A stretch of 64,000 nt of DNA from Gammaproteobacteria bacterium (GCA_013041745.1 JABDRN010000080.1:11198-75197); one strand, 5' to 3'; numbered from the stretch's first letter, positions 1 to 64,000 are shown. Program-made: numbers and translations. The notes: a model not told the origin generated them from the sequence alone.

Positions 1-612
1 GTTATTTTTCCGAAGCGCTTCGATGTCACTCATGAAACCAAAGGTACGTGCACGACTGACTTCTTTAACAAATGATGTCGTTGAAAAATCGATCTCGGCT
101 GTACAAGGGGCATCTTTGAAAGCCGGATGATCAAAATCTATGGCAAAGCTTACTTTAAATCCATCGAAAGGATCGAAACGAGCCCACTTACCTTCCTCTT
201 CTACGACGACAGATTTCTTGATACGGACAAATCTTTTCGGCGCTTCCTGTTCGACGATGCCTGCAGATTGAATCAGAAAGACGAAGGGGCCTGAACTACC
301 ATCCATGATTGGCACTTCTGCTGCACTGACGTCGATATAGGCATTATCAATACCCAGACCTGCCATGGCGGATAACAGGTGCTCTACGGTCGAAACACTG
401 ACACCGTCCTGCTCCAGTGTTGTTGAAAGCATAGTCGCTCCAACATTCATCGCATTGGCTTTTATTTCTACCGGTTCGTTGAGATCGACACGTCGGAAGA
501 TGACGCCCGTATCGGGCTGTGCTGGACGAAGAGTCAAATAGACTTTTTCACCGGAATGTAAGCCAACACCCGTGGCGCGAATTACATTCTTTAATGTTCT
601 TTGCTTAATCAA
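1..612 (-). CDS. lpxC: LpxC, UDP-3-O-acyl-N-acetylglucosamine deacetylase; N-terminal 204 codons only, gene continues past the left edge
   Basis: Absent from the ORF track (TTG start, truncated by the window). Reverse complement of 541-612 reads TTG ATT AAG CAA AGA ACA.. = (M)[23 protein letters not shown], the conserved LpxC N-terminus. The frame stays open to base 1 (..[21 protein letters not shown]). Usual position downstream of ftsZ. Confidence 0.9.
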
Positions 613-833
613 TATGTTCAATCCTGTTGCCCAACCCAAGGTTGCAGCAGCACTTTGGATAAAAATCGCCGTATTATCACATGATTACGGACTAGATTGG
701 AAGCGCACCTTTAAACTACACACTTTACTAGTTTGATTTTAAATCAAAAACAGCTACATACAACATAATAGTCAAAAATATAAAAACAAATTAAATCAAC
801 AGGTTAAATATCAATACCTGTTATACAGCCAAA

Positions 834-2003
834 TTAATCTGCCTGTCTGCGTAAAAAGGCAGGTATATCGAGCATCTCTTCGTTATAACCACCATCCACG
901 GTCACAGGCTCTTCCTGTGGTTTTGGCTTTCTCGCCACTGCTGGTTTAGCCAGTTCACTGTAATCAGGCTCTTCATCGGCTGCAGCAGCAGGCTTGACAA
1001 CTTTTATCTCTGCTTGTGCCGGTGCTGGTACCTGTACTTTCGCTGGCTGCCCCAGTCCGGTAGCTACCACGGTAACACGTATTTCACCATCAAGAGATTC
1101 GTCGATCGCTGTTCCCATGACCACGGTTGCATCCTCAGAAGCAAAACCATTGATCACTGCACCGATATCCTGGAACTCACCAAGCGTCATGTTCGCACCG
1201 GTAACATTGACCAGGATGCCGCGAGCGCCAGACAGGTTAACATCTTCCAGTAGCGGGCTGGCGATCGCTGCTTCGGCAGCCACTTCAGCCCTATCATCAC
1301 CGATAGCACGGCCTGAGCCCATCATACCCATGCCCATCTTGGACATCACCGTTCTGACGTCTGCAAAGTCAACGTTGATGACGCCAGGATTGGTGATCAG
1401 TTCCGTGATACCCTGCACCGCACCGCAGAGTACATCATTGGCACCGCTGAATGCATTCATCAGGTCAAAGTCACGACCATAGACATCAAGCAGTTTATCG
1501 TTTGGAATAGTAATGAGTGAGTCAACATGCCCGCTCAGCTCCTTGATACCCTGCATAGCGATCTTCATACGCGCGGAACCTTCGAAAGCGAATGGCTTGG
1601 TAACAACACCGACTACCAGTATCCCCATCTCACGTGCTATCTGAGCAACCACAGGTGCAGCGCCGGTACCGGTTCCACCACCCATACCAGCGGTAACGAA
1701 TAACATATCTGTGTTAACTATCGCTTCCTGGATCAATTCACGATCTTCAAGTGCAGCCTGCTGACCGATTTCAGGCGTTGCTCCGGCACCAAGACCTTTC
1801 GTAATATTGCTGCCTATCTGTAGTGATTTGGCACCCTCGAAACGTCCTAATGCCTGGGCATCAGTATTTGTACAGATAAAATCGACGCCGTTAATACCGC
1901 TGCTCACCATATGCTGAACAGCATTACCACCACCGCCACCTACACCGATGACTTTTATGATTGCTTCTTGCGCACCGGAATCCATCAATTCGAACATTGG
2001 CAT
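834..2003 (-). CDS. ftsZ: Cell division GTPase FtsZ
   Basis: 389 aa. [14 protein letters not shown] and [13 protein letters not shown] tubulin/FtsZ signature, then a Pro/Ala/Glu-rich linker and the C-terminal [11 protein letters not shown] peptide. Confidence 0.98.
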
Positions 2004-2079
2004 GATATTTCTCCTCTTGATAATTTAATTTGTTTAATATTCATTTCGTTTTTATTCAATTTCATTTCTTGTAGCTGGG

Positions 2080-3315
2080 TTAAAAGTTTCCCTGGAACCA
2101 GTTCTTCATCCGCTCAAAAACTCCTTTAACACCACCTTCCATCATGATATGACTAGTGCCATTATTTCTGTGCTGGTTACCAAACAGCAATAATCCAACA
2201 CCAGTCGCATAAATCGGGTTACTCACTACATCTGACAGGCCTGATACATATTGTGGCAATCCGAGACGTACCGGAGCATGAAATATCTCTTCAGCAAGAT
2301 CGATAACGCCTTCCATTTTTGAACTGCCTCCGGTCAGTACTACACCTGCCGCGATGATGTCTTCGAAACCACTGCGACGTAACTCTGCCTGTACCAGGTT
2401 TAACAATTCTTCATATCGTGGCTCTACCACTTCTGCCAGTGTCTGTCTCGACAACTTACGAGGCGGCCTGTCGCCGACGCTTGGCACCTCTATCGTCTCT
2501 TCGGGATTAGCCAGTTGTCGAAGCGCACAGGCGTATTTGATCTTTATGTCATTGGCGTACTGTGTCGGTGTGCGTAATGCGACAGCGATGTCATTTGTCA
2601 CCTGGTCACCGGCGATCGGTATAACGGCAGTGTGACGAATAGCGCCTTCGGAAAATACCGCGATGTCGGTGGTGCCGCCACCGATGTCTACCAGGCAGAC
2701 ACCGAGTTCTTTTTCATCTTCTGTTAGCACCGAATAACTGGATGCCAATTGCTCCAGGATGATATCGTCTACCTCAAGGCCACAGCGGCGCACACACTTG
2801 ATGATATTCTGTGCTGCACCTACCGCGCCGGTGACGAGATGGACCTTGGCTTCGAGGCGCACACCTGACATGCCGATTGGTTCGCGGATACCTTCCTGGT
2901 CATCGATGATGAATTCCTGCGGTAAAATGTGAAGTACCCGCTGATCTGCTGGAATAGCTACTGCCCTTGCTGCATCGATCACTCTATCCAGGTCACCACC
3001 TGTCACTTCCCGCTCACGGATCGCGACGATGCCATGTGAATTCAGGCTGCGGATATGGCTGCCCGCAATGCCTGCATAGACTGAGTTGATCTCACAGCCT
3101 GCCATCAGCTCTGCTTCTTCGACAGCATGCTGAATAGATTGAACGGTTGATTCGATATTTACTACCACACCTTTCTTCAAACCGTTAGATGGATTAGAAC
3201 CGAGACCGATGATCTCGATATTACCCTCGGCATTTACCTCGCCTACTATTGCGACAACTTTCGAGGTACCAATATCCAGGCCGATCAACATATTTTTATC
3301 AGACTTCTTTGTCAT
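2080..3315 (-). CDS. ftsA: Cell division protein FtsA (actin-like ATPase)
   Basis: 411 aa. LIGLDIGTSKV and VDIGGGTTDIAVF phosphate-binding motifs. Lies between ftsQ and ftsZ. Confidence 0.97.
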   Translation of the reverse strand: MTKKSDKNMLIGLDIGTSKVVAIVGEVNAEGNIEIIGLGSNPSNGLKKGVVVNIESTVQSIQHAVEEAELMAGCEINSVYAGIAGSHIRSLNSHGIVAIREREVTGGDLDRVIDAARAVAIPADQRVLHILPQEFIIDDQEGIREPIGMSGVRLEAKVHLVTGAVGAAQNIIKCVRRCGLEVDDIILEQLASSYSVLTEDEKELGVCLVDIGGGTTDIAVFSEGAIRHTAVIPIAGDQVTNDIAVALRTPTQYANDIKIKYACALRQLANPEETIEVPSVGDRPPRKLSRQTLAEVVEPRYEELLNLVQAELRRSGFEDIIAAGVVLTGGSSKMEGVIDLAEEIFHAPVRLGLPQYVSGLSDVVSNPIYATGVGLLLFGNQHRNNGTSHIMMEGGVKGVFERMKNWFQGNF

Positions 3316-3319
3316 TCTT

Positions 3320-4117
3320 TCAAGCCCCGCTCACTTGGGTATCAATCATCTGCACAGCAAAACCATTTGGATAGCGCATATCTATTACCTTAATATTCTT
3401 TTCTGTCAGCATACTGTCACCAAGACCCTGCCCTGTCGCTAGTGAAGGCAATATGCGCACAAATCTTTGCAACCGCTTCTCTGTTTCAAAACGTCCTAGT
3501 TTTACATCTATCCTGTTAACGACAGCAGTGGAGGCTTCAGTCTCTTTCTGTTCAGCAACCACTAGCTGCCATGATCTTCTCTCATCGAGATCAAGCCGTA
3601 CTACTTCAAATTCGAGCAGCGCCATCTCCTGGTAGAGTACATTCATGAACTTCCATACATTATTATGATGTCCTTCAGGTCCATTCAGTATTGGCAGGTT
3701 AAGTTTCCTCACAACCTCCGCAGGTTTGAACACTTCACCAGATTCGTTGATATAACCATCGTTGTTCCAGTATGCGACTGGTTTCTGCTCAGTGATAAAA
3801 ACATCCAGACTTGCAGGCCATCGCCTTCTTAGAGAAACATCTTTTATCCATGGCTGCTGCTTTAGTTGCTCTCGTATATTATTTAGATTGACGGTGAAGT
3901 AACCACCATTTATTCCATTACTGACGACCACTTCGATATCGTCATTGTTGATATAGCGCAACTCACCTATCACCCTTACTTCTTCTACTGGCAATACTGT
4001 TGGTATATCCAGGTCTTTAAGCAACAGACCACCATAGATCAGCGCAGCGACAGCAAACACCGTGGGTGATGTTCTCACTATCTTTTTAAGCAACGATGTT
4101 TTGTTTTTTCTCTTCAT
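3320..4117 (-). CDS. ftsQ: Cell division protein FtsQ
   Basis: 265 aa with one N-terminal TM helix (VFAVAALIYGGLLL) followed by a POTRA-like periplasmic region. Conserved slot between ddl and ftsA. Confidence 0.9.
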   Translation of the reverse strand: MKRKNKTSLLKKIVRTSPTVFAVAALIYGGLLLKDLDIPTVLPVEEVRVIGELRYINNDDIEVVVSNGINGGYFTVNLNNIREQLKQQPWIKDVSLRRRWPASLDVFITEQKPVAYWNNDGYINESGEVFKPAEVVRKLNLPILNGPEGHHNNVWKFMNVLYQEMALLEFEVVRLDLDERRSWQLVVAEQKETEASTAVVNRIDVKLGRFETEKRLQRFVRILPSLATGQGLGDSMLTEKNIKVIDMRYPNGFAVQMIDTQVSGA

Positions 4118-4133
4118 TACTTATTGCTCAGCA

Positions 4134-6025
<1,892 letters not shown>

Positions 6026-6031
6026 ATCATG

Positions 6032-7456
6032 TTAGCCATGTGCCTCCAGCGATTGTTTTAACTGCGAAGCGACCTTGCCGATGCTGCCCGCCCCCATTGT
6101 TAACACCAGGTCACCATCCTGTAATACTGATCGCAAACTCTCATCAAGCTTTTCCACATCCTCTACGAATATCGGATTAGCTTTACCGCGCGCACGAATA
6201 GCAGCACACAATGCTCGAGTATCCGCACCGGCAATCAACTCTTCGCCAGCGGCATAAACTTCTGTTAGTAGCAGAACATCACACTCGGCCAGCACCTGAG
6301 AAAAATCCTCAAAAAGATCACGTGTCCGTGTATAACGATGAGGCTGGAAGATAGCTACCAGTCGTTTTTCTGGCCATGCATTCCTGGTCGCACTCAAGGT
6401 AGCTGCCACCTCTGTTGGGTGATGTGCATAATCATCGACAAGAGTCACCGAACCCTGAGCGATCTTTGCTTCACCATACATGTGCATACGACGGCCGATA
6501 CCTTCAAATTTTGCCAGCGCTGACTGCATATGTTCACTCGAAACGCCAAGTTCATAGCCCACACATATCGCAGCGAGCGCATTCAATACATTATGCCGGC
6601 CGGGCATATTCAAAGTGATCTCTATCGTTGACTCTGCTTCTGGCAGGATCACATCAAATGTTGTTCTGGATCCCAGGTAACGGATATTTGAAGCACGAAC
6701 GTCTGCATTAAACTCAATACCATAACGGATGACCGGACGAGTTATCTCAGGCAGCAGGCTTCGGACTTCCGCATCATCGACACAGACTACTGCCAGGCCG
6801 TAAAACGGCAGGTGATGTAAAAATTCGACAAAAGTCTGCTTAAGACGCGCGAAGTCACCACCATAGGTTGGCAGGTGATCGGCATCGATATTCGTTACTA
6901 TAGACATCATCGGCTGCAGATAGAGGAATGAAGCATCACTCTCATCAGCTTCAGCAACCAGGTACTTACCCTGGCCAAGACGTGCGTGTTTTGCAGAACT
7001 GTTCAGCTTTCCACCTATGACATAGGTCGGGTCAAGACCGGATTCTGCCAGCACACTGGTGACAAGAGATGTCGTCGTCGTTTTACCATGTGTCCCAGCG
7101 ACAGCGATACCGTGGCTGAAGCGCATCAGTTCAGCCAGCATTTCTGCACGCGGCACCACAGGGATACGTTTTGCGATAGCAGCTTCTACTTCTACGTTCT
7201 CGCGACTTATCGCTGTCGAAGTCACCACTACGTCAACGTCACTCACGTTCTCTACTGAATGTGAGTGATATACTTTTACACCTGAATTTTTTAACTGCTC
7301 AGTCACCGCGTTGCTAGCGACGTCTGAACCACTGACCTGGTAACCGAGTGTATTCATCACGTCGGCGATGCCGCTCATACCCGCGCCGCCGATACCGACA
7401 AAATGCACTCTACGTATTCGGCGCATGAAATCTTTGAAACTGACAGGCTGCGACAT
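6032..7456 (-). CDS. murC: UDP-N-acetylmuramate--L-alanine ligase MurC
   Basis: [14 protein letters not shown] and [10 protein letters not shown] Mur-ligase motifs. I moved the start to ATG 7456 (MSQPVSF..), which shares one base with the murG stop (TGATG). The ORF-track start at 7483 would overlap murG by 28 nt. Confidence 0.95.
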
Positions 7457-8541
7457 CAGGCGATACCTCCGGCTGATTGACATGCATCTGCAATTTTTTT
7501 TGCTGAACCGGGGATAGCTAACTTTCTGGCAGCGACAGCCATATCCAGCAGTTTGTTTCGGTCTGCAGAGAAATCATTGATCAGCTCCACCAGCCACTTA
7601 GTAGTTAACTCAGCCTGCTGCCTGACGATGGCCGCACCTGCAGTTTCAAGATAGCGTGCATTACCGGTCTGGTGATCATCAACAGCATAAGGGTAAGGTA
7701 CCAGCACAGATGCCACACCTGCTGCAGCCAGCTCGAAAACCGTCATCGCACCTGAGCGGCAGATCACCAGATCAGCCCACTCGTAGGCGGCCGGCATATC
7801 ATCGATAAATGCTTCAACTTTTGCCTCCACATCTGCATTCTTATAAATAGCTTGAGCATCATCGATGTTCTTCATACCTGTCTGATGGATTACTTCCGGG
7901 CGTTCTGCCACAGCGATCGATGCCAATGCCTGTGGAATGATCTCGTTAAGCTTTACCGCACCCAGACTGCCACCGATAACCAGCAGTCGCAGCTTGTTAT
8001 TTGCCTCACGCTGAGCAAAGCGCTCACTCGGTTCGGTTAACTCACATATTGACTGTCGTACCGGGTTGCCTGTTGTCGTTGCATTTTTAAATACACCTGG
8101 AAACGCCTGTAACACGACACTGGCAAGGCGTGACAATATTTTGTTTGTCATACCAGCGACCGCATTCTGTTCATGCACTATGAGGGGTTTTCTGATCAGC
8201 CAGGCCATCAAGCCTCCTGGGCCCGATGCAAACCCACCCATACCAAGTACAGCACAGGGGCGCTTTCTAAACAGCACAGTCAGTGCCTGCCAACAAGCCA
8301 TGGCAATCCGCACCGGCGCCAACAGCAGTGTTGCTGTGTTCTTGCCACGCAGACCGGTAATAGTCATCCATTCGATCGGATAACCGGCCTCAGGTACCAG
8401 GCGAGACTCGATGCCAGCCCTGGTACCCAGCCATACCACTGGAATACCGCGAGAGCGCAATTCATCGGCAACAGCAAGCGCCGGGAACACGTGTCCACCG
8501 GTGCCGCCCGCCATGATTAATACTGGACGCGCATCGATCAT
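7456..8541 (-). CDS. murG: Lipid II glycosyltransferase MurG
   Basis: 361 aa with the [14 protein letters not shown] motif. Its start overlaps the ftsW stop by 4 nt. Confidence 0.96.
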
Positions 8542-9818
8542 AATAATGCACCTCCCGCTCTTACTCCCGTGGCTGGCTTTTTCTTTATTCTGCCTGCTGT
8601 CCTGGTAGCCTTCCTTGCCCCACCCTTACTCGCCTGCCTGCTGACACCGTTTGTTTCATAATGGATACGCATCAATAAACCGATAGCCGCACAACACACG
8701 ATCAGGCTACTGCCGCCATAACTCATCAATGGCAGGGTCAGACCTTTCGTTGGCAGCAGCCCGACGTTTACACCCATATTTATCACGGCCTGCATGGACA
8801 GCCAGATACCGATACCATAAGCCAGGTATGCAGCAAAATAATTACCTGCTCTTTCCGCCTGGGCAGCAATTTTCAACGATCTGAAAAACAGTGCGGCATA
8901 TAACAGGACAACAAAACTTACACCGACAAATCCCAGCTCTTCCGATAACACGGCAAACAGGAAATCAGTATGCGACTCTGGTAGGTAGAACAATTTTTGC
9001 ACACTACCGCCAAGGCCGGTACCAAACCAGCCGCCGGTGCCAATGGCGATCAGTGATTGTGTTAACTGGAAACCACTATCGAACGGGTCTGCCCATGGGT
9101 TGGCAAATGAAGTCAGACGCTGCATCCGATATGGCGAGGTAACCACCAGCAGCATGGCGGCACTGGCAAAGATCATCACGAAAGACATGAACTGAACGAA
9201 TCGCGCACCGGCTAAAAAAGTCATGCCTAGCACGGTGCCCATGATAACGACAGTGGCACCAAAATCCGGTTCTATCAGCAGCAATAGACCGGCGAGGCCA
9301 ACCATCAGCATCGGTTTAAGGAAACCCCAGAGCGAACTACGCACTGCATCTCCGTGCCTTACCAGGTAACCTGCTACATAGATAACGAGGAAAAGTTTTA
9401 CCAGCTCAGATACCTGCAGATTGAACACACCCAACGGCAGCCAGCGTGTACTGCCATTAACGGTCTTACCGACACCCGGAATCAACACCAGCACGAGCAG
9501 GAACAGGGCAAATAATAAGAGAGCCATGCCAGATTTTTCCCACTGTACCAGACGAATCTTAAAAACAGTGAGAGCGGCAAATATACCAATGGCAACAAAT
9601 ACCAGCTGGCGTTGCAGATAGTAAAACGGATTTGAATAGTTCCTGTCAGCCACGCTGATAGACGATGATGCCACCATGATGACACCGATGGTCAACAATG
9701 ATATGAACGCGACCGTCAGCACCGGGTCCAGATCATCTAGATCAAACCAGGACGTCAACTGCTTACGCGGTGACTTGAACGAAGCCAGGCGGCTAAACAT
9801 CTCAGCAGGTGCACTCAT
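8538..9818 (-). CDS. ftsW: SEDS-family peptidoglycan polymerase / lipid II flippase FtsW
   Basis: 426 aa polytopic membrane protein in the conserved slot between murD and murG, with a basic C-terminal tail. Confidence 0.93.
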   Translation of the reverse strand: MSAPAEMFSRLASFKSPRKQLTSWFDLDDLDPVLTVAFISLLTIGVIMVASSSISVADRNYSNPFYYLQRQLVFVAIGIFAALTVFKIRLVQWEKSGMALLLFALFLLVLVLIPGVGKTVNGSTRWLPLGVFNLQVSELVKLFLVIYVAGYLVRHGDAVRSSLWGFLKPMLMVGLAGLLLLIEPDFGATVVIMGTVLGMTFLAGARFVQFMSFVMIFASAAMLLVVTSPYRMQRLTSFANPWADPFDSGFQLTQSLIAIGTGGWFGTGLGGSVQKLFYLPESHTDFLFAVLSEELGFVGVSFVVLLYAALFFRSLKIAAQAERAGNYFAAYLAYGIGIWLSMQAVINMGVNVGLLPTKGLTLPLMSYGGSSLIVCCAAIGLLMRIHYETNGVSRQASKGGARKATRTAGRIKKKPATGVRAGGALL

Positions 9819-11173
9819 GACTGTAATGCCTCCACTGCCTGTATAAAAGCATCGCCACGTTGTTCGAAATTGTCGAACATATCAAAACTCGCACATGCAG
9901 GTGCCAGCAAAACATTATCGCCCGGCTGCGCCAGTGTTGCAGCTGTGTTCACCGCAGACTGCATATCAGGAACTCGTTTGACCTCCATACCTCCTGGTAT
10001 GACTGACTCGATCCTGTCGGCATCCTTACCCAGTAAAACCACAGCCCTGCAATGCTTGCTCACGACATCTGTCAACTCAGAAAAGTCTGCCCCTTTTGCG
10101 ATACCGCCGGCAATCAGCACATGCTTGCCAGGCAGCCCGGTCAGCGCTGCTATTGCCGCACCCACGTTGGTGGCTTTTGAGTCATTGATCCAGCTAATGC
10201 CATTGGTTTCTGCAACAAGCTGCGCACGATGCTTGAGCCCTTTAAAATCTCTCAGTGTATTAAGCATGATATCCATCGGCAGACCGATGGCATATCCGAG
10301 CGCTAATGCTGCTAATGCATTCTGTATATTATGCTTGCCTTTGATAACCAGATCATCGACAGCTATCAGCTGTTGCTCACCAAAGCACAGCTTACTGGCC
10401 TGGTCGCCGCATAGACCAAACTCATTGTTCTCCGGAGCATCCAGGGTAAAGCGGAGCTGCACTCCAGGCTTACCAGCAAGCTGACCACCGGCCAGCGCAT
10501 CGTCCTTATTTATAACAAGCACATCGGCATTTTCGTAGATCACCTGCTTGCACATTGCGTAGGCAGCAAGATTCTCATATCGGTCGAGATGATCAGCACT
10601 GATATTGAGCACAACCGCTGCTTTCATCGGCAGTTTGTGCAATGTTTCCAGCTGAAAACTGGATAACTCAAGAACATACAGGCCAATATCGTCATCCAGG
10701 GAATCGAGTACAGGGGTACCGATATTACCGCTGGCCACCGAGTTCAAGCCTGCTCTTGTAGCCATCGAGGCGAGCAGTGTAGTAACCGTTGATTTTCCAT
10801 TAGATCCTGTTATACCGACGACCGGGGCCTTCACTTCATGAGCGAACAGGTCGATATCACCGATGATTTCGATATTATTCTTCCTGGCTTCGACCAGGGC
10901 AGGTTCAGCGAGCGCCACGCCCGGACTGACGACGATACGGCGCGCCTTTAAGAACAATGAAACATCAAAACTGCCGGTATATAGCTCGACATCATCATAC
11001 TGGCTTTTCAACTCATTTAGGCCCGGAGGAATATCGCGGCTATCGACGACGACGACCGGCTCACCCAGAGCGTACAGATAGCGCACCACAGACAAGCCGG
11101 TCTTACCCAGTCCAACGACCAGTGTATAAACAGCTTGTTCAGGTTTAGCAGACATTTTTCTTAGTGCACTCAT
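9815..11173 (-). CDS. murD: UDP-N-acetylmuramoylalanine--D-glutamate ligase MurD
   Basis: 452 aa with the GITGSNGKSTV P-loop and Mur ligase layout. Its stop overlaps the ftsW start. Confidence 0.96.
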   Translation of the reverse strand: MSALRKMSAKPEQAVYTLVVGLGKTGLSVVRYLYALGEPVVVVDSRDIPPGLNELKSQYDDVELYTGSFDVSLFLKARRIVVSPGVALAEPALVEARKNNIEIIGDIDLFAHEVKAPVVGITGSNGKSTVTTLLASMATRAGLNSVASGNIGTPVLDSLDDDIGLYVLELSSFQLETLHKLPMKAAVVLNISADHLDRYENLAAYAMCKQVIYENADVLVINKDDALAGGQLAGKPGVQLRFTLDAPENNEFGLCGDQASKLCFGEQQLIAVDDLVIKGKHNIQNALAALALGYAIGLPMDIMLNTLRDFKGLKHRAQLVAETNGISWINDSKATNVGAAIAALTGLPGKHVLIAGGIAKGADFSELTDVVSKHCRAVVLLGKDADRIESVIPGGMEVKRVPDMQSAVNTAATLAQPGDNVLLAPACASFDMFDNFEQRGDAFIQAVEALQS

Positions 11174-11191
11174 CCGTTCAAATGTAATTAT

Positions 11192-12274
11192 CTATCGCAG
11201 TTTCAAAGAGGCCAGTCCAACCAGTACCAGCACTACAGTAATGATCCAGAAACGAACGATAACCCTCGGCTCCGGCCAACCCTTTAATTCGAAGTGGTGA
11301 TGGATCGGCGCCATCCTGAAAATCCTCTTGCCGGTCAACTTGTAAGACCCGACCTGCAAGATGACCGATACCGTTTCCATGACAAAAACACCACCCATGA
11401 TGACCAGCACGAGTTCCTGCCTGACATATACGGCAATTACACCCAGCGCCGCGCCAAGAGCCAGCGCGCCGACATCACCCATGAACACCATCGCAGGATA
11501 AGTGTTGAACCATAAAAAACCGAGCCCGGCACCTACCAGAGCACCACAGAAAATCGACAGCTCGCCGACACCGGCGACATAGGGGATACCGAGATAATTT
11601 GCAAAGGTTGAGTGTCCTGATAGATAGGCGAATACTGCGAGTGCACCAGCCACCATCACGGTCGGCATGATCGCCAGGCCATCAAGACCGTCAGTCAGGT
11701 TTACCGCGTTACTGCTACCTACGATGACCAGGTAGGTAAGGACGATAAATCCTGCACCCAGCGGTAACATTACGTCCTTCAAGAACGGGAATATCAAGGT
11801 GGTTTCGACCGGTGTTTTTGCACTGGCAAACATGAAATACGCAGCGGCAAAGCCAAATACCGTTTGCCAGAAATATTTCCACCTCGCTGGCAGGCCCTTG
11901 GAATTACCATAGACCAGTTTTTGATAATCATCGACTCCGCCGATCAGGCCGAATGCCAGGGTAACACCCAATACCACCCAGACTTTCTCACTGGACAGAT
12001 CCGACCATAATAGAGTACTGATAGCGATAGACACCAGGATAAGCGCACCACCCATAGTTGGCGTACCCGCTTTAGACAGGTGAGATTGTGGACCATCATC
12101 ACGGACGTGCTGCCCAATCTTATAGCTGGACAGTTTACGTATCATGGTAGGGCCTATCACCAGGGATAAAACCAGTGCGGTAATGGTGCCAAGAATGGCA
12201 CGAAAAGTAATATACTGAAAGACAGAAAAACCGCTTTCATACTGTTGCAGATATTCAGCTAATGTTAAAAACAT
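11192..12274 (-). CDS. mraY: Phospho-N-acetylmuramoyl-pentapeptide transferase MraY
   Basis: 360 aa multi-TM protein with [13 protein letters not shown] and PIHHHFE motifs. The ATG shares a base with the murF stop (TAATG). Confidence 0.97.
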
Positions 12275-13650
12275 TAGTTCACCCTCTTGTTATTATTCTG
12301 TTGGGTCAATATCCGTTCAACTACCTCTTCCATAGCCGCACTGCGAGAACCTTTGATCAACACAGTCTCACCGCCTGTTAGCGCTTTCTTCAAAGCCTTG
12401 ATCAGTTCATTTTTGTTTTTAAAGTAAAAGCCGTTTTCACCGAAAGCATCAGCAGTACTCTCACTCAACCTGCCGGTGACAAACAATTGAGATATACCCG
12501 CTTTTTTTGCTTTAGCGCCGATCTCGGCATGCAACTTCTCGGCATCGCTGCCCAGCTCTGCCATATCACCCAGGACCAGTACCGTATCGCCCTCCATAGC
12601 GGCAAGCACATCGATGGCTGCACTCACCGAGAGAGGATTTGCATTGTATGTATCATCGATGACTTTATAGCCGGCATCGGAGTTTTTGATCGTCAACCGA
12701 CCATGTATATTCTCGAAAGTGGATAGTGACGAGGTTATCTCCTGCAGGGACAGGCCAAGCGAGTATGTTACGGCTATAGCAGCCAATGCATTCATCACGT
12801 TATGCTTACCCGGGACCTTAAGCGCCAGATCAGCCTGCTCGGATCTAACAGTTACCCGGTAACGGTCAGCTTCGATCAGCTCCGCATAAACATCAGCCTT
12901 GTCGTCGATCATCGAAAAACCGATAGTGTTCATGTCAGCGCAGTACTCAACCCAGAACGGTGAAAACACATCATCCATGTTCAACACCGCGATACCGTCA
13001 TCAGATAAACCATTGTAGATTTCAGCTTTCGCTCTAGAAATATTTTTCAGGGAACCAAAACCTTCAAGATGCGCAGGCCCGACATTATTGACCAGTGCCA
13101 CATCAGGTCTGGCTATCCTGGTAAGGTAGTCGATCTCACCAACATGGTTTGCCCCCATCTCGATGACTGCGAATTTATGTTCTTTGCTAAGCTCCAGCAG
13201 CGTCATCGGCATACCGATGTCATTGTTCAGGTTACCTTTCGTCGAATGCACGGCGGCAGCACCTGCATGATCGCTAAGGATCTTGCTAACCATTTCTTTA
13301 ACTGAGGTTTTACCGTTACTGCCGGTAATAGCAACCAGTTTTCCAGCTGTCTGCTGCTGCCCCCAGGTCTGGCGCCAATGGGCGGCGAGCTGCCCTAGCG
13401 CTATACGTGTATCTTCGACCTGCACCTGTGGCACATCGAGCGCAACGGATGCACTCACCAGCGCGCCGACTGCACCGGATTCACTCGCTTCAGCGACAAA
13501 CTGGTGACCGTCAAATCGTTCACCTTTGAGCGCAACGTATAGATCACCTGCCTGTATATCGCGGGTATCTTTAGACACGCCGGTCATCAAGACATCTTTA
13601 CCATGCAATGTTGCACCGAGCGCGTGTGCTAACTGAGACATCATCATCAC
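12274..13650 (-). CDS. murF: UDP-MurNAc-tripeptide--D-Ala-D-Ala ligase MurF
   Basis: 458 aa with [13 protein letters not shown] and DDTYNANP motifs. Confidence 0.96.
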
Positions 13651-15188
13651 GAGAGCACCCCGGGATCTCTTAATGCAAGAATCTCACGTGCAACCCGGCG
13701 ATCATCAAAGGCGATATGTACGTCGCCGACGATCTGGCTAGTCTCATGCCCCTTACCCGCCAGCAACACCACATCACCCGGCTGCGCATTCGAGATAGCG
13801 ATATCGATCGCCTGACGCCTGTCGAGTATCGCCTCGACTTTATCCAATGATGAAAAACCGCTCATCACTTCATCGATGATCGCCTGTGGATCTTCATGAC
13901 GAGGGTTATCCGTAGTCACGATTACCCTGTCGGCGTATTTCTCCGCGACCTTGGCCATCAATGGACGCTTGCTACGATCACGGTCACCGCCACAACCAAA
14001 TACACACCACATCTGACCATCAAAGTGCTCACGTATGGAACGACCGACTGCCGACAACCCCTGCTCGGTATGCGCGTAATCAACGACAACGACTGGCTTT
14101 TCCGGTTCAGTTATGATCTCTACACGGCCATCGACCGAATGGATAGCAGTCAGGCTGCTGGTGGCATGTTCAAGAGTGAACTGACTGACCAGCAGTGTCG
14201 CCAAAACGGCGAGCGCATTGGAAACATTAAATCGGCCCAGCAGAGGTATATCGAAACATGCCTCACCCTTCGGTGTACTAACCGAGAGGTGGTAGCCATG
14301 CTCAAACGGTTTTATCTCAAGCGTATTGACAAAATAATCAGCAAGGTCTCGGTAGCATGAAACATCTTTTTCCAGGCTGTACCCCCAGACACACACATGC
14401 TCTCTAACCTCTTTGGCGAGCTCACGGCCAAACTCATCATCCAGATTGATAACTGCTGCACCCAGACCCGGTGTATAGAACAAACGTTTCTTTGCAGCGG
14501 CATAGTTTTCCAGCGTGCCATGATAATCAAGATGATCGGCCGCCATGTTACTTAGCACTGCCGTGGTAAATGCAACCCCGTTGACACGCCCCTGATCGAG
14601 ACCATGTGATGACACTTCCATGACGACATGCCTGGCACCAGCCTGCTGTATTTCAGCCAGCGTTTTTTGAACTTGCAGAGCATCGACCGTGGTCAGCCCT
14701 GTGGGGTGCAGATCATTGATAAACCCGTTGCCCAGCGTTCCCAGCACTCCACAGTGCACATCATAAGCATCGAGACACTGCGCCAGGAAATGCGCGATAG
14801 ATGTTTTACCGTCTGTCCCAGTGACACCGATGGCGTTGAGCGAAAGCGATGGTTGCTCGTAATAACGTGATGCAATAGGACCGACTTTATATTTCAGATC
14901 ATCACAGTGAATACACAATACCTTATTCGATATCGAATCGAGGATCTCACTGCGATTTTCCAGATCACCATCCCAGAGCACGACGGTTACACCTTTTGCG
15001 ACCGCATCCTGCGCATACAGCAGACCATGAGTGTTGTAACCCTGATGCGCGAAAAACAGGTTGCCGCTGCGAGCTTTTCGATTATCCTGCACCAGTCCGT
15101 TTACCTTGATATCCCGACACTGCTCTACCAGGGCGTCATCGATGAAACCTTCGAGTAAAAAGTCTAATGCGACTTCGTTCTGCATCAT
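13647..15188 (-). CDS. murE: UDP-MurNAc-L-Ala-D-Glu--2,6-diaminopimelate ligase MurE
   Basis: 513 aa with GVTGTDGKTS and TTDNPRHEDP motifs. Confidence 0.96.
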   Translation of the reverse strand: MMQNEVALDFLLEGFIDDALVEQCRDIKVNGLVQDNRKARSGNLFFAHQGYNTHGLLYAQDAVAKGVTVVLWDGDLENRSEILDSISNKVLCIHCDDLKYKVGPIASRYYEQPSLSLNAIGVTGTDGKTSIAHFLAQCLDAYDVHCGVLGTLGNGFINDLHPTGLTTVDALQVQKTLAEIQQAGARHVVMEVSSHGLDQGRVNGVAFTTAVLSNMAADHLDYHGTLENYAAAKKRLFYTPGLGAAVINLDDEFGRELAKEVREHVCVWGYSLEKDVSCYRDLADYFVNTLEIKPFEHGYHLSVSTPKGEACFDIPLLGRFNVSNALAVLATLLVSQFTLEHATSSLTAIHSVDGRVEIITEPEKPVVVVDYAHTEQGLSAVGRSIREHFDGQMWCVFGCGGDRDRSKRPLMAKVAEKYADRVIVTTDNPRHEDPQAIIDEVMSGFSSLDKVEAILDRRQAIDIAISNAQPGDVVLLAGKGHETSQIVGDVHIAFDDRRVAREILALRDPGVLS

Positions 15189-16951
15189 GCCTCGCCGCCC
15201 TCTTTGCTGCTATCACGGGTATTTGTGTCCGCATTCATCAACTGCTCGTTAGATATCCTGTCAGGCGCGATATCCAGCAGGCGCATAGCACCAGACATGA
15301 CCTGGCTGAACACAGGCGCTGCTACCTGACCGCCAAAATGCTCGCCGTTTCGCGGTTCATCTATCATCACCACCATAACCAGTTCCGGTTTGTCTGCGGG
15401 CACCATGCCGGAGAAAATTGACAGGTACCTGTCTTCTGCATAACCGCCGGCGATGAACTTATGAACGGTTCCGGTTTTTCCGGCAACACTGTAATTTGCT
15501 ACGCTGGCACGCTTGCCGGTACCCTTATCAGATATCACACGCTGCATCATCTTGCGAACAGCACGAGCTGTTGCTGCTGACATCACACGTTGCCCTGCAA
15601 CAGCCCCATCTTTGTTTGCATCTTCATCGAGTAGAAAACTCACCGGACGTAAAACACCATCAGCAGCGATGGCAGAGTACGCATGCGCCAACTGCAGTGG
15701 TGTCACCGAGACGCCATAACCGAAGGCCATCGAAGCACGCACAAAGTCATTATTTAATGCATCAAGTGATAACTGGCCACCGGCCTCACCTGGAAAACCA
15801 CTGCCGGTCGTCACACCAAAACCCATCTTTTGATACATCGACCACTGCTCTTCGGCATCGATGGCCAGGGCGATCTTGCTGATACCCACGTTGCTGGATT
15901 TTTCCAGCACACCACCGACATCCAGATCACCATAGTTTTTAGTATCACGGATAGTATTACCTTTGACGCGCATATACCCGGGCGCAGTCTCTACCTTGTA
16001 GAAAGGCTTCCAGCGGCCGCTCTCCAGGGCTGCTGCGATAGTGATAGGCTTCATCGTAGAACCCGGCTCAAAAACATCGGTAACTGCACGGTTCCTGGTC
16101 GCCTGCGGTGTCAGCTGCTTCCTGTCGTTGACGTTAAATGAAGGCTGATTCACCATCGCCAACACTTCACCGGTATTCACATCGAGCACCACTGCTGAAC
16201 CGGCAACCGCGTTATGCTTCAGCACCGCCGCCTTCAATGTACGATAGGTCAGATACTGCAGCCGCTTATCGATACTTAACCTCAATGACTTTCCAGGCTC
16301 AGCAGATTGAATACGCTCGATATCATCAAATGCGCGACCCAGACGATCACGAATGACGCGCTTTTTTCCAGAGCGGCCTTTCAGCCAATCATCATAGGCC
16401 AGCTCAACCCCTTCCTGGCCATTGTCATCGATGTCAGAAAAACCGATAACGTGAGCAGCCACTTCACCACTCGGATAATAACGACGATACTCGTTCAACA
16501 GGGCCACACCAGGCACCTTTAGCGCCATTACTTCATCGGCCAGCTCGGGTGAGGCATGGCGCTTCAGGTATAAAAATTCGCGAGAAGTATTACGTTTGAT
16601 TTTTTCCTTTAAACTTATCGCATCCAGTGACAGCAATTTTGCTACATCGACTATTTCGTCCAAATGATCTTTAGCAACTTTCGGGTTAACCCAGATACTG
16701 TTTACCGGGGCACTCACCGCGAATGGCTCACCATTCCTGTCCACGATATCGCCGCGGTGTGTAGTGATAGATACCGTACGTAACTGGCGCGCATCACCCT
16801 GCTGCTCAAAAAACTCGCTTCGCAGGATCTGCATATCCAGCGTCTTAATCAACAAGGTGGCCGCCAGCATGGTAAAGACCACAACCACTGACAGACGTCG
16901 CCAGCTTGCTAACGGCCTTGTACCCTGCTTATTTTGACGATAACTCTTCAC
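15185..16951 (-). CDS. ftsI: Division-specific class B penicillin-binding protein FtsI (PBP3)
   Basis: 588 aa. N-terminal TM helix, then STMKP (SxxK), SSN and KTGT transpeptidase motifs. Confidence 0.96.
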   Translation of the reverse strand: MKSYRQNKQGTRPLASWRRLSVVVVFTMLAATLLIKTLDMQILRSEFFEQQGDARQLRTVSITTHRGDIVDRNGEPFAVSAPVNSIWVNPKVAKDHLDEIVDVAKLLSLDAISLKEKIKRNTSREFLYLKRHASPELADEVMALKVPGVALLNEYRRYYPSGEVAAHVIGFSDIDDNGQEGVELAYDDWLKGRSGKKRVIRDRLGRAFDDIERIQSAEPGKSLRLSIDKRLQYLTYRTLKAAVLKHNAVAGSAVVLDVNTGEVLAMVNQPSFNVNDRKQLTPQATRNRAVTDVFEPGSTMKPITIAAALESGRWKPFYKVETAPGYMRVKGNTIRDTKNYGDLDVGGVLEKSSNVGISKIALAIDAEEQWSMYQKMGFGVTTGSGFPGEAGGQLSLDALNNDFVRASMAFGYGVSVTPLQLAHAYSAIAADGVLRPVSFLLDEDANKDGAVAGQRVMSAATARAVRKMMQRVISDKGTGKRASVANYSVAGKTGTVHKFIAGGYAEDRYLSIFSGMVPADKPELVMVVMIDEPRNGEHFGGQVAAPVFSQVMSGAMRLLDIAPDRISNEQLMNADTNTRDSSKEGGEA

Positions 16952-17226
16952 TGTTTCACAAATACCACATCATCTGATTCAGGCATCACCATCGATAACT
17001 GTTTTCTAGCAATACGCTCGATACGCCCATGTCCGGACCATGCGCTCTGTTCCAGCTGTAACTGACTCCATTCGGTGTTCAGCGCATCGACCTCATGCCT
17101 GAGCTGCTGCAGCTCGACAAATAGCTTACGGCTCTGATGCTTGCTGTATACCAGCAATATTGCCGACCCCAGGACCAGACTAAATAAAAGTGTGACCACG
17201 ATTAATATGCGCTGCCTTTCATTCAT
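16948..17226 (-). CDS. ftsL: Cell division protein FtsL
   Basis: 92 aa with a single TM helix and a coiled-coil region. Overlaps both neighbours by 4 nt. Conserved slot between rsmH and ftsI. Confidence 0.88.
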   Translation of the reverse strand: MNERQRILIVVTLLFSLVLGSAILLVYSKHQSRKLFVELQQLRHEVDALNTEWSQLQLEQSAWSGHGRIERIARKQLSMVMPESDDVVFVKQ

Positions 17227-18158
17227 ATTCGTCGCTCCAGCACACGCAACCGTGCACTTCTTGCTCTTGGATTCAGTTCCAGCTCTTTCACCCCTGCTAC
17301 CACCGGCTTACCGACCAGGCGAAAGGGTACTTCTATATCTGCTTCCATAACGGGCAAGCCAGCAGGCAACTTAGGCCGACTGGAAATATCCCGCATAAAA
17401 CGTTTAACAATCCTGTCTTCCAGTGAGTGAAAGCTGATCACTGCCAGACGCCCACCCTTCGCCAGAACTGTAACTGCACCCTGCAATCCTTGCTCTATCG
17501 CGCGCAATTCCTGATTCACAAATATACGAATCGCCTGGAAGCTACGCGTCGCAGGATGTTTATTTTTTTCTTTTACTGGAATTGCGTTCGAGATAATCTC
17601 AGCCAGATCACCGGTCTCGGCAATCTCACGCTGCTCGCGTGTTTCTATGATGGCTGTCGCAATCCGTTTGGCGAATTTTTCTTCGCCATATTTTTTGAGA
17701 ACATTTATCAGGTCAGCCAGCTTTACCTTCGCTAACCATTGAGCAGCGGTTACCCCCTGCTCCGTATCCATACGCATATCTAACGGCCCTGACCTCAAGA
17801 AGCTGAATCCACGCTCAGCATCATCAAGCTGTGGCGATGAGACACCAAGGTCCATCAAGATACCATCGATTTTTCCGGTCAGTCCAAATTGTTCAACCAC
17901 GTTCGCCACCTGATTGAAGTTACAGTGTTCTATGGTCAAACGAGGCTCATCGGCAAAATACTCTTCGGCATAAGCTACCGCCTCCGGATCCTGATCTAGC
18001 GCGATCAGCCTTCCCGACTCGTCTAACTGCTGCAAAATGGCACGGCTATGACCACCCCTGCCAAAAGTTGCATCAATGTATATCCCTGAAGGACGAATAT
18101 TTAGCGACTCCAGCGCTTCCTTCAAAAGCACTGACTGGTGATCGAACTCGCTCATCAA
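17223..18158 (-). CDS. rsmH: 16S rRNA (cytosine1402-N4)-methyltransferase RsmH (MraW)
   Basis: 311 aa with HQSVLLKEALE and DATFGRGGHS motifs. Confidence 0.96.
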   Translation of the reverse strand: MMSEFDHQSVLLKEALESLNIRPSGIYIDATFGRGGHSRAILQQLDESGRLIALDQDPEAVAYAEEYFADEPRLTIEHCNFNQVANVVEQFGLTGKIDGILMDLGVSSPQLDDAERGFSFLRSGPLDMRMDTEQGVTAAQWLAKVKLADLINVLKKYGEEKFAKRIATAIIETREQREIAETGDLAEIISNAIPVKEKNKHPATRSFQAIRIFVNQELRAIEQGLQGAVTVLAKGGRLAVISFHSLEDRIVKRFMRDISSRPKLPAGLPVMEADIEVPFRLVGKPVVAGVKELELNPRARSARLRVLERRI

Positions 18159-18161
18159 TAA

Positions 18162-18620
18162 TTAGAGCGATAATTCTTCCAGCGCCGCTGGAAGCTCACC
18201 ATCATCAGATTGAACTGACGTCACCCACTCTTCCTGGCTCTGTGACCAGGTTTCTTCGTCCCATATCTCCAGTTTTTTACCCTGACCGATCAAAACCGCT
18301 TTCTTTTTCAAGCCAGCAAAATCACGCAACATCGCAGGCAGTAAAATACGACCCTGTGCATCCATTTCCAGCTCGGTCGCATGACCGATTAATAAACGTT
18401 GCAACAGGCGCGCCTGTTTGTTTAAGCTAGGTAATTCAATTAATTTACTTTCGATGACTTCCCACTCTGGCAGAGGGTAAACCAGCAGACAATGATCTCG
18501 ATCCACGGTTACAACCAGGCGGCCACCGCAGCCTTCGAGCAGGCGCTCGCGATAGCGCGCAGGCATTGCCATTCTGCCTTTAGCGTCTACTGCTATGTTG
18601 TTAATACCGCGGAAATGCAT
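18162..18620 (-). CDS. mraZ: Transcriptional regulator MraZ
   Basis: 152 aa made of duplicated halves, each with a DAKGR/DAQGR motif. First gene of the dcw cluster. Confidence 0.95.
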   Translation of the reverse strand: MHFRGINNIAVDAKGRMAMPARYRERLLEGCGGRLVVTVDRDHCLLVYPLPEWEVIESKLIELPSLNKQARLLQRLLIGHATELEMDAQGRILLPAMLRDFAGLKKKAVLIGQGKKLEIWDEETWSQSQEEWVTSVQSDDGELPAALEELSL

Positions 18621-18702
18621 TTTTTATTATTGTTTCCTGTTCTTTCAGCGTCGAATCATTCGAAACCGGACCATCCGGGATAGGGAGAGGATTACAGATA
18701 TA

Positions 18703-18727
18703 CCCACAATTCCCCACTTTTTCCCAC
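18703..18727 (-). promoter_or_regulatory. Three direct GTGGG repeats at 10-bp phase (MraZ-type operator)
   Basis: The minus strand reads atGTGGGaaaaaGTGGGgaattGTGGGt. On the plus strand CCCAC starts at 18703, 18713 and 18723. The repeats lie immediately downstream of the predicted Pmra -10. This is the same repeat unit and spacing described for the E. coli MraZ operator. Confidence 0.7.
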
Positions 18728-18735
18728 ATATTCAC

Positions 18736-18765
18736 ACTATAGGTATTCTAACCACCTAATGTCAA
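18736..18765 (-). promoter_or_regulatory. Sigma70-type promoter of the dcw cluster (Pmra)
   Basis: The minus strand reads TTGACA (18765-18760), an 18-nt spacer, then TATAGT (18741-18736). It lies about 115 nt upstream of the mraZ ATG. Confidence 0.7.
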
Positions 18766-19036
18766 GCATTTTTGTATATTCAAATACAGAAAAAACTATA
18801 TCTGACAGCAACTTAGGGCATGTTTAAGAAAACCAGGGAAAGCGTCAACAGGATATGTTTTTTAAATCATCGATTTGATAACTAAAGCTAATAATTTACT
18901 TTAAGTTAGTGCTGTTTCTGCAAAACAGCTAAATGTGAATTTCAGGAAAAGCCAAATAAAATGGTCATCATTCAATCAAAAATTGAATGAATTGTAACCA
19001 ATGATGGCCAGAATCAGACTGCGAAATAATAAAAAA

Positions 19037-19382
19037 GGGAGTCGACCGATAAGCCGGGTTCTGTCGTGGGCAATCATTCATCTGGATAACATGTCGCCAT
19101 GCACCTCAAGCAACCTACCCGGGGACAGCGCGGACCACGCATTATGCCCCCCTATTTGGTCTTGCTCCGAGTGGGGTTTACCATGCCGCAAACGGTTACC
19201 CGTTGCGCGGTGCGCTCTTACCACACCATTTCACCCTTACCAGTCCAAAAGGACTGGCGGTTTATTTTCTGCTGCACTTTCCGTAGGTTCTCACCCCCCA
19301 GGCGTTACCTGGCACTCTGTCCTATGGAGCCCGGACTTTCCTCCCCAGACTGATGTCTGGCGCGATCGCCTGGCCAACTCCC
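19037..19382 (-). ncRNA. rnpB: RNase P RNA, bacterial type A
   Basis: The reverse complement reads GGGAGTTGGCCAGGCGATCGC..GGGGAGGAAAGTCCGGGCTCCATAGGACAGAGTGCCAGGTAACGCCTGGGGG..GGTAAGGGTGAAATGGTGTGGTAAGAGCGCACCGCGC..ACAGAACCCGGCTTATCGGTCGACTCCC. This matches E. coli M1 RNA block by block. The P1 ends pair (GGGAGTTGGCC / GGTCGACTCCC). Confidence 0.94.
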
Positions 19383-19470
19383 AAAGAAGATTTTACACTA
19401 TAAAAGCACGCTGAAGATAAAAGAAGTCGGGAATAGCAACAGCCTTTAGAGTTCTTAAATATAACCCTTA

Positions 19471-20676
19471 TTACTCAATATCTATAACATCGAAATCGAC
19501 CACAGGGTTCACATCCGCATCATAATCGACACCTTGCACACCGAAGCCGAACAGTTTTAGAAATTCATCTTTATAGAGTTTATAGTCAGTCAGCTCTGCC
19601 AGGTTATCATCCGTCAGCTGCGGCCATAACGCTTTGCAGTGTGACTGGATATCCTCACGCAGCTCCCAGTCATCAAGACGCAGACGGTCGTTATCATCAA
19701 CTTCTGCCGCAGCGCCATCGCTCTTGTATAAACGCTGGTGGAACATGCGGTTTATCTGTTCGATACAACCTTCATGAATACCTTCTTCACGCATCTTTTT
19801 AAATGACATGGCGATATACAGAGGCATCACAGGAATAGCAGAACTCGCCTGCGTAACGACACTCTTCAATACTGCGATATTGGCGGAACCATTGATCTTT
19901 TTCATCTCGCTATCGATGGCATGTGCTGCCCTGTCCATGTCTTTCTTTGCTTCACCCAGTGCGCCCTGCCAGTAGATCGGCCAGGTGATCTCGGTACCGA
20001 TATAACTGTAGGCGACGGCTTTGCAGCCATCGGCCAAAGCGTCAGCATCAGACAGCGCCTTCATCCATAACTCCCAATCCTGGCCACCCATCACGGTAAC
20101 CGTGTTGGCAACCTCTTCCTCGGTTGCGGGTTCCACGGTTGCTTCATACAGCGTATCTTTATTGGTGTCGACGGCTGTCGTAGTATAAGGCTCGCCGATG
20201 GGTTTCAGCACCGAGCGCACAACCTCGCCAGAGTCCGGCAGCTTTCTTACCGGTGATGCGAGTGAATAGACCACCATATCGATCTGACCGAGATCCTGCT
20301 TGATCAGTTCGATCGCTTTTGCTTTAGCTGCATCGCTGAAAGCATCACCATTGAGACTCTTCGCATACAGACCAGCTTCATGGGCAAACTTTTCAAATGC
20401 CGCAGAGTTGTACCAGCCTGCAGTACCGGTTTTCTTCTCCGTCGCCGCTTTTTCAAAAAACACACCGATGGTTGATGCACCACAGCCAAAAGCCGCAGTG
20501 ATACGCGATGCCAGGCCATAACCACTCGATGAACCGACTACCAGCACGCGTTTAGGGCCGTCGGTTATCTCTCCCTGTTCCCTGGTATAGGCAATCTGTT
20601 CTTTTACGTTCAGTTCGCATCCGGTCGGATGTGTCGTGGTACAGATAAATCCGCGTATCTTTGGTTTGATGATCAT
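19471..20676 (-). CDS. fabV: Enoyl-ACP reductase FabV (trans-2-enoyl-CoA reductase family)
   Basis: 401 aa. The N-terminus [28 protein letters not shown] and [16 protein letters not shown] are characteristic of FabV. Confidence 0.92.
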
Positions 20677-20864
20677 CTTTGGTCCTGAATATTATATTTA
20701 TGTCTTTAACTAGAAGATATTTGCGCCAACGAACACGAGGGCGCAAACCTGAAAGATTCTACCTTATATAAAGAATTATCGAAATCCGGGCATGATACTG
20801 GGCCACAAGCTTATACAAGCCATGGGATACTCCAGACTGGCAGGCTGGTAAACTGCCTACTGAA

Positions 20865-21332
20865 TCAGAAAAGCAAACTATGAACTGTCGCTTCAGGGCC
20901 GGGACGTCGCAACAGACGGCCAAAAAAGCGATTCAATTTATGGTTGCGAGGCAAGAAAGAAAAACAGCACCTTCTGCGGCAATCCAGCTGGGCACAGGCA
21001 CGGTTGAGTTGTTCATTATCAGCATCTATCTTTATGCCATGTCGAATAGCATCAACAGCGCGTTTTCGATTTTGACTCTGCCACTCGGCACAGGCCAGAT
21101 TCAAAAAAACCTCACCCTCAAAAACTTCATTACTGGCCGCATCCCGACATAGTAACAGGCCGTTACTGTTCGAGTTGAGTACCTGCGTCAGACCATAGTA
21201 AGACAACACGCTATTATAATGTTCGTCATGCTCATCAACTGAATCAAGGGCTATCTTAAAAGCACGTTCAGCTGCTTTATAATCCTTCGCCCTGAGTGCA
21301 TCTTTTGCATTTTGATAAGCATCTATATCCAT
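20865..21332 (-). CDS. Hypothetical protein, TPR-like N-terminus and Cys/Arg-rich C-terminus
   Basis: 155-aa ORF in a clean intergenic slot. A helical-repeat-like segment (AKDALRAKDYKAAERAFKIALD). No family recognised. Confidence 0.5.
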   Translation of the reverse strand: MDIDAYQNAKDALRAKDYKAAERAFKIALDSVDEHDEHYNSVLSYYGLTQVLNSNSNGLLLCRDAASNEVFEGEVFLNLACAEWQSQNRKRAVDAIRHGIKIDADNEQLNRACAQLDCRRRCCFSFLPRNHKLNRFFGRLLRRPGPEATVHSLLF

Positions 21333-21469
21333 AAATACTACTCCGCCTGTAGCCTTGCTTAAATTAATATCGAAATTACGATGCTGATTGATGAGTATTT
21401 CTTACAACCGGTCAAACTATCAGTTAGGCTACACCGATTGACAAGAAATTTCCATATCAAAGGATTTAC

Positions 21470-22369
21470 ATGAGCTGGCTGCAGATTTCGATCAACACCA
21501 CTAAAAACAATACTGAAACAGCAGAAGACTGCTTATTCTCAGCAGGAGCACAGACGGTGACATTAACCGACGCTGCCGATCAGCCGATCCTGGAACCCGG
21601 TCCCGAAGAGACCCCGGTGTGGAACGACGTCATCATCACCGGCCTTTTCAGTTTTGATGGAAAGCAGCAGACAATACTCGATCATATCGCTCAGTGTCTT
21701 ATCGGCGTTGATTTCAGCTGCGAGACACAAATCCTTGAAGACCAGAACTGGACACGCGCCTGGATGGATCATTTTCATGCCATGCAGTTTGGCCAGCGCT
21801 TATGGGTATGCCCGCTGCATATAGACCCACCCGAACCCGAGGCAGTCAACCTGCGCCTGGATCCGGGCCTGGCCTTTGGCACCGGAACTCACCCAACGAC
21901 ATCGCTCTGTCTGCGTTGGCTAGACCAGAACATCCAGGCCCACACAGAGCAGAGCACCCTTCTGGATTATGGCTGCGGCTCTGGCATACTGGCAATTGCC
22001 GCCTGTTTGCTCGGTGTAGATCATGCCGATGGCGTCGATATCGACCCGCAGGCACTGACAGCCACGCATGATAACGCAGAAACAAACAGGGTCAGGGATA
22101 AGATAAAAACATTCCTACCCGATGCGTACCAGAAACAGCATGCAGACACACAGTACGATATCGTTGCCGCTAACATACTCAGCGGCCCACTGGCCGAACT
22201 TGCACCGATATTAGCCGGTCACACAAAACCTGGCGGTGATATTGTGTTATCCGGTATCTTGAGAGAACAGGCAGGAGTATTGATAGAAACCTATGGCAAG
22301 TTTTTCGCTATGGATGACCCGGTATTTGAAGAAGACTGGGTTTTATTGCATGGTATAAAGAAGCAATGA
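21470..22369 (+). CDS. prmA: Ribosomal protein L11 methyltransferase PrmA
   Basis: 299 aa. LDPGLAFGTGTHPTT and LLDYGCGSGILAIA SAM-MTase motifs, with the PrmA N-terminal domain. Confidence 0.93.
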   Translation: MSWLQISINTTKNNTETAEDCLFSAGAQTVTLTDAADQPILEPGPEETPVWNDVIITGLFSFDGKQQTILDHIAQCLIGVDFSCETQILEDQNWTRAWMDHFHAMQFGQRLWVCPLHIDPPEPEAVNLRLDPGLAFGTGTHPTTSLCLRWLDQNIQAHTEQSTLLDYGCGSGILAIAACLLGVDHADGVDIDPQALTATHDNAETNRVRDKIKTFLPDAYQKQHADTQYDIVAANILSGPLAELAPILAGHTKPGGDIVLSGILREQAGVLIETYGKFFAMDDPVFEEDWVLLHGIKKQ

Positions 22370-22548
22370 CTTGCGTCATGAATGACTGCCCTGAGCTACC
22401 AACGATCATTGTCAATTACAGATTCTTGTTGCATAACACCCTGTATCCAACAGTGATACCACGCTGTCAAACCCGGTTAACCGAACTGCCAGATCTACCC
22501 GAATCACGGAGTTTTGTGGCGCTATCTATCTAACTGTCAGGAGCCAAA

Positions 22549-23133
22549 GTGTCAAAAGATATAACAGCAATTACTGATTATCTACTCGAGCTCGATGCAT
22601 TAAAGCTGGTTAATCGTCGCACTTATATCGAACACGGTCTTCGCAAAGAAAATTCGGCGGAGCATTCCTGGCATCTGGCCATGGCGTGCTGGTCGATAGC
22701 AAGAAGCTTCGCAATCGACGTATCCGAAGAGAAACTTATAAAACTTGCTCTGGTCCACGATCTCGGCGAGATCGACGCAGGCGATACTTTTCTTTACTCA
22801 AAAGACAGAGATACAGCACATACCGCTGAGCGGGACTGCGTGTTGCGCCTGGAATGCCATTCCGGTAATTCTATCTCTGAACTTTCAGTGTTGTGGGAAG
22901 AGCAAGAGAATGGTGAAAGCATAGAAACCAGACTGCTTAAAACTGTTGATAGGCTATTACCATTTCTTCACAATATCTCGAGTCACGGAAAAACCTGGAA
23001 AGAGTTAAATATCAGCAGGTCACAAGTGTTAAAGGCGCATGCTTTCATCGCAGATGATTTTCCAGAGATCCACTCCTGGATGCTTGACAAGATTGAAATC
23101 GCAGTAACGGAAGGCTGGTTAAATGACTGCTAA
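22549..23133 (+). CDS. HD-domain phosphohydrolase (YfbR-like 5'-deoxynucleotidase family)
   Basis: 194 aa with a GTG start. ENSAEHSWH and ALVHDLGEIDAGD metal-binding motifs. Confidence 0.8.
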   Translation: MSKDITAITDYLLELDALKLVNRRTYIEHGLRKENSAEHSWHLAMACWSIARSFAIDVSEEKLIKLALVHDLGEIDAGDTFLYSKDRDTAHTAERDCVLRLECHSGNSISELSVLWEEQENGESIETRLLKTVDRLLPFLHNISSHGKTWKELNISRSQVLKAHAFIADDFPEIHSWMLDKIEIAVTEGWLNDC

Positions 23134-23472
23134 AATATTGCTCGTATAGAACGACTGCTTTACTGCGCCACTACACGATCCTTACCATATACGGTAAAAA
23201 GCAAATATGGAATAGTCGTTTAAAAAGACCAAGCCGCTCTATCACAAGCTGAACGAGGAACACAGAGTTATCGGCTGTGATGGTGTGTGCTACCGGGATT
23301 TCTATCTTGCTATACGGATTCGGGATCAACTTTGCCTGGTATTGATGACATGGAGGTCTCATATATCTAGATGCTCGAATCCATGTTTTGAGATAGCACC
23401 CGACCCATAACTCAAACAAATCGATATGGCTGATATCGAATAGCAGCGATACAGCTTATGATCACACTGCTA

Positions 23473-24741
23473 TCAGAAGAGTTTACTCATCCCTATCTTG
23501 AAGACTGACTTATCGTATATATAACGATCAACGGTCGAATCATTATCCGTGTACTGATATTTCGCTGTCAGCTTCATGGTCCTGTCGAAACGATAATCAG
23601 CAGATAATGACAGCTTCCACTGATCATCAACACGATCGATGGTGGGTGATGCTTCGAATTCACTAAACCGATAAGCCAGGTCACCGGTCAACCACCAGTG
23701 CTCATCGATGATATGGGTATAGACACCACGGACGGTGTGCCTGGTCGGAGAATAGTCATACGAATCGATGGCCGTGACCAGGGTGCCCCTGTCGTTCAAC
23801 TCGAACTCGTAATAGACGTTTTTTATATTATCTGCCGCATAGTTCCTGTACTCGATGCGGGCGCGTTGACGCCAGCCTTCGAGATAGTCATAGATAGCGT
23901 TATCACTTCTTATGACATCCCCGCGGTAACGAAGATATATCCGCTCCCGCCTGGTGATCGACTTGCGTGCGATAACATCCAGCTTTGTCATCGTCTGAAA
24001 ATCATCGCCCGCATAGGTGCTCTTCGACAGTTTCAGATGAATATTGCTATCCCAGTCCGCGAACCTTGTCGCCCGCTGCAGTCCTAACAGGAAGTTATAC
24101 TGATCGTTTTCATCATTACTATTGAATTTCATTCCGTAAAGACCTGCTCCCATAAGCCAGCCATCGGTCCTGCCGCCGGAGAGAAGGATATCGGTAGAAG
24201 CATACAGTTCATAGAATGAGTCGGCTTCGTCCAGTACTGAATCGCCCGAGGCAGAAAAGATGTTGTCGTCATATCCCGTATTGAACGACAGCAGGCTACG
24301 CCATCTCTTTTCCTTACCGGATAATGCAGCGAGATGTTTCTCTGACAGCCCGGTCAGTTTCTTATCTTCACCTGAAGACACAACAGAAGAAAAATACTGG
24401 CGTGCAAGAAAAACATCCTTTTCTTTTACAGCGATAAGCCCCAGGTGGTAGCGTGCGATATCACGCATGGCACCGGTCTGTTCGAGTTGCTTGAAATATT
24501 CTTTCGCTTCTTCGAGCCTGCCTACCTTGTAATAACTGCTCGCGAGATTATACAAAAGGGAGAGCGACTCCATGCCCTGATCGAGGGCCGACTCAAAATA
24601 GGCCGCTGCAGCTACATTATCGCCCGCCTGATAAGCCTTCAGACCCAGATCGTAATCTGACTCGGCTGACGCATGCAGATCTGACGCAGACAGTAATAAC
24701 AATAACGTTAATAGATAGTATATCGATCGACTTCTTTTCAT
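23473..24741 (-). CDS. Outer-membrane protein: signal peptide, N-terminal TPR-like repeats and a C-terminal beta-barrel (DUF560/Slam-like or YaiO-like, unresolved)
   Basis: 422 aa. Signal peptide ..LLLLSASDLHA. TPR-like helices (GLKAYQAGDNVAAAAYFESAL, YYKVGRLEEAKEYF). From about residue 150 there is an alternating-hydrophobic strand pattern (FNTGYDDNIF.., LSLSADYRF, LTAKYQYT) ending in ..FKIGMSKLF with a terminal Phe. Confidence 0.75.
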   Translation of the reverse strand: MKRSRSIYYLLTLLLLLSASDLHASAESDYDLGLKAYQAGDNVAAAAYFESALDQGMESLSLLYNLASSYYKVGRLEEAKEYFKQLEQTGAMRDIARYHLGLIAVKEKDVFLARQYFSSVVSSGEDKKLTGLSEKHLAALSGKEKRWRSLLSFNTGYDDNIFSASGDSVLDEADSFYELYASTDILLSGGRTDGWLMGAGLYGMKFNSNDENDQYNFLLGLQRATRFADWDSNIHLKLSKSTYAGDDFQTMTKLDVIARKSITRRERIYLRYRGDVIRSDNAIYDYLEGWRQRARIEYRNYAADNIKNVYYEFELNDRGTLVTAIDSYDYSPTRHTVRGVYTHIIDEHWWLTGDLAYRFSEFEASPTIDRVDDQWKLSLSADYRFDRTMKLTAKYQYTDNDSTVDRYIYDKSVFKIGMSKLF

Positions 24742-24819
24742 AACCGCTTCTCATCTGGATACGAAGGAATCGATGACGCTACACATCCACTCCACCGTGT
24801 AATATTTTTAAAAACACTC

Positions 24820-24848
24820 TTGACGTGGGATATTTTACCACGCATAAT
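24820..24848 (+). promoter_or_regulatory. Sigma70-type promoter for the 108-aa secreted peptide gene
   Basis: TTGACG (24820-24825), a 17-nt spacer, then CATAAT (24843-24848), about 50 nt upstream of the ATG at 24900. The spacer is almost entirely occupied by palindrome site 1. Confidence 0.55.
24825..24841. promoter_or_regulatory. Operator-like palindrome site 1 (GTGG-N9-CCAC)
   Basis: GTGGGATATTTTACCAC, lying between the -35 and -10 of the predicted promoter. Confidence 0.5.
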
Positions 24849-24856
24849 AATGACAT

Positions 24857-24873
24857 GTGGGAATAAATCCCAC
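24857..24873. promoter_or_regulatory. Operator-like palindrome site 2 (GTGG-N9-CCAC)
   Basis: GTGGGAATAAATCCCAC with perfect 6-bp arms GTGGGA/TCCCAC, just downstream of the -10 in the predicted +1 region. Confidence 0.5.
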
Positions 24874-24899
24874 TTCTATCAATAATAGAGGAAGTAACA

Positions 24900-25226
24900 A
24901 TGAAAAAATTAACTCAGTTAACAGCCCTTGGTTTCCTTATGGTCAGTGCTAATGCATATGCGCATCATCCGGCAGCCGACATCGTTGACCCGGAAGTATA
25001 TGAAATGATTGAGGAAAATGTTTCTGACGTGCATCTCGACATGACTTTTGATGACATGGGTGGTGATACATCGGATGTAGGTAGTGCCATGGAAGCTCGT
25101 GACAGCGATACTGGTGCCGAGATGGGTGGCGACCTTGCAGACGTAGGTGCCGCTATGGAAGAACGTGAGGAGATGAACGCCATGGCCGACGCAGTGCCAA
25201 GCGGCCCGATGAACTCCCAGAGATAA
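24900..25226 (+). CDS. Small secreted acidic Met/Asp/Glu-rich protein with an internal repeat
   Basis: 108 aa. Signal peptide MKKLTQLTALGFLMVSANAYA with predicted cleavage before HHPAAD. Internal repeat MGGDTSDVGSAMEARD / MGGDLADVGAAMEERE. Own promoter upstream and a clean terminator downstream. Confidence 0.75.
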   Translation: MKKLTQLTALGFLMVSANAYAHHPAADIVDPEVYEMIEENVSDVHLDMTFDDMGGDTSDVGSAMEARDSDTGAEMGGDLADVGAAMEEREEMNAMADAVPSGPMNSQR

Positions 25227-25268
25227 GAGCCCGTCAAGACTCTCAAAATAAAATGACATAGCTATTAG

Positions 25269-25301
25269 GGCCGTATCACTATTATGATACGGCCTTCTTT
25301 T
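25269..25301 (+). terminator. Rho-independent terminator after the 108-aa gene
   Basis: GGCCGTATC (25269-25277), an 8-nt loop, GATACGGCC (25286-25294), then TTCTTTTAT. Confidence 0.75.
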
Positions 25302-25306
25302 ATATC

Positions 25307-25323
25307 GTGGTATATATTCCCAC
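25307..25323. promoter_or_regulatory. Operator-like palindrome site 3 (GTGG-N9-CCAC)
   Basis: GTGGTATATATTCCCAC, ending 8 nt upstream of a TATAAT hexamer (25331-25336) that precedes the 284-aa gene. It therefore covers the -35 position. Confidence 0.5.
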
Positions 25324-25395
25324 ATAAAGATATAATACCGGTTTCAACACCATGAAAAATATCAATTATCAGACCTCTTTCCTGAGCAGGTAGAA

Positions 25396-26250
25396 ATGAG
25401 TAACAACGGTTACAACAAGACACAGCTGGCATTGATGAAAGCCGTGCGCATGTTATGCACACCATTGATCCGCCTGTTGATAGAAAAAAGTATAACCTTC
25501 CCTCAGTTACGAGATCTGTTGAAAGAGATCTACGTCGAAGTCGCCGAAAAAGATTTTTCACTCGATGATAAAAAACCGAGTGACAGCCGTATCTTCGTCC
25601 TCACCGGTATACATCGTAAAGATATCAAGCGTATCCGTCAGCAAGATCAGCACGAGTACAGCAGCGTTACCACTTCTGCTTCACTTAGCGGCGAAATCAT
25701 CGCGCGCTGGATGAGCATGCCTGAATTTCTCGATGATAAAGGTAAAGCAAAAGCATTACTTAAAAATTCGAAAGACGATGAAGCCGACTTCGAAGCCCTG
25801 GTATCGAGCGTTAATAAAGACGTCAGGCCAAAAGTTATACTGGAGGAATGGTTGCGTCTCGATATAGTCAGACTGAAAGACGATCATATCGTACTGAATA
25901 AATCCGCCTTCGTATCCAGTAAAGCGTTTAATGACATGGCATATTACCTGGGACACAATGTCCATGATCATATGGCCAGCTGCGTCAACAACATCCTCAA
26001 TGAAGATGAACCGATGCTGGAGAGGAGCGTTTACTATGCACATCTTACCAAGGACTCTGTCAACAAACTAAAAGCCATCTCAGACAAAAAAAGTGATGAA
26101 CTACTACGTCAACTGAACAAGCAGGCAATCAAGTTCTATGATGCCGACAAACAGAAAGATGAGGCGATATATCGTATGCGTCTGGGCGTTTACTGGCATC
26201 ACTCACAACTCGACAACGGAAACGATACGAATACGGAGCCTGAAGCATGA
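25396..26250 (+). CDS. Uncharacterised cytoplasmic protein with an HTH-like segment (possibly the family annotated DUF6502; from memory, unverified)
   Basis: 284 aa with no signal peptide or TM helix. The segment SDSRIFVLTGIHRKDIKRI fits a helix-turn-helix pattern. The stop overlaps the next start (ATGA at 26247-26250). Confidence 0.75.
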   Translation: MSNNGYNKTQLALMKAVRMLCTPLIRLLIEKSITFPQLRDLLKEIYVEVAEKDFSLDDKKPSDSRIFVLTGIHRKDIKRIRQQDQHEYSSVTTSASLSGEIIARWMSMPEFLDDKGKAKALLKNSKDDEADFEALVSSVNKDVRPKVILEEWLRLDIVRLKDDHIVLNKSAFVSSKAFNDMAYYLGHNVHDHMASCVNNILNEDEPMLERSVYYAHLTKDSVNKLKAISDKKSDELLRQLNKQAIKFYDADKQKDEAIYRMRLGVYWHHSQLDNGNDTNTEPEA

Positions 26251-27281
26251 AATTATTTAACCAGCTAATCTTTACAATATTGATCATCGCTTTAGCAGCA
26301 TGTTCCTATACGCCATCTGCAGATACTGTGGCCAGTGGCAGTGAAGACGAGGATATCGGTATCGGCGGAACTGGAAAGCAGGCAGTCGCCGATGACAGTA
26401 CTGGCAGCGGCCTCGGCGGAACAGGCGTACATACTACCGGTATCCTGGGTACAGTTACCGGCTTCGGCAGTATCTTCGTCAACGGCATCGAAGTCGAGTA
26501 TGACGAGAATACCGCCTTCAGTGTAAACGGAATGTTATCTACCATGCAGCAGCTCGCTATCGGTGATGTCGTCGAAGTCCTGACTACGGATGAGAATAAA
26601 TATACCCACGCAAAAGCCATCAACCTGCGACACGAAGTTATCGGCGAGGTAGAGTCCGTCGACCCTGATACATTCAGCTTCAGCATCAATGGTCAGAACA
26701 TCATACAGCCGATCAACAGAGCCGGTATGCCAGCAGTGGGTTCATGGGTGTCAGTTTCCGGATTCCGCATCGACGACAAGAGCATTATCTCCACCAGGAT
26801 TACAGCAGCCACAGCGGAACAGACCTTGTTACGTACATCTACAGATTTACCGTTTAAAGGGGAAACATCAAGATGGCTGATACAGACGTATGCACCCGGC
26901 GAACAAGCAAGATTCGAGCTGGATGACAAAGTATATACGGTACAGCTTAGCAAACCCCTAAAAGCCGCGAAGCACCAGCTTGGTATAAAGATCATGAAAC
27001 TGCACAAGGCTGAAGATCGAATCGAACTCGAGCAGATCATCGACCCGTCAGTCATGCCTCGAGGACGACAGACGGAATCGCCATATACCCAGCCTGGCAA
27101 AAGCGTGCTTCCCGGATCGGGTTATGATCTATTTCCCGGTTCGAGCCCAGGCGCCAATCAGGGCACTTTACCGGGTCAGTACATGCCTCGAAGCAGCACG
27201 CCAAGAGTTGACTCGCCGGCTACGGTTTCACCTGGCCAAAACCTGGTCGCTCCGCCTTCGGTACAGAACTACAGACGCTGA
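26247..27281 (+). CDS. Lipoprotein, DUF5666-like, with a Pro/Gly/Ser-rich C-terminal tail
   Basis: 344 aa. Lipobox IALAAC, GIGGTG and GLGGTG motifs, and a GFGSIFVNGIEVEYD motif as I remember it from DUF5666 proteins. The last 70 aa or so are low-complexity P/G/S. Confidence 0.75.
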   Translation: MKLFNQLIFTILIIALAACSYTPSADTVASGSEDEDIGIGGTGKQAVADDSTGSGLGGTGVHTTGILGTVTGFGSIFVNGIEVEYDENTAFSVNGMLSTMQQLAIGDVVEVLTTDENKYTHAKAINLRHEVIGEVESVDPDTFSFSINGQNIIQPINRAGMPAVGSWVSVSGFRIDDKSIISTRITAATAEQTLLRTSTDLPFKGETSRWLIQTYAPGEQARFELDDKVYTVQLSKPLKAAKHQLGIKIMKLHKAEDRIELEQIIDPSVMPRGRQTESPYTQPGKSVLPGSGYDLFPGSSPGANQGTLPGQYMPRSSTPRVDSPATVSPGQNLVAPPSVQNYRR

Positions 27282-27416
27282 AGTAATCCATCGTGAGTGG
27301 TCATAAACCGGAGATCAATAATGAATCAGCTAACTCAGCTGTGATATCAGCCCAGGGATGCAGTCAGATCTGGAGGGGCCAGTAAATACTTTGTAACTAA
27401 AAAGGTATCTAATTAC

Positions 27417-28205
27417 CTAATGCGCGCTCAGACCTTTTGACCTTGCCCTGAAGTTTTTTAGGATATCTTCAGCTTTCGATTCGAATGCCTCGAAGTCAGC
27501 CTTATTGGCTTCTGTCATCGCAGTCTCATCAACCCGGTAACCTGTGAGATTGATAACGCGGTTTGGCCGCAGCGTAAAGTTGCGGCGGTATTCGACGAAC
27601 TCACGCATGGTCTGCTTCTTATATTGTTCAAACTCATCTTTCATCTCGGCTCTGGCAGCCTGTTGCTCCATTTTGAATCGCTCAAACTCATCCAGCTCTT
27701 TCTGTTTGTGGATCTCGAATGCGGGGCCTGTTGACTCAACGTCCAGCAGGCCTTCTTTCAATGCCACAGTCTCGCCATTGTTCTGATCGTTTTCGCTGAT
27801 GATAAAAGTAGTACCTCGTACCCCGATGGTAGCAGCCCGCGTTTTAACCTGACGGGGTTCACCGAACACTTTTTTAAATGTGAAATAAACCTTACCTCCC
27901 AGGTAAGAAAACCAGCTGGTTTTTTCTACGCGTAAACGGCTTTTCTCATCCAGCATAGATAAGGCACCATCATCAAACTGCACGATGACACTCGCACCAT
28001 CTTTAGTGACGATGGTATCCATCTCATTTACTGCCTCATCGTTTTCTTTGATGGTGCGTTTCTCACCATTGGCATCGACGACTTCGACATCACCATCAAA
28101 CTTTAATACCTTACCGCGGGCATCGTGCTGCTCCGCCATCACTATCGATGATTGCAAGATGATGCAGCTAACCAGCAGAAAGGTGACTATTTTATTCTTA
28201 AGCAT
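27417..28205 (-). CDS. Secreted FecR-domain protein with a C-terminal coiled coil
   Basis: The start is set at ATG 28205 (MLKNKIVTFLLVSCIILQSSIVMA, signal peptide), preceded by AGGA. The ORF-track start at 28301 would overlap the uup stop. ATIGVRGTTFII is typical of FecR-domain beta sandwiches. The tail is rich in E/K/Q heptads. Confidence 0.75.
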   Translation of the reverse strand: MLKNKIVTFLLVSCIILQSSIVMAEQHDARGKVLKFDGDVEVVDANGEKRTIKENDEAVNEMDTIVTKDGASVIVQFDDGALSMLDEKSRLRVEKTSWFSYLGGKVYFTFKKVFGEPRQVKTRAATIGVRGTTFIISENDQNNGETVALKEGLLDVESTGPAFEIHKQKELDEFERFKMEQQAARAEMKDEFEQYKKQTMREFVEYRRNFTLRPNRVINLTGYRVDETAMTEANKADFEAFESKAEDILKNFRARSKGLSAH

Positions 28206-28279
28206 TTTAGTTTTCCTGATATCTAAAACAACAATACGCCGAAGCCATATGTGACTGGCCATGCTTTCAAGCAAATACC

Positions 28280-30169
28280 CTACGGTTCGAGTTCTTCCCA
28301 TCGAGTATAGCAGTGTGCCAGATTTGCCTGTGTTTTTTCCAGCTGTTTTTGTACTTCGATAATCTTTTCTTTATCCTGTTTATAGAAGTCTTCACTCGCC
28401 ATCAAACCCTGCAAGTTATCAACCTCCTCTTCGAATGATTCGATCTGTGCAGGCAAGGCGTCCAGTTCCCGCTGGTCTTTATAACTCAGTTTTTTTGGTT
28501 TCTGCGTTTTAACTGGCGCTGTTCTCTTATCTATAGCGGTCTCTTTTGCAGTTTCAGTTCCGGCCCCTGTTTTATTTTTAGCCTGCTGCAACCAGTCATC
28601 GTAGCCACCAACATATTCATTTACCTGGGCGTCACCTTCAAAGACAAGCGTACTGGTAACGACGTTATTAACAAACTCCCGGTCATGACTTACTAGCAGT
28701 ACGGTGCCCGGGTATTCCATCACCAGCTCTTCCAGCAGTTCCAGGGTTTCGATATCGAGGTCATTGGTCGGTTCGTCGAGCACCAGGATGTTTGATGGTT
28801 TTGAGAACAACTTGGCCAGTAACAGGCGGTTTCGTTCGCCGCCGGACAACATGCTCACCGGTGAGCGTGCTCGCTCTGGAGCGAACAGGAAATCCTGCAG
28901 GTAACCGATGACATGCTTTCGTTTACCATTGATCTCGACAAACTCCCTTCCCTGAGACAGGTTATCGATGACACTCGCCTGGTCATCGAGCTGAGCGCGG
29001 AACTGATCGAAGTATGCGACTTCCTGTTTTGTACCGGTCTGGATCTTGCCGCTGGTCGGTTCCAGCTCACCGAGCAAGAGTCGTAACAGGGTTGTTTTAC
29101 CGACACCGTTTGGACCAAGGATACCGATCTTGTCACCACGCAGGATGGTGGTATTCAGCCTCCTGATCAGCGGCTTGCCTTCATAATCGAAGTTAACATT
29201 CTCGGCATCAGCGACCAGCTTACCTGATTGTTCAGCCTTCGCTGTTGCCATCGACACCTTGCCAACCTGCTGGCGTCTCTCACTACGCTCGTTGCGCATC
29301 TTCTGCAACGCGCGCACCCTGCCCTCATTTCGAGTACGGCGCGCTTTTATGCCCTGTCGAATCCATACCTCTTCCTGTGCAAGTTTCTTATCGAACTGTG
29401 CATTGGCAACCTCTTCAGCTTGCAACGCTTCTGCTTTACGCCTCAGATATGTATCGTAGTCACCCGGATAACTACTCAGGTTGCCGCGATCGAGCTCGAT
29501 AATGCGTGTCGCGATATTACGCATGAAGGAGCGATCATGCGTGATAAACATCAGCGCCCCTTTATAATTTAACAGCTGTTCTTCGAGCCACTGGATGGCA
29601 ATTAGATCGAGATGGTTGGTCGGTTCATCGAGCAGCAGGATATCAGGCTTTATCACCAGCGCTTTGGCCAGCAGTACCCGACGCTTCATACCGCCAGAAA
29701 GTGATGCATAATCCATATCACCGTCCAGCTGCATCCGGCTCAACACTTCTTCGACCTGCTGATTGAGCTGCCAGGCATCATGGATATCCACCTGGTTTTG
29801 CGCACGCTCTAATTCTGCCGTGGTCTGGTCGTTGTGGTTTAATGTAAAATTATGCAGAGCATGGTGGTAGTCCTGCAGGTAGCTGGCATTCTCACCCAGC
29901 CCCATCGCAACCACATCAAATATGGTTCCGCTGAGGTTACCCCTGGGTTCCTGGTCGAGCACTGCCAGCTTCAGGTTCTGCTTGTATTCAAGATCACCAC
30001 TCTCTGCTTTTACTTCCCCGGAAATCACTTTTAACAAGGTCGATTTACCGGTGCCATTGCGACCGAGCAAGCAAAGTCGTTCACCGGCATCGATGGACAT
30101 ACTGATATTTTCCAGAATGGCAGGGCCGCCAAAACTGACCTGGATATTGCGTAGACGTATTAAAGACAT
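28280..30169 (-). CDS. uup: ABC-F family ATPase Uup
   Basis: 629 aa. Two ABC cassettes (GRNGTGKSTLLK / LSGGMKRR and GPNGVGKTTLLR / LSGGERNR), no TM domain, a Lys-rich linker and a C-terminal coiled coil. Confidence 0.9.
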   Translation of the reverse strand: MSLIRLRNIQVSFGGPAILENISMSIDAGERLCLLGRNGTGKSTLLKVISGEVKAESGDLEYKQNLKLAVLDQEPRGNLSGTIFDVVAMGLGENASYLQDYHHALHNFTLNHNDQTTAELERAQNQVDIHDAWQLNQQVEEVLSRMQLDGDMDYASLSGGMKRRVLLAKALVIKPDILLLDEPTNHLDLIAIQWLEEQLLNYKGALMFITHDRSFMRNIATRIIELDRGNLSSYPGDYDTYLRRKAEALQAEEVANAQFDKKLAQEEVWIRQGIKARRTRNEGRVRALQKMRNERSERRQQVGKVSMATAKAEQSGKLVADAENVNFDYEGKPLIRRLNTTILRGDKIGILGPNGVGKTTLLRLLLGELEPTSGKIQTGTKQEVAYFDQFRAQLDDQASVIDNLSQGREFVEINGKRKHVIGYLQDFLFAPERARSPVSMLSGGERNRLLLAKLFSKPSNILVLDEPTNDLDIETLELLEELVMEYPGTVLLVSHDREFVNNVVTSTLVFEGDAQVNEYVGGYDDWLQQAKNKTGAGTETAKETAIDKRTAPVKTQKPKKLSYKDQRELDALPAQIESFEEEVDNLQGLMASEDFYKQDKEKIIEVQKQLEKTQANLAHCYTRWEELEP

Positions 30170-30302
30170 CCGACGAATTTTACATTAAATATAAATATGC
30201 GTTGTTATAGAGTCAGTTTGAAATGATAGAAATTTACGCCTATGGTCATAATGTCGTCCCTGTTGACTAGTATCATACGACTGCCGCGGCCCCTTCTATC
30301 AT

Positions 30303-30427
30303 ATACCGCCCTTCCATGGGCATCGCCACACCGCCTTCCCTGGCTCCTTGTGTCATACCGCCCATCCATGGGCATCGCCACACCGCCTTCCCTGGCTCCT
30401 TATGTCATACCGCCCATCCATGGGCAT
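30303..30427. repeat. Tandem direct repeat, 52-bp unit, about 2.4 copies
   Basis: Units start at 30303, 30355 and 30407: ATACCGCCC(T/A)TCCATGGGCATCGCCACACCGCCTTCCCTGGCTCCTT(G/A)TGTC. Copies 1 and 2 differ at 2 of 52 positions. Each unit contains the palindrome GCCCATCCATGGGC. Confidence 0.92.
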
Positions 30428-30454
30428 AAAAAAACCGGTGCGTAAGCACCGGTT
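30428..30454 (-). terminator. Rho-independent terminator (minus strand)
   Basis: The minus strand reads AACCGGTGC-TTAC-GCACCGGTT followed by a T run: a 9-bp stem, a tetraloop and a U-tract. It lies 410 nt downstream of the metH stop, with no ORF in between. Confidence 0.75.
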
Positions 30455-30864
30455 GAGATGAGAGAGTCTTACTCATTGGAGAGTGGCAAAACACTAGCCC
30501 TATTCAATATTTTGCCAAGACCAACATATTCATATCGATAACCACTTAATCGACTGAATACATTTAGATACACTGCACCATTCGTGCCAAGAAAGTATCC
30601 GGTCTTTTAAGTTCAGTTACATTTACTCACACAGGACGCTAACTGCATGATTAACTGATATTTTTATTAAGTATCTATTTCTATTAAATATTGCATCGGC
30701 AGATTCAGGAAGATTCAGCAATCAGCCAGATGTAACATATCCTGACATTAAAAAAACCGACAAAAATTCGAAAATAATATAATATGACTTTATATATCAA
30801 CACTTTATTTAATACAGCCGAATCATAATTATCAATATTTTCTATTAAATAATCCGACAAGCTA

Positions 30865-34569
<3,705 letters not shown>

Positions 34570-34815
34570 CACTTTCTTAGCGGGTAAAAAAATAGCCGGG
34601 GATTGTATCATTTATGGCGTTGTTGCGCTGTTCCCGGCAGGCTTATTTATATCTCAGGCACATGCATCGCGACCCAGCGCACCAAACAGCGAGTGATCGA
34701 GGCCTGCGAGCAGATACTGGACCGCGATCAATGCTGAAGAGTATGGCTAAGTTGAATAGCCTTATTGCTTCATTAGCATAGGCTTGTAGCCGTTTTTCAG
34801 ATTACAATTACTACC

Positions 34816-35526
34816 ATGAACTCACGACACCTGCAGCTCTACATCACCACGGAAGCACCCTGTAGTTATTTTGATGACAGGCTCAGCTGTAACCTGGTGC
34901 CTGATCCCGAACTACGTCTCAACATGCCGATCTACAACCAGCTCATCCAGCATGGTTTTCGCCGCAGCGGTAGTTACTGTTACCGCCCGCACTGCAATCA
35001 GTGCCAATCCTGCGTTGCCTGCCGCATACCGGTTGATAACTTCACCCCTAGCCGCTCACAGAGGCGATGTCTGAAGATCAACCAGGAGCTGAAGTTGAGT
35101 GCCGTAGCCGCTGATTTCAGCACAGAATATTTTGACCTGTATTGCCGTTATCTGAACTCCAGACACACCGATGGCTCGATGGCAAATCCCGCCGAACAGG
35201 ACTTCAGGCAATTCCTCTTCACTAAGTGGTGCGATACGCAATTTATCGAGCACCGCCTCGATGGCAAACTGGTTGCGGTTGCCGTGACCGATATCGTCGG
35301 TGACGGCGTTTCAGCGGTGTACAGTTTTTTTGATCCCGAAATGATAAAACACAGCCTGGGAACATACTGCGTGCTGAAGCAGGTGGATTATGCAAAACAG
35401 CTCGGGCTGGCCTTTGTATACCTCGGCTACTGGATCGAGAACCACCCCAAGATGCACTATAAGGCTAATTTCAGGCCATTGCAGATATACCGTGATGAAC
35501 GATGGCAACGTCTGAATAAAGCCTAG
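34816..35526 (+). CDS. bpt: Arginyltransferase-family aspartate/glutamate leucyltransferase Bpt
   Basis: 236 aa. CSYFDDR..., GFRRSGSYCYRPHCNQCQSC and the VYLGYWI motif are typical of bacterial ATE/Bpt. Confidence 0.88.
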   Translation: MNSRHLQLYITTEAPCSYFDDRLSCNLVPDPELRLNMPIYNQLIQHGFRRSGSYCYRPHCNQCQSCVACRIPVDNFTPSRSQRRCLKINQELKLSAVAADFSTEYFDLYCRYLNSRHTDGSMANPAEQDFRQFLFTKWCDTQFIEHRLDGKLVAVAVTDIVGDGVSAVYSFFDPEMIKHSLGTYCVLKQVDYAKQLGLAFVYLGYWIENHPKMHYKANFRPLQIYRDERWQRLNKA

Positions 35527-35668
35527 AAGTCGCTATATCAGGTGAGTAACAGAAGCCCAGGGCGAACAACCTGAGCACTTAAACTGACTGCTGCGCTTCA
35601 CCCGCAATGACGTAAAACCTTATTTAATAACGTTTTTTCACTCACAGATGTTGTGTTACCATGTTTAC

Positions 35669-35995
35669 ATGAGTATTCAAGATAACATTACACAAAAACT
35701 TAACGACGCCTTTTCGCCAGAACACCTTGAAGTAGTCAATGAGAGCTTCATGCACAATGTCCCGCAAGGCTCCGAGTCACATTTCAAGGTAACCATCGTC
35801 TGCGATGATTTCAAAGACAAGATGCTGGTTGCACGCCATCGATTAGTCAACAAGGTGCTGGCCGATGAACTACAGAAGGACCGCTCGGAAGGCGGCATCC
35901 ATGCATTGGCATTACACACCATGACTATGGAAGAGTGGTTTGAAAAAGGCAAGGCTCCCGACTCGCCTGAGTGCCTTGGAGGCGGGAAAAGTTAA
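35669..35995 (+). CDS. bolA: BolA family transcriptional regulator / Fe-S assembly factor
   Basis: The start is set at ATG 35669 (MSIQDNITQKLNDAF). LEVVNESFMHNVPQGSESHFKVTIV, RHRLV and IHALALHT match E. coli BolA closely, including the C-terminal SPEC..GGG tail. Confidence 0.88.
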   Translation: MSIQDNITQKLNDAFSPEHLEVVNESFMHNVPQGSESHFKVTIVCDDFKDKMLVARHRLVNKVLADELQKDRSEGGIHALALHTMTMEEWFEKGKAPDSPECLGGGKS

Positions 35996-36051
35996 CCGTT
36001 GTAAGCTATAACTATAAGACTGATACAGACAGCCAACAGGCGGGGAGCATC

Positions 36052-36279
36052 ATGTCAGACATACCACCGATAATATTAAACTTTGTATACGTCATGCTGG
36101 GGGGCATCCTGACGCTGTTCTTCATGAAGATCAGCTGCAGCATGTTTAACAAGATGGTCAATTTCAATATCAGCGATGAACTTGGCAAAGGCAATATCGC
36201 CGTCGGCTTGATGGTGATGGGTATCTTCATCGGAGTCGGCATCTCACTTGGTCTGGTCATCGGCCTCGGTCTCAGCTAG
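36052..36279 (+). CDS. DUF350-like small membrane protein
   Basis: The start is set at ATG 36052 (MSDIPPIILNF..), preceded by GGGGAG. There are two or three TM helices, with GNIAVGLMVMGIFIGVGI typical of DUF350. Confidence 0.7.
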   Translation: MSDIPPIILNFVYVMLGGILTLFFMKISCSMFNKMVNFNISDELGKGNIAVGLMVMGIFIGVGISLGLVIGLGLS

Positions 36280-36293
36280 CCCCTGCTGATACG

Positions 36294-36860
36294 ATGCGTC
36301 TGCTCACGATCTTATTTTCGGCTTTCCTGGTAAGTATCCTGAGCTATGATATGGCAGTTTCGCGGACGTTCGATGACCACCCGGTGCATTCCGGTAAGTG
36401 GACTGACCAGTATGACCGCTACTTTAAAAAGTACAGCAAACGTTATTTTGGCCCACTGTTCGACTGGCACTGGTTTAAAGCACAGGCAATCGCAGAATCA
36501 GCGCTTTCGCATGATGCCGAGAGCCATGTCGGTGCTCGCGGCCTGATGCAGATAATGCCAGCCACCTTTGATGAGATCTCAAAAAAGAATCCGCATTTCA
36601 GCAAACTCGAATCACCAAAATGGAACATCGCTGCCGGTATTTATTATAATCGCACGCTGTATAGAAAATTCACTAAAACGCCAGAGCAGGACAAACTGTA
36701 TATGACCTTTGCCAGCTATAACGCCGGTTATGGTCGCATATTGAATGCATCAAAACGTGCCGGCAGCGAAGAAAAAATCTGGGAAGAGATAAAACCGCAC
36801 CTGCCGTCAGAGACACGGGGCTATGTCGCCCGCATCAGAAGATTGATGGGCGAAAGCTAG
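36294..36860 (+). CDS. Lytic transglycosylase (SLT domain)
   Basis: 188 aa with a signal peptide. AQAIAESALSHDAESHVGARGLMQIMPATF (catalytic ES..GLMQ) and ASYNAGYGR motifs. Confidence 0.85.
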   Translation: MRLLTILFSAFLVSILSYDMAVSRTFDDHPVHSGKWTDQYDRYFKKYSKRYFGPLFDWHWFKAQAIAESALSHDAESHVGARGLMQIMPATFDEISKKNPHFSKLESPKWNIAAGIYYNRTLYRKFTKTPEQDKLYMTFASYNAGYGRILNASKRAGSEEKIWEEIKPHLPSETRGYVARIRRLMGES

Positions 36861-36886
36861 CCCACGACCGAGATGTAATCTAGTAG

Positions 36887-37231
36887 TTATTCGACACACT
36901 CGATACAACGCGTAGTCGTTGGCTCGACTGCCAGCCGTTGTGCAGAGATCTCTTCTCCGCAGACAAAACAATAACCGTACTCACCGGACTCGAGGCGGCG
37001 TAATGCACCTTCGATCCTTTTCATCTGATGTTGACGACGCCTGGCAGATTCCAGAGCCATCTGCTGTGCCTGCATCGCGTCCATACGACTCAAGCGGCCG
37101 ACCCGCGTCTGATCCAGTTCAACCGTGTTACTGCTATCGCGGTATTCCTGTTCCTGGGCTTGCAGTTCCATCTTCAAATTGAGCAGTTGTTGCCTGATCT
37201 GTTCGACAGTGTCGTCATTCATCGGCATCAC
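36887..37231 (-). CDS. DksA/TraR-family C4 zinc-finger protein
   Basis: 114 aa: a coiled coil followed by CFVCGEEI..(17)..CIECVE. Confidence 0.8.
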   Translation of the reverse strand: MMPMNDDTVEQIRQQLLNLKMELQAQEQEYRDSSNTVELDQTRVGRLSRMDAMQAQQMALESARRRQHQMKRIEGALRRLESGEYGYCFVCGEEISAQRLAVEPTTTRCIECVE

Positions 37232-37275
37232 AGGTGGTTAAGATAATTGAAAAATCTTACTGTAAGATCGTGGCG

Positions 37276-37989
37276 TTATTCGGCAATGGCTTCAGCGGAG
37301 AGAATGTCTTCAAGCAAAGGGCTGTAAACCCAGATTGTCTGCTTGATCGCCTCATCACGAAGTGCTACCACCTGGCTCCATTGCTCCTGCTTGTTCAGTT
37401 CAAGAACCACCTCGCCTTTCAACAACCTGGTTATGATCTTACTCTCCGTCGACGGTCCTTTTCTCGCGTTAAGTTTTGTAGCTTTAACCTGTCGCTTGAT
37501 ACCAAACAGGGATTCATGATCTTTGATGATCGAATAAAGGCGCTCAGTGATCGCCTCGTCATTTCTCAACATCATGGATTTTAAGATCACGATCGCATCT
37601 TCATGACCATCTATAGCTGCGACCAGGTAATTATCGATCGCCGCATCAGAATCTTTTGCAACTTCACCATCACCCAGGCTATACAACATACCGATAGAAA
37701 AACTGGCATCACTATGCCCCTGCGCTGCAGCTTTCTGCCACCACTCCAGGGCCAGGCTGTCATTGACTCGAAGACCATAGCCGTTCATATACATCCAGCC
37801 GATATTATATTGCGCATCGGCATCACCGTTTTCAGCCAGCGGCCTCATTATGCAGTAAGCCTCAGCAAAATCACCCGCACGCATAGCTGTGACGGCGTTA
37901 TCCAGATCACTTGCAAAAACATTATTAAATGCTGTTGCCAGGCACAGGCATATGAACAGGGCGCTTTTGCTTGGTGTTTTATAGGTCAT
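37276..37989 (-). CDS. Secreted Sel1-repeat protein with a C-terminal SH3b-like domain
   Basis: 237 aa with a signal peptide. Sel1 repeats (DADAQYNIGWMYMNGYGLRVN.., AAAQGHSDASFSIGMLYSLGDG). The C-terminus VKATKLNARKGPSTESKIITRLLKGEVVLE is SH3b-like. Confidence 0.78.
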   Translation of the reverse strand: MTYKTPSKSALFICLCLATAFNNVFASDLDNAVTAMRAGDFAEAYCIMRPLAENGDADAQYNIGWMYMNGYGLRVNDSLALEWWQKAAAQGHSDASFSIGMLYSLGDGEVAKDSDAAIDNYLVAAIDGHEDAIVILKSMMLRNDEAITERLYSIIKDHESLFGIKRQVKATKLNARKGPSTESKIITRLLKGEVVLELNKQEQWSQVVALRDEAIKQTIWVYSPLLEDILSAEAIAE

Positions 37990-38215
37990 TCGCTGGCTGT
38001 TTTAGTCTTATTAGTCGTATTACCAGTATAACAATCAGGAAACTGTGCCAGAACAGATCAAAGATGTCGATACCCTTGCTCAGTTCGCCCTGGACCAGCA
38101 TACGTGATTTTTCCAGCAGATGAGGTTCTGGCGAGAACGGTGCCAGCGCCATTACCAGGGTAATGATTACCAAAGGTCCCAGTGGAATTCGATCAATATA
38201 CTTTAACATTATCAT
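37979..38215 (-). CDS. Small two-TM membrane protein, function unknown
   Basis: 78 aa with two hydrophobic helices. Its start overlaps the gshA stop (ATGA), and its 3' end overlaps the next gene's start by 11 nt. Confidence 0.6.
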   Translation of the reverse strand: MIMLKYIDRIPLGPLVIITLVMALAPFSPEPHLLEKSRMLVQGELSKGIDIFDLFWHSFLIVILVIRLIRLKQPANDL

Positions 38216-39786
38216 TCCTCGTCAAAATATTTCTGCAGGAAATCATCAAAGCTGATACTGTCTTCGGCTTCTATCTGACGCTGCTTGTCGATTGATTCTT
38301 TTGCCGCATCCTCAAATAACTTTACCTTGCTTTCAGGTAAAGCATGGCTCTTGTAGTACAGATAATGGTGCTTCGACATACGCTGCGCATGATGAAAAAA
38401 ACCCTCGTTATTCTCCCTCATCTCTGCCAGCATCCTGGCTGATGGCGTAAGGTCAGGGTCAAACACACTGGCGATCTGAGACTTGACGCTGGAAAAATAG
38501 TTCTCGCAATAGTGTGCCCTGTCGAGCAGGCTGGCCACCGGTTTCATCTTGTTACACAACTCACTCGCCCAGTCCTGCAGACTGATCTTCTCATCACCGC
38601 GGCGCAGATCCAGACCAGTCTCTCGGCCGTTATGTGCGACCAGCACCAGGTTCTCGTCGATGGCATCGATTTCGCTGTCGCTTAATGTCGGGCTCTCCTG
38701 CAACAAACAGAACAGCATCAGCACCTCGAAAAAATGCAGCTGTTCCGAATTAATACCGTGCGGATCAAATGCATTTACATCGACCGAACGCAACTCGACG
38801 TATGCCACCCCTCTCTTCTTCAATGCGGCTGATGGTTTTTCATTACCCTGCAGTATCTGTTTTGGCCTTACCGTGCTGTAATATTCATTTTCAATCTGCA
38901 GGATATTAGCATTGAGCTGCAGGTATTCGCCATTCACTTTTACACCGATCTCTTCATAACCCGAGTAAGGCGTATTAATCGCGTATTGCAGACTCTCTGC
39001 ATAGGCGTCAAGTGAATCATAGCAGGCCTTGATGCCTGCCAGGTCTTCTTTGTTGTTCTGATAACCAATATCACCCAATCGTAGAGATGTTGCATAAGGC
39101 TCGTAATAAGTGTTTTCGTTAAACTCGTGTAAGATAGTTCGCTTACCATTCAAGAATGACTTACAGACTGCTGGCGATGCACCGAACAGATATGGCACCA
39201 GCCAGCCATAACGCAACAGGTTGCGAACCAGCCCCATGTACTGTTCAGAAATGAAATCCTGCATTGGCTCATCATTATTCAGTAGCTTTTGATACAACTG
39301 CCAGAACTCTTCGGAGAAAGAATAGTTAAAATGTACCCCGGCGATCACCTGCATGGCACGGCCATAACGCAGACCCAGCCCCCTGCGATAGACTGTCTTC
39401 ATCTGCGCCGCATTAGATGAACCATATTGTGCTAACGGAATACTGGTCTCACCCGCGACTACACAGGGCATACTTGTCGCCCAGAGAATCTCATTATCCA
39501 GGTTACGGTAGATGAAATTCTGGATATCATCCAACGATTGAATGACTTCAGATATCGAATCACAGGGCGGTGTTACCAGCTCAGTCAATGCTTCTGAAAA
39601 ATCAGTGGTTATCAGCGGGTGCGTCAATGGCGAACCCCAGGCTGCAGGGTGCGGCGTCTGTGCGATGCCCCCTTCTGGCATCACCCGCAGACTTTCTTTT
39701 TCCAGACCGATCTTCGATTTTGCTAATGCTTCTTCAATTCCGGGAGAATTCAATAAGGACAGATGTTGTTGGAATAGCTGATACAA
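38212..39786 (-). CDS. gshA: Glutamate--cysteine ligase GshA
   Basis: 524 aa. KIGLEKESLRV near the N-terminus, then ..RMWAGVHFNYS-like and YVELRSVDVNAF motifs of proteobacterial type 1 GCL. Confidence 0.93.
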   Translation of the reverse strand: MYQLFQQHLSLLNSPGIEEALAKSKIGLEKESLRVMPEGGIAQTPHPAAWGSPLTHPLITTDFSEALTELVTPPCDSISEVIQSLDDIQNFIYRNLDNEILWATSMPCVVAGETSIPLAQYGSSNAAQMKTVYRRGLGLRYGRAMQVIAGVHFNYSFSEEFWQLYQKLLNNDEPMQDFISEQYMGLVRNLLRYGWLVPYLFGASPAVCKSFLNGKRTILHEFNENTYYEPYATSLRLGDIGYQNNKEDLAGIKACYDSLDAYAESLQYAINTPYSGYEEIGVKVNGEYLQLNANILQIENEYYSTVRPKQILQGNEKPSAALKKRGVAYVELRSVDVNAFDPHGINSEQLHFFEVLMLFCLLQESPTLSDSEIDAIDENLVLVAHNGRETGLDLRRGDEKISLQDWASELCNKMKPVASLLDRAHYCENYFSSVKSQIASVFDPDLTPSARMLAEMRENNEGFFHHAQRMSKHHYLYYKSHALPESKVKLFEDAAKESIDKQRQIEAEDSISFDDFLQKYFDEE

Positions 39787-39906
39787 AGGTTTTTACCACT
39801 TCAGTAAATTAGAGTTTGATTATACTTAATATTCTGCGAGTCGTTTGTTTAAAACTGATGCTTTTAGTTAAAACATAGCTTTCGATCTAAAACGGATTAC
39901 TGATAA

Positions 39907-40170
39907 CTACTTTTCAACAACGCGATATCTCGGTTTCACACTACTGTGTGATTGTGGCGTCTTATTACCAGCCTGCACGATGCGGTATTCAAACTTACAA
40001 CCCATGGCTTCAGCCGCTCTCTGCATCATTTTCAGCGTGACCGCACCCCGGGCTTCATCTTTTTCCAATACTGATACCCTGGCCGCACTTACCTGCATTC
40101 GATCGGCCAATTGAAAACCTTTTAATCCCTGCTTTTTGCGTGTACGCCTGATCCAGCCTGCATCACTCAT
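39907..40170 (-). CDS. XRE-family helix-turn-helix regulator (orphan)
   Basis: The start is set at ATG 40170 (MSDAGWIRRTRKKQGLKGFQLADRMQVSAARVSVLE), preceded by AGGGGG. The HTH_3-type motif is Q..LA..MQVS...VS.LE. Confidence 0.8.
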   Translation of the reverse strand: MSDAGWIRRTRKKQGLKGFQLADRMQVSAARVSVLEKDEARGAVTLKMMQRAAEAMGCKFEYRIVQAGNKTPQSHSSVKPRYRVVEK

Positions 40171-40180
40171 AGAACCCCCT

Positions 40181-40223
40181 ATAATTAACATATATATTAA
40201 TAATTAATATATATGTTAATTAT
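40181..40223. repeat. Perfect 43-bp palindrome (21+1+21), all A/T except one C:G pair
   Basis: ATAATTAACATATATATTAAT-A-ATTAATATATATGTTAATTAT centred on 40202. I checked every pair by hand. It lies 11 bp upstream of the XRE start codon. Confidence 0.95.
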
Positions 40224-40237
40224 TAATGAAATACAAG

Positions 40238-40270
40238 AAAAAAGCCCAGTTTTTATTTGCCGGGCTTTTT
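40238..40270 (-). terminator. Rho-independent terminator after the DUF1015 gene (A-tract/T-tract on both sides)
   Basis: The minus strand reads AGCCCGG-loop-CTGGGCT followed by TTTTTTCTT, with one mismatch in the stem. A second 8-bp hairpin, CTGTAAAC-GAG-GTTTACAG, lies at 40281-40299. Confidence 0.6.
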
Positions 40271-40300
40271 CTGATATATGCTGTAAACGAGGTTTACAGA

Positions 40301-41533
40301 TTAATCAAGCACATGTGATACCAGACCATCAGCCAGCTTCGGTTCAAACCAGGTTGATTTAGGCGGCATCACCTCATCAGCATCAGCCACTGCCATAAGG
40401 GCTTCCATACTGGTTGGGTACAAAGAAAAGGCTATCGCCATCTCGCCACTATCGACCCGTTTTTCCAGTTCAGCCAGGCCACGGATACCACCAACGAAGT
40501 CGATACGGTTATCGGTTCTAGGATCGGAAATACCGAGCACAGGTTCGATAAGATTATTCGCTAACAGGCTGACATCAAGTGACTCCACAGGATCATCGGG
40601 TACCAGTTCAGAATTAATGTTCAAGCGGTACCACTGGCCATCCATGTACATACCGAACTCAGTCGCCTTCGCCGGTTTGACCGCTGCAGGCTCTTCAGTG
40701 ACGGTAAAAGCCGCTTTTACTTTTTCCAGTACCTCATCCTTACTCAAACCGTTGAGATCGGTGATCACACGGTTATAGTCAAGGATATTCATCTGATTAT
40801 GAGGGTAGATAACAGACAGGAAGTAGTCGCTGCTCTGATCACCACCAGCATCGCTCAATGCATGACTTTTCGCGACGCGAGAAGCAGAGGCCGAACGGTG
40901 ATGGCCATCAGCGATATAGATAGCATCCATAGCATCAAATCCTGCACTGATCTTTTCAATGGTGGCGTCATCATCGATCACCCAGAATGTATGCTGCACA
41001 CCATCATCCGCCGTCACATCAACCACTGGCGGCTGTTTGGTAGTCTCTTCGAGGATGGCATCCATATCCGCCTGTGACTTATACGCCAGCAAAACCGGCC
41101 CTGTCTGGGCATTAAGCGCCTCGATCTGGCGAACGCGGTCATCTTCTTTTGCCGGTCGTGTATATTCGTGTTTACGTACTCTGTTGATATCGTAATCAGC
41201 CACCGACGCTGCCGCGACCAGGCCAACCTGTGAATGCCCATCCATGATCAAACGGTAAACGTAATAGCAGGGCTTATCTTCACGCATCAGGATACCTTCC
41301 TGCATCATCTTCTGCAGGTTTTCAGCAGACTTGGCATATACTGATGGATCATACGGGTCTGTACCTTCCGGTAGATCGATCTCGGCTTTTGAGATATGCA
41401 GAAAGCTCCAAGGACGGCCAGCAGCACGTTCACGCGCTTCAGCAGAATTTAATACGTCATACGGCGGTGCAACAACTTCTTCTGCGCGCTCGGGTACCGG
41501 ACGCAATCCGGCAAATGGCTTTATTAATGGCAT
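40301..41533 (-). CDS. DUF1015 family protein
   Basis: 410 aa. The N-terminus MPLIKPFAGLRPVPERAEEVVAPPYDVL and the internal ADGHHR motif are typical of DUF1015. Confidence 0.82.
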   Translation of the reverse strand: MPLIKPFAGLRPVPERAEEVVAPPYDVLNSAEARERAAGRPWSFLHISKAEIDLPEGTDPYDPSVYAKSAENLQKMMQEGILMREDKPCYYVYRLIMDGHSQVGLVAAASVADYDINRVRKHEYTRPAKEDDRVRQIEALNAQTGPVLLAYKSQADMDAILEETTKQPPVVDVTADDGVQHTFWVIDDDATIEKISAGFDAMDAIYIADGHHRSASASRVAKSHALSDAGGDQSSDYFLSVIYPHNQMNILDYNRVITDLNGLSKDEVLEKVKAAFTVTEEPAAVKPAKATEFGMYMDGQWYRLNINSELVPDDPVESLDVSLLANNLIEPVLGISDPRTDNRIDFVGGIRGLAELEKRVDSGEMAIAFSLYPTSMEALMAVADADEVMPPKSTWFEPKLADGLVSHVLD

Positions 41534-41694
41534 TATTCTTCTCGGGTCTATTTTTGGTGTGCGGATTATACAGTATCTTTGGCAATCATCGTATGCCAGG
41601 CGCTGCTGAATCGAGGCACATGTCCCCAGGAACTGGGCCCAAGCCTTTGACTAAAGCTATTCACCGTCAATTCTATATGTTAAAAGTACATCGA

Positions 41695-41736
41695 TTGATT
41701 TATAGCAATAAACTCATTGATTTATAACAGTACAAT
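41695..41736 (+). promoter_or_regulatory. Class II FNR/CRP-family-dependent promoter: TTGAT-N4-ATCAA-like box plus -10
   Basis: The box TTGATTTATAGCAA (41695-41708) has one mismatch. The -10 TACAAT lies at 41731-41736. Box centre to -10 centre is 32 bp, which places the box at -41.5. Confidence 0.6.
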
Positions 41737-41769
41737 TTTCAGGATTCCTACGCCAAGGTGCCTATTCCA

Positions 41770-42462
41770 ATGAAATCAGCAATTCAGTACGCGGTATTCG
41801 TACTCCTGTGCCTGACTATTCCCAATACTCAGGCAGTCGAGAAAATCACCATCAAACTGGACTTCATCCCCAATATCGAAGACGGTCAAACAACATATGG
41901 CGTCTGCGCCAGGTGTCATCTACCGGAAGCCTGGGGTAACGACGACGGCACCTACCCGCAACTGGCTGGGCAGCATGTCAATGTCCTGATGAAGCAATTA
42001 CTGGATATCCGTAATGGTACTCGTCACTCATCACTGATGTTTCCTTTCGTACAGTCTCGAACGGTTGGCGGCTACCAGGAATTAAGTAACGTGGTAGCGT
42101 ACATATCAACCCTGCCGATGAACCCAGATCATTCAAGGGGTCCATGGCAGAAAGGTAGTGAGCAATTTGAACAGGGCAAAGAAATATACCAGAAACACTG
42201 TGCAGCATGCCATGGCGATAATGGCGAGGGTAACAACGAACTGGTCTACCCCAGATTACAGGGCCAGCACTTTCAATATATGAACCAGCAGATCATGCGG
42301 ATTAAAAATGGTGTGCGTCAGGTACATCCGGCCATGCAGGCCGTGGTAAGTGAACTTGAGCCAGAGCAGCTCGAACAAGCCATTAACTATGCCAGTTATT
42401 TTGCTGTGCCAAAAGAAGATATGGCATCATCCAAGACATGGCGTAACCCCGATTTTAATTAG
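41770..42462 (+). CDS. Dihaem c-type cytochrome (c4 / FccA-like)
   Basis: Two CXXCH motifs (CARCH, CAACH), each followed by YPQLAGQH / YPRLQGQH. Signal peptide MKSAIQYAVFVLLCLTIPNTQA. I prefer ATG 41770 (AAGGTG Shine-Dalgarno) over the ORF-track GTG at 41758. Confidence 0.85.
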   Translation: MKSAIQYAVFVLLCLTIPNTQAVEKITIKLDFIPNIEDGQTTYGVCARCHLPEAWGNDDGTYPQLAGQHVNVLMKQLLDIRNGTRHSSLMFPFVQSRTVGGYQELSNVVAYISTLPMNPDHSRGPWQKGSEQFEQGKEIYQKHCAACHGDNGEGNNELVYPRLQGQHFQYMNQQIMRIKNGVRQVHPAMQAVVSELEPEQLEQAINYASYFAVPKEDMASSKTWRNPDFN

Positions 42463-42503
42463 AGTCCGAATAATTATAGGCCCGCTTCGAACAAGAGATA
42501 AAC

Positions 42504-43880
42504 ATGGCAAATAGTGACAAGAATAAATTATCAAGACGACATTTCCTCAAGGCAGGCGCTGCAGCAGGGGCGTTTTCCGGAATATCCGTGCCGCTTCAGG
42601 CAGCTGCTGCAAAAGATACTGCTGAAGATAAAGCGAATGAACTACCCTTTGCCATAAGGAAACTGCTGAATGCAGCGACATTACCAAAAGCCGATGGAGC
42701 ACGTGTGGTTATAGTCGGCGGCGGCTGGTCAGGTCTGACCATGGCAAAATACCTCAAGATTCATAATCCGGCTTTTGATGTCGTGCTCATCGATAAGCGT
42801 CCCGAGTTTATCTCATTTCCTGCCAGCAACTCGTGGCTCGCTAACCAGGTCAATCTCGATTTTTTAACACACAGTTATATCGATGCTGCCAGAACCCATG
42901 ACTATTATTTTTTAAATACCACCGTACTAGGCTTTGATCGTGAGGTAAAAAAAGTCTTTACCAGCAATGGGTTCATCAATTATGACTACATGGTACTGGC
43001 GCCAGGTATCGAGTATGACTATAGCCGTATAGGGGTTGATGACCCCGCAGACCAGGCACGCCTGTATAACAATTACCCCGGCGGTTTCGTCAACAGTTCT
43101 GAACTGATCACCATCAAAAGAAAATTGAACACCTTCAAGGGCGGTACTTTTGTACTGAATGTGCCAAATGGAGAATACCGATGCACTGCCGCACCTTATG
43201 AACGTGCCTGCATGGCAGCCGCGATCTTCAAGCAACGAAGAATCAAGGCAAAGATACTGCTGCTCGATATGAACGCTGATATCCGCATTAAAAAACAGGG
43301 CTTCGAAAAAGCTTTTTCCAGCCTGTACGGTGACTATATCAGTTATCTACCAAGCTCTGAGATATCCCAGATAGACATCGATGAGAAAACCGTGAGCACA
43401 GATTTTGACGACTATACGTTTGACGATGCCATCATCTATCCGCCGGTACGCGCATCCTCTTTACTGGAAGATGCCGGTATCGCCAACATGAAGACGGCAC
43501 AAAAAATCGCCAATACCGACCCTTATAAATACCATGTCATCGGTGATGAATACGTCTATGTTACCGGTGACTCCAGGTCACAACCATTCTCCAAAGGTGG
43601 ACACACGGCAAACTCAGAAGCACAGTATGTCGCAGAGGTTATCGCCGCTCATGCGCTGGGCAAAGAGGCCAGGTGGCGCAGCCCGCAGACCATGTGTTTC
43701 TCAGCGGTCGATATCAATCCGCTACAAGCGATGAGCATTATCACCTTCTATAAATTCAACAAACAGAGCAAAGAGTTCGAGTTTGACCGCACCCATATGA
43801 TGGAGGACTGGAACAGTGAAGGCGGACAGGCCAGCCTGGCATGGGCGGAAGGCATGTATCGGGATATGTTTTACAGGTAA
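42504..43880 (+). CDS. fccB: Flavocytochrome c sulfide dehydrogenase flavoprotein subunit-like (FccB/SoxF-like) FAD oxidoreductase
   Basis: 458 aa. Tat signal SRRHFLKAGAAAG, FAD fold VVIVGGGWSGLTMAKYL, and YRCTAAPYERACMAAAIF, which matches the FRCPPGPYERA redox-cysteine region of FccB as I remember it. Follows a dihaem cytochrome gene. Confidence 0.75.
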   Translation: MANSDKNKLSRRHFLKAGAAAGAFSGISVPLQAAAAKDTAEDKANELPFAIRKLLNAATLPKADGARVVIVGGGWSGLTMAKYLKIHNPAFDVVLIDKRPEFISFPASNSWLANQVNLDFLTHSYIDAARTHDYYFLNTTVLGFDREVKKVFTSNGFINYDYMVLAPGIEYDYSRIGVDDPADQARLYNNYPGGFVNSSELITIKRKLNTFKGGTFVLNVPNGEYRCTAAPYERACMAAAIFKQRRIKAKILLLDMNADIRIKKQGFEKAFSSLYGDYISYLPSSEISQIDIDEKTVSTDFDDYTFDDAIIYPPVRASSLLEDAGIANMKTAQKIANTDPYKYHVIGDEYVYVTGDSRSQPFSKGGHTANSEAQYVAEVIAAHALGKEARWRSPQTMCFSAVDINPLQAMSIITFYKFNKQSKEFEFDRTHMMEDWNSEGGQASLAWAEGMYRDMFYR

Positions 43881-43948
43881 AGCCGCTAGCGCATGTCTTA
43901 CAACATAACGATAATGATTTAGCAAAATGGATTTAAAATATACCAACA

Positions 43949-44815
43949 ATGCCTGATGACTTTCAAATCACAATAACCGGCTGTGGTCATATCGGAAAAT
44001 TGCTGGCGCAACAGCTGTTGAAAAAAGAGTTTCGCGTTACAGGTCATGTCAGCAGCGACTCCAGCGTGGCCGAGTGCAGCAGCAGGAACATACCTTGTGA
44101 AATTATCGACCTGGATAAACCACTCGCTGATATCGATCTGAGCGGTCACCGTGTCATCTACCTGGCACCACCGCCACGCAGCGGAAAATCAGATTCGCGC
44201 ATGACCAATTATCTACAGGCCATCGCGAGTCATCCTCCTGAGAAGTTCGTACTGATCAGTACCACAGGTGTCTATGGTGACTGCCAGGGTGCATGGATCG
44301 ACGAATCTACTCCATTGAAGCCTGTCGCAGACCGGGCTTTTCGTCGCGCAGATGCAGAAAGGCAGGTACAGCAATATTGTCAGCGACTTGATATTCCACT
44401 GCTGATCCTGCGTGTACCCGGCATCTATGGGCCCGGTAAAATACCACTGGCACGAATCAAAAGCGGTCAACCTATCGTCAATGCAGAGGACTCGCCGTTC
44501 ACCAACCGGATCCATAGTGCAGACCTGGTCGATGTCTGCGAACGAGGATTACTGCATAGCGAGATCACCGGCATCTATAATGTGACTGATGGAAACCCCG
44601 GTACCATGCATGAATACTTCACCGGTGTAGCAGCGGCAATGAACCTGCCAGCACCGCCTGCCATCTCCCTGCAGGAGGCCCAACAGCAACTATCAGAGGG
44701 CATGCTCTCCTATATGGCAGAGTCCAGGCGCATCAATAATAAGAAATTACTTGAAGACTTTAAAATCGCCCTGAAATACCCTCGATTACAGGACGGGCTG
44801 AAACACCTGAGCTGA
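43949..44815 (+). CDS. NAD-dependent epimerase/dehydratase (SDR) family protein
   Basis: 288 aa. Rossmann motif ITITGCGHIGKLL, and later YG..K. Confidence 0.75.
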   Translation: MPDDFQITITGCGHIGKLLAQQLLKKEFRVTGHVSSDSSVAECSSRNIPCEIIDLDKPLADIDLSGHRVIYLAPPPRSGKSDSRMTNYLQAIASHPPEKFVLISTTGVYGDCQGAWIDESTPLKPVADRAFRRADAERQVQQYCQRLDIPLLILRVPGIYGPGKIPLARIKSGQPIVNAEDSPFTNRIHSADLVDVCERGLLHSEITGIYNVTDGNPGTMHEYFTGVAAAMNLPAPPAISLQEAQQQLSEGMLSYMAESRRINNKKLLEDFKIALKYPRLQDGLKHLS

Positions 44816-44899
44816 GATAATAAACAACAGGCTAACTAAATAAATCAGAGGTTTAACCTAGTAAAATATCAGCACATACATATTGAACATGCACACCTG

Positions 44900-45445
44900 T
44901 CAATGAATTGCCAACCTGCTCCTGTCTTCAATTTCGCGGTATAAACGCTCATAGTCTTGCCGGGTCCGCCTGCCATACAAGGGTTCATCGAGTACAGGGA
45001 CTGCAGAATGAAGCTTCTTCCAGTCCTCCTTTGTCAGGACACTTTGTACCAGCGGGTATACTTCAGCTTCTTCAAGATAGATATGCTGCCGTTGTCCAGT
45101 AAGAAACTCTGACAGTTGTTGCTCGAGATCTTCCATAGAAACTGCACCGTCCGTCAACGACTCTAGAGACTTTCGTAATTTTCGTGAAATCAGTTCCAGC
45201 CGCGTATGATCGGTTATGAGTTCTTGCACGAATCCAGCATCATCTAATCGCTCAAGTAAAATCGAGAAGATCATGTCTTCTAACGGGTGATGTATTTTCT
45301 CGGGGTACTCCTGAATATACACGACGATGCTGCGCATCAAGGAGAAGTCGGGAATCTTGCCTCGGCACATATCCAGGTATTGAAGCTCCAGTAAATTCAG
45401 CTTTCTCAGAATATGATCATGTTCAAGCAGTAGTCTATTAAGCAT
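44900..45445 (-). CDS. Hemerythrin-like (HHE cation-binding) domain protein
   Basis: 181 aa helical protein with EHDHI, HHPLEDMIF and HIYLEEAEVYP His/Glu motifs. Confidence 0.72.
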   Translation of the reverse strand: MLNRLLLEHDHILRKLNLLELQYLDMCRGKIPDFSLMRSIVVYIQEYPEKIHHPLEDMIFSILLERLDDAGFVQELITDHTRLELISRKLRKSLESLTDGAVSMEDLEQQLSEFLTGQRQHIYLEEAEVYPLVQSVLTKEDWKKLHSAVPVLDEPLYGRRTRQDYERLYREIEDRSRLAIH

Positions 45446-45671
45446 AATTGTTCTCTTTTAAAAGTTAAACAAACAACCAAGCAATCCATTAGCTCATGAA
45501 CTCCCACTAAACAGTTTTAACTACACTATTAATACAGCTTAATGAAACCATGAATCAATAACGGATGTCATTGATAATAATCACTTTCGAGAAAATATCG
45601 TATGTATCTGATGCTCGAGCACTTTACATAAATAAAAAATGATCGAAACCTTCCTCAACCAATCGCTAACC

Positions 45672-46619
45672 TTAGTTAGCAGCACCAAACCAGAACGATT
45701 CATCTTTTTCCAGAAACTCCTGCCAGGACATGTAATGCGAACCGTCACAGGAGAAGGTCAGACTGATCATGCCGTTGAAGATATTAATCGAGGCAGAACG
45801 CAGGTAGAACGTTTCATCGGTGAAACGCAGTTTCTTCATCGCTCTGATGATCGATGGAATACGATTACGCGGGATAAGCGCTTCATCCGGATACGCCTGC
45901 GCCGGATAAAGCAGGCAGACATCAGGATCACTCAGTGCTTCTGAATCAAGCAGCCGGTAACGAAACGGATCACTCTCGAACCAGACGGTCGCCCTGCTGC
46001 TGGAAAAATGGATCACGCATTGAAACATGCCACGATCCATCATGAGCTCTTCGATGATGGCAGAAGCGACGTCGATCTCTTTATCCATCGGACTTTCGAT
46101 ACGGCGCTGCAGAAAGACACTGCTACGGATTGCAGGATCACCTTTGATCTGCCGCCACTCCTCCGATTCCTCATAGAGTTCGGAAGTGACCGGCAGGTCG
46201 CGCAGGTCGAAATCGACGCCGAGATAACCCAGCACCTCATCACCGTGGCGTACGATCTGCAGGGCTGTAATCGATGGCCGGGTAGCCCGCAGACTGAGGT
46301 ACGCGTCGGAGAGTAGAAAACCCCAGGAAGGCACTGCCTCTCGCATGTATGGCCGAGTAGAACGATCACGACCATAATGCTCCGGCAGCAAACCTTTACG
46401 GCTAACATTGTCGGAAATCTGAAGACCGTTAGTATCAAGCACATACATGAACAAACTGTCAGGTACCGTCTCAAAGCTCCTGAGCAGGACATCATCCAGC
46501 CTTTCCCGATCTCCCCATGCGGGCTCGCAGCTTTCCGCAATACTTGCCAGCGGCTGAGACAATCGCTCTGCAAGTGCTACTCGTTGACGCTGTACCGCAT
46601 CCTTCCAGGTTTCTTTCAT
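45672..46619 (-). CDS. Cytoplasmic PDC/Cache-like sensor-domain protein with an unknown C-terminal domain
   Basis: 315 aa with no signal peptide or TM helix. The region FMYVLDTNGLQISDNV..GRDRSTRPYMREA..LSDAYLS..TRPSITALQIV..LGYLGVDFDL resembles single-Cache/PDC ligand-binding folds. Confidence 0.6.
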   Translation of the reverse strand: MKETWKDAVQRQRVALAERLSQPLASIAESCEPAWGDRERLDDVLLRSFETVPDSLFMYVLDTNGLQISDNVSRKGLLPEHYGRDRSTRPYMREAVPSWGFLLSDAYLSLRATRPSITALQIVRHGDEVLGYLGVDFDLRDLPVTSELYEESEEWRQIKGDPAIRSSVFLQRRIESPMDKEIDVASAIIEELMMDRGMFQCVIHFSSSRATVWFESDPFRYRLLDSEALSDPDVCLLYPAQAYPDEALIPRNRIPSIIRAMKKLRFTDETFYLRSASINIFNGMISLTFSCDGSHYMSWQEFLEKDESFWFGAAN

Positions 46620-46718
46620 CTAAATTTTACACATCAGGTTTTTCGTTGAATTGTATACAACTTTAAGCTGATACAACAGATAGCGTCCTACAAACAGCAG
46701 ATTTTCATCAAGGGGAAT

Positions 46719-47870
46719 CTACCCTAGCTGTGGAAACAAGGCTCTTCGCAGGGGTTTTATCGCCAGCAAGATCAAGATAAAGGCGCTTGCCCAGGAGACT
46801 GCATCAGGCAGCATCGCATGTGCATGCCCCAGGCTGGCTTCGACCTGCCAGCCCTGTAGCTTTATCAGCCACTCGAGTAACAACCCCATCATCAGGCTGA
46901 ATAAAGAGAGACCCAATAGATACATAACCGTTACTCTTAATCCCAGCTCCTGCTTGATTAAAGCAAAGCTGGCGATATTGGTTGCAGGACCCACCAGCAG
47001 GAAAACCAGTACTGCGCCGGGAGAAACACCGGCCAGTAAAAGCCCGGCGGCAACCGGGGTCGATGCTACTGCGCAGATATACATGGGAACACCGACCACC
47101 AGCATCACCAGCATCGCAGTCAACCCCCCTCCCCATTGCGCCAGCCAGTCTGGCGGGATAAAGCTGAGCATGATGCCTGCCAGCACGATACCGAACGCCA
47201 GCCATTTCGATATATCATCCAGTAATTCAGCGCCAGCATAAGATAGTACCTGTATCAATTTATTCTTTGATCGCACATCCGGACGACCTTCTGAACAAGA
47301 CGATGACTCAGCGGTTTCTGCAGAGCAGCAGGATGGGTTGCCGACAACTGCTTTCGGTTCAGATTCACAACAAGAAGAAACAACCGCTTTCGCCTCTTGC
47401 CGCGTTGAACTGCAGCAGCCTGTTTCTATAGCCACTGATGGTGTTATTGTTTCTGTTGCTTTATCGTCAACAACCAGAGTAGTCAGCAAACCTGTACCGA
47501 CAGCATTCACCAATGCCGCGAACGGACGAAAGATGGCCATCACCGGCCCCATCAATGCATAAGTAACAGCGACGGAATCTATGCTGGTCTCAGGGGTGGA
47601 AATCAAGAATGATACGGTGGCTTCTTTTGACGCACCGGCGCGGCGCATACCGATCGCTGCCGGCAACACACCACAGGAGCATAATGGCAGAGGTGCGCCG
47701 AATAATGCGGCACGTAATATGGCACTGATACCATGACCACCGACCCAGCGTTTCATGGTATCTTCAGAGATAAATGATTTGATCAGGCCCGCTGCCAGCA
47801 GGCCCACCAATAGCCAGAATGCGGTGTCGAGAAAAACCAGCCAGATATTATTGAGTACGTTGAAGACCAT
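46719..47870 (-). CDS. DUF318/ArsP-type permease with a Cys-rich central loop (SO_0444-type Cu/Zn efflux family, from memory)
   Basis: 383 aa. The LPLCSCGVLP motif is in TM2. The central loop is ETGCCSSTRQEA..SSCCESEP..PSCCSAETAESSSCSEG. The second half repeats the permease fold. Confidence 0.8.
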   Translation of the reverse strand: MVFNVLNNIWLVFLDTAFWLLVGLLAAGLIKSFISEDTMKRWVGGHGISAILRAALFGAPLPLCSCGVLPAAIGMRRAGASKEATVSFLISTPETSIDSVAVTYALMGPVMAIFRPFAALVNAVGTGLLTTLVVDDKATETITPSVAIETGCCSSTRQEAKAVVSSCCESEPKAVVGNPSCCSAETAESSSCSEGRPDVRSKNKLIQVLSYAGAELLDDISKWLAFGIVLAGIMLSFIPPDWLAQWGGGLTAMLVMLVVGVPMYICAVASTPVAAGLLLAGVSPGAVLVFLLVGPATNIASFALIKQELGLRVTVMYLLGLSLFSLMMGLLLEWLIKLQGWQVEASLGHAHAMLPDAVSWASAFILILLAIKPLRRALFPQLG

Positions 47871-48080
47871 TCGTATATCATGGCATCAAAGGCTAAGATG
47901 CTGCAAGTTTCAATATCAGCCGATATCCTCAACATGTTATTGCTATGAATTGACTGGGCGAGAATATTTCAAAAATAGACGGCAAGTAATAATCTAGTCA
48001 TAACCCAACAAATATTGTATTTCTATACTGGATAGACAAAACTAACCACACTAACCCTGACTAACAAAGATGACTGAAAA

Positions 48081-48611
48081 ATGCTAAATATGCTTCATGT
48101 ACTTGCCGTTGTCACGAGCATGCAGGCCATGCTACCGATCACCGTAAAAACGCCCGAACTGGAGATCAGCTTCATGCCGCGGACACCTGATCAACTGGGT
48201 TCATTTTATGAAGCACGCGGTTTTCCAAAAGAGATGCGCGACATACTCAGCAAGCAATGCTTCATCACCGTCGGCATAACGAATACCAGCAAGGAGAAGA
48301 TCTGGCATGACTTATCAAACTGGCAGTTCTCTACGGCAGGCAAGCCCATCAAGCGGCAACACCGTGACTACTGGAAAAAACGCTGGCAGGACATGGGCGT
48401 ACCATTAAGTAAACAATCGACCTTTCGCTGGACCCTGATCCCTGAAGCGCTGGATTACCTGCCCGATGAGCATGAAGGCGGTAACATCATCCTGCCTGTT
48501 ACCGATCAGCCCATCACTCTGAATGCTATATTTGCCACGGGTGATAACAAGCAGGGTAAAAAGATCACCATACATACTGACAAACTTTTCTGCGCCGAGG
48601 ATCCACAATGA
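48081..48611 (+). CDS. Hypothetical, probably periplasmic protein
   Basis: 176 aa with a signal-like N-terminus (MLHVLAVVTSMQA). Its stop overlaps the start of the thioredoxin-like gene (ATGA at 48608). No family recognised. Confidence 0.6.
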   Translation: MLNMLHVLAVVTSMQAMLPITVKTPELEISFMPRTPDQLGSFYEARGFPKEMRDILSKQCFITVGITNTSKEKIWHDLSNWQFSTAGKPIKRQHRDYWKKRWQDMGVPLSKQSTFRWTLIPEALDYLPDEHEGGNIILPVTDQPITLNAIFATGDNKQGKKITIHTDKLFCAEDPQ

Positions 48612-49171
48612 AAACGCCATCAAAGTTTTTCAGGACATTGATACTGGCACTTACTATATGCATGACCGGGTTTTCTTTCGCTGACGAGACTAGCGATATT
48701 ACGAGTGGTATAAAAGTACCATTTGGCATTCGGCACTATGATATCGGCATTGCACAGAATTTCACATCGAATGATATCGATGGCGAAGAGTTTGAACTGG
48801 AAGACGCCAGGGGACGTTGGATCTTCCTGCATTTCTGGGCGAGCTGGTGTGGCCCCTGTAAAGAAGAGATGCCGGCGATACAGCAATTAGCAGATGCCTT
48901 TACTGGTGACAGTTTTCAGATCGTGATGATCAATACCGCCGAAGACGAGGACACTGTATTTGAGTTTTTAGCTAGTATCGGTGTCGAGCTAAACAGCCTG
49001 ATGGACGTCGATGGCCAGGTCACCGAAGCCTGGAAACCACGCGGATTGCCCACTACTTTTTTGATTAATCCGGCGGGTGAAGTGAAATACCAGGCGATCG
49101 GCGGACGTGACTGGAGCAAACCTGAGTACATCGGATTTATTGAAAAGCTTATCTCTCTTTCAGAAAAATAA
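48608..49171 (+). CDS. TlpA/ResA-like periplasmic thiol:disulfide oxidoreductase
   Basis: 187 aa. Signal peptide ..CMTGFSFA, and WASWCGPCKEEMP (CxxC thioredoxin active site). Confidence 0.88.
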   Translation: MKTPSKFFRTLILALTICMTGFSFADETSDITSGIKVPFGIRHYDIGIAQNFTSNDIDGEEFELEDARGRWIFLHFWASWCGPCKEEMPAIQQLADAFTGDSFQIVMINTAEDEDTVFEFLASIGVELNSLMDVDGQVTEAWKPRGLPTTFLINPAGEVKYQAIGGRDWSKPEYIGFIEKLISLSEK

Positions 49172-49198
49172 CGTTAATAAGATTCCTAATATATCTGT

Positions 49199-49260
49199 CA
49201 TCTCGACGGTAGGAGATATCTTGTACGCTGCAGTATCTGATCTCTCCTATCGTCGAGATG
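49199..49260. other. Long imperfect inverted repeat (18-bp arms) between convergent genes
   Basis: CATCTCGACGGTAGGAGA (49199-49216) and TCTCCTATCGTCGAGATG (49243-49260). There is one mismatch, which would be a G:U pair in RNA. The loop is 26 nt. Confidence 0.7.
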
Positions 49261-49406
49261 GCAAGCATCGATGGAACAATTCTGGACACTGTAATCTTTT
49301 CTATATTGCAGCATTAATTATCCTGTCGGGCATCGCGGTTTGCAGAACCGCTGCTATGCGATGGTCATGTCTGTTGGAGCGACTTGGTGAATCGCGATTA
49401 CAACAG

Positions 49407-50450
49407 CTAGTTGAACAGCATCTCAAAATAAACCTTGCCTGTCCTATCATCAAGGTTTCTGACTATCTGGTATTCAGCATGTACATCTAGGTTGCCAGCG
49501 TCAATCTGCGGCTTGCTGACTTCAACGCCCCACATCGGGTTGATCTTGTTGGGCAGGAATGAGTAGCGCACATCCATGATCAGGTTCGGGTTCCTCGTGC
49601 TAACAGCCAGAAAACCATCGGAGAACCAGCGGAACCGCTCAATATCTACTGCCTGCTGACTGTTTTCAGGCAACCAGGGAAAGTCGCGTTCGACATCCAG
49701 CTTCTGAATCGATGTACCCGTGATGTATTTCGTATCCCATAACAGCCTGACCGCGTCCACGTAATAGCGACCGTCATATTCATAGATCATCTTCCACAGG
49801 TGACGGTTGGCAAAACCCGGTTTCAGATGCATGCGTTCAATCTGATGGCCCCGCTGCTGTGCCAGTGCAGAGACCGCCTGTTCTGCACGCTGATACTGAA
49901 AAAGACCCAGGCATAAAAAAACTACGGCATAAATAAAAGCGATCCGCGCATAGCGGACATTCTTGCGATACACCGCCAGTGCAATAAAAAAGATAACTGG
50001 CAGGGTAAAAAGTGGATCGATGATCGATACGATATTCCAGGCAAAACGTTCATTGGAGAACGGCCAGAACAATTGCGTACCATAAGAGGTACAGGCATCC
50101 AGCAGGCCATGAGTGGCATACCCCAGAAAGGCGAACAGGTAGATCTGCGCGAACGAGAGCTTGGCAGCAGGCCAGCGGCCCTGCAGCCACCGCGAATGCA
50201 GTAATGCATAGAACAGCAGTGCACAGATCAGAGCACCGAACGGAATAAACACCAGCGAGTGGCTGAACTGCCGGTGATACTCCAGGAATAGAATCGGATC
50301 TTTCGATGACTGGATGAGGATATCAAGATCCGGCGCCATACCGGCAATTGCACCGATGAGCAGCGCAACAGCCTGTTTAGAACCATCCCTGGCAAAGGAT
50401 TGGGAGACGCTGGCACCGAAGCTGGCTTGTGATATGGGGTCCATTTTCAA
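49407..50450 (-). CDS. Membrane-bound metal-dependent hydrolase (YdjM/YbcI, DUF457 family)
   Basis: 347 aa. The N-terminal half is polytopic with conserved His/Asp (PDLDIL, HRQFSHSL, GYATHGLLD). The C-terminal half is soluble. Confidence 0.75.
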   Translation of the reverse strand: MKMDPISQASFGASVSQSFARDGSKQAVALLIGAIAGMAPDLDILIQSSKDPILFLEYHRQFSHSLVFIPFGALICALLFYALLHSRWLQGRWPAAKLSFAQIYLFAFLGYATHGLLDACTSYGTQLFWPFSNERFAWNIVSIIDPLFTLPVIFFIALAVYRKNVRYARIAFIYAVVFLCLGLFQYQRAEQAVSALAQQRGHQIERMHLKPGFANRHLWKMIYEYDGRYYVDAVRLLWDTKYITGTSIQKLDVERDFPWLPENSQQAVDIERFRWFSDGFLAVSTRNPNLIMDVRYSFLPNKINPMWGVEVSKPQIDAGNLDVHAEYQIVRNLDDRTGKVYFEMLFN

Positions 50451-50600
50451 TATGTACTCATCTTAGGAAGGAATTGGCCTCTCGAATCATTATCTGACTA
50501 GCTGCAGAGACGGCAGAAGTAACTATACCAAATTGATTATATTAAACGGTATATTAGATAACTATAATACACCACCGTTTTGGCCAAGCACCGATGTATC

Positions 50601-50810
50601 ATGACCGAAAAAGAATTTACCGAGATATCACTGACCATCTGCCTGACATTAGGCATCAGCTACATGCTGTTTATTGTCTATAAACTGGCAGAAGAATCTA
50701 AAGCAGGAAAATACGGCATGATGATCCTGTTTGTCGGACTGGGACTAGGCATCTTTGGTTTCGTCGCAAAATACGGAATCAAGCTGTATCTTGCCAGCCA
50801 GTTAGCTTAA
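50601..50810 (+). CDS. DUF2788-like small membrane protein
   Basis: About 70 aa from ATG 50601 (MTEKEFTEISLTICLTLGISYMLFIVY..), with two TM helices. The ORF-track start at 50580 is a TTG. Confidence 0.6.
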   Translation: MTEKEFTEISLTICLTLGISYMLFIVYKLAEESKAGKYGMMILFVGLGLGIFGFVAKYGIKLYLASQLA

Positions 50811-50850
50811 CTGGCTGTCGTACATACCAGTTACTAGTGGGCAATGCGGC

Positions 50851-51618
50851 TCAGTGGTGTGCTGGCTTCTCTTGCTGCACGCTCTGCTCATTGTGATTCA
50901 TTCCACCATGCATGGCATGATCGTGCCCGCCCATATGTCCACCGCCTAACGCTTTGCTTAATATCATCGCACCGAATGCGATCAGCAATATACCGGCAAC
51001 ATAACGTGTCCACTTGTGATGGGTAAAACGTTGCAGTTTCTCTGCAAAACCACCCATCGCTAACAGCATAGGCAGTGTTCCGATACCAAATGCCAGCATC
51101 AACATGGCACTTTTTACTGCATCTCCAGAAGTCGCTGCCAGTGCCAGCGTGCTATAAACCAGACCACAGGGTAGCCAGCCCCAGATAAAACCCATACCCA
51201 GCGCCTGAACCGGCGATTTCACCGGCATAAAGCGTCGACCGACAGGCTCGATCATTCGCCAGAGATAGCCGCCGAGCTTTTCCAGCGGCTTCATCGTCTG
51301 AAACCAACCGCCGATATAGACCCCCAGGGCGACCATGAAAACCCCACCGACGACACCACCGATGGGGAAACCTCCCATCTGAAACAGCTTACCTGCAGTG
51401 CTGCTCAACAATCCCACGATTAAACCCGCCAGCGAATAACTCAGCAGGCGTCCAGTGTTATAAGTAAGCAGATAGGGCAACAGTTTTAGCTGGGACTGCC
51501 GAGTAGACTCTGGCAAACCCATGGTCAGAGCGCCGACGATACCGCCACACATGCCTATACAATGTGTCGATCCAAGCAGCCCTATCATGAATGCTGCGGC
51601 TAAGGTTAATTCACCCAT
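50851..51618 (-). CDS. DsbD_2 / TauE-SafE-like membrane protein with a His-rich C-terminal tail
   Basis: 255 aa, about 6 TM helices. STHCIGMCGGIVGAL motif in TM1. C-terminal tail GGGHMGGHDHAMHGGMNHNE. Confidence 0.75.
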   Translation of the reverse strand: MGELTLAAAFMIGLLGSTHCIGMCGGIVGALTMGLPESTRQSQLKLLPYLLTYNTGRLLSYSLAGLIVGLLSSTAGKLFQMGGFPIGGVVGGVFMVALGVYIGGWFQTMKPLEKLGGYLWRMIEPVGRRFMPVKSPVQALGMGFIWGWLPCGLVYSTLALAATSGDAVKSAMLMLAFGIGTLPMLLAMGGFAEKLQRFTHHKWTRYVAGILLIAFGAMILSKALGGGHMGGHDHAMHGGMNHNEQSVQQEKPAHH

Positions 51619-51641
51619 TATGATATTGGTCCAGAGTTGTA

Positions 51642-52100
51642 TCAGGAAGAATGATGATCTCTACTCATAGCCATTGCTCGAGCAGAATTACATGGCTCTG
51701 GCGAAACAGAAGTCGTATCCTTATTTCGCAGATGGTCAGCCATGGCGCTTAACTCGCGCATGAGATCATCACGAGTCTGCGCCGCAACATCCAGTTGCTC
51801 GGCTGCGTACTGAGCGCAGGCAAGCCATTGATCGCGTTCTACTTCACCGATTTCAAAGTGCATATGCCTGCGCCGCAGTCGAGGATGTCCGAATGCCTGC
51901 ATATACAGCGGTGGCCCGCCGAGCATGCCGCTGAGGAACATGAACAATCTGTCACGGGCATGGCAAAGGTCAGCCGGATGCATCTTTCTGATATGACTTA
52001 CTTCGGGTGACTCATCCATAAAATCGTATAGCAATTGCACGTACCTGCGCAGGGCCGGCTCTCCACCCAGGCGTGAATAAATGCTAACTGTCGAAGCCAT
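51642..52100 (-). CDS. Group II truncated haemoglobin (GlbO-like)
   Basis: The start is set at ATG 52100 (MASTVSIYSRLGGEPAL). GHPRLRRRHMHFEI and ERDQWLAC match the GHPRLRMRHAPF / ERDAWL motifs of GlbO. Confidence 0.88.
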   Translation of the reverse strand: MASTVSIYSRLGGEPALRRYVQLLYDFMDESPEVSHIRKMHPADLCHARDRLFMFLSGMLGGPPLYMQAFGHPRLRRRHMHFEIGEVERDQWLACAQYAAEQLDVAAQTRDDLMRELSAMADHLRNKDTTSVSPEPCNSARAMAMSRDHHSS

Positions 52101-52140
52101 GATTACTGTATGAACGATTTGTCTGCTGTAGAAAGACTGC

Positions 52141-52755
52141 CTAGAACTTCTTATACAATGGCACATCCATTGGCTGTTTGATGCTAACAGCGCCTCTCAG
52201 CTCACCCACTTTGTATCCTTTTGCCTGGTCGAAAGGATACAGTTTCACCAGTTCAGACTTCACTGGTGCAGGTATCTGTTCTTCACTGCCATGGCAGGTC
52301 AGACAGATTGGCTTAATCGCCAGCGGCTTCATATAACGCAAATAGAACTTACCGTCTTCATCCACGACGACAGATTTTTTCATCTCTGAATACTTTTCAC
52401 CTTTGGCAGCGGCGGCTTCGAATTCAGCGAGCGTCTTACGCTCCCACATGTCTGTCGCACCAAGCAATGAATTACGCGGCTTCGTCGTTACACGAGTCAC
52501 ACTCCAGCCATTTTCATTAGATAACTGGTTCGCTATCTGTGGCGCGATTTCTTTACAGACAGTGATAGCCTGCACAGGACCATTGGCCTGCATCTCTTTT
52601 TTCAGATGACCGCCAAGTTGCTTGATAAACTGCTCAGATACCTGGTCCGCAGCCTGTTCACGCTCGGTCAATTCATCCGCCAGAACAGCTGATGTAACCA
52701 GCATCAGGCCAACAAATATAATCTGATGTATAAGAAAATTCTTTGAAATAGACAC
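52141..52755 (-). CDS. DUF3365 (Tll0287-like) periplasmic haem-c protein
   Basis: CLTCHG (CXXCH) near the C-terminus, with AITVCKEIAPQIA and GELRGAVSI motifs. I prefer the GTG start at 52755 (signal peptide VSISKNFLIHQIIFVGLMLVTSAVLA, AGGAAG Shine-Dalgarno). The ORF-track ATG at 52815 abuts the FNR-type box. Confidence 0.8.
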   Translation of the reverse strand: MSISKNFLIHQIIFVGLMLVTSAVLADELTEREQAADQVSEQFIKQLGGHLKKEMQANGPVQAITVCKEIAPQIANQLSNENGWSVTRVTTKPRNSLLGATDMWERKTLAEFEAAAAKGEKYSEMKKSVVVDEDGKFYLRYMKPLAIKPICLTCHGSEEQIPAPVKSELVKLYPFDQAKGYKVGELRGAVSIKQPMDVPLYKKF

Positions 52756-52786
52756 GTTATTCTTCCTGTTTAATTTACTTACGGCG

Positions 52787-52828
52787 ATTATATTAGATAT
52801 GCCTAATATATACATTGATAATTATCAT
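52787..52828 (-). promoter_or_regulatory. Class II FNR/CRP-family-dependent promoter: TTGAT-N4-ATCAA-like box plus -10
   Basis: The box is TTGATAATTATCAT (52815-52828), with one mismatch. The minus-strand -10 TATAAT lies at 52792-52787. Box centre to -10 centre is 32 bp, which places the box at -41.5. Confidence 0.6.
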
Positions 52829-52889
52829 ACGTCTAAGCTGCTTTCAGCGGGAGCAGATCTTCGTCAAGGCGAATGATTTTAAATTGACG

Positions 52890-53594
52890 CTAGCTTTCGA
52901 TGAGCTCGGTTAAGCCAGCGATATTCAGCTCCAGGTGATTTGAGCGTATCTCTTTGATCAGGTTCAACTTTTTAAATTCAGAGAGAATCCGGCTGGCGGT
53001 CTCGATAGTGATGCTCAATATCGAACCGATATCTTCGCGGCTAAACAGAAAACACTCGTTAGAATCATCTTCTACCAGGCGAAGCAATAGATTCGCCATG
53101 CGCTTTTTCGCAGGACCTGTCGATAACTTTGTCAGCCACTCATCGGCCGCTGTCAGTTCTTTTTGCCATTGTTTCAGCAGGTCTTTTTGCAGCACTGGAT
53201 TAGTCTTGCTGAAACGATCAACCGTTTCCTTAGGATAGCGGCAGAGCTCAGAGACACGCAGTACGATCGCTTCATGTTCATAAGGTTTATCGACAAGGAC
53301 TTCCAGCCCGAGTACATCTGTAGAGCTCATAAGTCTCACGATTCGCTGTGTCCCATCCGGTAGATACTGGACCAGTTTCAGCAGGCCACTTCGTACAGTA
53401 AACATATAACGGCCTGAATCGCCGGCGTTATAGAGTACTTCACCCGGTTGCAACTCAACCTGCTCGACAGGTTCATGCATCTGTTCGAAATCATCTCTGG
53501 TCAGACCGCCAAAAAGTGCGGTACTGCGCAATGAGCAGTTGAGACAATCAGCTGTGCCTTCCCATGCCTGTGTTAAAGTCACTCTCTTAGTCAC
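52890..53594 (-). CDS. Crp/Fnr-family transcriptional regulator, FNR-like
   Basis: 234 aa with a cNMP-binding-like beta roll. The C-terminal HTH SILSITIETASRILSEF carries the E--SR motif of FNR-type recognition helices. The N-terminus has DCLNCSLRS (two Cys), and one Cys in ELCRYP aligns with FNR C122. Confidence 0.88.
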   Translation of the reverse strand: MTKRVTLTQAWEGTADCLNCSLRSTALFGGLTRDDFEQMHEPVEQVELQPGEVLYNAGDSGRYMFTVRSGLLKLVQYLPDGTQRIVRLMSSTDVLGLEVLVDKPYEHEAIVLRVSELCRYPKETVDRFSKTNPVLQKDLLKQWQKELTAADEWLTKLSTGPAKKRMANLLLRLVEDDSNECFLFSREDIGSILSITIETASRILSEFKKLNLIKEIRSNHLELNIAGLTELIES

Positions 53595-53660
53595 CCTGGT
53601 TCCCTGATATGAAGTTGGTTTGTATTCTAACCTTTTTAGACCAGATTTTGGATATACAAT

Positions 53661-53674
53661 TTGATATATCTCAA
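53661..53674 (-). promoter_or_regulatory. FNR-type box upstream of the Crp/Fnr gene
   Basis: TTGATATATCTCAA, with one mismatch to TTGAT-N4-ATCAA, centred 73 nt upstream of the regulator's ATG. At the class II position there is only a weak -10 (TAAAAA). Confidence 0.4.
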
Positions 53675-53678
53675 TTTA

Positions 53679-53858
53679 TCAGTCATCGAGCTCACGATGG
53701 TACTTTTTTAATAGTTCACGGGCATCGTCACCATATCGCCTGACCCACTGCTGCAACACTTCTGCTTTGATATTCATACCTAGCTCGAGCTGTTTCTCAA
53801 GTCGGGCCAGCCCTTCATTCGAGATCCTTTTTTCACGTGATACACCGGGATCCGACAT
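53679..53858 (-). CDS. Small hypothetical protein
   Basis: 59 aa from ATG 53858 (MSDPGVSREKRISNEGLARLEKQLELGMN..). This ATG shares one base with the upstream gene's stop (TGATG), which suggests translational coupling. Confidence 0.5.
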   Translation of the reverse strand: MSDPGVSREKRISNEGLARLEKQLELGMNIKAEVLQQWVRRYGDDARELLKKYHRELDD

Positions 53859-54454
53859 CACCAGAACCACCAGCCGGAATTTAATTCATCCTCACAGGTC
53901 TTCAACTGTGCACCATATCTCCTTGCATTCTTATCCACCTTGGCAGCGACTTTTATCAACCAGGGCTTAGCGTTGTATGTTTTCCGCTTATACCCACCGT
54001 GACCTTCATGGTAAGCGAGATACTGGTTTTTAGCGTCCCACTTGGAGACCTTCAAAGTATCGTATGTCTTCTTGCCGTACCAGCCGATGAAATCGACCGC
54101 ATCATCAAAATCATCACGATCCGCCCCCCAGTTACGCGTCGACTTTATGTACCAGTCCCAGGTCTCATCTTTTACCTGCGCATATCCATAAGCCGAAGAC
54201 TTACGCCCGATCGGGATGATCCATAAAAAATATTGCATCTCTGTTTCAGCATCATGTTTGAAGCGTGATTCCTGGTGGATGATCGCTAGTTGTACCTGTA
54301 TCGGCACCCCCCAGCGCTCGAAGCTGTCTTTGGCATCATCGTACCAGTCATCTTTTTCCCTGAAGATCTCACAGCTGTCATTGATATTTTTCGGCGGCGT
54401 ACTGGAACAGCCCGCCAGCAGGGCAACGGTAATGATCAGGAAAGATTTCAGCAT
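53858..54454 (-). CDS. Lipoprotein with a lytic-transglycosylase-like (SLT) domain
   Basis: 198 aa. Lipobox LLAGCSS. LAIIHQESRFKHDAE (catalytic ES) and AYGYAQV motifs. Confidence 0.75.
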   Translation of the reverse strand: MLKSFLIITVALLAGCSSTPPKNINDSCEIFREKDDWYDDAKDSFERWGVPIQVQLAIIHQESRFKHDAETEMQYFLWIIPIGRKSSAYGYAQVKDETWDWYIKSTRNWGADRDDFDDAVDFIGWYGKKTYDTLKVSKWDAKNQYLAYHEGHGGYKRKTYNAKPWLIKVAAKVDKNARRYGAQLKTCEDELNSGWWFW

Positions 54455-54509
54455 AATATCTGGATTTTCAAATAATATGATACAACTGGCAAGTTATAAT
54501 CAGAAACAC

Positions 54510-55562
54510 TCAATCTATGTTTTTAGAACTCATCGTAATGTTTCTAGGCCAGCACGCATCCAGCGCCTTCAGTGCCATGACCACATAGATTGTCGCGATC
54601 GAAATAAGCAGGACACGTAAAACAAACTTTTCTGAAAAATCAGCACCTTCTGCCAGGCTGCTGTTAACCAGGATGATCATCGCCACCATGGCTGACGGCA
54701 TATATTTCGCAATCGGCGCAGCAGAGTAGATGGCGACACCAAATCCAAGACTGACACAAAACATCAATAATACAAGAAAATGATATTCCGGGACAGCGAC
54801 CAGTAGCCAATAAATAAAAAAGGCGATCACACCGCCGATCAGGGTCGACTTGATCGAGTTAACGCCAGCCTCCCTGCCTTTTGCCAGGTCCGGCGAGAGG
54901 GTAAAAATTGCAGCAAATAACATCACCAGGATCTGACTGGCCCAGTTATTGGCGATAAAGACTATCGCGATCGGCAGCGCCACGATTGTGCTCTTCAAGG
55001 CGAGCTCGGCAGCTGGTGCCGAATAACCCGGCTGGAACACGGGACCTGCAGGCAATGTGGCAGAACCAGGCGGATCAGGAACGACGTAATGAGATAACCA
55101 CAGCATGGCTAATGTAAGCCAGCTCGAGATTACCAGACCGAAGGCCACGCCGATGGCAAGTCCTTCATCGACGCCTGCCAGCATCGGCATAAGCAATAGA
55201 CACACCAGTAACATCAGTACCAGCCAGAACGAACCACCGCGATTCAGATGGTAATAAGTAAAGAATAACGCCAGTGCCAGCAGTGGTACGAAGATGAGCG
55301 GGTACGGCAGGATGAACAGGGTAAAGATATAACCGACAGAAAATGCAAACAGGGTATCTCGCATGTTGCGAAGGCCTTGTGAAAGTGTCGGTTTCGGCAA
55401 TGGTAAAGCAAGGAAAACAGCTGATAAAATCGGCAATAGAAAAGACAAAGGCCATGCGATAGCAAACGCCAGTGCTATAGCGATGGTCAAGCCAACAGCA
55501 TAGCGCAATATCTTTATCTGTTTCGGATCTTTTAACAAAGCCCACCCCATACTCATCACCAT
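54510..55562 (-). CDS. DUF2955 / FUSC-like inner-membrane protein
   Basis: 350 aa polytopic protein. The N-terminus ..ILRYAVGLTIAIALAFAIAWPLSFLLPIL is typical of DUF2955. Lies downstream of an HlyD-family gene. Confidence 0.72.
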   Translation of the reverse strand: MVMSMGWALLKDPKQIKILRYAVGLTIAIALAFAIAWPLSFLLPILSAVFLALPLPKPTLSQGLRNMRDTLFAFSVGYIFTLFILPYPLIFVPLLALALFFTYYHLNRGGSFWLVLMLLVCLLLMPMLAGVDEGLAIGVAFGLVISSWLTLAMLWLSHYVVPDPPGSATLPAGPVFQPGYSAPAAELALKSTIVALPIAIVFIANNWASQILVMLFAAIFTLSPDLAKGREAGVNSIKSTLIGGVIAFFIYWLLVAVPEYHFLVLLMFCVSLGFGVAIYSAAPIAKYMPSAMVAMIILVNSSLAEGADFSEKFVLRVLLISIATIYVVMALKALDACWPRNITMSSKNID

Positions 55563-55646
55563 CCTGTAGCAAGAAGTAATCTCATATTAGTTAACAGCAT
55601 AAATGCTTAAGTAGATTACTTGGTCTCTGCTGGTGACAGTATCTGG

Positions 55647-56756
55647 TTAATATATATACGAGAACCAGCTCAATATGCGTATCCAGAGCCAGCCTAACGA
55701 GTTGATCAGCCAGTTATCCGTTGAATAAAACTGCACATCTGCCTGGCCACCCAGGCGAAGATTTCCTTTTGCACTGTCATCATCGAATGAGATATAAACC
55801 GGGAAACGCTGTGCATCACGCAACCAGCCCGCGCTACTCTCGATGCTCTCAAGATCACCTATAGCACCGCCTTTCTCATGACTCACGGCAAAACCGATAC
55901 TATTGACCTTACCCTGGAAGACTCTACCCGGTGCCGAGTCGAGTATGATATCAACCGGCGTTCCAACTTTCACATTGGCGATACTGTTCTCTCGCAGGTT
56001 AGCTTTCACCCAGACATTTTCCACTTCGATAAATGTCATCAAGGGCGCACCGACACTGGCATAATGCCCTTCATCGATCTTCAGGTTGGTGATACCGCCA
56101 TGTGATGGCGCGATGATCGTCGTTCTGGATAGATCAATCTGGGCTTTTTTGAGTTTTGCGATGGCAGAACGGATCTTTGGATTCTCTTTACCTTTTACAC
56201 CTAGAGCCTGCTTCGCTTTTTCCAGTTCTGATCTGGCACTTTCCAGCTGCGCCTCAGCTTTCACCACAGCAGCCCTGGCTTTATCTCCACGGGCTCTCGA
56301 GTAGATCTGCTTTTGTTCCAGTTCGATGACCCGATTTGCCTGTGCTTTTAGATGATCCAGGTTAGCTATCGCTTCGACTACTTTTGCCTGCGCAGTACTG
56401 ACGTTCGCCGTCCCGGCACCAATATCCTGACCAGCAAGCTCCAGGTTAGTCTCTGCATTATCGACGGCCAGTTCATAGTCAGATGGGTCGATCCTTAACA
56501 GCACATCACCCTGCTGAACCTCCTGATCCTTGCCGACATTAATCTCGACAACACGACCTGCCACCTGGGAGACGATGGGCACCACGTACGCCTGCACCCT
56601 TGCCTGGTCTGTCCATGGTGCGATGCGATCAGCGATCACATACCAGACAAACATGACAGCTATAATGATCAGTGCAATTGCTGTGATCTTTTTGACAGGG
56701 TCGCTGCTCTTTTCCATGGCAGTCTCTTTATTTTCTTCAGGCATAATTTTTATCAA
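55647..56756 (-). CDS. HlyD/EmrA-family membrane fusion protein
   Basis: 369 aa. One TM helix, a lipoyl-like segment (VSQVAGRVVEINVGKDQEVQQGDVLLRID), a long coiled coil and a beta-barrel domain. Confidence 0.88.
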   Translation of the reverse strand: MIKIMPEENKETAMEKSSDPVKKITAIALIIIAVMFVWYVIADRIAPWTDQARVQAYVVPIVSQVAGRVVEINVGKDQEVQQGDVLLRIDPSDYELAVDNAETNLELAGQDIGAGTANVSTAQAKVVEAIANLDHLKAQANRVIELEQKQIYSRARGDKARAAVVKAEAQLESARSELEKAKQALGVKGKENPKIRSAIAKLKKAQIDLSRTTIIAPSHGGITNLKIDEGHYASVGAPLMTFIEVENVWVKANLRENSIANVKVGTPVDIILDSAPGRVFQGKVNSIGFAVSHEKGGAIGDLESIESSAGWLRDAQRFPVYISFDDDSAKGNLRLGGQADVQFYSTDNWLINSLGWLWIRILSWFSYIY

Positions 56757-56765
56757 TAAGTATCG

Positions 56766-57830
56766 TCACTGACTGGCAGCTTCAGTTTTAGTGAGCCACA
56801 CCATGAACAGCTCATAGCCAAGCGCAAGGATAATCGCACCGACAAACAGACCGATAATTCCTGACATCATCATACCGCCTATCGCGCCCAGCAATATCAC
56901 CAGCATCGGTGTCTCCATACCTCGCCCCAGAAACAGCGGCTTTAGGAAACCGTCACTTGCACTAATAATCAAACAGTAGATGAGGAAGATAACAGCGGGT
57001 GTTGCCTCAGCCACCGAAAAAACATAGGCGCTGACAAAACCCAGGACGATTATCGGTGGCAGTTGGGCGATTGCAAGCACCAGGATGAATAATGTCCACA
57101 GTCCCCAGGCCGGAACATCCATCACCATCATGCCAACAGCTGAAAGCACAGCCTGGATAATGGCAACACCGAGTACACCCTGTGCGACACTACGTATAGT
57201 CGCCTTGCTCAAATCAGCATAGGCCTTACCGCTTGCCTCGCTTGTCAATCTTGTAAACAGCTTGACGGTCATCTCATGTGCACCACTGGCGTTGGCCACC
57301 AGGATCCCGGAGATAATGATCGATAAAACAAATTGCAATATGGTGCCAGCTGCACCTGCAGCGCCGGCGATGATTGCCTTAGCTGCCTTCCTGCTTTCTG
57401 CTTCATATTTTTTTAGAGTATCTTCAATGCTTACAGATGCCTGCAGCCAGACAGGATACACCTTTTCACCGACCACAGGCCATTCTTTAACCGATTCGTT
57501 TGGTGGCGGTATTTCCAGGGTACCCGCTTCATATTGCTCAGTGATTTTCCCGGAGGTCTCGATAAGCGAATCTGAGATCATCACCGTAGGCGTGATCAGC
57601 AAAGCCAGCGCAATAATAGTATAAATAATTGCGGCCAGCTTGTTCCTCTCGCCCAAACTGGATCTAAGCTTTATAAATAATGGATAGATAGCTACGGAGA
57701 TAACCACACCCCACACCACCGGCACTATGAAAGGTGTGATAATCTTGAAACACCAGGTGGCAAGTAAAAGTAACAGGCCAATTCTGACAACTGCTTCGAT
57801 GGTATTGTTTGTAAAATCAGAATTATTCAT
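56766..57830 (-). CDS. AI-2E family transporter (PerM/YdiK-like)
   Basis: 354 aa, about 8 TM helices, with a family-typical N-terminus and C-terminal GAIGGMMMSGIIGLFVGAI. Confidence 0.82.
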   Translation of the reverse strand: MNNSDFTNNTIEAVVRIGLLLLLATWCFKIITPFIVPVVWGVVISVAIYPLFIKLRSSLGERNKLAAIIYTIIALALLITPTVMISDSLIETSGKITEQYEAGTLEIPPPNESVKEWPVVGEKVYPVWLQASVSIEDTLKKYEAESRKAAKAIIAGAAGAAGTILQFVLSIIISGILVANASGAHEMTVKLFTRLTSEASGKAYADLSKATIRSVAQGVLGVAIIQAVLSAVGMMVMDVPAWGLWTLFILVLAIAQLPPIIVLGFVSAYVFSVAEATPAVIFLIYCLIISASDGFLKPLFLGRGMETPMLVILLGAIGGMMMSGIIGLFVGAIILALGYELFMVWLTKTEAASQ

Positions 57831-58004
57831 AGCTACCCTCTGTCATGTTTCTTAATTACTGAATTTTCTAACAGGTATGATAAACCTTCTAATGTTCACC
57901 GGTAAAACATGGACGAGATATACCCATAACTGATTCAGCATGATTGTACATTCTATTTAGTATGGCACCCAATGATAGACGCATTGCAGTAAGACAGCAG
58001 CAGG

Positions 58005-59195
58005 TTAGTAGGTATAACTAATACCAAATGTTACACGGTAATCATCCGGTTCAGGTGATGTACCATCTGCTGCCTGTGTCGGATGAGCTGTCCTGTCCCA
58101 GATAAATGACGTGTCAAAATCGAGCGCACCAGTAATCTCACTTTCTATGGTCAAAATGACATGGTGTGTATAACCACCGGAAGCCCGGTTACCCATCTGA
58201 ATATTATATCTGGCGATAAAATCTATGGCTTTAGTAAGCTCATAATCATATGCAGTTCTTAGTACGGCGGCAGGCGTCGATTCAGTGGTACTTTCACCTG
58301 CAGCTACCGTAATGAATTCCGTTTTAGAAAATGCTGGTCCGCCGCCGAATGAAAGCTCGCTCCTACCATTATCGATCACGGTATAACCTAAACCTGTACC
58401 GATAGTCGATCTCAATGCAATATTGGTAAACGGATCTCGATATAACTCCATGAAAACCGGGGTATAGAAAAAGTAGCGAGTTTTGTAATAGTCAAAACTG
58501 GCGGTCAGACGATGATTGTTAATAGTCTCAACCAGGCTGCCATCACCACCGTTAGTTTTAGAAATATTACCGATATAGTCCATCGTGAACCGTGTCGTTG
58601 AGGCACGTCTTTTTATATTAACTTTTGCCGTGTAATCGATCTGATCGGTATTACCCTGTCTAAGATCGATACTCAGAGCCGCCTTGATTGCCCACAGGTC
58701 ACGCTCCTCTTTACCACCGGGCGCAAATGATATTAAATCCGAACGATCATATGTCTGGTTTTCATAATCATTGATTACCTCAACGCTACTGTCGGTGACC
58801 TCCAGGACACCTGAAGTCGCACCGACACCTTCGATATTGATATTATTAACTCGATAACTGCGCAGGATCCTTACATCGTCCCAGTCAATATTGAGCAAAT
58901 CCAGCTTGTCACTGTCAAATTCCAGACTGTCTTTATACATTCCTTTGATCTCACCTTTAAGCCACTCATTAGAAGTGAGCTGCACCCAGTCAAATTTAAC
59001 TGCAGAGGGTATCCATGTCTTGCTCGTGTCACTGCCGCTCCGATCAGTAACTTCCTTTACCTGCTCGATGATCGCCTGTGACTCCTCTGCATCTTTGACC
59101 TCAGCCTCGGTCTTCGCCTGATCAGCAGCCTGTTCAGCTAAAACCACGAAAGAAAGCAGCCACAATGGGACTATTATCGATATCCTGGGGATCAT
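58005..59195 (-). CDS. DUF481-family outer-membrane beta-barrel protein (YdiY-like)
   Basis: 396 aa with a signal peptide and an N-terminal soluble domain. The C-terminal barrel has ..DFDTSFIWDR.. and ends in ..RVTFGISYTY. Confidence 0.75.
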   Translation of the reverse strand: MIPRISIIVPLWLLSFVVLAEQAADQAKTEAEVKDAEESQAIIEQVKEVTDRSGSDTSKTWIPSAVKFDWVQLTSNEWLKGEIKGMYKDSLEFDSDKLDLLNIDWDDVRILRSYRVNNINIEGVGATSGVLEVTDSSVEVINDYENQTYDRSDLISFAPGGKEERDLWAIKAALSIDLRQGNTDQIDYTAKVNIKRRASTTRFTMDYIGNISKTNGGDGSLVETINNHRLTASFDYYKTRYFFYTPVFMELYRDPFTNIALRSTIGTGLGYTVIDNGRSELSFGGGPAFSKTEFITVAAGESTTESTPAAVLRTAYDYELTKAIDFIARYNIQMGNRASGGYTHHVILTIESEITGALDFDTSFIWDRTAHPTQAADGTSPEPDDYRVTFGISYTY

Positions 59196-59375
59196 TTGGT
59201 TATCAACCCTAAATATTTGAAAAATTGAGAGATGCAGAAACCTGATATACGCTCCAGTTGTTGAGCTTCATCATTGCGCATGAGTATATAACAACCATCA
59301 ATCAGAAATAAACATACAGATTGCACTATGAATACGAGGCATCATCTATCCTACTGGTTTATAAATACTGCTGGT

Positions 59376-60494
59376 TTATAAATACCGCAGCCATATCGAA
59401 TGAGGGTGTTTCGCTTTAAAGCCACGATACCAGAGACAGAATGGATAGAGTAATACCAGCATGACAACACTAATGATGAAGGTTGTTTTCAAATCAGAAA
59501 AATGTCTTAAGCCGGCATAGGTCGCACTGCCTTCCAGCACAAGGCGGTGCACCAGGTAAAAGATCATCGCCGTTTGGCCAAACACCAGCAGCACACCATT
59601 TGGACGATCTCCGATTAGCCGCTCTAGCCAGATCATCATAGCCATGATGACCGACATCACCCCTAATTCGAGAAAGATGAACGCTGCCGATGGAGGATAT
59701 TTACTGACATGCAACCAGTGCTGCCAGCTGTTATCTTCGCGGTATAAAAACATATTGCCATAACCATTGTTATAACGGATCGCTAAAAATGCAATGAGTG
59801 AGAAAGTGCCAAGCGTTAACAGCAGACTCACAGGCCCTACCCTGGTATTACCATCCTTGAATGACAACAGATAACGCCCGAACACCCATCCCAGTATCAT
59901 GATAGAGAGCCATGGTAATAGCGGATATTTGATTACCATGCTTGATGTCGCATAAGTCGAGACCAGAAGTGCCGCGAAGACAGACTCGATACTCTCCTGT
60001 GGCGGCCAAACCATTCCGGTAAGCAGTTCACCCAGACATATCCATGCCAGTGCAGATACGATCAGGACGGTATTTGAAAACCTGCGAAATAATGCCATAC
60101 ACATCATAGCGACGCCGATCGCATATAAAACCTGGATGGTCATCCTCCCCGAAAACAAAGAGATTATCGTTGGGTCGAGCAACGCGATAAAAGCACCTCG
60201 CATCAGGATATCTTTATCGATCTGCCAGCTATCAATACCTCTCGATACTTTTCGCTCGATACTTATAGCTAGAGCTGTGCCTGCAAGAAAAACAAAAACA
60301 GGTGCACACAGGTGGCTTATCCAGCGGACAAAGAATTCAAGATCAGGCAGTGGCGAACCGGAGACATACAGGGCGGCCGAGTCAGAAGAATCATGCCGGG
60401 CGTTATAAGCCATCGACACATGGTCAACGACCATCAATATCATGACAAAGCCGCGCATCCAGTCGATTGCCGCTATACGTTTTGATCTGGTCAT
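59376..60494 (-). CDS. DUF1624 / heparan-alpha-glucosaminide N-acetyltransferase-like membrane protein
   Basis: 372 aa polytopic protein with N-terminal RIAAIDWMRGFVMILMVVDHV. Confidence 0.75.
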   Translation of the reverse strand: MTRSKRIAAIDWMRGFVMILMVVDHVSMAYNARHDSSDSAALYVSGSPLPDLEFFVRWISHLCAPVFVFLAGTALAISIERKVSRGIDSWQIDKDILMRGAFIALLDPTIISLFSGRMTIQVLYAIGVAMMCMALFRRFSNTVLIVSALAWICLGELLTGMVWPPQESIESVFAALLVSTYATSSMVIKYPLLPWLSIMILGWVFGRYLLSFKDGNTRVGPVSLLLTLGTFSLIAFLAIRYNNGYGNMFLYREDNSWQHWLHVSKYPPSAAFIFLELGVMSVIMAMMIWLERLIGDRPNGVLLVFGQTAMIFYLVHRLVLEGSATYAGLRHFSDLKTTFIISVVMLVLLYPFCLWYRGFKAKHPHSIWLRYL

Positions 60495-60610
60495 AACACC
60501 CCTAGTTAAGGCATTGATAGTAACGAGGTCCTGAATATCAGCCCTATATCAATCAGCCCGACCTTATCTATCATGATGCCGACAAGGTCGAGCCAGATAC
60601 AAACTCACAC

Positions 60611-61291
60611 TCAATCAGATTGTTTTTTCTGCGACTCATTGATACTGACACCGATCAAGCTGGCGACCAGGATCGCCATATAGAAGACACCAACGACTGC
60701 TTCCATATACACCAGGAAACGAGCGATAGGTGCGACTGGACTGATGTCACCATAACCCAGGGTCGTCAATGTGACATAACTATAATAAGCAACGTCTGCA
60801 AAATTATCATACCAGACGACCTGTTCCAGCCCGTTAAAGGCACCAGGGATGGCCTGTGCGATAAACAGATACATCATCGTCCAGATCATGCCCATCAGCA
60901 GATAGATACAGATGGCGCCGACGATCTTGTTTCCATCCACGGGACCAGCAAACAAAACCTGTTTTGCAGCCACCCAGGTCGCCCACAGATAAAAAATAAA
61001 TAAAAGTAAAAGATGGATGTAATACAGCTCTAATACATCAAGAACTATACCAGTAACAACAGCCACAATCGCTAAAACAAAAATTCCTGTACGTGAAAAG
61101 AACCAGGATCCTCCAGATTTAAAACCGAAGAGGCCAATAATGATATTTATAACAGAAAACGCCTGAACGAGGTGATAACCAAGTGGTCCGGGGAACTGGT
61201 CCACCAGTGCACCGACAAATAACAGCAGGATGATGCCTACTGTCAGATACATGAAATTATTTTTTTCTGATACGAGTCCCATATCCTGCAT
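60611..61291 (-). CDS. Potassium channel family protein
   Basis: 226 aa multi-TM protein. Selectivity filter TLTTLGYGDISP between the last two helices. Confidence 0.85.
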   Translation of the reverse strand: MQDMGLVSEKNNFMYLTVGIILLLFVGALVDQFPGPLGYHLVQAFSVINIIIGLFGFKSGGSWFFSRTGIFVLAIVAVVTGIVLDVLELYYIHLLLLFIFYLWATWVAAKQVLFAGPVDGNKIVGAICIYLLMGMIWTMMYLFIAQAIPGAFNGLEQVVWYDNFADVAYYSYVTLTTLGYGDISPVAPIARFLVYMEAVVGVFYMAILVASLIGVSINESQKKQSD

Positions 61292-61544
61292 ATTCTGTCA
61301 TTGCGCGCTATCCATAGCAATCTTCAATTAGCAACAAAATTATCTCAGCGCTATGAACAATACCTCACTCCTCTTTAAATCACAGTGTACCGCTAATACT
61401 GAACCTGGTTAACCAACAATAGAATTATGATCTTCATCGCTCTGAGACATTAATGTCTTCTCCTGTAGATCAATATCGTACGGGATCCAGCTACCCAGGC
61501 AGATCCGTCATCCGGTTCCAGCACCTGAAATTTAATGAAAGCGA

Positions 61545-61859
61545 CTAGTCGATAGAGACGATTCCACAGGCGCCCTTCTTATAACCGACCACTTCCGGAT
61601 CCGAACAGGAAGCACACCCCGTAGAGCCGGTGACTGTATTACCGTCCTTCAGTGTTGCGCAGACTGGATCATATTCCCGGGTGCAAATCTGTGGCCTTGG
61701 CTCTTCGCACAATATCAAATCTAAAGCACCCGGCTCATTGATGTCTTCTTTCTCTTCGACGCTACTAGTCGCACATCCAGCAGTCAAGATACCAAGTGAA
61801 ACCAAAGATAGTGAGCAAAAAACTTTTAACATGTCTAAATTCCTGAAAATTTTTTTCAT
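61545..61859 (-). CDS. Kazal-type protease-inhibitor-like lipoprotein
   Basis: 104 aa with lipobox LTAGC. Six further Cys are spaced C-x7-C-x7-C-x14-C-x2-C-x12-C. CTREYDPVC parallels the CTLEYRPLC reactive-site loop of ovomucoid third domain (from memory). Confidence 0.62.
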   Translation of the reverse strand: MKKIFRNLDMLKVFCSLSLVSLGILTAGCATSSVEEKEDINEPGALDLILCEEPRPQICTREYDPVCATLKDGNTVTGSTGCASCSDPEVVGYKKGACGIVSID

Positions 61860-61896
61860 ACTTAACTACAGACCAACAACTTACACAAACTATTAT

Positions 61897-63450
61897 TTAT
61901 AGTTGCGATTCAATCGGAAGTATACCCATAAAACCAACACCAAAACGGCGCCAGAAACCGGTATAGGGATCAACATCGAATGTTACAGGATTACCGTCTT
62001 CGTATCCGTGCCATAAAAGTTCCTCATAACCATCTTCATCTATTTTCAACTCCAGGGTGAATGTATTTTTAGCAATGTCAGCATCAAATTTTTCAGCCAT
62101 ACCCTGGGCGATTTCGATTGAATCTATCACCAGGCCGATTTCGGAGTTTTCATAAAATGACCTTGGATCAAGATTGAGCGAACCTATAAACACCTGCTTA
62201 CGGTCCAGCACGAATACTTTTGCATGCAGACTGGCTTTTGATGAACCACCTACCCCTTTCTTTTCTTTACGCTGGGCCCGCGTTAATGTTTTATTCATCT
62301 CATACAATTCGACACCTGCACGCAACAGGTCTTCTCGATATTTAGCATACCCGGCATGCACTACAGCTACATCATTTGATGATAGCGAGTTGGTGAGAAT
62401 TTTGACGCGCACACCTTTGTCCGTAAGACTTTTGAAAAACTCAACACCTTCTTGCCCAGGAACAAAGTACGGTGAGATTATTATCAATTCTTTTTCGATA
62501 CCCCTAAAATAGGGTGCCAGCTGTGTCATCAGGTGAAGTTCGTTATCATCACGCGATTTGGCAAGCTTTTCAGCATGATCGACTACGACAATAGCATCAC
62601 CCCAGATGTAGGGAATATCATCATCACGTATCTGTTGCGCCAGTTCTGAATTAAGCAGAGCCGTCATGTAATTAGAAGTCTGCTGTTCTTCCATAAATTC
62701 CTGCAGGTAGTCTATCCGCTCCTGCAATTCTTCCTGCGAATGACGTTTTGAAATAATAGTCTTTGCTGGATAGGCTAATGAGCTGTTCCAGTATGCATCA
62801 AAACTTTTTGAAACATCCCGAACGACATCACCTATCGCCAGTACGTCGAGGTCTGCAAACTCAAGCGTCGGATCGGCATCGTAATATTCATTTCCAATAT
62901 TTCGACCACCCAGGATAGCCATCTGATTATCGGCGATAAATGATTTGTTATGCATGCGGCGCGTCACAGATCCCAACCCGGTAACAAATTGTGCATTCCT
63001 GCCTATATCACGGTCAAAAGGATTAAAGATTCGCAGTTCAATATTCGGATGGCTATCAAGTGCCATGACACCTTCATCGCGTCCTTCCAGGCCCATATCA
63101 TCAATCAGTAATCGTACTCGGACTCCTCTCTCAGCAGCCTGCCATAAAAACCCGGTAAAGAGTTTACCCACCTGATCATTGTGGTAAAGGTAATACTGCA
63201 CATCGAGACTGCGTTCTGCTGATTCCGCCAGTGCAGCCCTGGCCACGAATGCGTCTAGGCCACTACCCAGTAAAATAAAACCATCACCGGTCTGCCCCTG
63301 TTCCCGGTAACCTTGTACATCTTGACCTAGCGATGTGCCGTGCGTATCAGTAAACGCATGTGATTTAGTACGATTGGTGTTTTCTGGTAACGAAGCACAA
63401 CCACTAAGAAACAGTACTGAAAATATAATTATTAAGGAATTGTTAATCAT
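61897..63450 (-). CDS. Phospholipase D / cardiolipin-synthase-family lipoprotein
   Basis: 517 aa with lipobox LSGCAS. Two HKD motifs: MHNKSFIADN and LHAKVFVLDRKQVFIGSLNLDPRS. Confidence 0.88.
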   Translation of the reverse strand: MINNSLIIIFSVLFLSGCASLPENTNRTKSHAFTDTHGTSLGQDVQGYREQGQTGDGFILLGSGLDAFVARAALAESAERSLDVQYYLYHNDQVGKLFTGFLWQAAERGVRVRLLIDDMGLEGRDEGVMALDSHPNIELRIFNPFDRDIGRNAQFVTGLGSVTRRMHNKSFIADNQMAILGGRNIGNEYYDADPTLEFADLDVLAIGDVVRDVSKSFDAYWNSSLAYPAKTIISKRHSQEELQERIDYLQEFMEEQQTSNYMTALLNSELAQQIRDDDIPYIWGDAIVVVDHAEKLAKSRDDNELHLMTQLAPYFRGIEKELIIISPYFVPGQEGVEFFKSLTDKGVRVKILTNSLSSNDVAVVHAGYAKYREDLLRAGVELYEMNKTLTRAQRKEKKGVGGSSKASLHAKVFVLDRKQVFIGSLNLDPRSFYENSEIGLVIDSIEIAQGMAEKFDADIAKNTFTLELKIDEDGYEELLWHGYEDGNPVTFDVDPYTGFWRRFGVGFMGILPIESQL

Positions 63451-63474
63451 CTGAATATTGTTTATTTTAAGTGA

Positions 63475-63846
63475 TCACTTCTGTTCTGTGCGAAACCGTT
63501 TTAGCTCAGCCATCAACCAATCCTGCGTCCTTATGGTTTCTTTACCCGGGCAACTGACCATATAGTAGTCACCACTCATGGTACTTTTAGTTGCTGAGTA
63601 TTCAATGAATTCCTCAGTGCTTTGTATATCATCCCTGAAATAATCATATTTTTTTTCAATGTGACTGATGCCTTTTACAGCAGGATGGTCTGTGCCATTT
63701 CGATTAATGATACAGCCACTTTCTTTGACGAAAGCCAACAGGTGACTTACTTCGATTACCTGGTTTGCAGGAACATCAGCCACAGCGATATTATTTATCA
63801 ACAAAATTGCTAAAAACAGAGTTTTTAACTTTATTAGATCTTTCAT
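63475..63846 (-). CDS. DUF5329-like secreted protein
   Basis: 123 aa with a signal peptide. EVSHLLAFVKESGCIINRNGTDHPA.. resembles DUF5329 (from memory). Confidence 0.6.
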   Translation of the reverse strand: MKDLIKLKTLFLAILLINNIAVADVPANQVIEVSHLLAFVKESGCIINRNGTDHPAVKGISHIEKKYDYFRDDIQSTEEFIEYSATKSTMSGDYYMVSCPGKETIRTQDWLMAELKRFRTEQK

Positions 63847-64000
63847 AATCTATTACCAGTACGATCTCACAGTACACACGGAGCGCCATTCCATCAATCC
63901 ATTTAACATAGTATAACCAATAACACGACTGAAGAACTACGAAACTGTCATTGCGAGCGAAGCGTGGCGACCTGATAGAGAGTACCCACTCTGCTGAGAT

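Follow-up and report, generated by a model that had tools for sequence, protein, structure and literature searches.

What are the five genes that lie side by side at positions 23473-28205 of the DNA analysed here, a stretch of 64 kb that we call the window: parts of one machine, or members of a more loosely assembled set? A first-pass annotation of this DNA had favoured a compact, self-regulated module running from the cytoplasm to the outer membrane, with no characterised equivalent. ORF calling recovered all five genes, hereafter g1 to g5, with the coordinates and strands then reported (table 1). The lack of a characterised equivalent is supported by the literature, in which we found no mention of DUF6502, the family of g3, and only table entries for DUF5666, the family of g4. 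Equally supported is the claim that the locus encodes envelope proteins. The results of our analysis indicate that the block is one copy of a widespread, unstudied bacterial gene module, which is not one obligate unit and has g3 and g4 as its conserved core.

Table 1. Genes, promoter elements and palindromic sites of the block, in window coordinates
Feature	Position	Strand	Description
g1	23473-24741	-	422 aa; signal peptide, about 3 TPR repeats, BBP2_2-type beta-barrel, terminal Phe
g2 promoter (predicted)	24820-24848	+	-35 TTGACG at 24820-24825, 17-bp spacer, -10 CATAAT at 24843-24848
O1 (putative operator)	24825-24841		GTGGGATATTTTACCAC; last base of the -35 plus the g2 promoter spacer minus its last base
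O2 (putative operator)	24857-24873		GTGGGAATAAATCCCAC; perfect palindrome (inverted repeat) just downstream of the g2 -10
g2	24900-25226	+	108 aa, secreted, Met/Asp/Glu-rich, low-complexity; divergent from g1
g2 terminator, intrinsic (predicted)	25267-25296	+	12-bp stem, then T-rich tail
O3 (putative operator)	25307-25323		GTGGTATATATTCCCAC; overlaps the -35/spacer region of the g3-g4 promoter
g3	25396-26250	+	DUF6502 protein, 284 aa, cytoplasmic, predicted HTH at residues 63-82
g4	26247-27281	+	Lipoprotein; GIGGTG-type repeats, DUF5666/OB folds, disordered tail
g5	27417-28205	-	Secreted FecR-domain protein, charged helical tail; convergent to g4

Conservation of the Module in Related Loci

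Loci related to this block occur in α-, β- and γ-proteobacteria, Myxococcota and Binatia. In at least 69 of 88 such loci, the gene immediately after DUF6502, in the same orientation, is of the g4 type; most of the others are contigs that end early. A barrel resembling COG4313 or Phenol_MetA_deg proteins adjoins this pair in 62 loci, and 14 loci contain a g1-type barrel. The former barrels have about 265 residues, two of three taken from other loci match PF13557 weakly (E values of 1e-5 to 1e-7), and for at least one (locus L065) transcription is predicted from an operator-containing promoter. An HMM of the 62 partner barrels detected no COG4313-like barrel in the 64-kb window. Of the co-occurrence that the first-pass annotation had envisaged, the g3-g4 pair is thus conserved, usually with a barrel adjoining, but g1 and g2 are separable from it and g5 is occasional.

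A divergent g2-type neighbour of g1 is kept in loci L001, L007, L089 and L090, in which both the g2 sequence (E = 6e-61 for L001) and O1 are conserved. In L089 and L090, moreover, g1 and g2 retain both operators while lying apart from any g3-g4 pair.

A Palindrome in the Promoters

The presence of the same 17-bp palindrome in the promoter regions of the block had been noticed before; this holds, with the correction that GTGGGA-N5-TCCCAC (half-site centres 11 bp apart) is present in three copies, not two. The rest of the window contains one further match only, with two mismatches, and none upstream of g5. In the promoter scan, the g2 promoter is sigma-70-like (10 of 12 matches); O1 would fill its 17-bp spacer and O2 cover its start region. 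O3 would overlap the -35/spacer portion of the g3-g4 promoter, the -10 element of which (TATAAT) lies at 25331-25336. Between g1 and g2, no minus-strand promoter that would bring g1 under these operators was detected. As previously proposed, g2 has its own predicted promoter and terminator, and the latter probably divides it from the g3-g4 transcription unit; within this unit, the verified overlap of the g4 start with the g3 stop (ATGA) suggests translational coupling. The claim of a self-regulated block is supported.

The related loci (1.1 Mb) contain 129 sites with at most one mismatch to the palindrome, where about 2.4 would be expected, and 111 of these sites fall between -400 and +120 of the start of a DUF6502 ORF. 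Upstream of DUF6502 genes, the site is canonical in 92 of 129 scorable loci and a GTGTGA variant is found in 21 of the other 37; the motif persists at 30-45% protein identity. It often coincides with the whole 17-bp spacer of a sigma-70 promoter in these loci, in which 43 sites show the architecture TTGAC, palindrome, yTAnnAT, and TTGAC abuts 102 of 419 palindrome sites. When metagenomes were scanned without bias for paired sites, 80 loci emerged, of which 42 contain DUF6502 (directly flanking the sites in 34), far more than any other family. The products of other genes directly behind these operator pairs are small secreted peptides of low complexity, for instance NQYQNQYQ-rich ones (7 loci) and a cytochrome c with a poly-Asp/Glu tail.

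Operator position 4 is G in 76 of 79 loci in which Arg follows KR[LI] in the DUF6502 protein, and T in 19 of 24 loci with a non-Arg residue there. This association is largely one clade's history: in a NJ tree it reduces to about six operator and about four residue changes, and within the clade it is weak.

Two familiar kinds of site were considered and rejected. MerR-type activators have their operator in an over-long spacer of 19-20 bp, whereas the spacer here has the optimal 17 bp and no MerR match was obtained in Pfam. The CRP/FNR-type box is TGTGA-N6-TCACA, whereas the variant GTGTGA-N5-TCACAC sets the TGTGA cores 7 bp apart, not 6.

The DUF6502 Protein

The g3 protein matches DUF6502 (PF20112) over profile positions 3-262 of 268 with 92.6 bits (cut-off 27, E = 2.5e-26); the family comprises 3137 clusters at 50% identity. 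Its best conserved segment, SRIxxLTG(V/I)HRKD(V/I)KR, corresponds to the region of SDSRIFVLTGIHRKDIKRI, which had been described as HTH-like and is indeed modelled as the two helices of a helix-turn-helix. The AF2 model (pLDDT 85.8) is helical with a winged-helix-like element. No significant fold or sequence relative was found in the PDB (best Foldseek E = 0.34), and therefore even the DNA-binding role rests on motif and context; among the weak Foldseek matches, winged-helix and HTH regulators predominate. The only invariant residues are H192 and N199, D191 being almost so, and neither a ligand pocket nor a conserved metal site was recognised. Membership of the TetR family was rejected, for there is no TetR_N match and no TetR structure among the Foldseek matches.

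The Envelope Proteins

The g4 protein has a lipobox (LAAC, Cys19). It matches DUF5666 (PF18914), a domain of roughly 60 residues, in two stretches (37.1 bits, cut-off 27), modelled as tandem small beta-barrels; it contains two invariant GIGGTG-type repeats in a disordered region and, by AF2 and Foldseek, tandem OB-fold domains (residues 65-265) and a disordered P/G/S-rich tail (residues 273-344). The GIGGTG-type motif is present in one to eight copies in 66 of 72 g4 profile matches, with tails of variable composition.

In g1, TPR repeats at residues 24-121 (TPR_16, E = 1.1e-9) precede a C-terminal barrel ending in SKLF, which passes the BBP2_2 threshold marginally (PF10082; 24.0 bits, cut-off 23.7); the same family is matched by 35 of 38 g1 relatives (best E = 1.5e-8). 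A search of Pfam (E <= 0.1) returned no DUF560 (PF04575) or YaiO match for g1, and PF04575 is not among the 25 commonest families of the 38 relatives; a DUF560/Slam barrel was accordingly rejected. Among the profiles that had been guessed for the block, DUF6502, DUF5666 and FecR were thus correct, but DUF560/YaiO was not. An NCBI Gammaproteobacteria MAG contains a protein 100% identical to g1, annotated as 'tetratricopeptide repeat protein'.

The g2 precursor would be cleaved at AYA, yielding a mature peptide of 86-87 residues that starts with HHPAAD and has a net charge of about -20, in agreement with its earlier description as a secreted Met/Asp/Glu-rich peptide. It is lineage-specific and has no relative in Pfam, NCBIfam or the PDB.

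Also as described before, g5 combines a signal peptide with a FecR domain (PF04773; 46.8 bits, cut-off 24, E = 4.1e-12) and a charged helical tail. A role as FecR-type anti-sigma factor was rejected: the signal peptide (MLKNKIVTFLLVSCIILQSSIVMA) is cleavable, the protein lacks both a membrane anchor and a cytoplasmic anti-sigma domain, and we found no ECF sigma gene in 20-32 kb of the window and no TonB-dependent transducer near g5. In L065, L066 and L087, a FecR-domain gene comes after the g1-type gene. We regard g5 as a probable accessory of g1-type barrels in the periplasm rather than as a core part.

Proposed Regulation and Function

We incline to the view, which we hold to be somewhat probable, that the block comprises two units of one envelope regulon under a new family of one-component repressors, DUF6502. 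In this regulon, g3 would be a cytoplasmic, probably dimeric HTH protein that, we infer, binds the palindrome and acts as repressor. Since the palindromes are built into the core promoters, bound g3 would block RNA polymerase; it may in this way repress itself, g4, and g2 until some signal releases it, a logic that would be TetR-like without TetR ancestry. The retention of both operators by g1-g2 pairs lying apart from g3-g4 (L089, L090) argues for action in trans. What the analysis shows directly is the linkage of the genes, the conservation of the operator, its overlap with promoters and the classes of fold.

The regulated products would all be envelope proteins, and their function there is a matter of conjecture. 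The g4 protein may be an outer-membrane-directed lipoprotein, the partner of which would be a small COG4313-like barrel of 12 strands in most lineages and the TPR/BBP2_2 barrel of g1 here, with g2, which always adjoins g1, as a disordered, very acidic, Met-rich peptide that is periplasmic or secreted. Lipoprotein and barrel could form a tether-plus-channel pair at the outer membrane, which would hold or pass a substrate such as a hydrophobic molecule, a cation, or a disordered peptide like g2. It is possible, though doubtful, that the DUF6502 protein, the GIGGTG-repeat/OB-fold protein and the small barrel together represent a new and widespread envelope device, in which an anchored, partly disordered tether with a dedicated barrel exports or displays disordered peptides, or passes a hydrophobic or cationic substrate, under a feedback transcription factor of new fold. 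If so, the operator of this device has remained almost unchanged across proteobacterial classes.

Alternative Explanations

The first-pass annotation had read the block as one trans-envelope machine for export or display, with g3 in the cytoplasm, g4 and g5 in the periplasm and g1 as the outer-membrane pore. The same five-gene block is retained in L001, and three loci far removed from it (L065, L066 and L087) have all five families (in the order DUF6502, g4-type, COG4313-like barrel, TPR barrel, FecR); the TPR-plus-barrel layout of g1 also recalls known exporters, and 14 of 38 g1 relatives give weak matches to TPR_Slam (PF24575, best E = 1.2e-4; not listed for g1). However, only g3 and g4 travel together everywhere, whereas g1 and g2 form a separate unit, unlinked from them in L002/L003, L005, L089 and L090 and found elsewhere with the same operators. 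The g5 gene, devoid of an operator in the window, is missing from most loci (FecR matches in only 4 of 88) and its type accompanies a g1-type gene in just 5 of 14; the g1 barrel is not DUF560; and the neighbourhood contains no conserved inner-membrane protein, ATPase or other source of energy. The g3 protein is soluble with a predicted HTH and looks like a regulator instead of a structural part. A five-gene machine appears very unlikely. We consider it highly improbable that the palindrome is the site of a different regulator of more global reach, of which a non-regulatory DUF6502 gene is merely a target. About 20 of the 80 paired-site loci do lack DUF6502 on either flank, and the protein cannot be assigned to any regulator family; yet sites without flanking DUF6502 are what a local regulator acting in trans would produce (as in L089 and L090), no other family adjoins the boxes nearly as often as DUF6502 (34 of 80), the HTH-like motif of DUF6502 is strongly conserved, and the related and paired-site loci show no conserved gene for another regulator near the boxes.

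A metal regulon, with g3 as metal sensor, g2 as a SilE/PcoE-like sponge, g4 as a CusF-like chaperone and the barrels as metal channels, seems to us unlikely. It would account for the His-His start of mature g2 with its 9 Met and 23 Asp plus Glu, the conserved HDH...(H)N patch of g3, the His-rich tails in 6 of 66 g4 homologues (mostly Gallionellaceae), and the ZnuA and ABC-3 genes near the g1 homologue of L089. Single g4 domains also resemble CusF and the C-terminal domain of SilB (Foldseek probability 0.89-0.99; for the CusF-type structures 1zeq and 3e6z, 0.99 with TM 0.55-0.57 over 72 columns), but S1, IF1 and PilY2 match equally well, as expected of a generic fold. Furthermore, g4 alignments contain no conserved Met/His ligand set (only H129 is nearly invariant), most tails are Pro-rich and charged rather than His-rich, g2 is restricted to one lineage, Pfam gave no match to SilE, PcoE or CusF, and known genes for metal resistance or uptake are not consistently found alongside. 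Export of disordered or amyloid-like peptides through the outer membrane in the manner of Fap or curli, with g2, the Q/N-rich peptides and the Gly-repeat region of g4 as cargo, we regard as quite unlikely. The known structures nearest to the amyloid exporter FapF are those of COG4313 channels (PMC5557850), small secreted low-complexity peptides stand behind paired operators, and g1 always has a g2-type neighbour in this lineage. Against this, the characterised COG4313 members import hydrophobic molecules (PMC4493636), the family barrels resemble Phenol_MetA_deg weakly and are missing from the window, no FapD-like protease or chaperone is present, and g2 is highly acidic rather than amyloid-prone.

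Comparison with Known Systems

Our preferred reading, an envelope regulon repressed by g3, can be set against several characterised systems. The usual partner barrel of the DUF6502-g4 pair resembles the COG4313/Phenol_MetA_deg channels, 12-stranded barrels of about 270-320 residues that include Pput2725, TcpY and SphA, as well as FapF, but such a channel is not encoded in this window, and known COG4313 members have other regulators, such as SphR, and no GIGGTG/OB-fold lipoprotein partner (PMC4493636). The g1 protein shares with Slam/type XI secretion (DUF560) the succession of signal peptide, short periplasmic TPR domain and C-terminal barrel, and is likewise encoded beside a candidate exported client, g2; it differs in its BBP2_2-type barrel, and in g2 the client would be a disordered acidic peptide instead of a lipoprotein or haemophore whose C-terminal domain is a beta-barrel. 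Small, secreted, disordered, Met-rich and acidic, g2 recalls SilE and PcoE, but it has no match to their sequence families and their HxxM/MxxH motifs are not conserved.

The domains of g4 have the OB fold in common with CusF, the His/Met/Trp Cu(I) site of which is not conserved in g4, and there is no match at the level of sequence family. Its membrane anchor, disordered linker and folded periplasmic domain are reminiscent of RcsF-type threaded lipoproteins and TonB-type tethers, as is the Pro-rich charged (ERPE-like) tail of many homologues, an analogy of architecture and not of homology. The FecR domain of g5 is found also in FecR-type anti-sigma factors and LipL45-like lipoproteins, though the NCBIfam LipL45 score of g5 is 29 bits against a cut-off of 350.

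With TetR, QacR and AcrR, g3 shares the design of a small soluble protein with an HTH and a helical body. As with TetR-family repressors, the palindromic operator overlaps the core promoter, and g3 would similarly control both itself and divergently transcribed genes for envelope proteins. It differs from this family in having no TetR_N or other Pfam regulator match and no fold match in the PDB, and in carrying its HTH at residues 63-82 of 284 rather than at the extreme N-terminus. The likeness of g3 to TetR is therefore one of regulatory logic, not of family membership.

Composition of the Block between prmA and uup

The genes that the first-pass annotation had proposed as a five-gene envelope locus (g1 to g5) were all found exactly as given, and profile searches bore out three of its family guesses: g3 is a full-length DUF6502 protein (E = 2.5e-26), g4 matches DUF5666 (37.1 bits vs a cut-off of 27) and g5 contains a FecR domain (E = 4e-12). 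The idea of a DUF560/YaiO barrel in g1 was rejected; BBP2_2 was matched instead, marginally by g1 itself (24.0 bits, cut-off 23.7) and clearly by 35 of its 38 relatives. The ATG of g4 overlaps the stop codon of g3 (ATGA), and g2 is bracketed by a sigma-70-like promoter and a strong terminator; an Rfam search of the block found no structured RNA.

The suggested co-occurrence of the five genes holds in an 88%-identical relative (L001), where all are kept between prmA and uup, but elsewhere the block splits. A 75% relative with another neighbourhood (L007) keeps g1 to g4 and lacks g5; L002/L003 and L005 (71-73% relatives) keep g3 and g4 alone, among quite different neighbours; L089 and L090 carry g1 homologues (58-61% identity) with a divergent g2-type gene, without g3 and g4. 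The block is thus composed of two units, g1+g2 and g3+g4, to which g5 is loosely attached. (Outside the block, an RNase P RNA sits just upstream of a fabV-like gene, and the ORF between fabV and prmA shows weak TPR similarity and a Cys/Arg-rich C-terminus; the equivalent position in L001 holds a 183-aa gene with no Pfam match.)

Coordinates of features in the window and in related loci (L handles)
Locus	Position (strand)	Feature
Window	4062-4078	Palindrome match with 2 mismatches, GTGGGTGATGTTCTCAC
Window	19034-19381 (-)	Bacterial RNase P RNA class A, full length, 331.8 bits
Window	19471-20676	fabV-like gene
Window	20865-21332 (-)	155-aa ORF
Window	23473-24741 (-)	g1
Window	24825-24841	O1, candidate operator, GTGGGA-N5-TCCCAC
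Window	24857-24873	O2, candidate operator, GTGGGA-N5-TCCCAC; covers g2 start region
Window	24900-25226 (+)	g2
Window	25307-25323	O3, candidate operator, GTGGGA-N5-TCCCAC; overlaps -35/spacer of g3-g4 promoter
Window	25331-25336	-10 TATAAT of g3-g4 promoter
Window	25396-26250 (+)	g3
Window	26247-27281 (+)	g4
Window	27417-28205 (-)	g5
L002	5948-7827 (-)	Beta-propeller-like lipoprotein/Q/N/R-rich peptide
L108, L136, L157, L145, L146, L132, L166, L098, L120		Beta-propeller-like lipoprotein/Q/N/R-rich peptide
L121	775-1353 (-)	Small c-type cytochrome
L164	1191-1661 (-)	Small c-type cytochrome
L009-L033, L045, L048, L064, L071		Variant GTGTGA-N5-TCACAC upstream of DUF6502 gene
L023	7710-9116	g4 homologue, repeat-rich/charged tail
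L045	7773-9236	g4 homologue, repeat-rich/charged tail
L088 (Azoarcus sp. L1K30)	7816-9663	g4 homologue, repeat-rich/charged tail
L089	7606-10832	Genes downstream of g1 homologue
L091	4322-7269	g1 homologue behind ECF sigma genes

The DUF6502 Family and g3

At E <= 0.001 the DUF6502 family comprises 3137 clusters (50% identity), and none of the ten cluster representatives looked up has a function name. Nothing functional on DUF6502, DUF5666 or the palindrome came out of the literature: no paper in the library searched names DUF6502, and the DUF5666 mentions that were read are table entries. A genome scan with the single g3 protein as query gave no match and a broad DUF6502 alignment was dropped as too degenerate; the successful query was an alignment of 14 sequences sharing GVHRKDVK, and a collection in which each GTDB species has a single genome gave 480 confirmed stretches that encode a relative.

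Using our own ORF calling and HMMs, we analyzed 88 loci from Gallionellaceae, Burkholderiales, Rhodospirillaceae, Pseudohongiella, Pseudomonadales, Azoarcus, Myxococcota and Binatia. DUF6502 is directly followed by a g4-type gene in the same orientation in at least 69 of these loci, the remainder being mostly contigs that end there. The pair is adjoined in 62/88 loci by the gene for a barrel of ~265 aa with weak Phenol_MetA_deg (COG4313) similarity, which was not found in the window. The g1-type TPR/BBP2_2 barrel is present in 14/88 loci, 12 of them distant gammaproteobacterial ones in which the order is DUF6502, g4-type gene, COG4313-like barrel (opposite strand) and TPR barrel; a FecR-domain gene comes next in three of the 12 (L065, L066 and L087).

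AlphaFold2 models g3 with confidence (pLDDT 85.8) as a helical protein that has two short helices (residues 63-70 and 74-82) and a winged-helix-like element (132-167). The two short helices correspond to the most conserved segment of the protein, SRIxxLTG(V/I)HRKD(V/I)KR. Nothing significant was retrieved from the PDB by sequence and profile searches or by Foldseek (best E = 0.34), the weak matches of the latter being mainly winged-helix regulators.

The Palindrome as Candidate Operator

The 17-bp palindrome previously reported in the promoter regions of the block is present, and its copies in the block number three (O1 to O3); the candidate target sequence of g3 is GTGGGAATAAATCCCAC. The sole other match in the window is probably due to chance, 1.5 matches being expected at that stringency. 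In 1.1 Mb of loci, 129 sites were found at <=1 mismatch vs ~2.4 expected, and 111 of these fall between -400 and +120 relative to the DUF6502 ORF start. The palindrome precedes even DUF6502 genes whose proteins are just 30-45% identical to g3. Most loci without the canonical form have the variant GTGTGA-N5-TCACAC in its place, chiefly in Gallionellaceae and other Betaproteobacteria. Additional intergenic sites lie between the two barrel genes in L053, L065 and L077, and in L065 an operator-containing promoter is directed at the COG4313-like barrel gene.

In the g2 promoter, the last base of the -35 element TTGACG is also the first of O1, which fills the rest of the 17-bp spacer and is followed by CATAAT. 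Across lineages this layout (TTGAC, palindrome, yTAnnAT) recurs at 43 sites; of 419 sites, 102 are abutted by TTGAC. A protein bound at such a promoter palindrome would exclude RNA polymerase. MerR-like activation is unlikely because the spacer length (17 bp) is optimal.

Operator position 4 is G with Arg after KR[LI] in 76/79 loci, and T with Gly, Ser, Phe or Trp at that place in 19/24. (Gallionellaceae and other Betaproteobacteria with the variant operator mostly have Gly or Ser, not Arg, after the HTH KRL.) In an NJ tree this association is largely that of one clade, with several exceptions; the covariation, real overall, was therefore rejected as proof of direct readout and is counted as supportive only.

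Metagenome contigs were also scanned, without regard to genes, for pairs of sites spaced 8-38 bp; of the 80 loci obtained, 42 contain DUF6502, which directly flanks the sites in 34. The other flanking genes encode alpha/beta hydrolases and GT4-ABC2 fusions (8 loci each), small secreted Q/N-rich peptides (7), a beta-propeller lipoprotein (3), a cytochrome c with poly-acidic tail (2) and g2/g1 pairs; enrichment of any other regulator gene was not found in these flanks. In close relatives, a beta-propeller-like lipoprotein of 497 aa and a secreted peptide rich in Q, N and R (~105-145 aa, NQYQNQYQ-type) are expressed from operator-containing promoters and thus likely belong to the regulon of this lineage as well. 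In L121 and L164 a double palindrome is directly adjoined by the gene of a small c-type cytochrome whose poly-Asp/Glu tail is extreme.

Envelope Proteins of the Block

The lipobox of g4 is LAAC, with Cys19. Its structural model, built on a shallower alignment, shows a lipid-anchored N-terminus, a disordered segment (residues 21-59) with two GIGGTG-type repeats, tandem small beta-barrels (65-265, pLDDT ~90) and a disordered tail (273-344). The fold resembles tandem OB arrays (S1, VgrG, HIN) and single OB domains (CusF, PilY2, IF1) in Foldseek, a generic likeness, and sequence and profile searches of the PDB gave no significant match. Across the family, 66 of 72 profile hits contain the motif G[ILMVF]GG[TS]G, with 1-8 copies spaced ~10-12 residues apart; distant homologues lack DUF5666 and keep the repeats with a Pro-rich C-terminal motif. 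In Gallionellaceae the tails of the homologues are rich in His, Asp and Glu and the GIGGTG repeats number as many as 8, and the homologue of Azoarcus sp. L1K30 ends in dozens of VERVEKVERPE-type repeats.

Searches of the PDB with g1 gave TPR matches only. The g1 homologue of L091 (55% identity) is encoded behind genes for an ECF sigma factor and an anti-sigma factor (zf-HC2) and a further gene of 127 aa, and the palindrome was not found in this region; g1-type barrels may thus be under different control in that lineage. The g1 homologue of L089 is followed by an 88-aa gene, a gene whose 401-aa product weakly resembles BBP2, and metal-transporter genes of the ZnuA-like and ABC-3 types.

The g2 product matches no family and has no significant match in the PDB (sequence and profile searches); it has an AYA cleavage site, after which the mature peptide starts with His-His and contains 9 Met and 23 Asp+Glu (net charge about -20). 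No g2-type peptide was found beside the g1-type genes of Pseudohongiella-like loci. Equivalent searches with g5 gave no significant PDB match; its residues 33-96 show a weak likeness to the LapA-type 'retention module' (NCBIfam NF033682, 29.5 bits, cut-off 50), and its N-terminal part weakly matches 5ix9, a PDB entry named 'Antifreeze protein' (E = 0.054).

A Model of the Module and Its Alternatives

In the best-supported model, g3 would be a new kind of one-component HTH repressor, a dimer of which binds the palindrome and shuts off its own operon (g3-g4). The g2 promoter would be silenced as well, as would the partner barrel and a range of further envelope genes in other genomes, until some signal releases the repressor. 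Linkage of the genes, conservation of the operator and its overlap with promoters are direct observations, from which the binding protein, the sign of its effect and a releasing signal are deduced. On the effector side, architecture alone suggests that g4 is an anchored tether working with a dedicated outer-membrane barrel, and that g2 is associated with g1 as a disordered client or a buffer of cations.

What such a module would handle can be read in more than one way. Characterized COG4313 channels import hydrophobic compounds (PMC4493636), in favor of uptake, yet they are structurally closest to the amyloid exporter FapF (PMC5557850), in favor of peptide export; hence both readings stand. 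Metal handling by the envelope proteins has scattered support, but His-rich tails were dropped as a general trait of g4 since they occur in just 6/66 homologues, about half having Pro-rich and charged tails. That the envelope module represents a new kind of device is the less likely case, though a real possibility.

Under the repressor model, DUF6502, a large family with no literature and no structural relative, acquires three testable properties: a predicted binding site (GTGGGA-N5-TCCCAC, with a GTGTGA form in Betaproteobacteria), a promoter mechanism with the operator as the 17-bp spacer, and an envelope regulon. It thereby ceases to be a 'domain of unknown function' and becomes a regulator family amenable to experiment, and its operator, near-identical across classes, would serve as a marker for predicting regulons in any genome. 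The invariant exported protein with GIGGTG repeats and OB fold, together with its partner barrels, stands out as a conserved, still unexplained element of the Gram-negative envelopes of many environmental Proteobacteria, including iron oxidizers (Gallionellaceae) and marine Gammaproteobacteria. The DUF6502 regulator family, its operator and the partnership of GIGGTG/OB-fold protein and barrel appear to be undescribed; the regulatory logic of the block is like that of a TetR-like local repressor.
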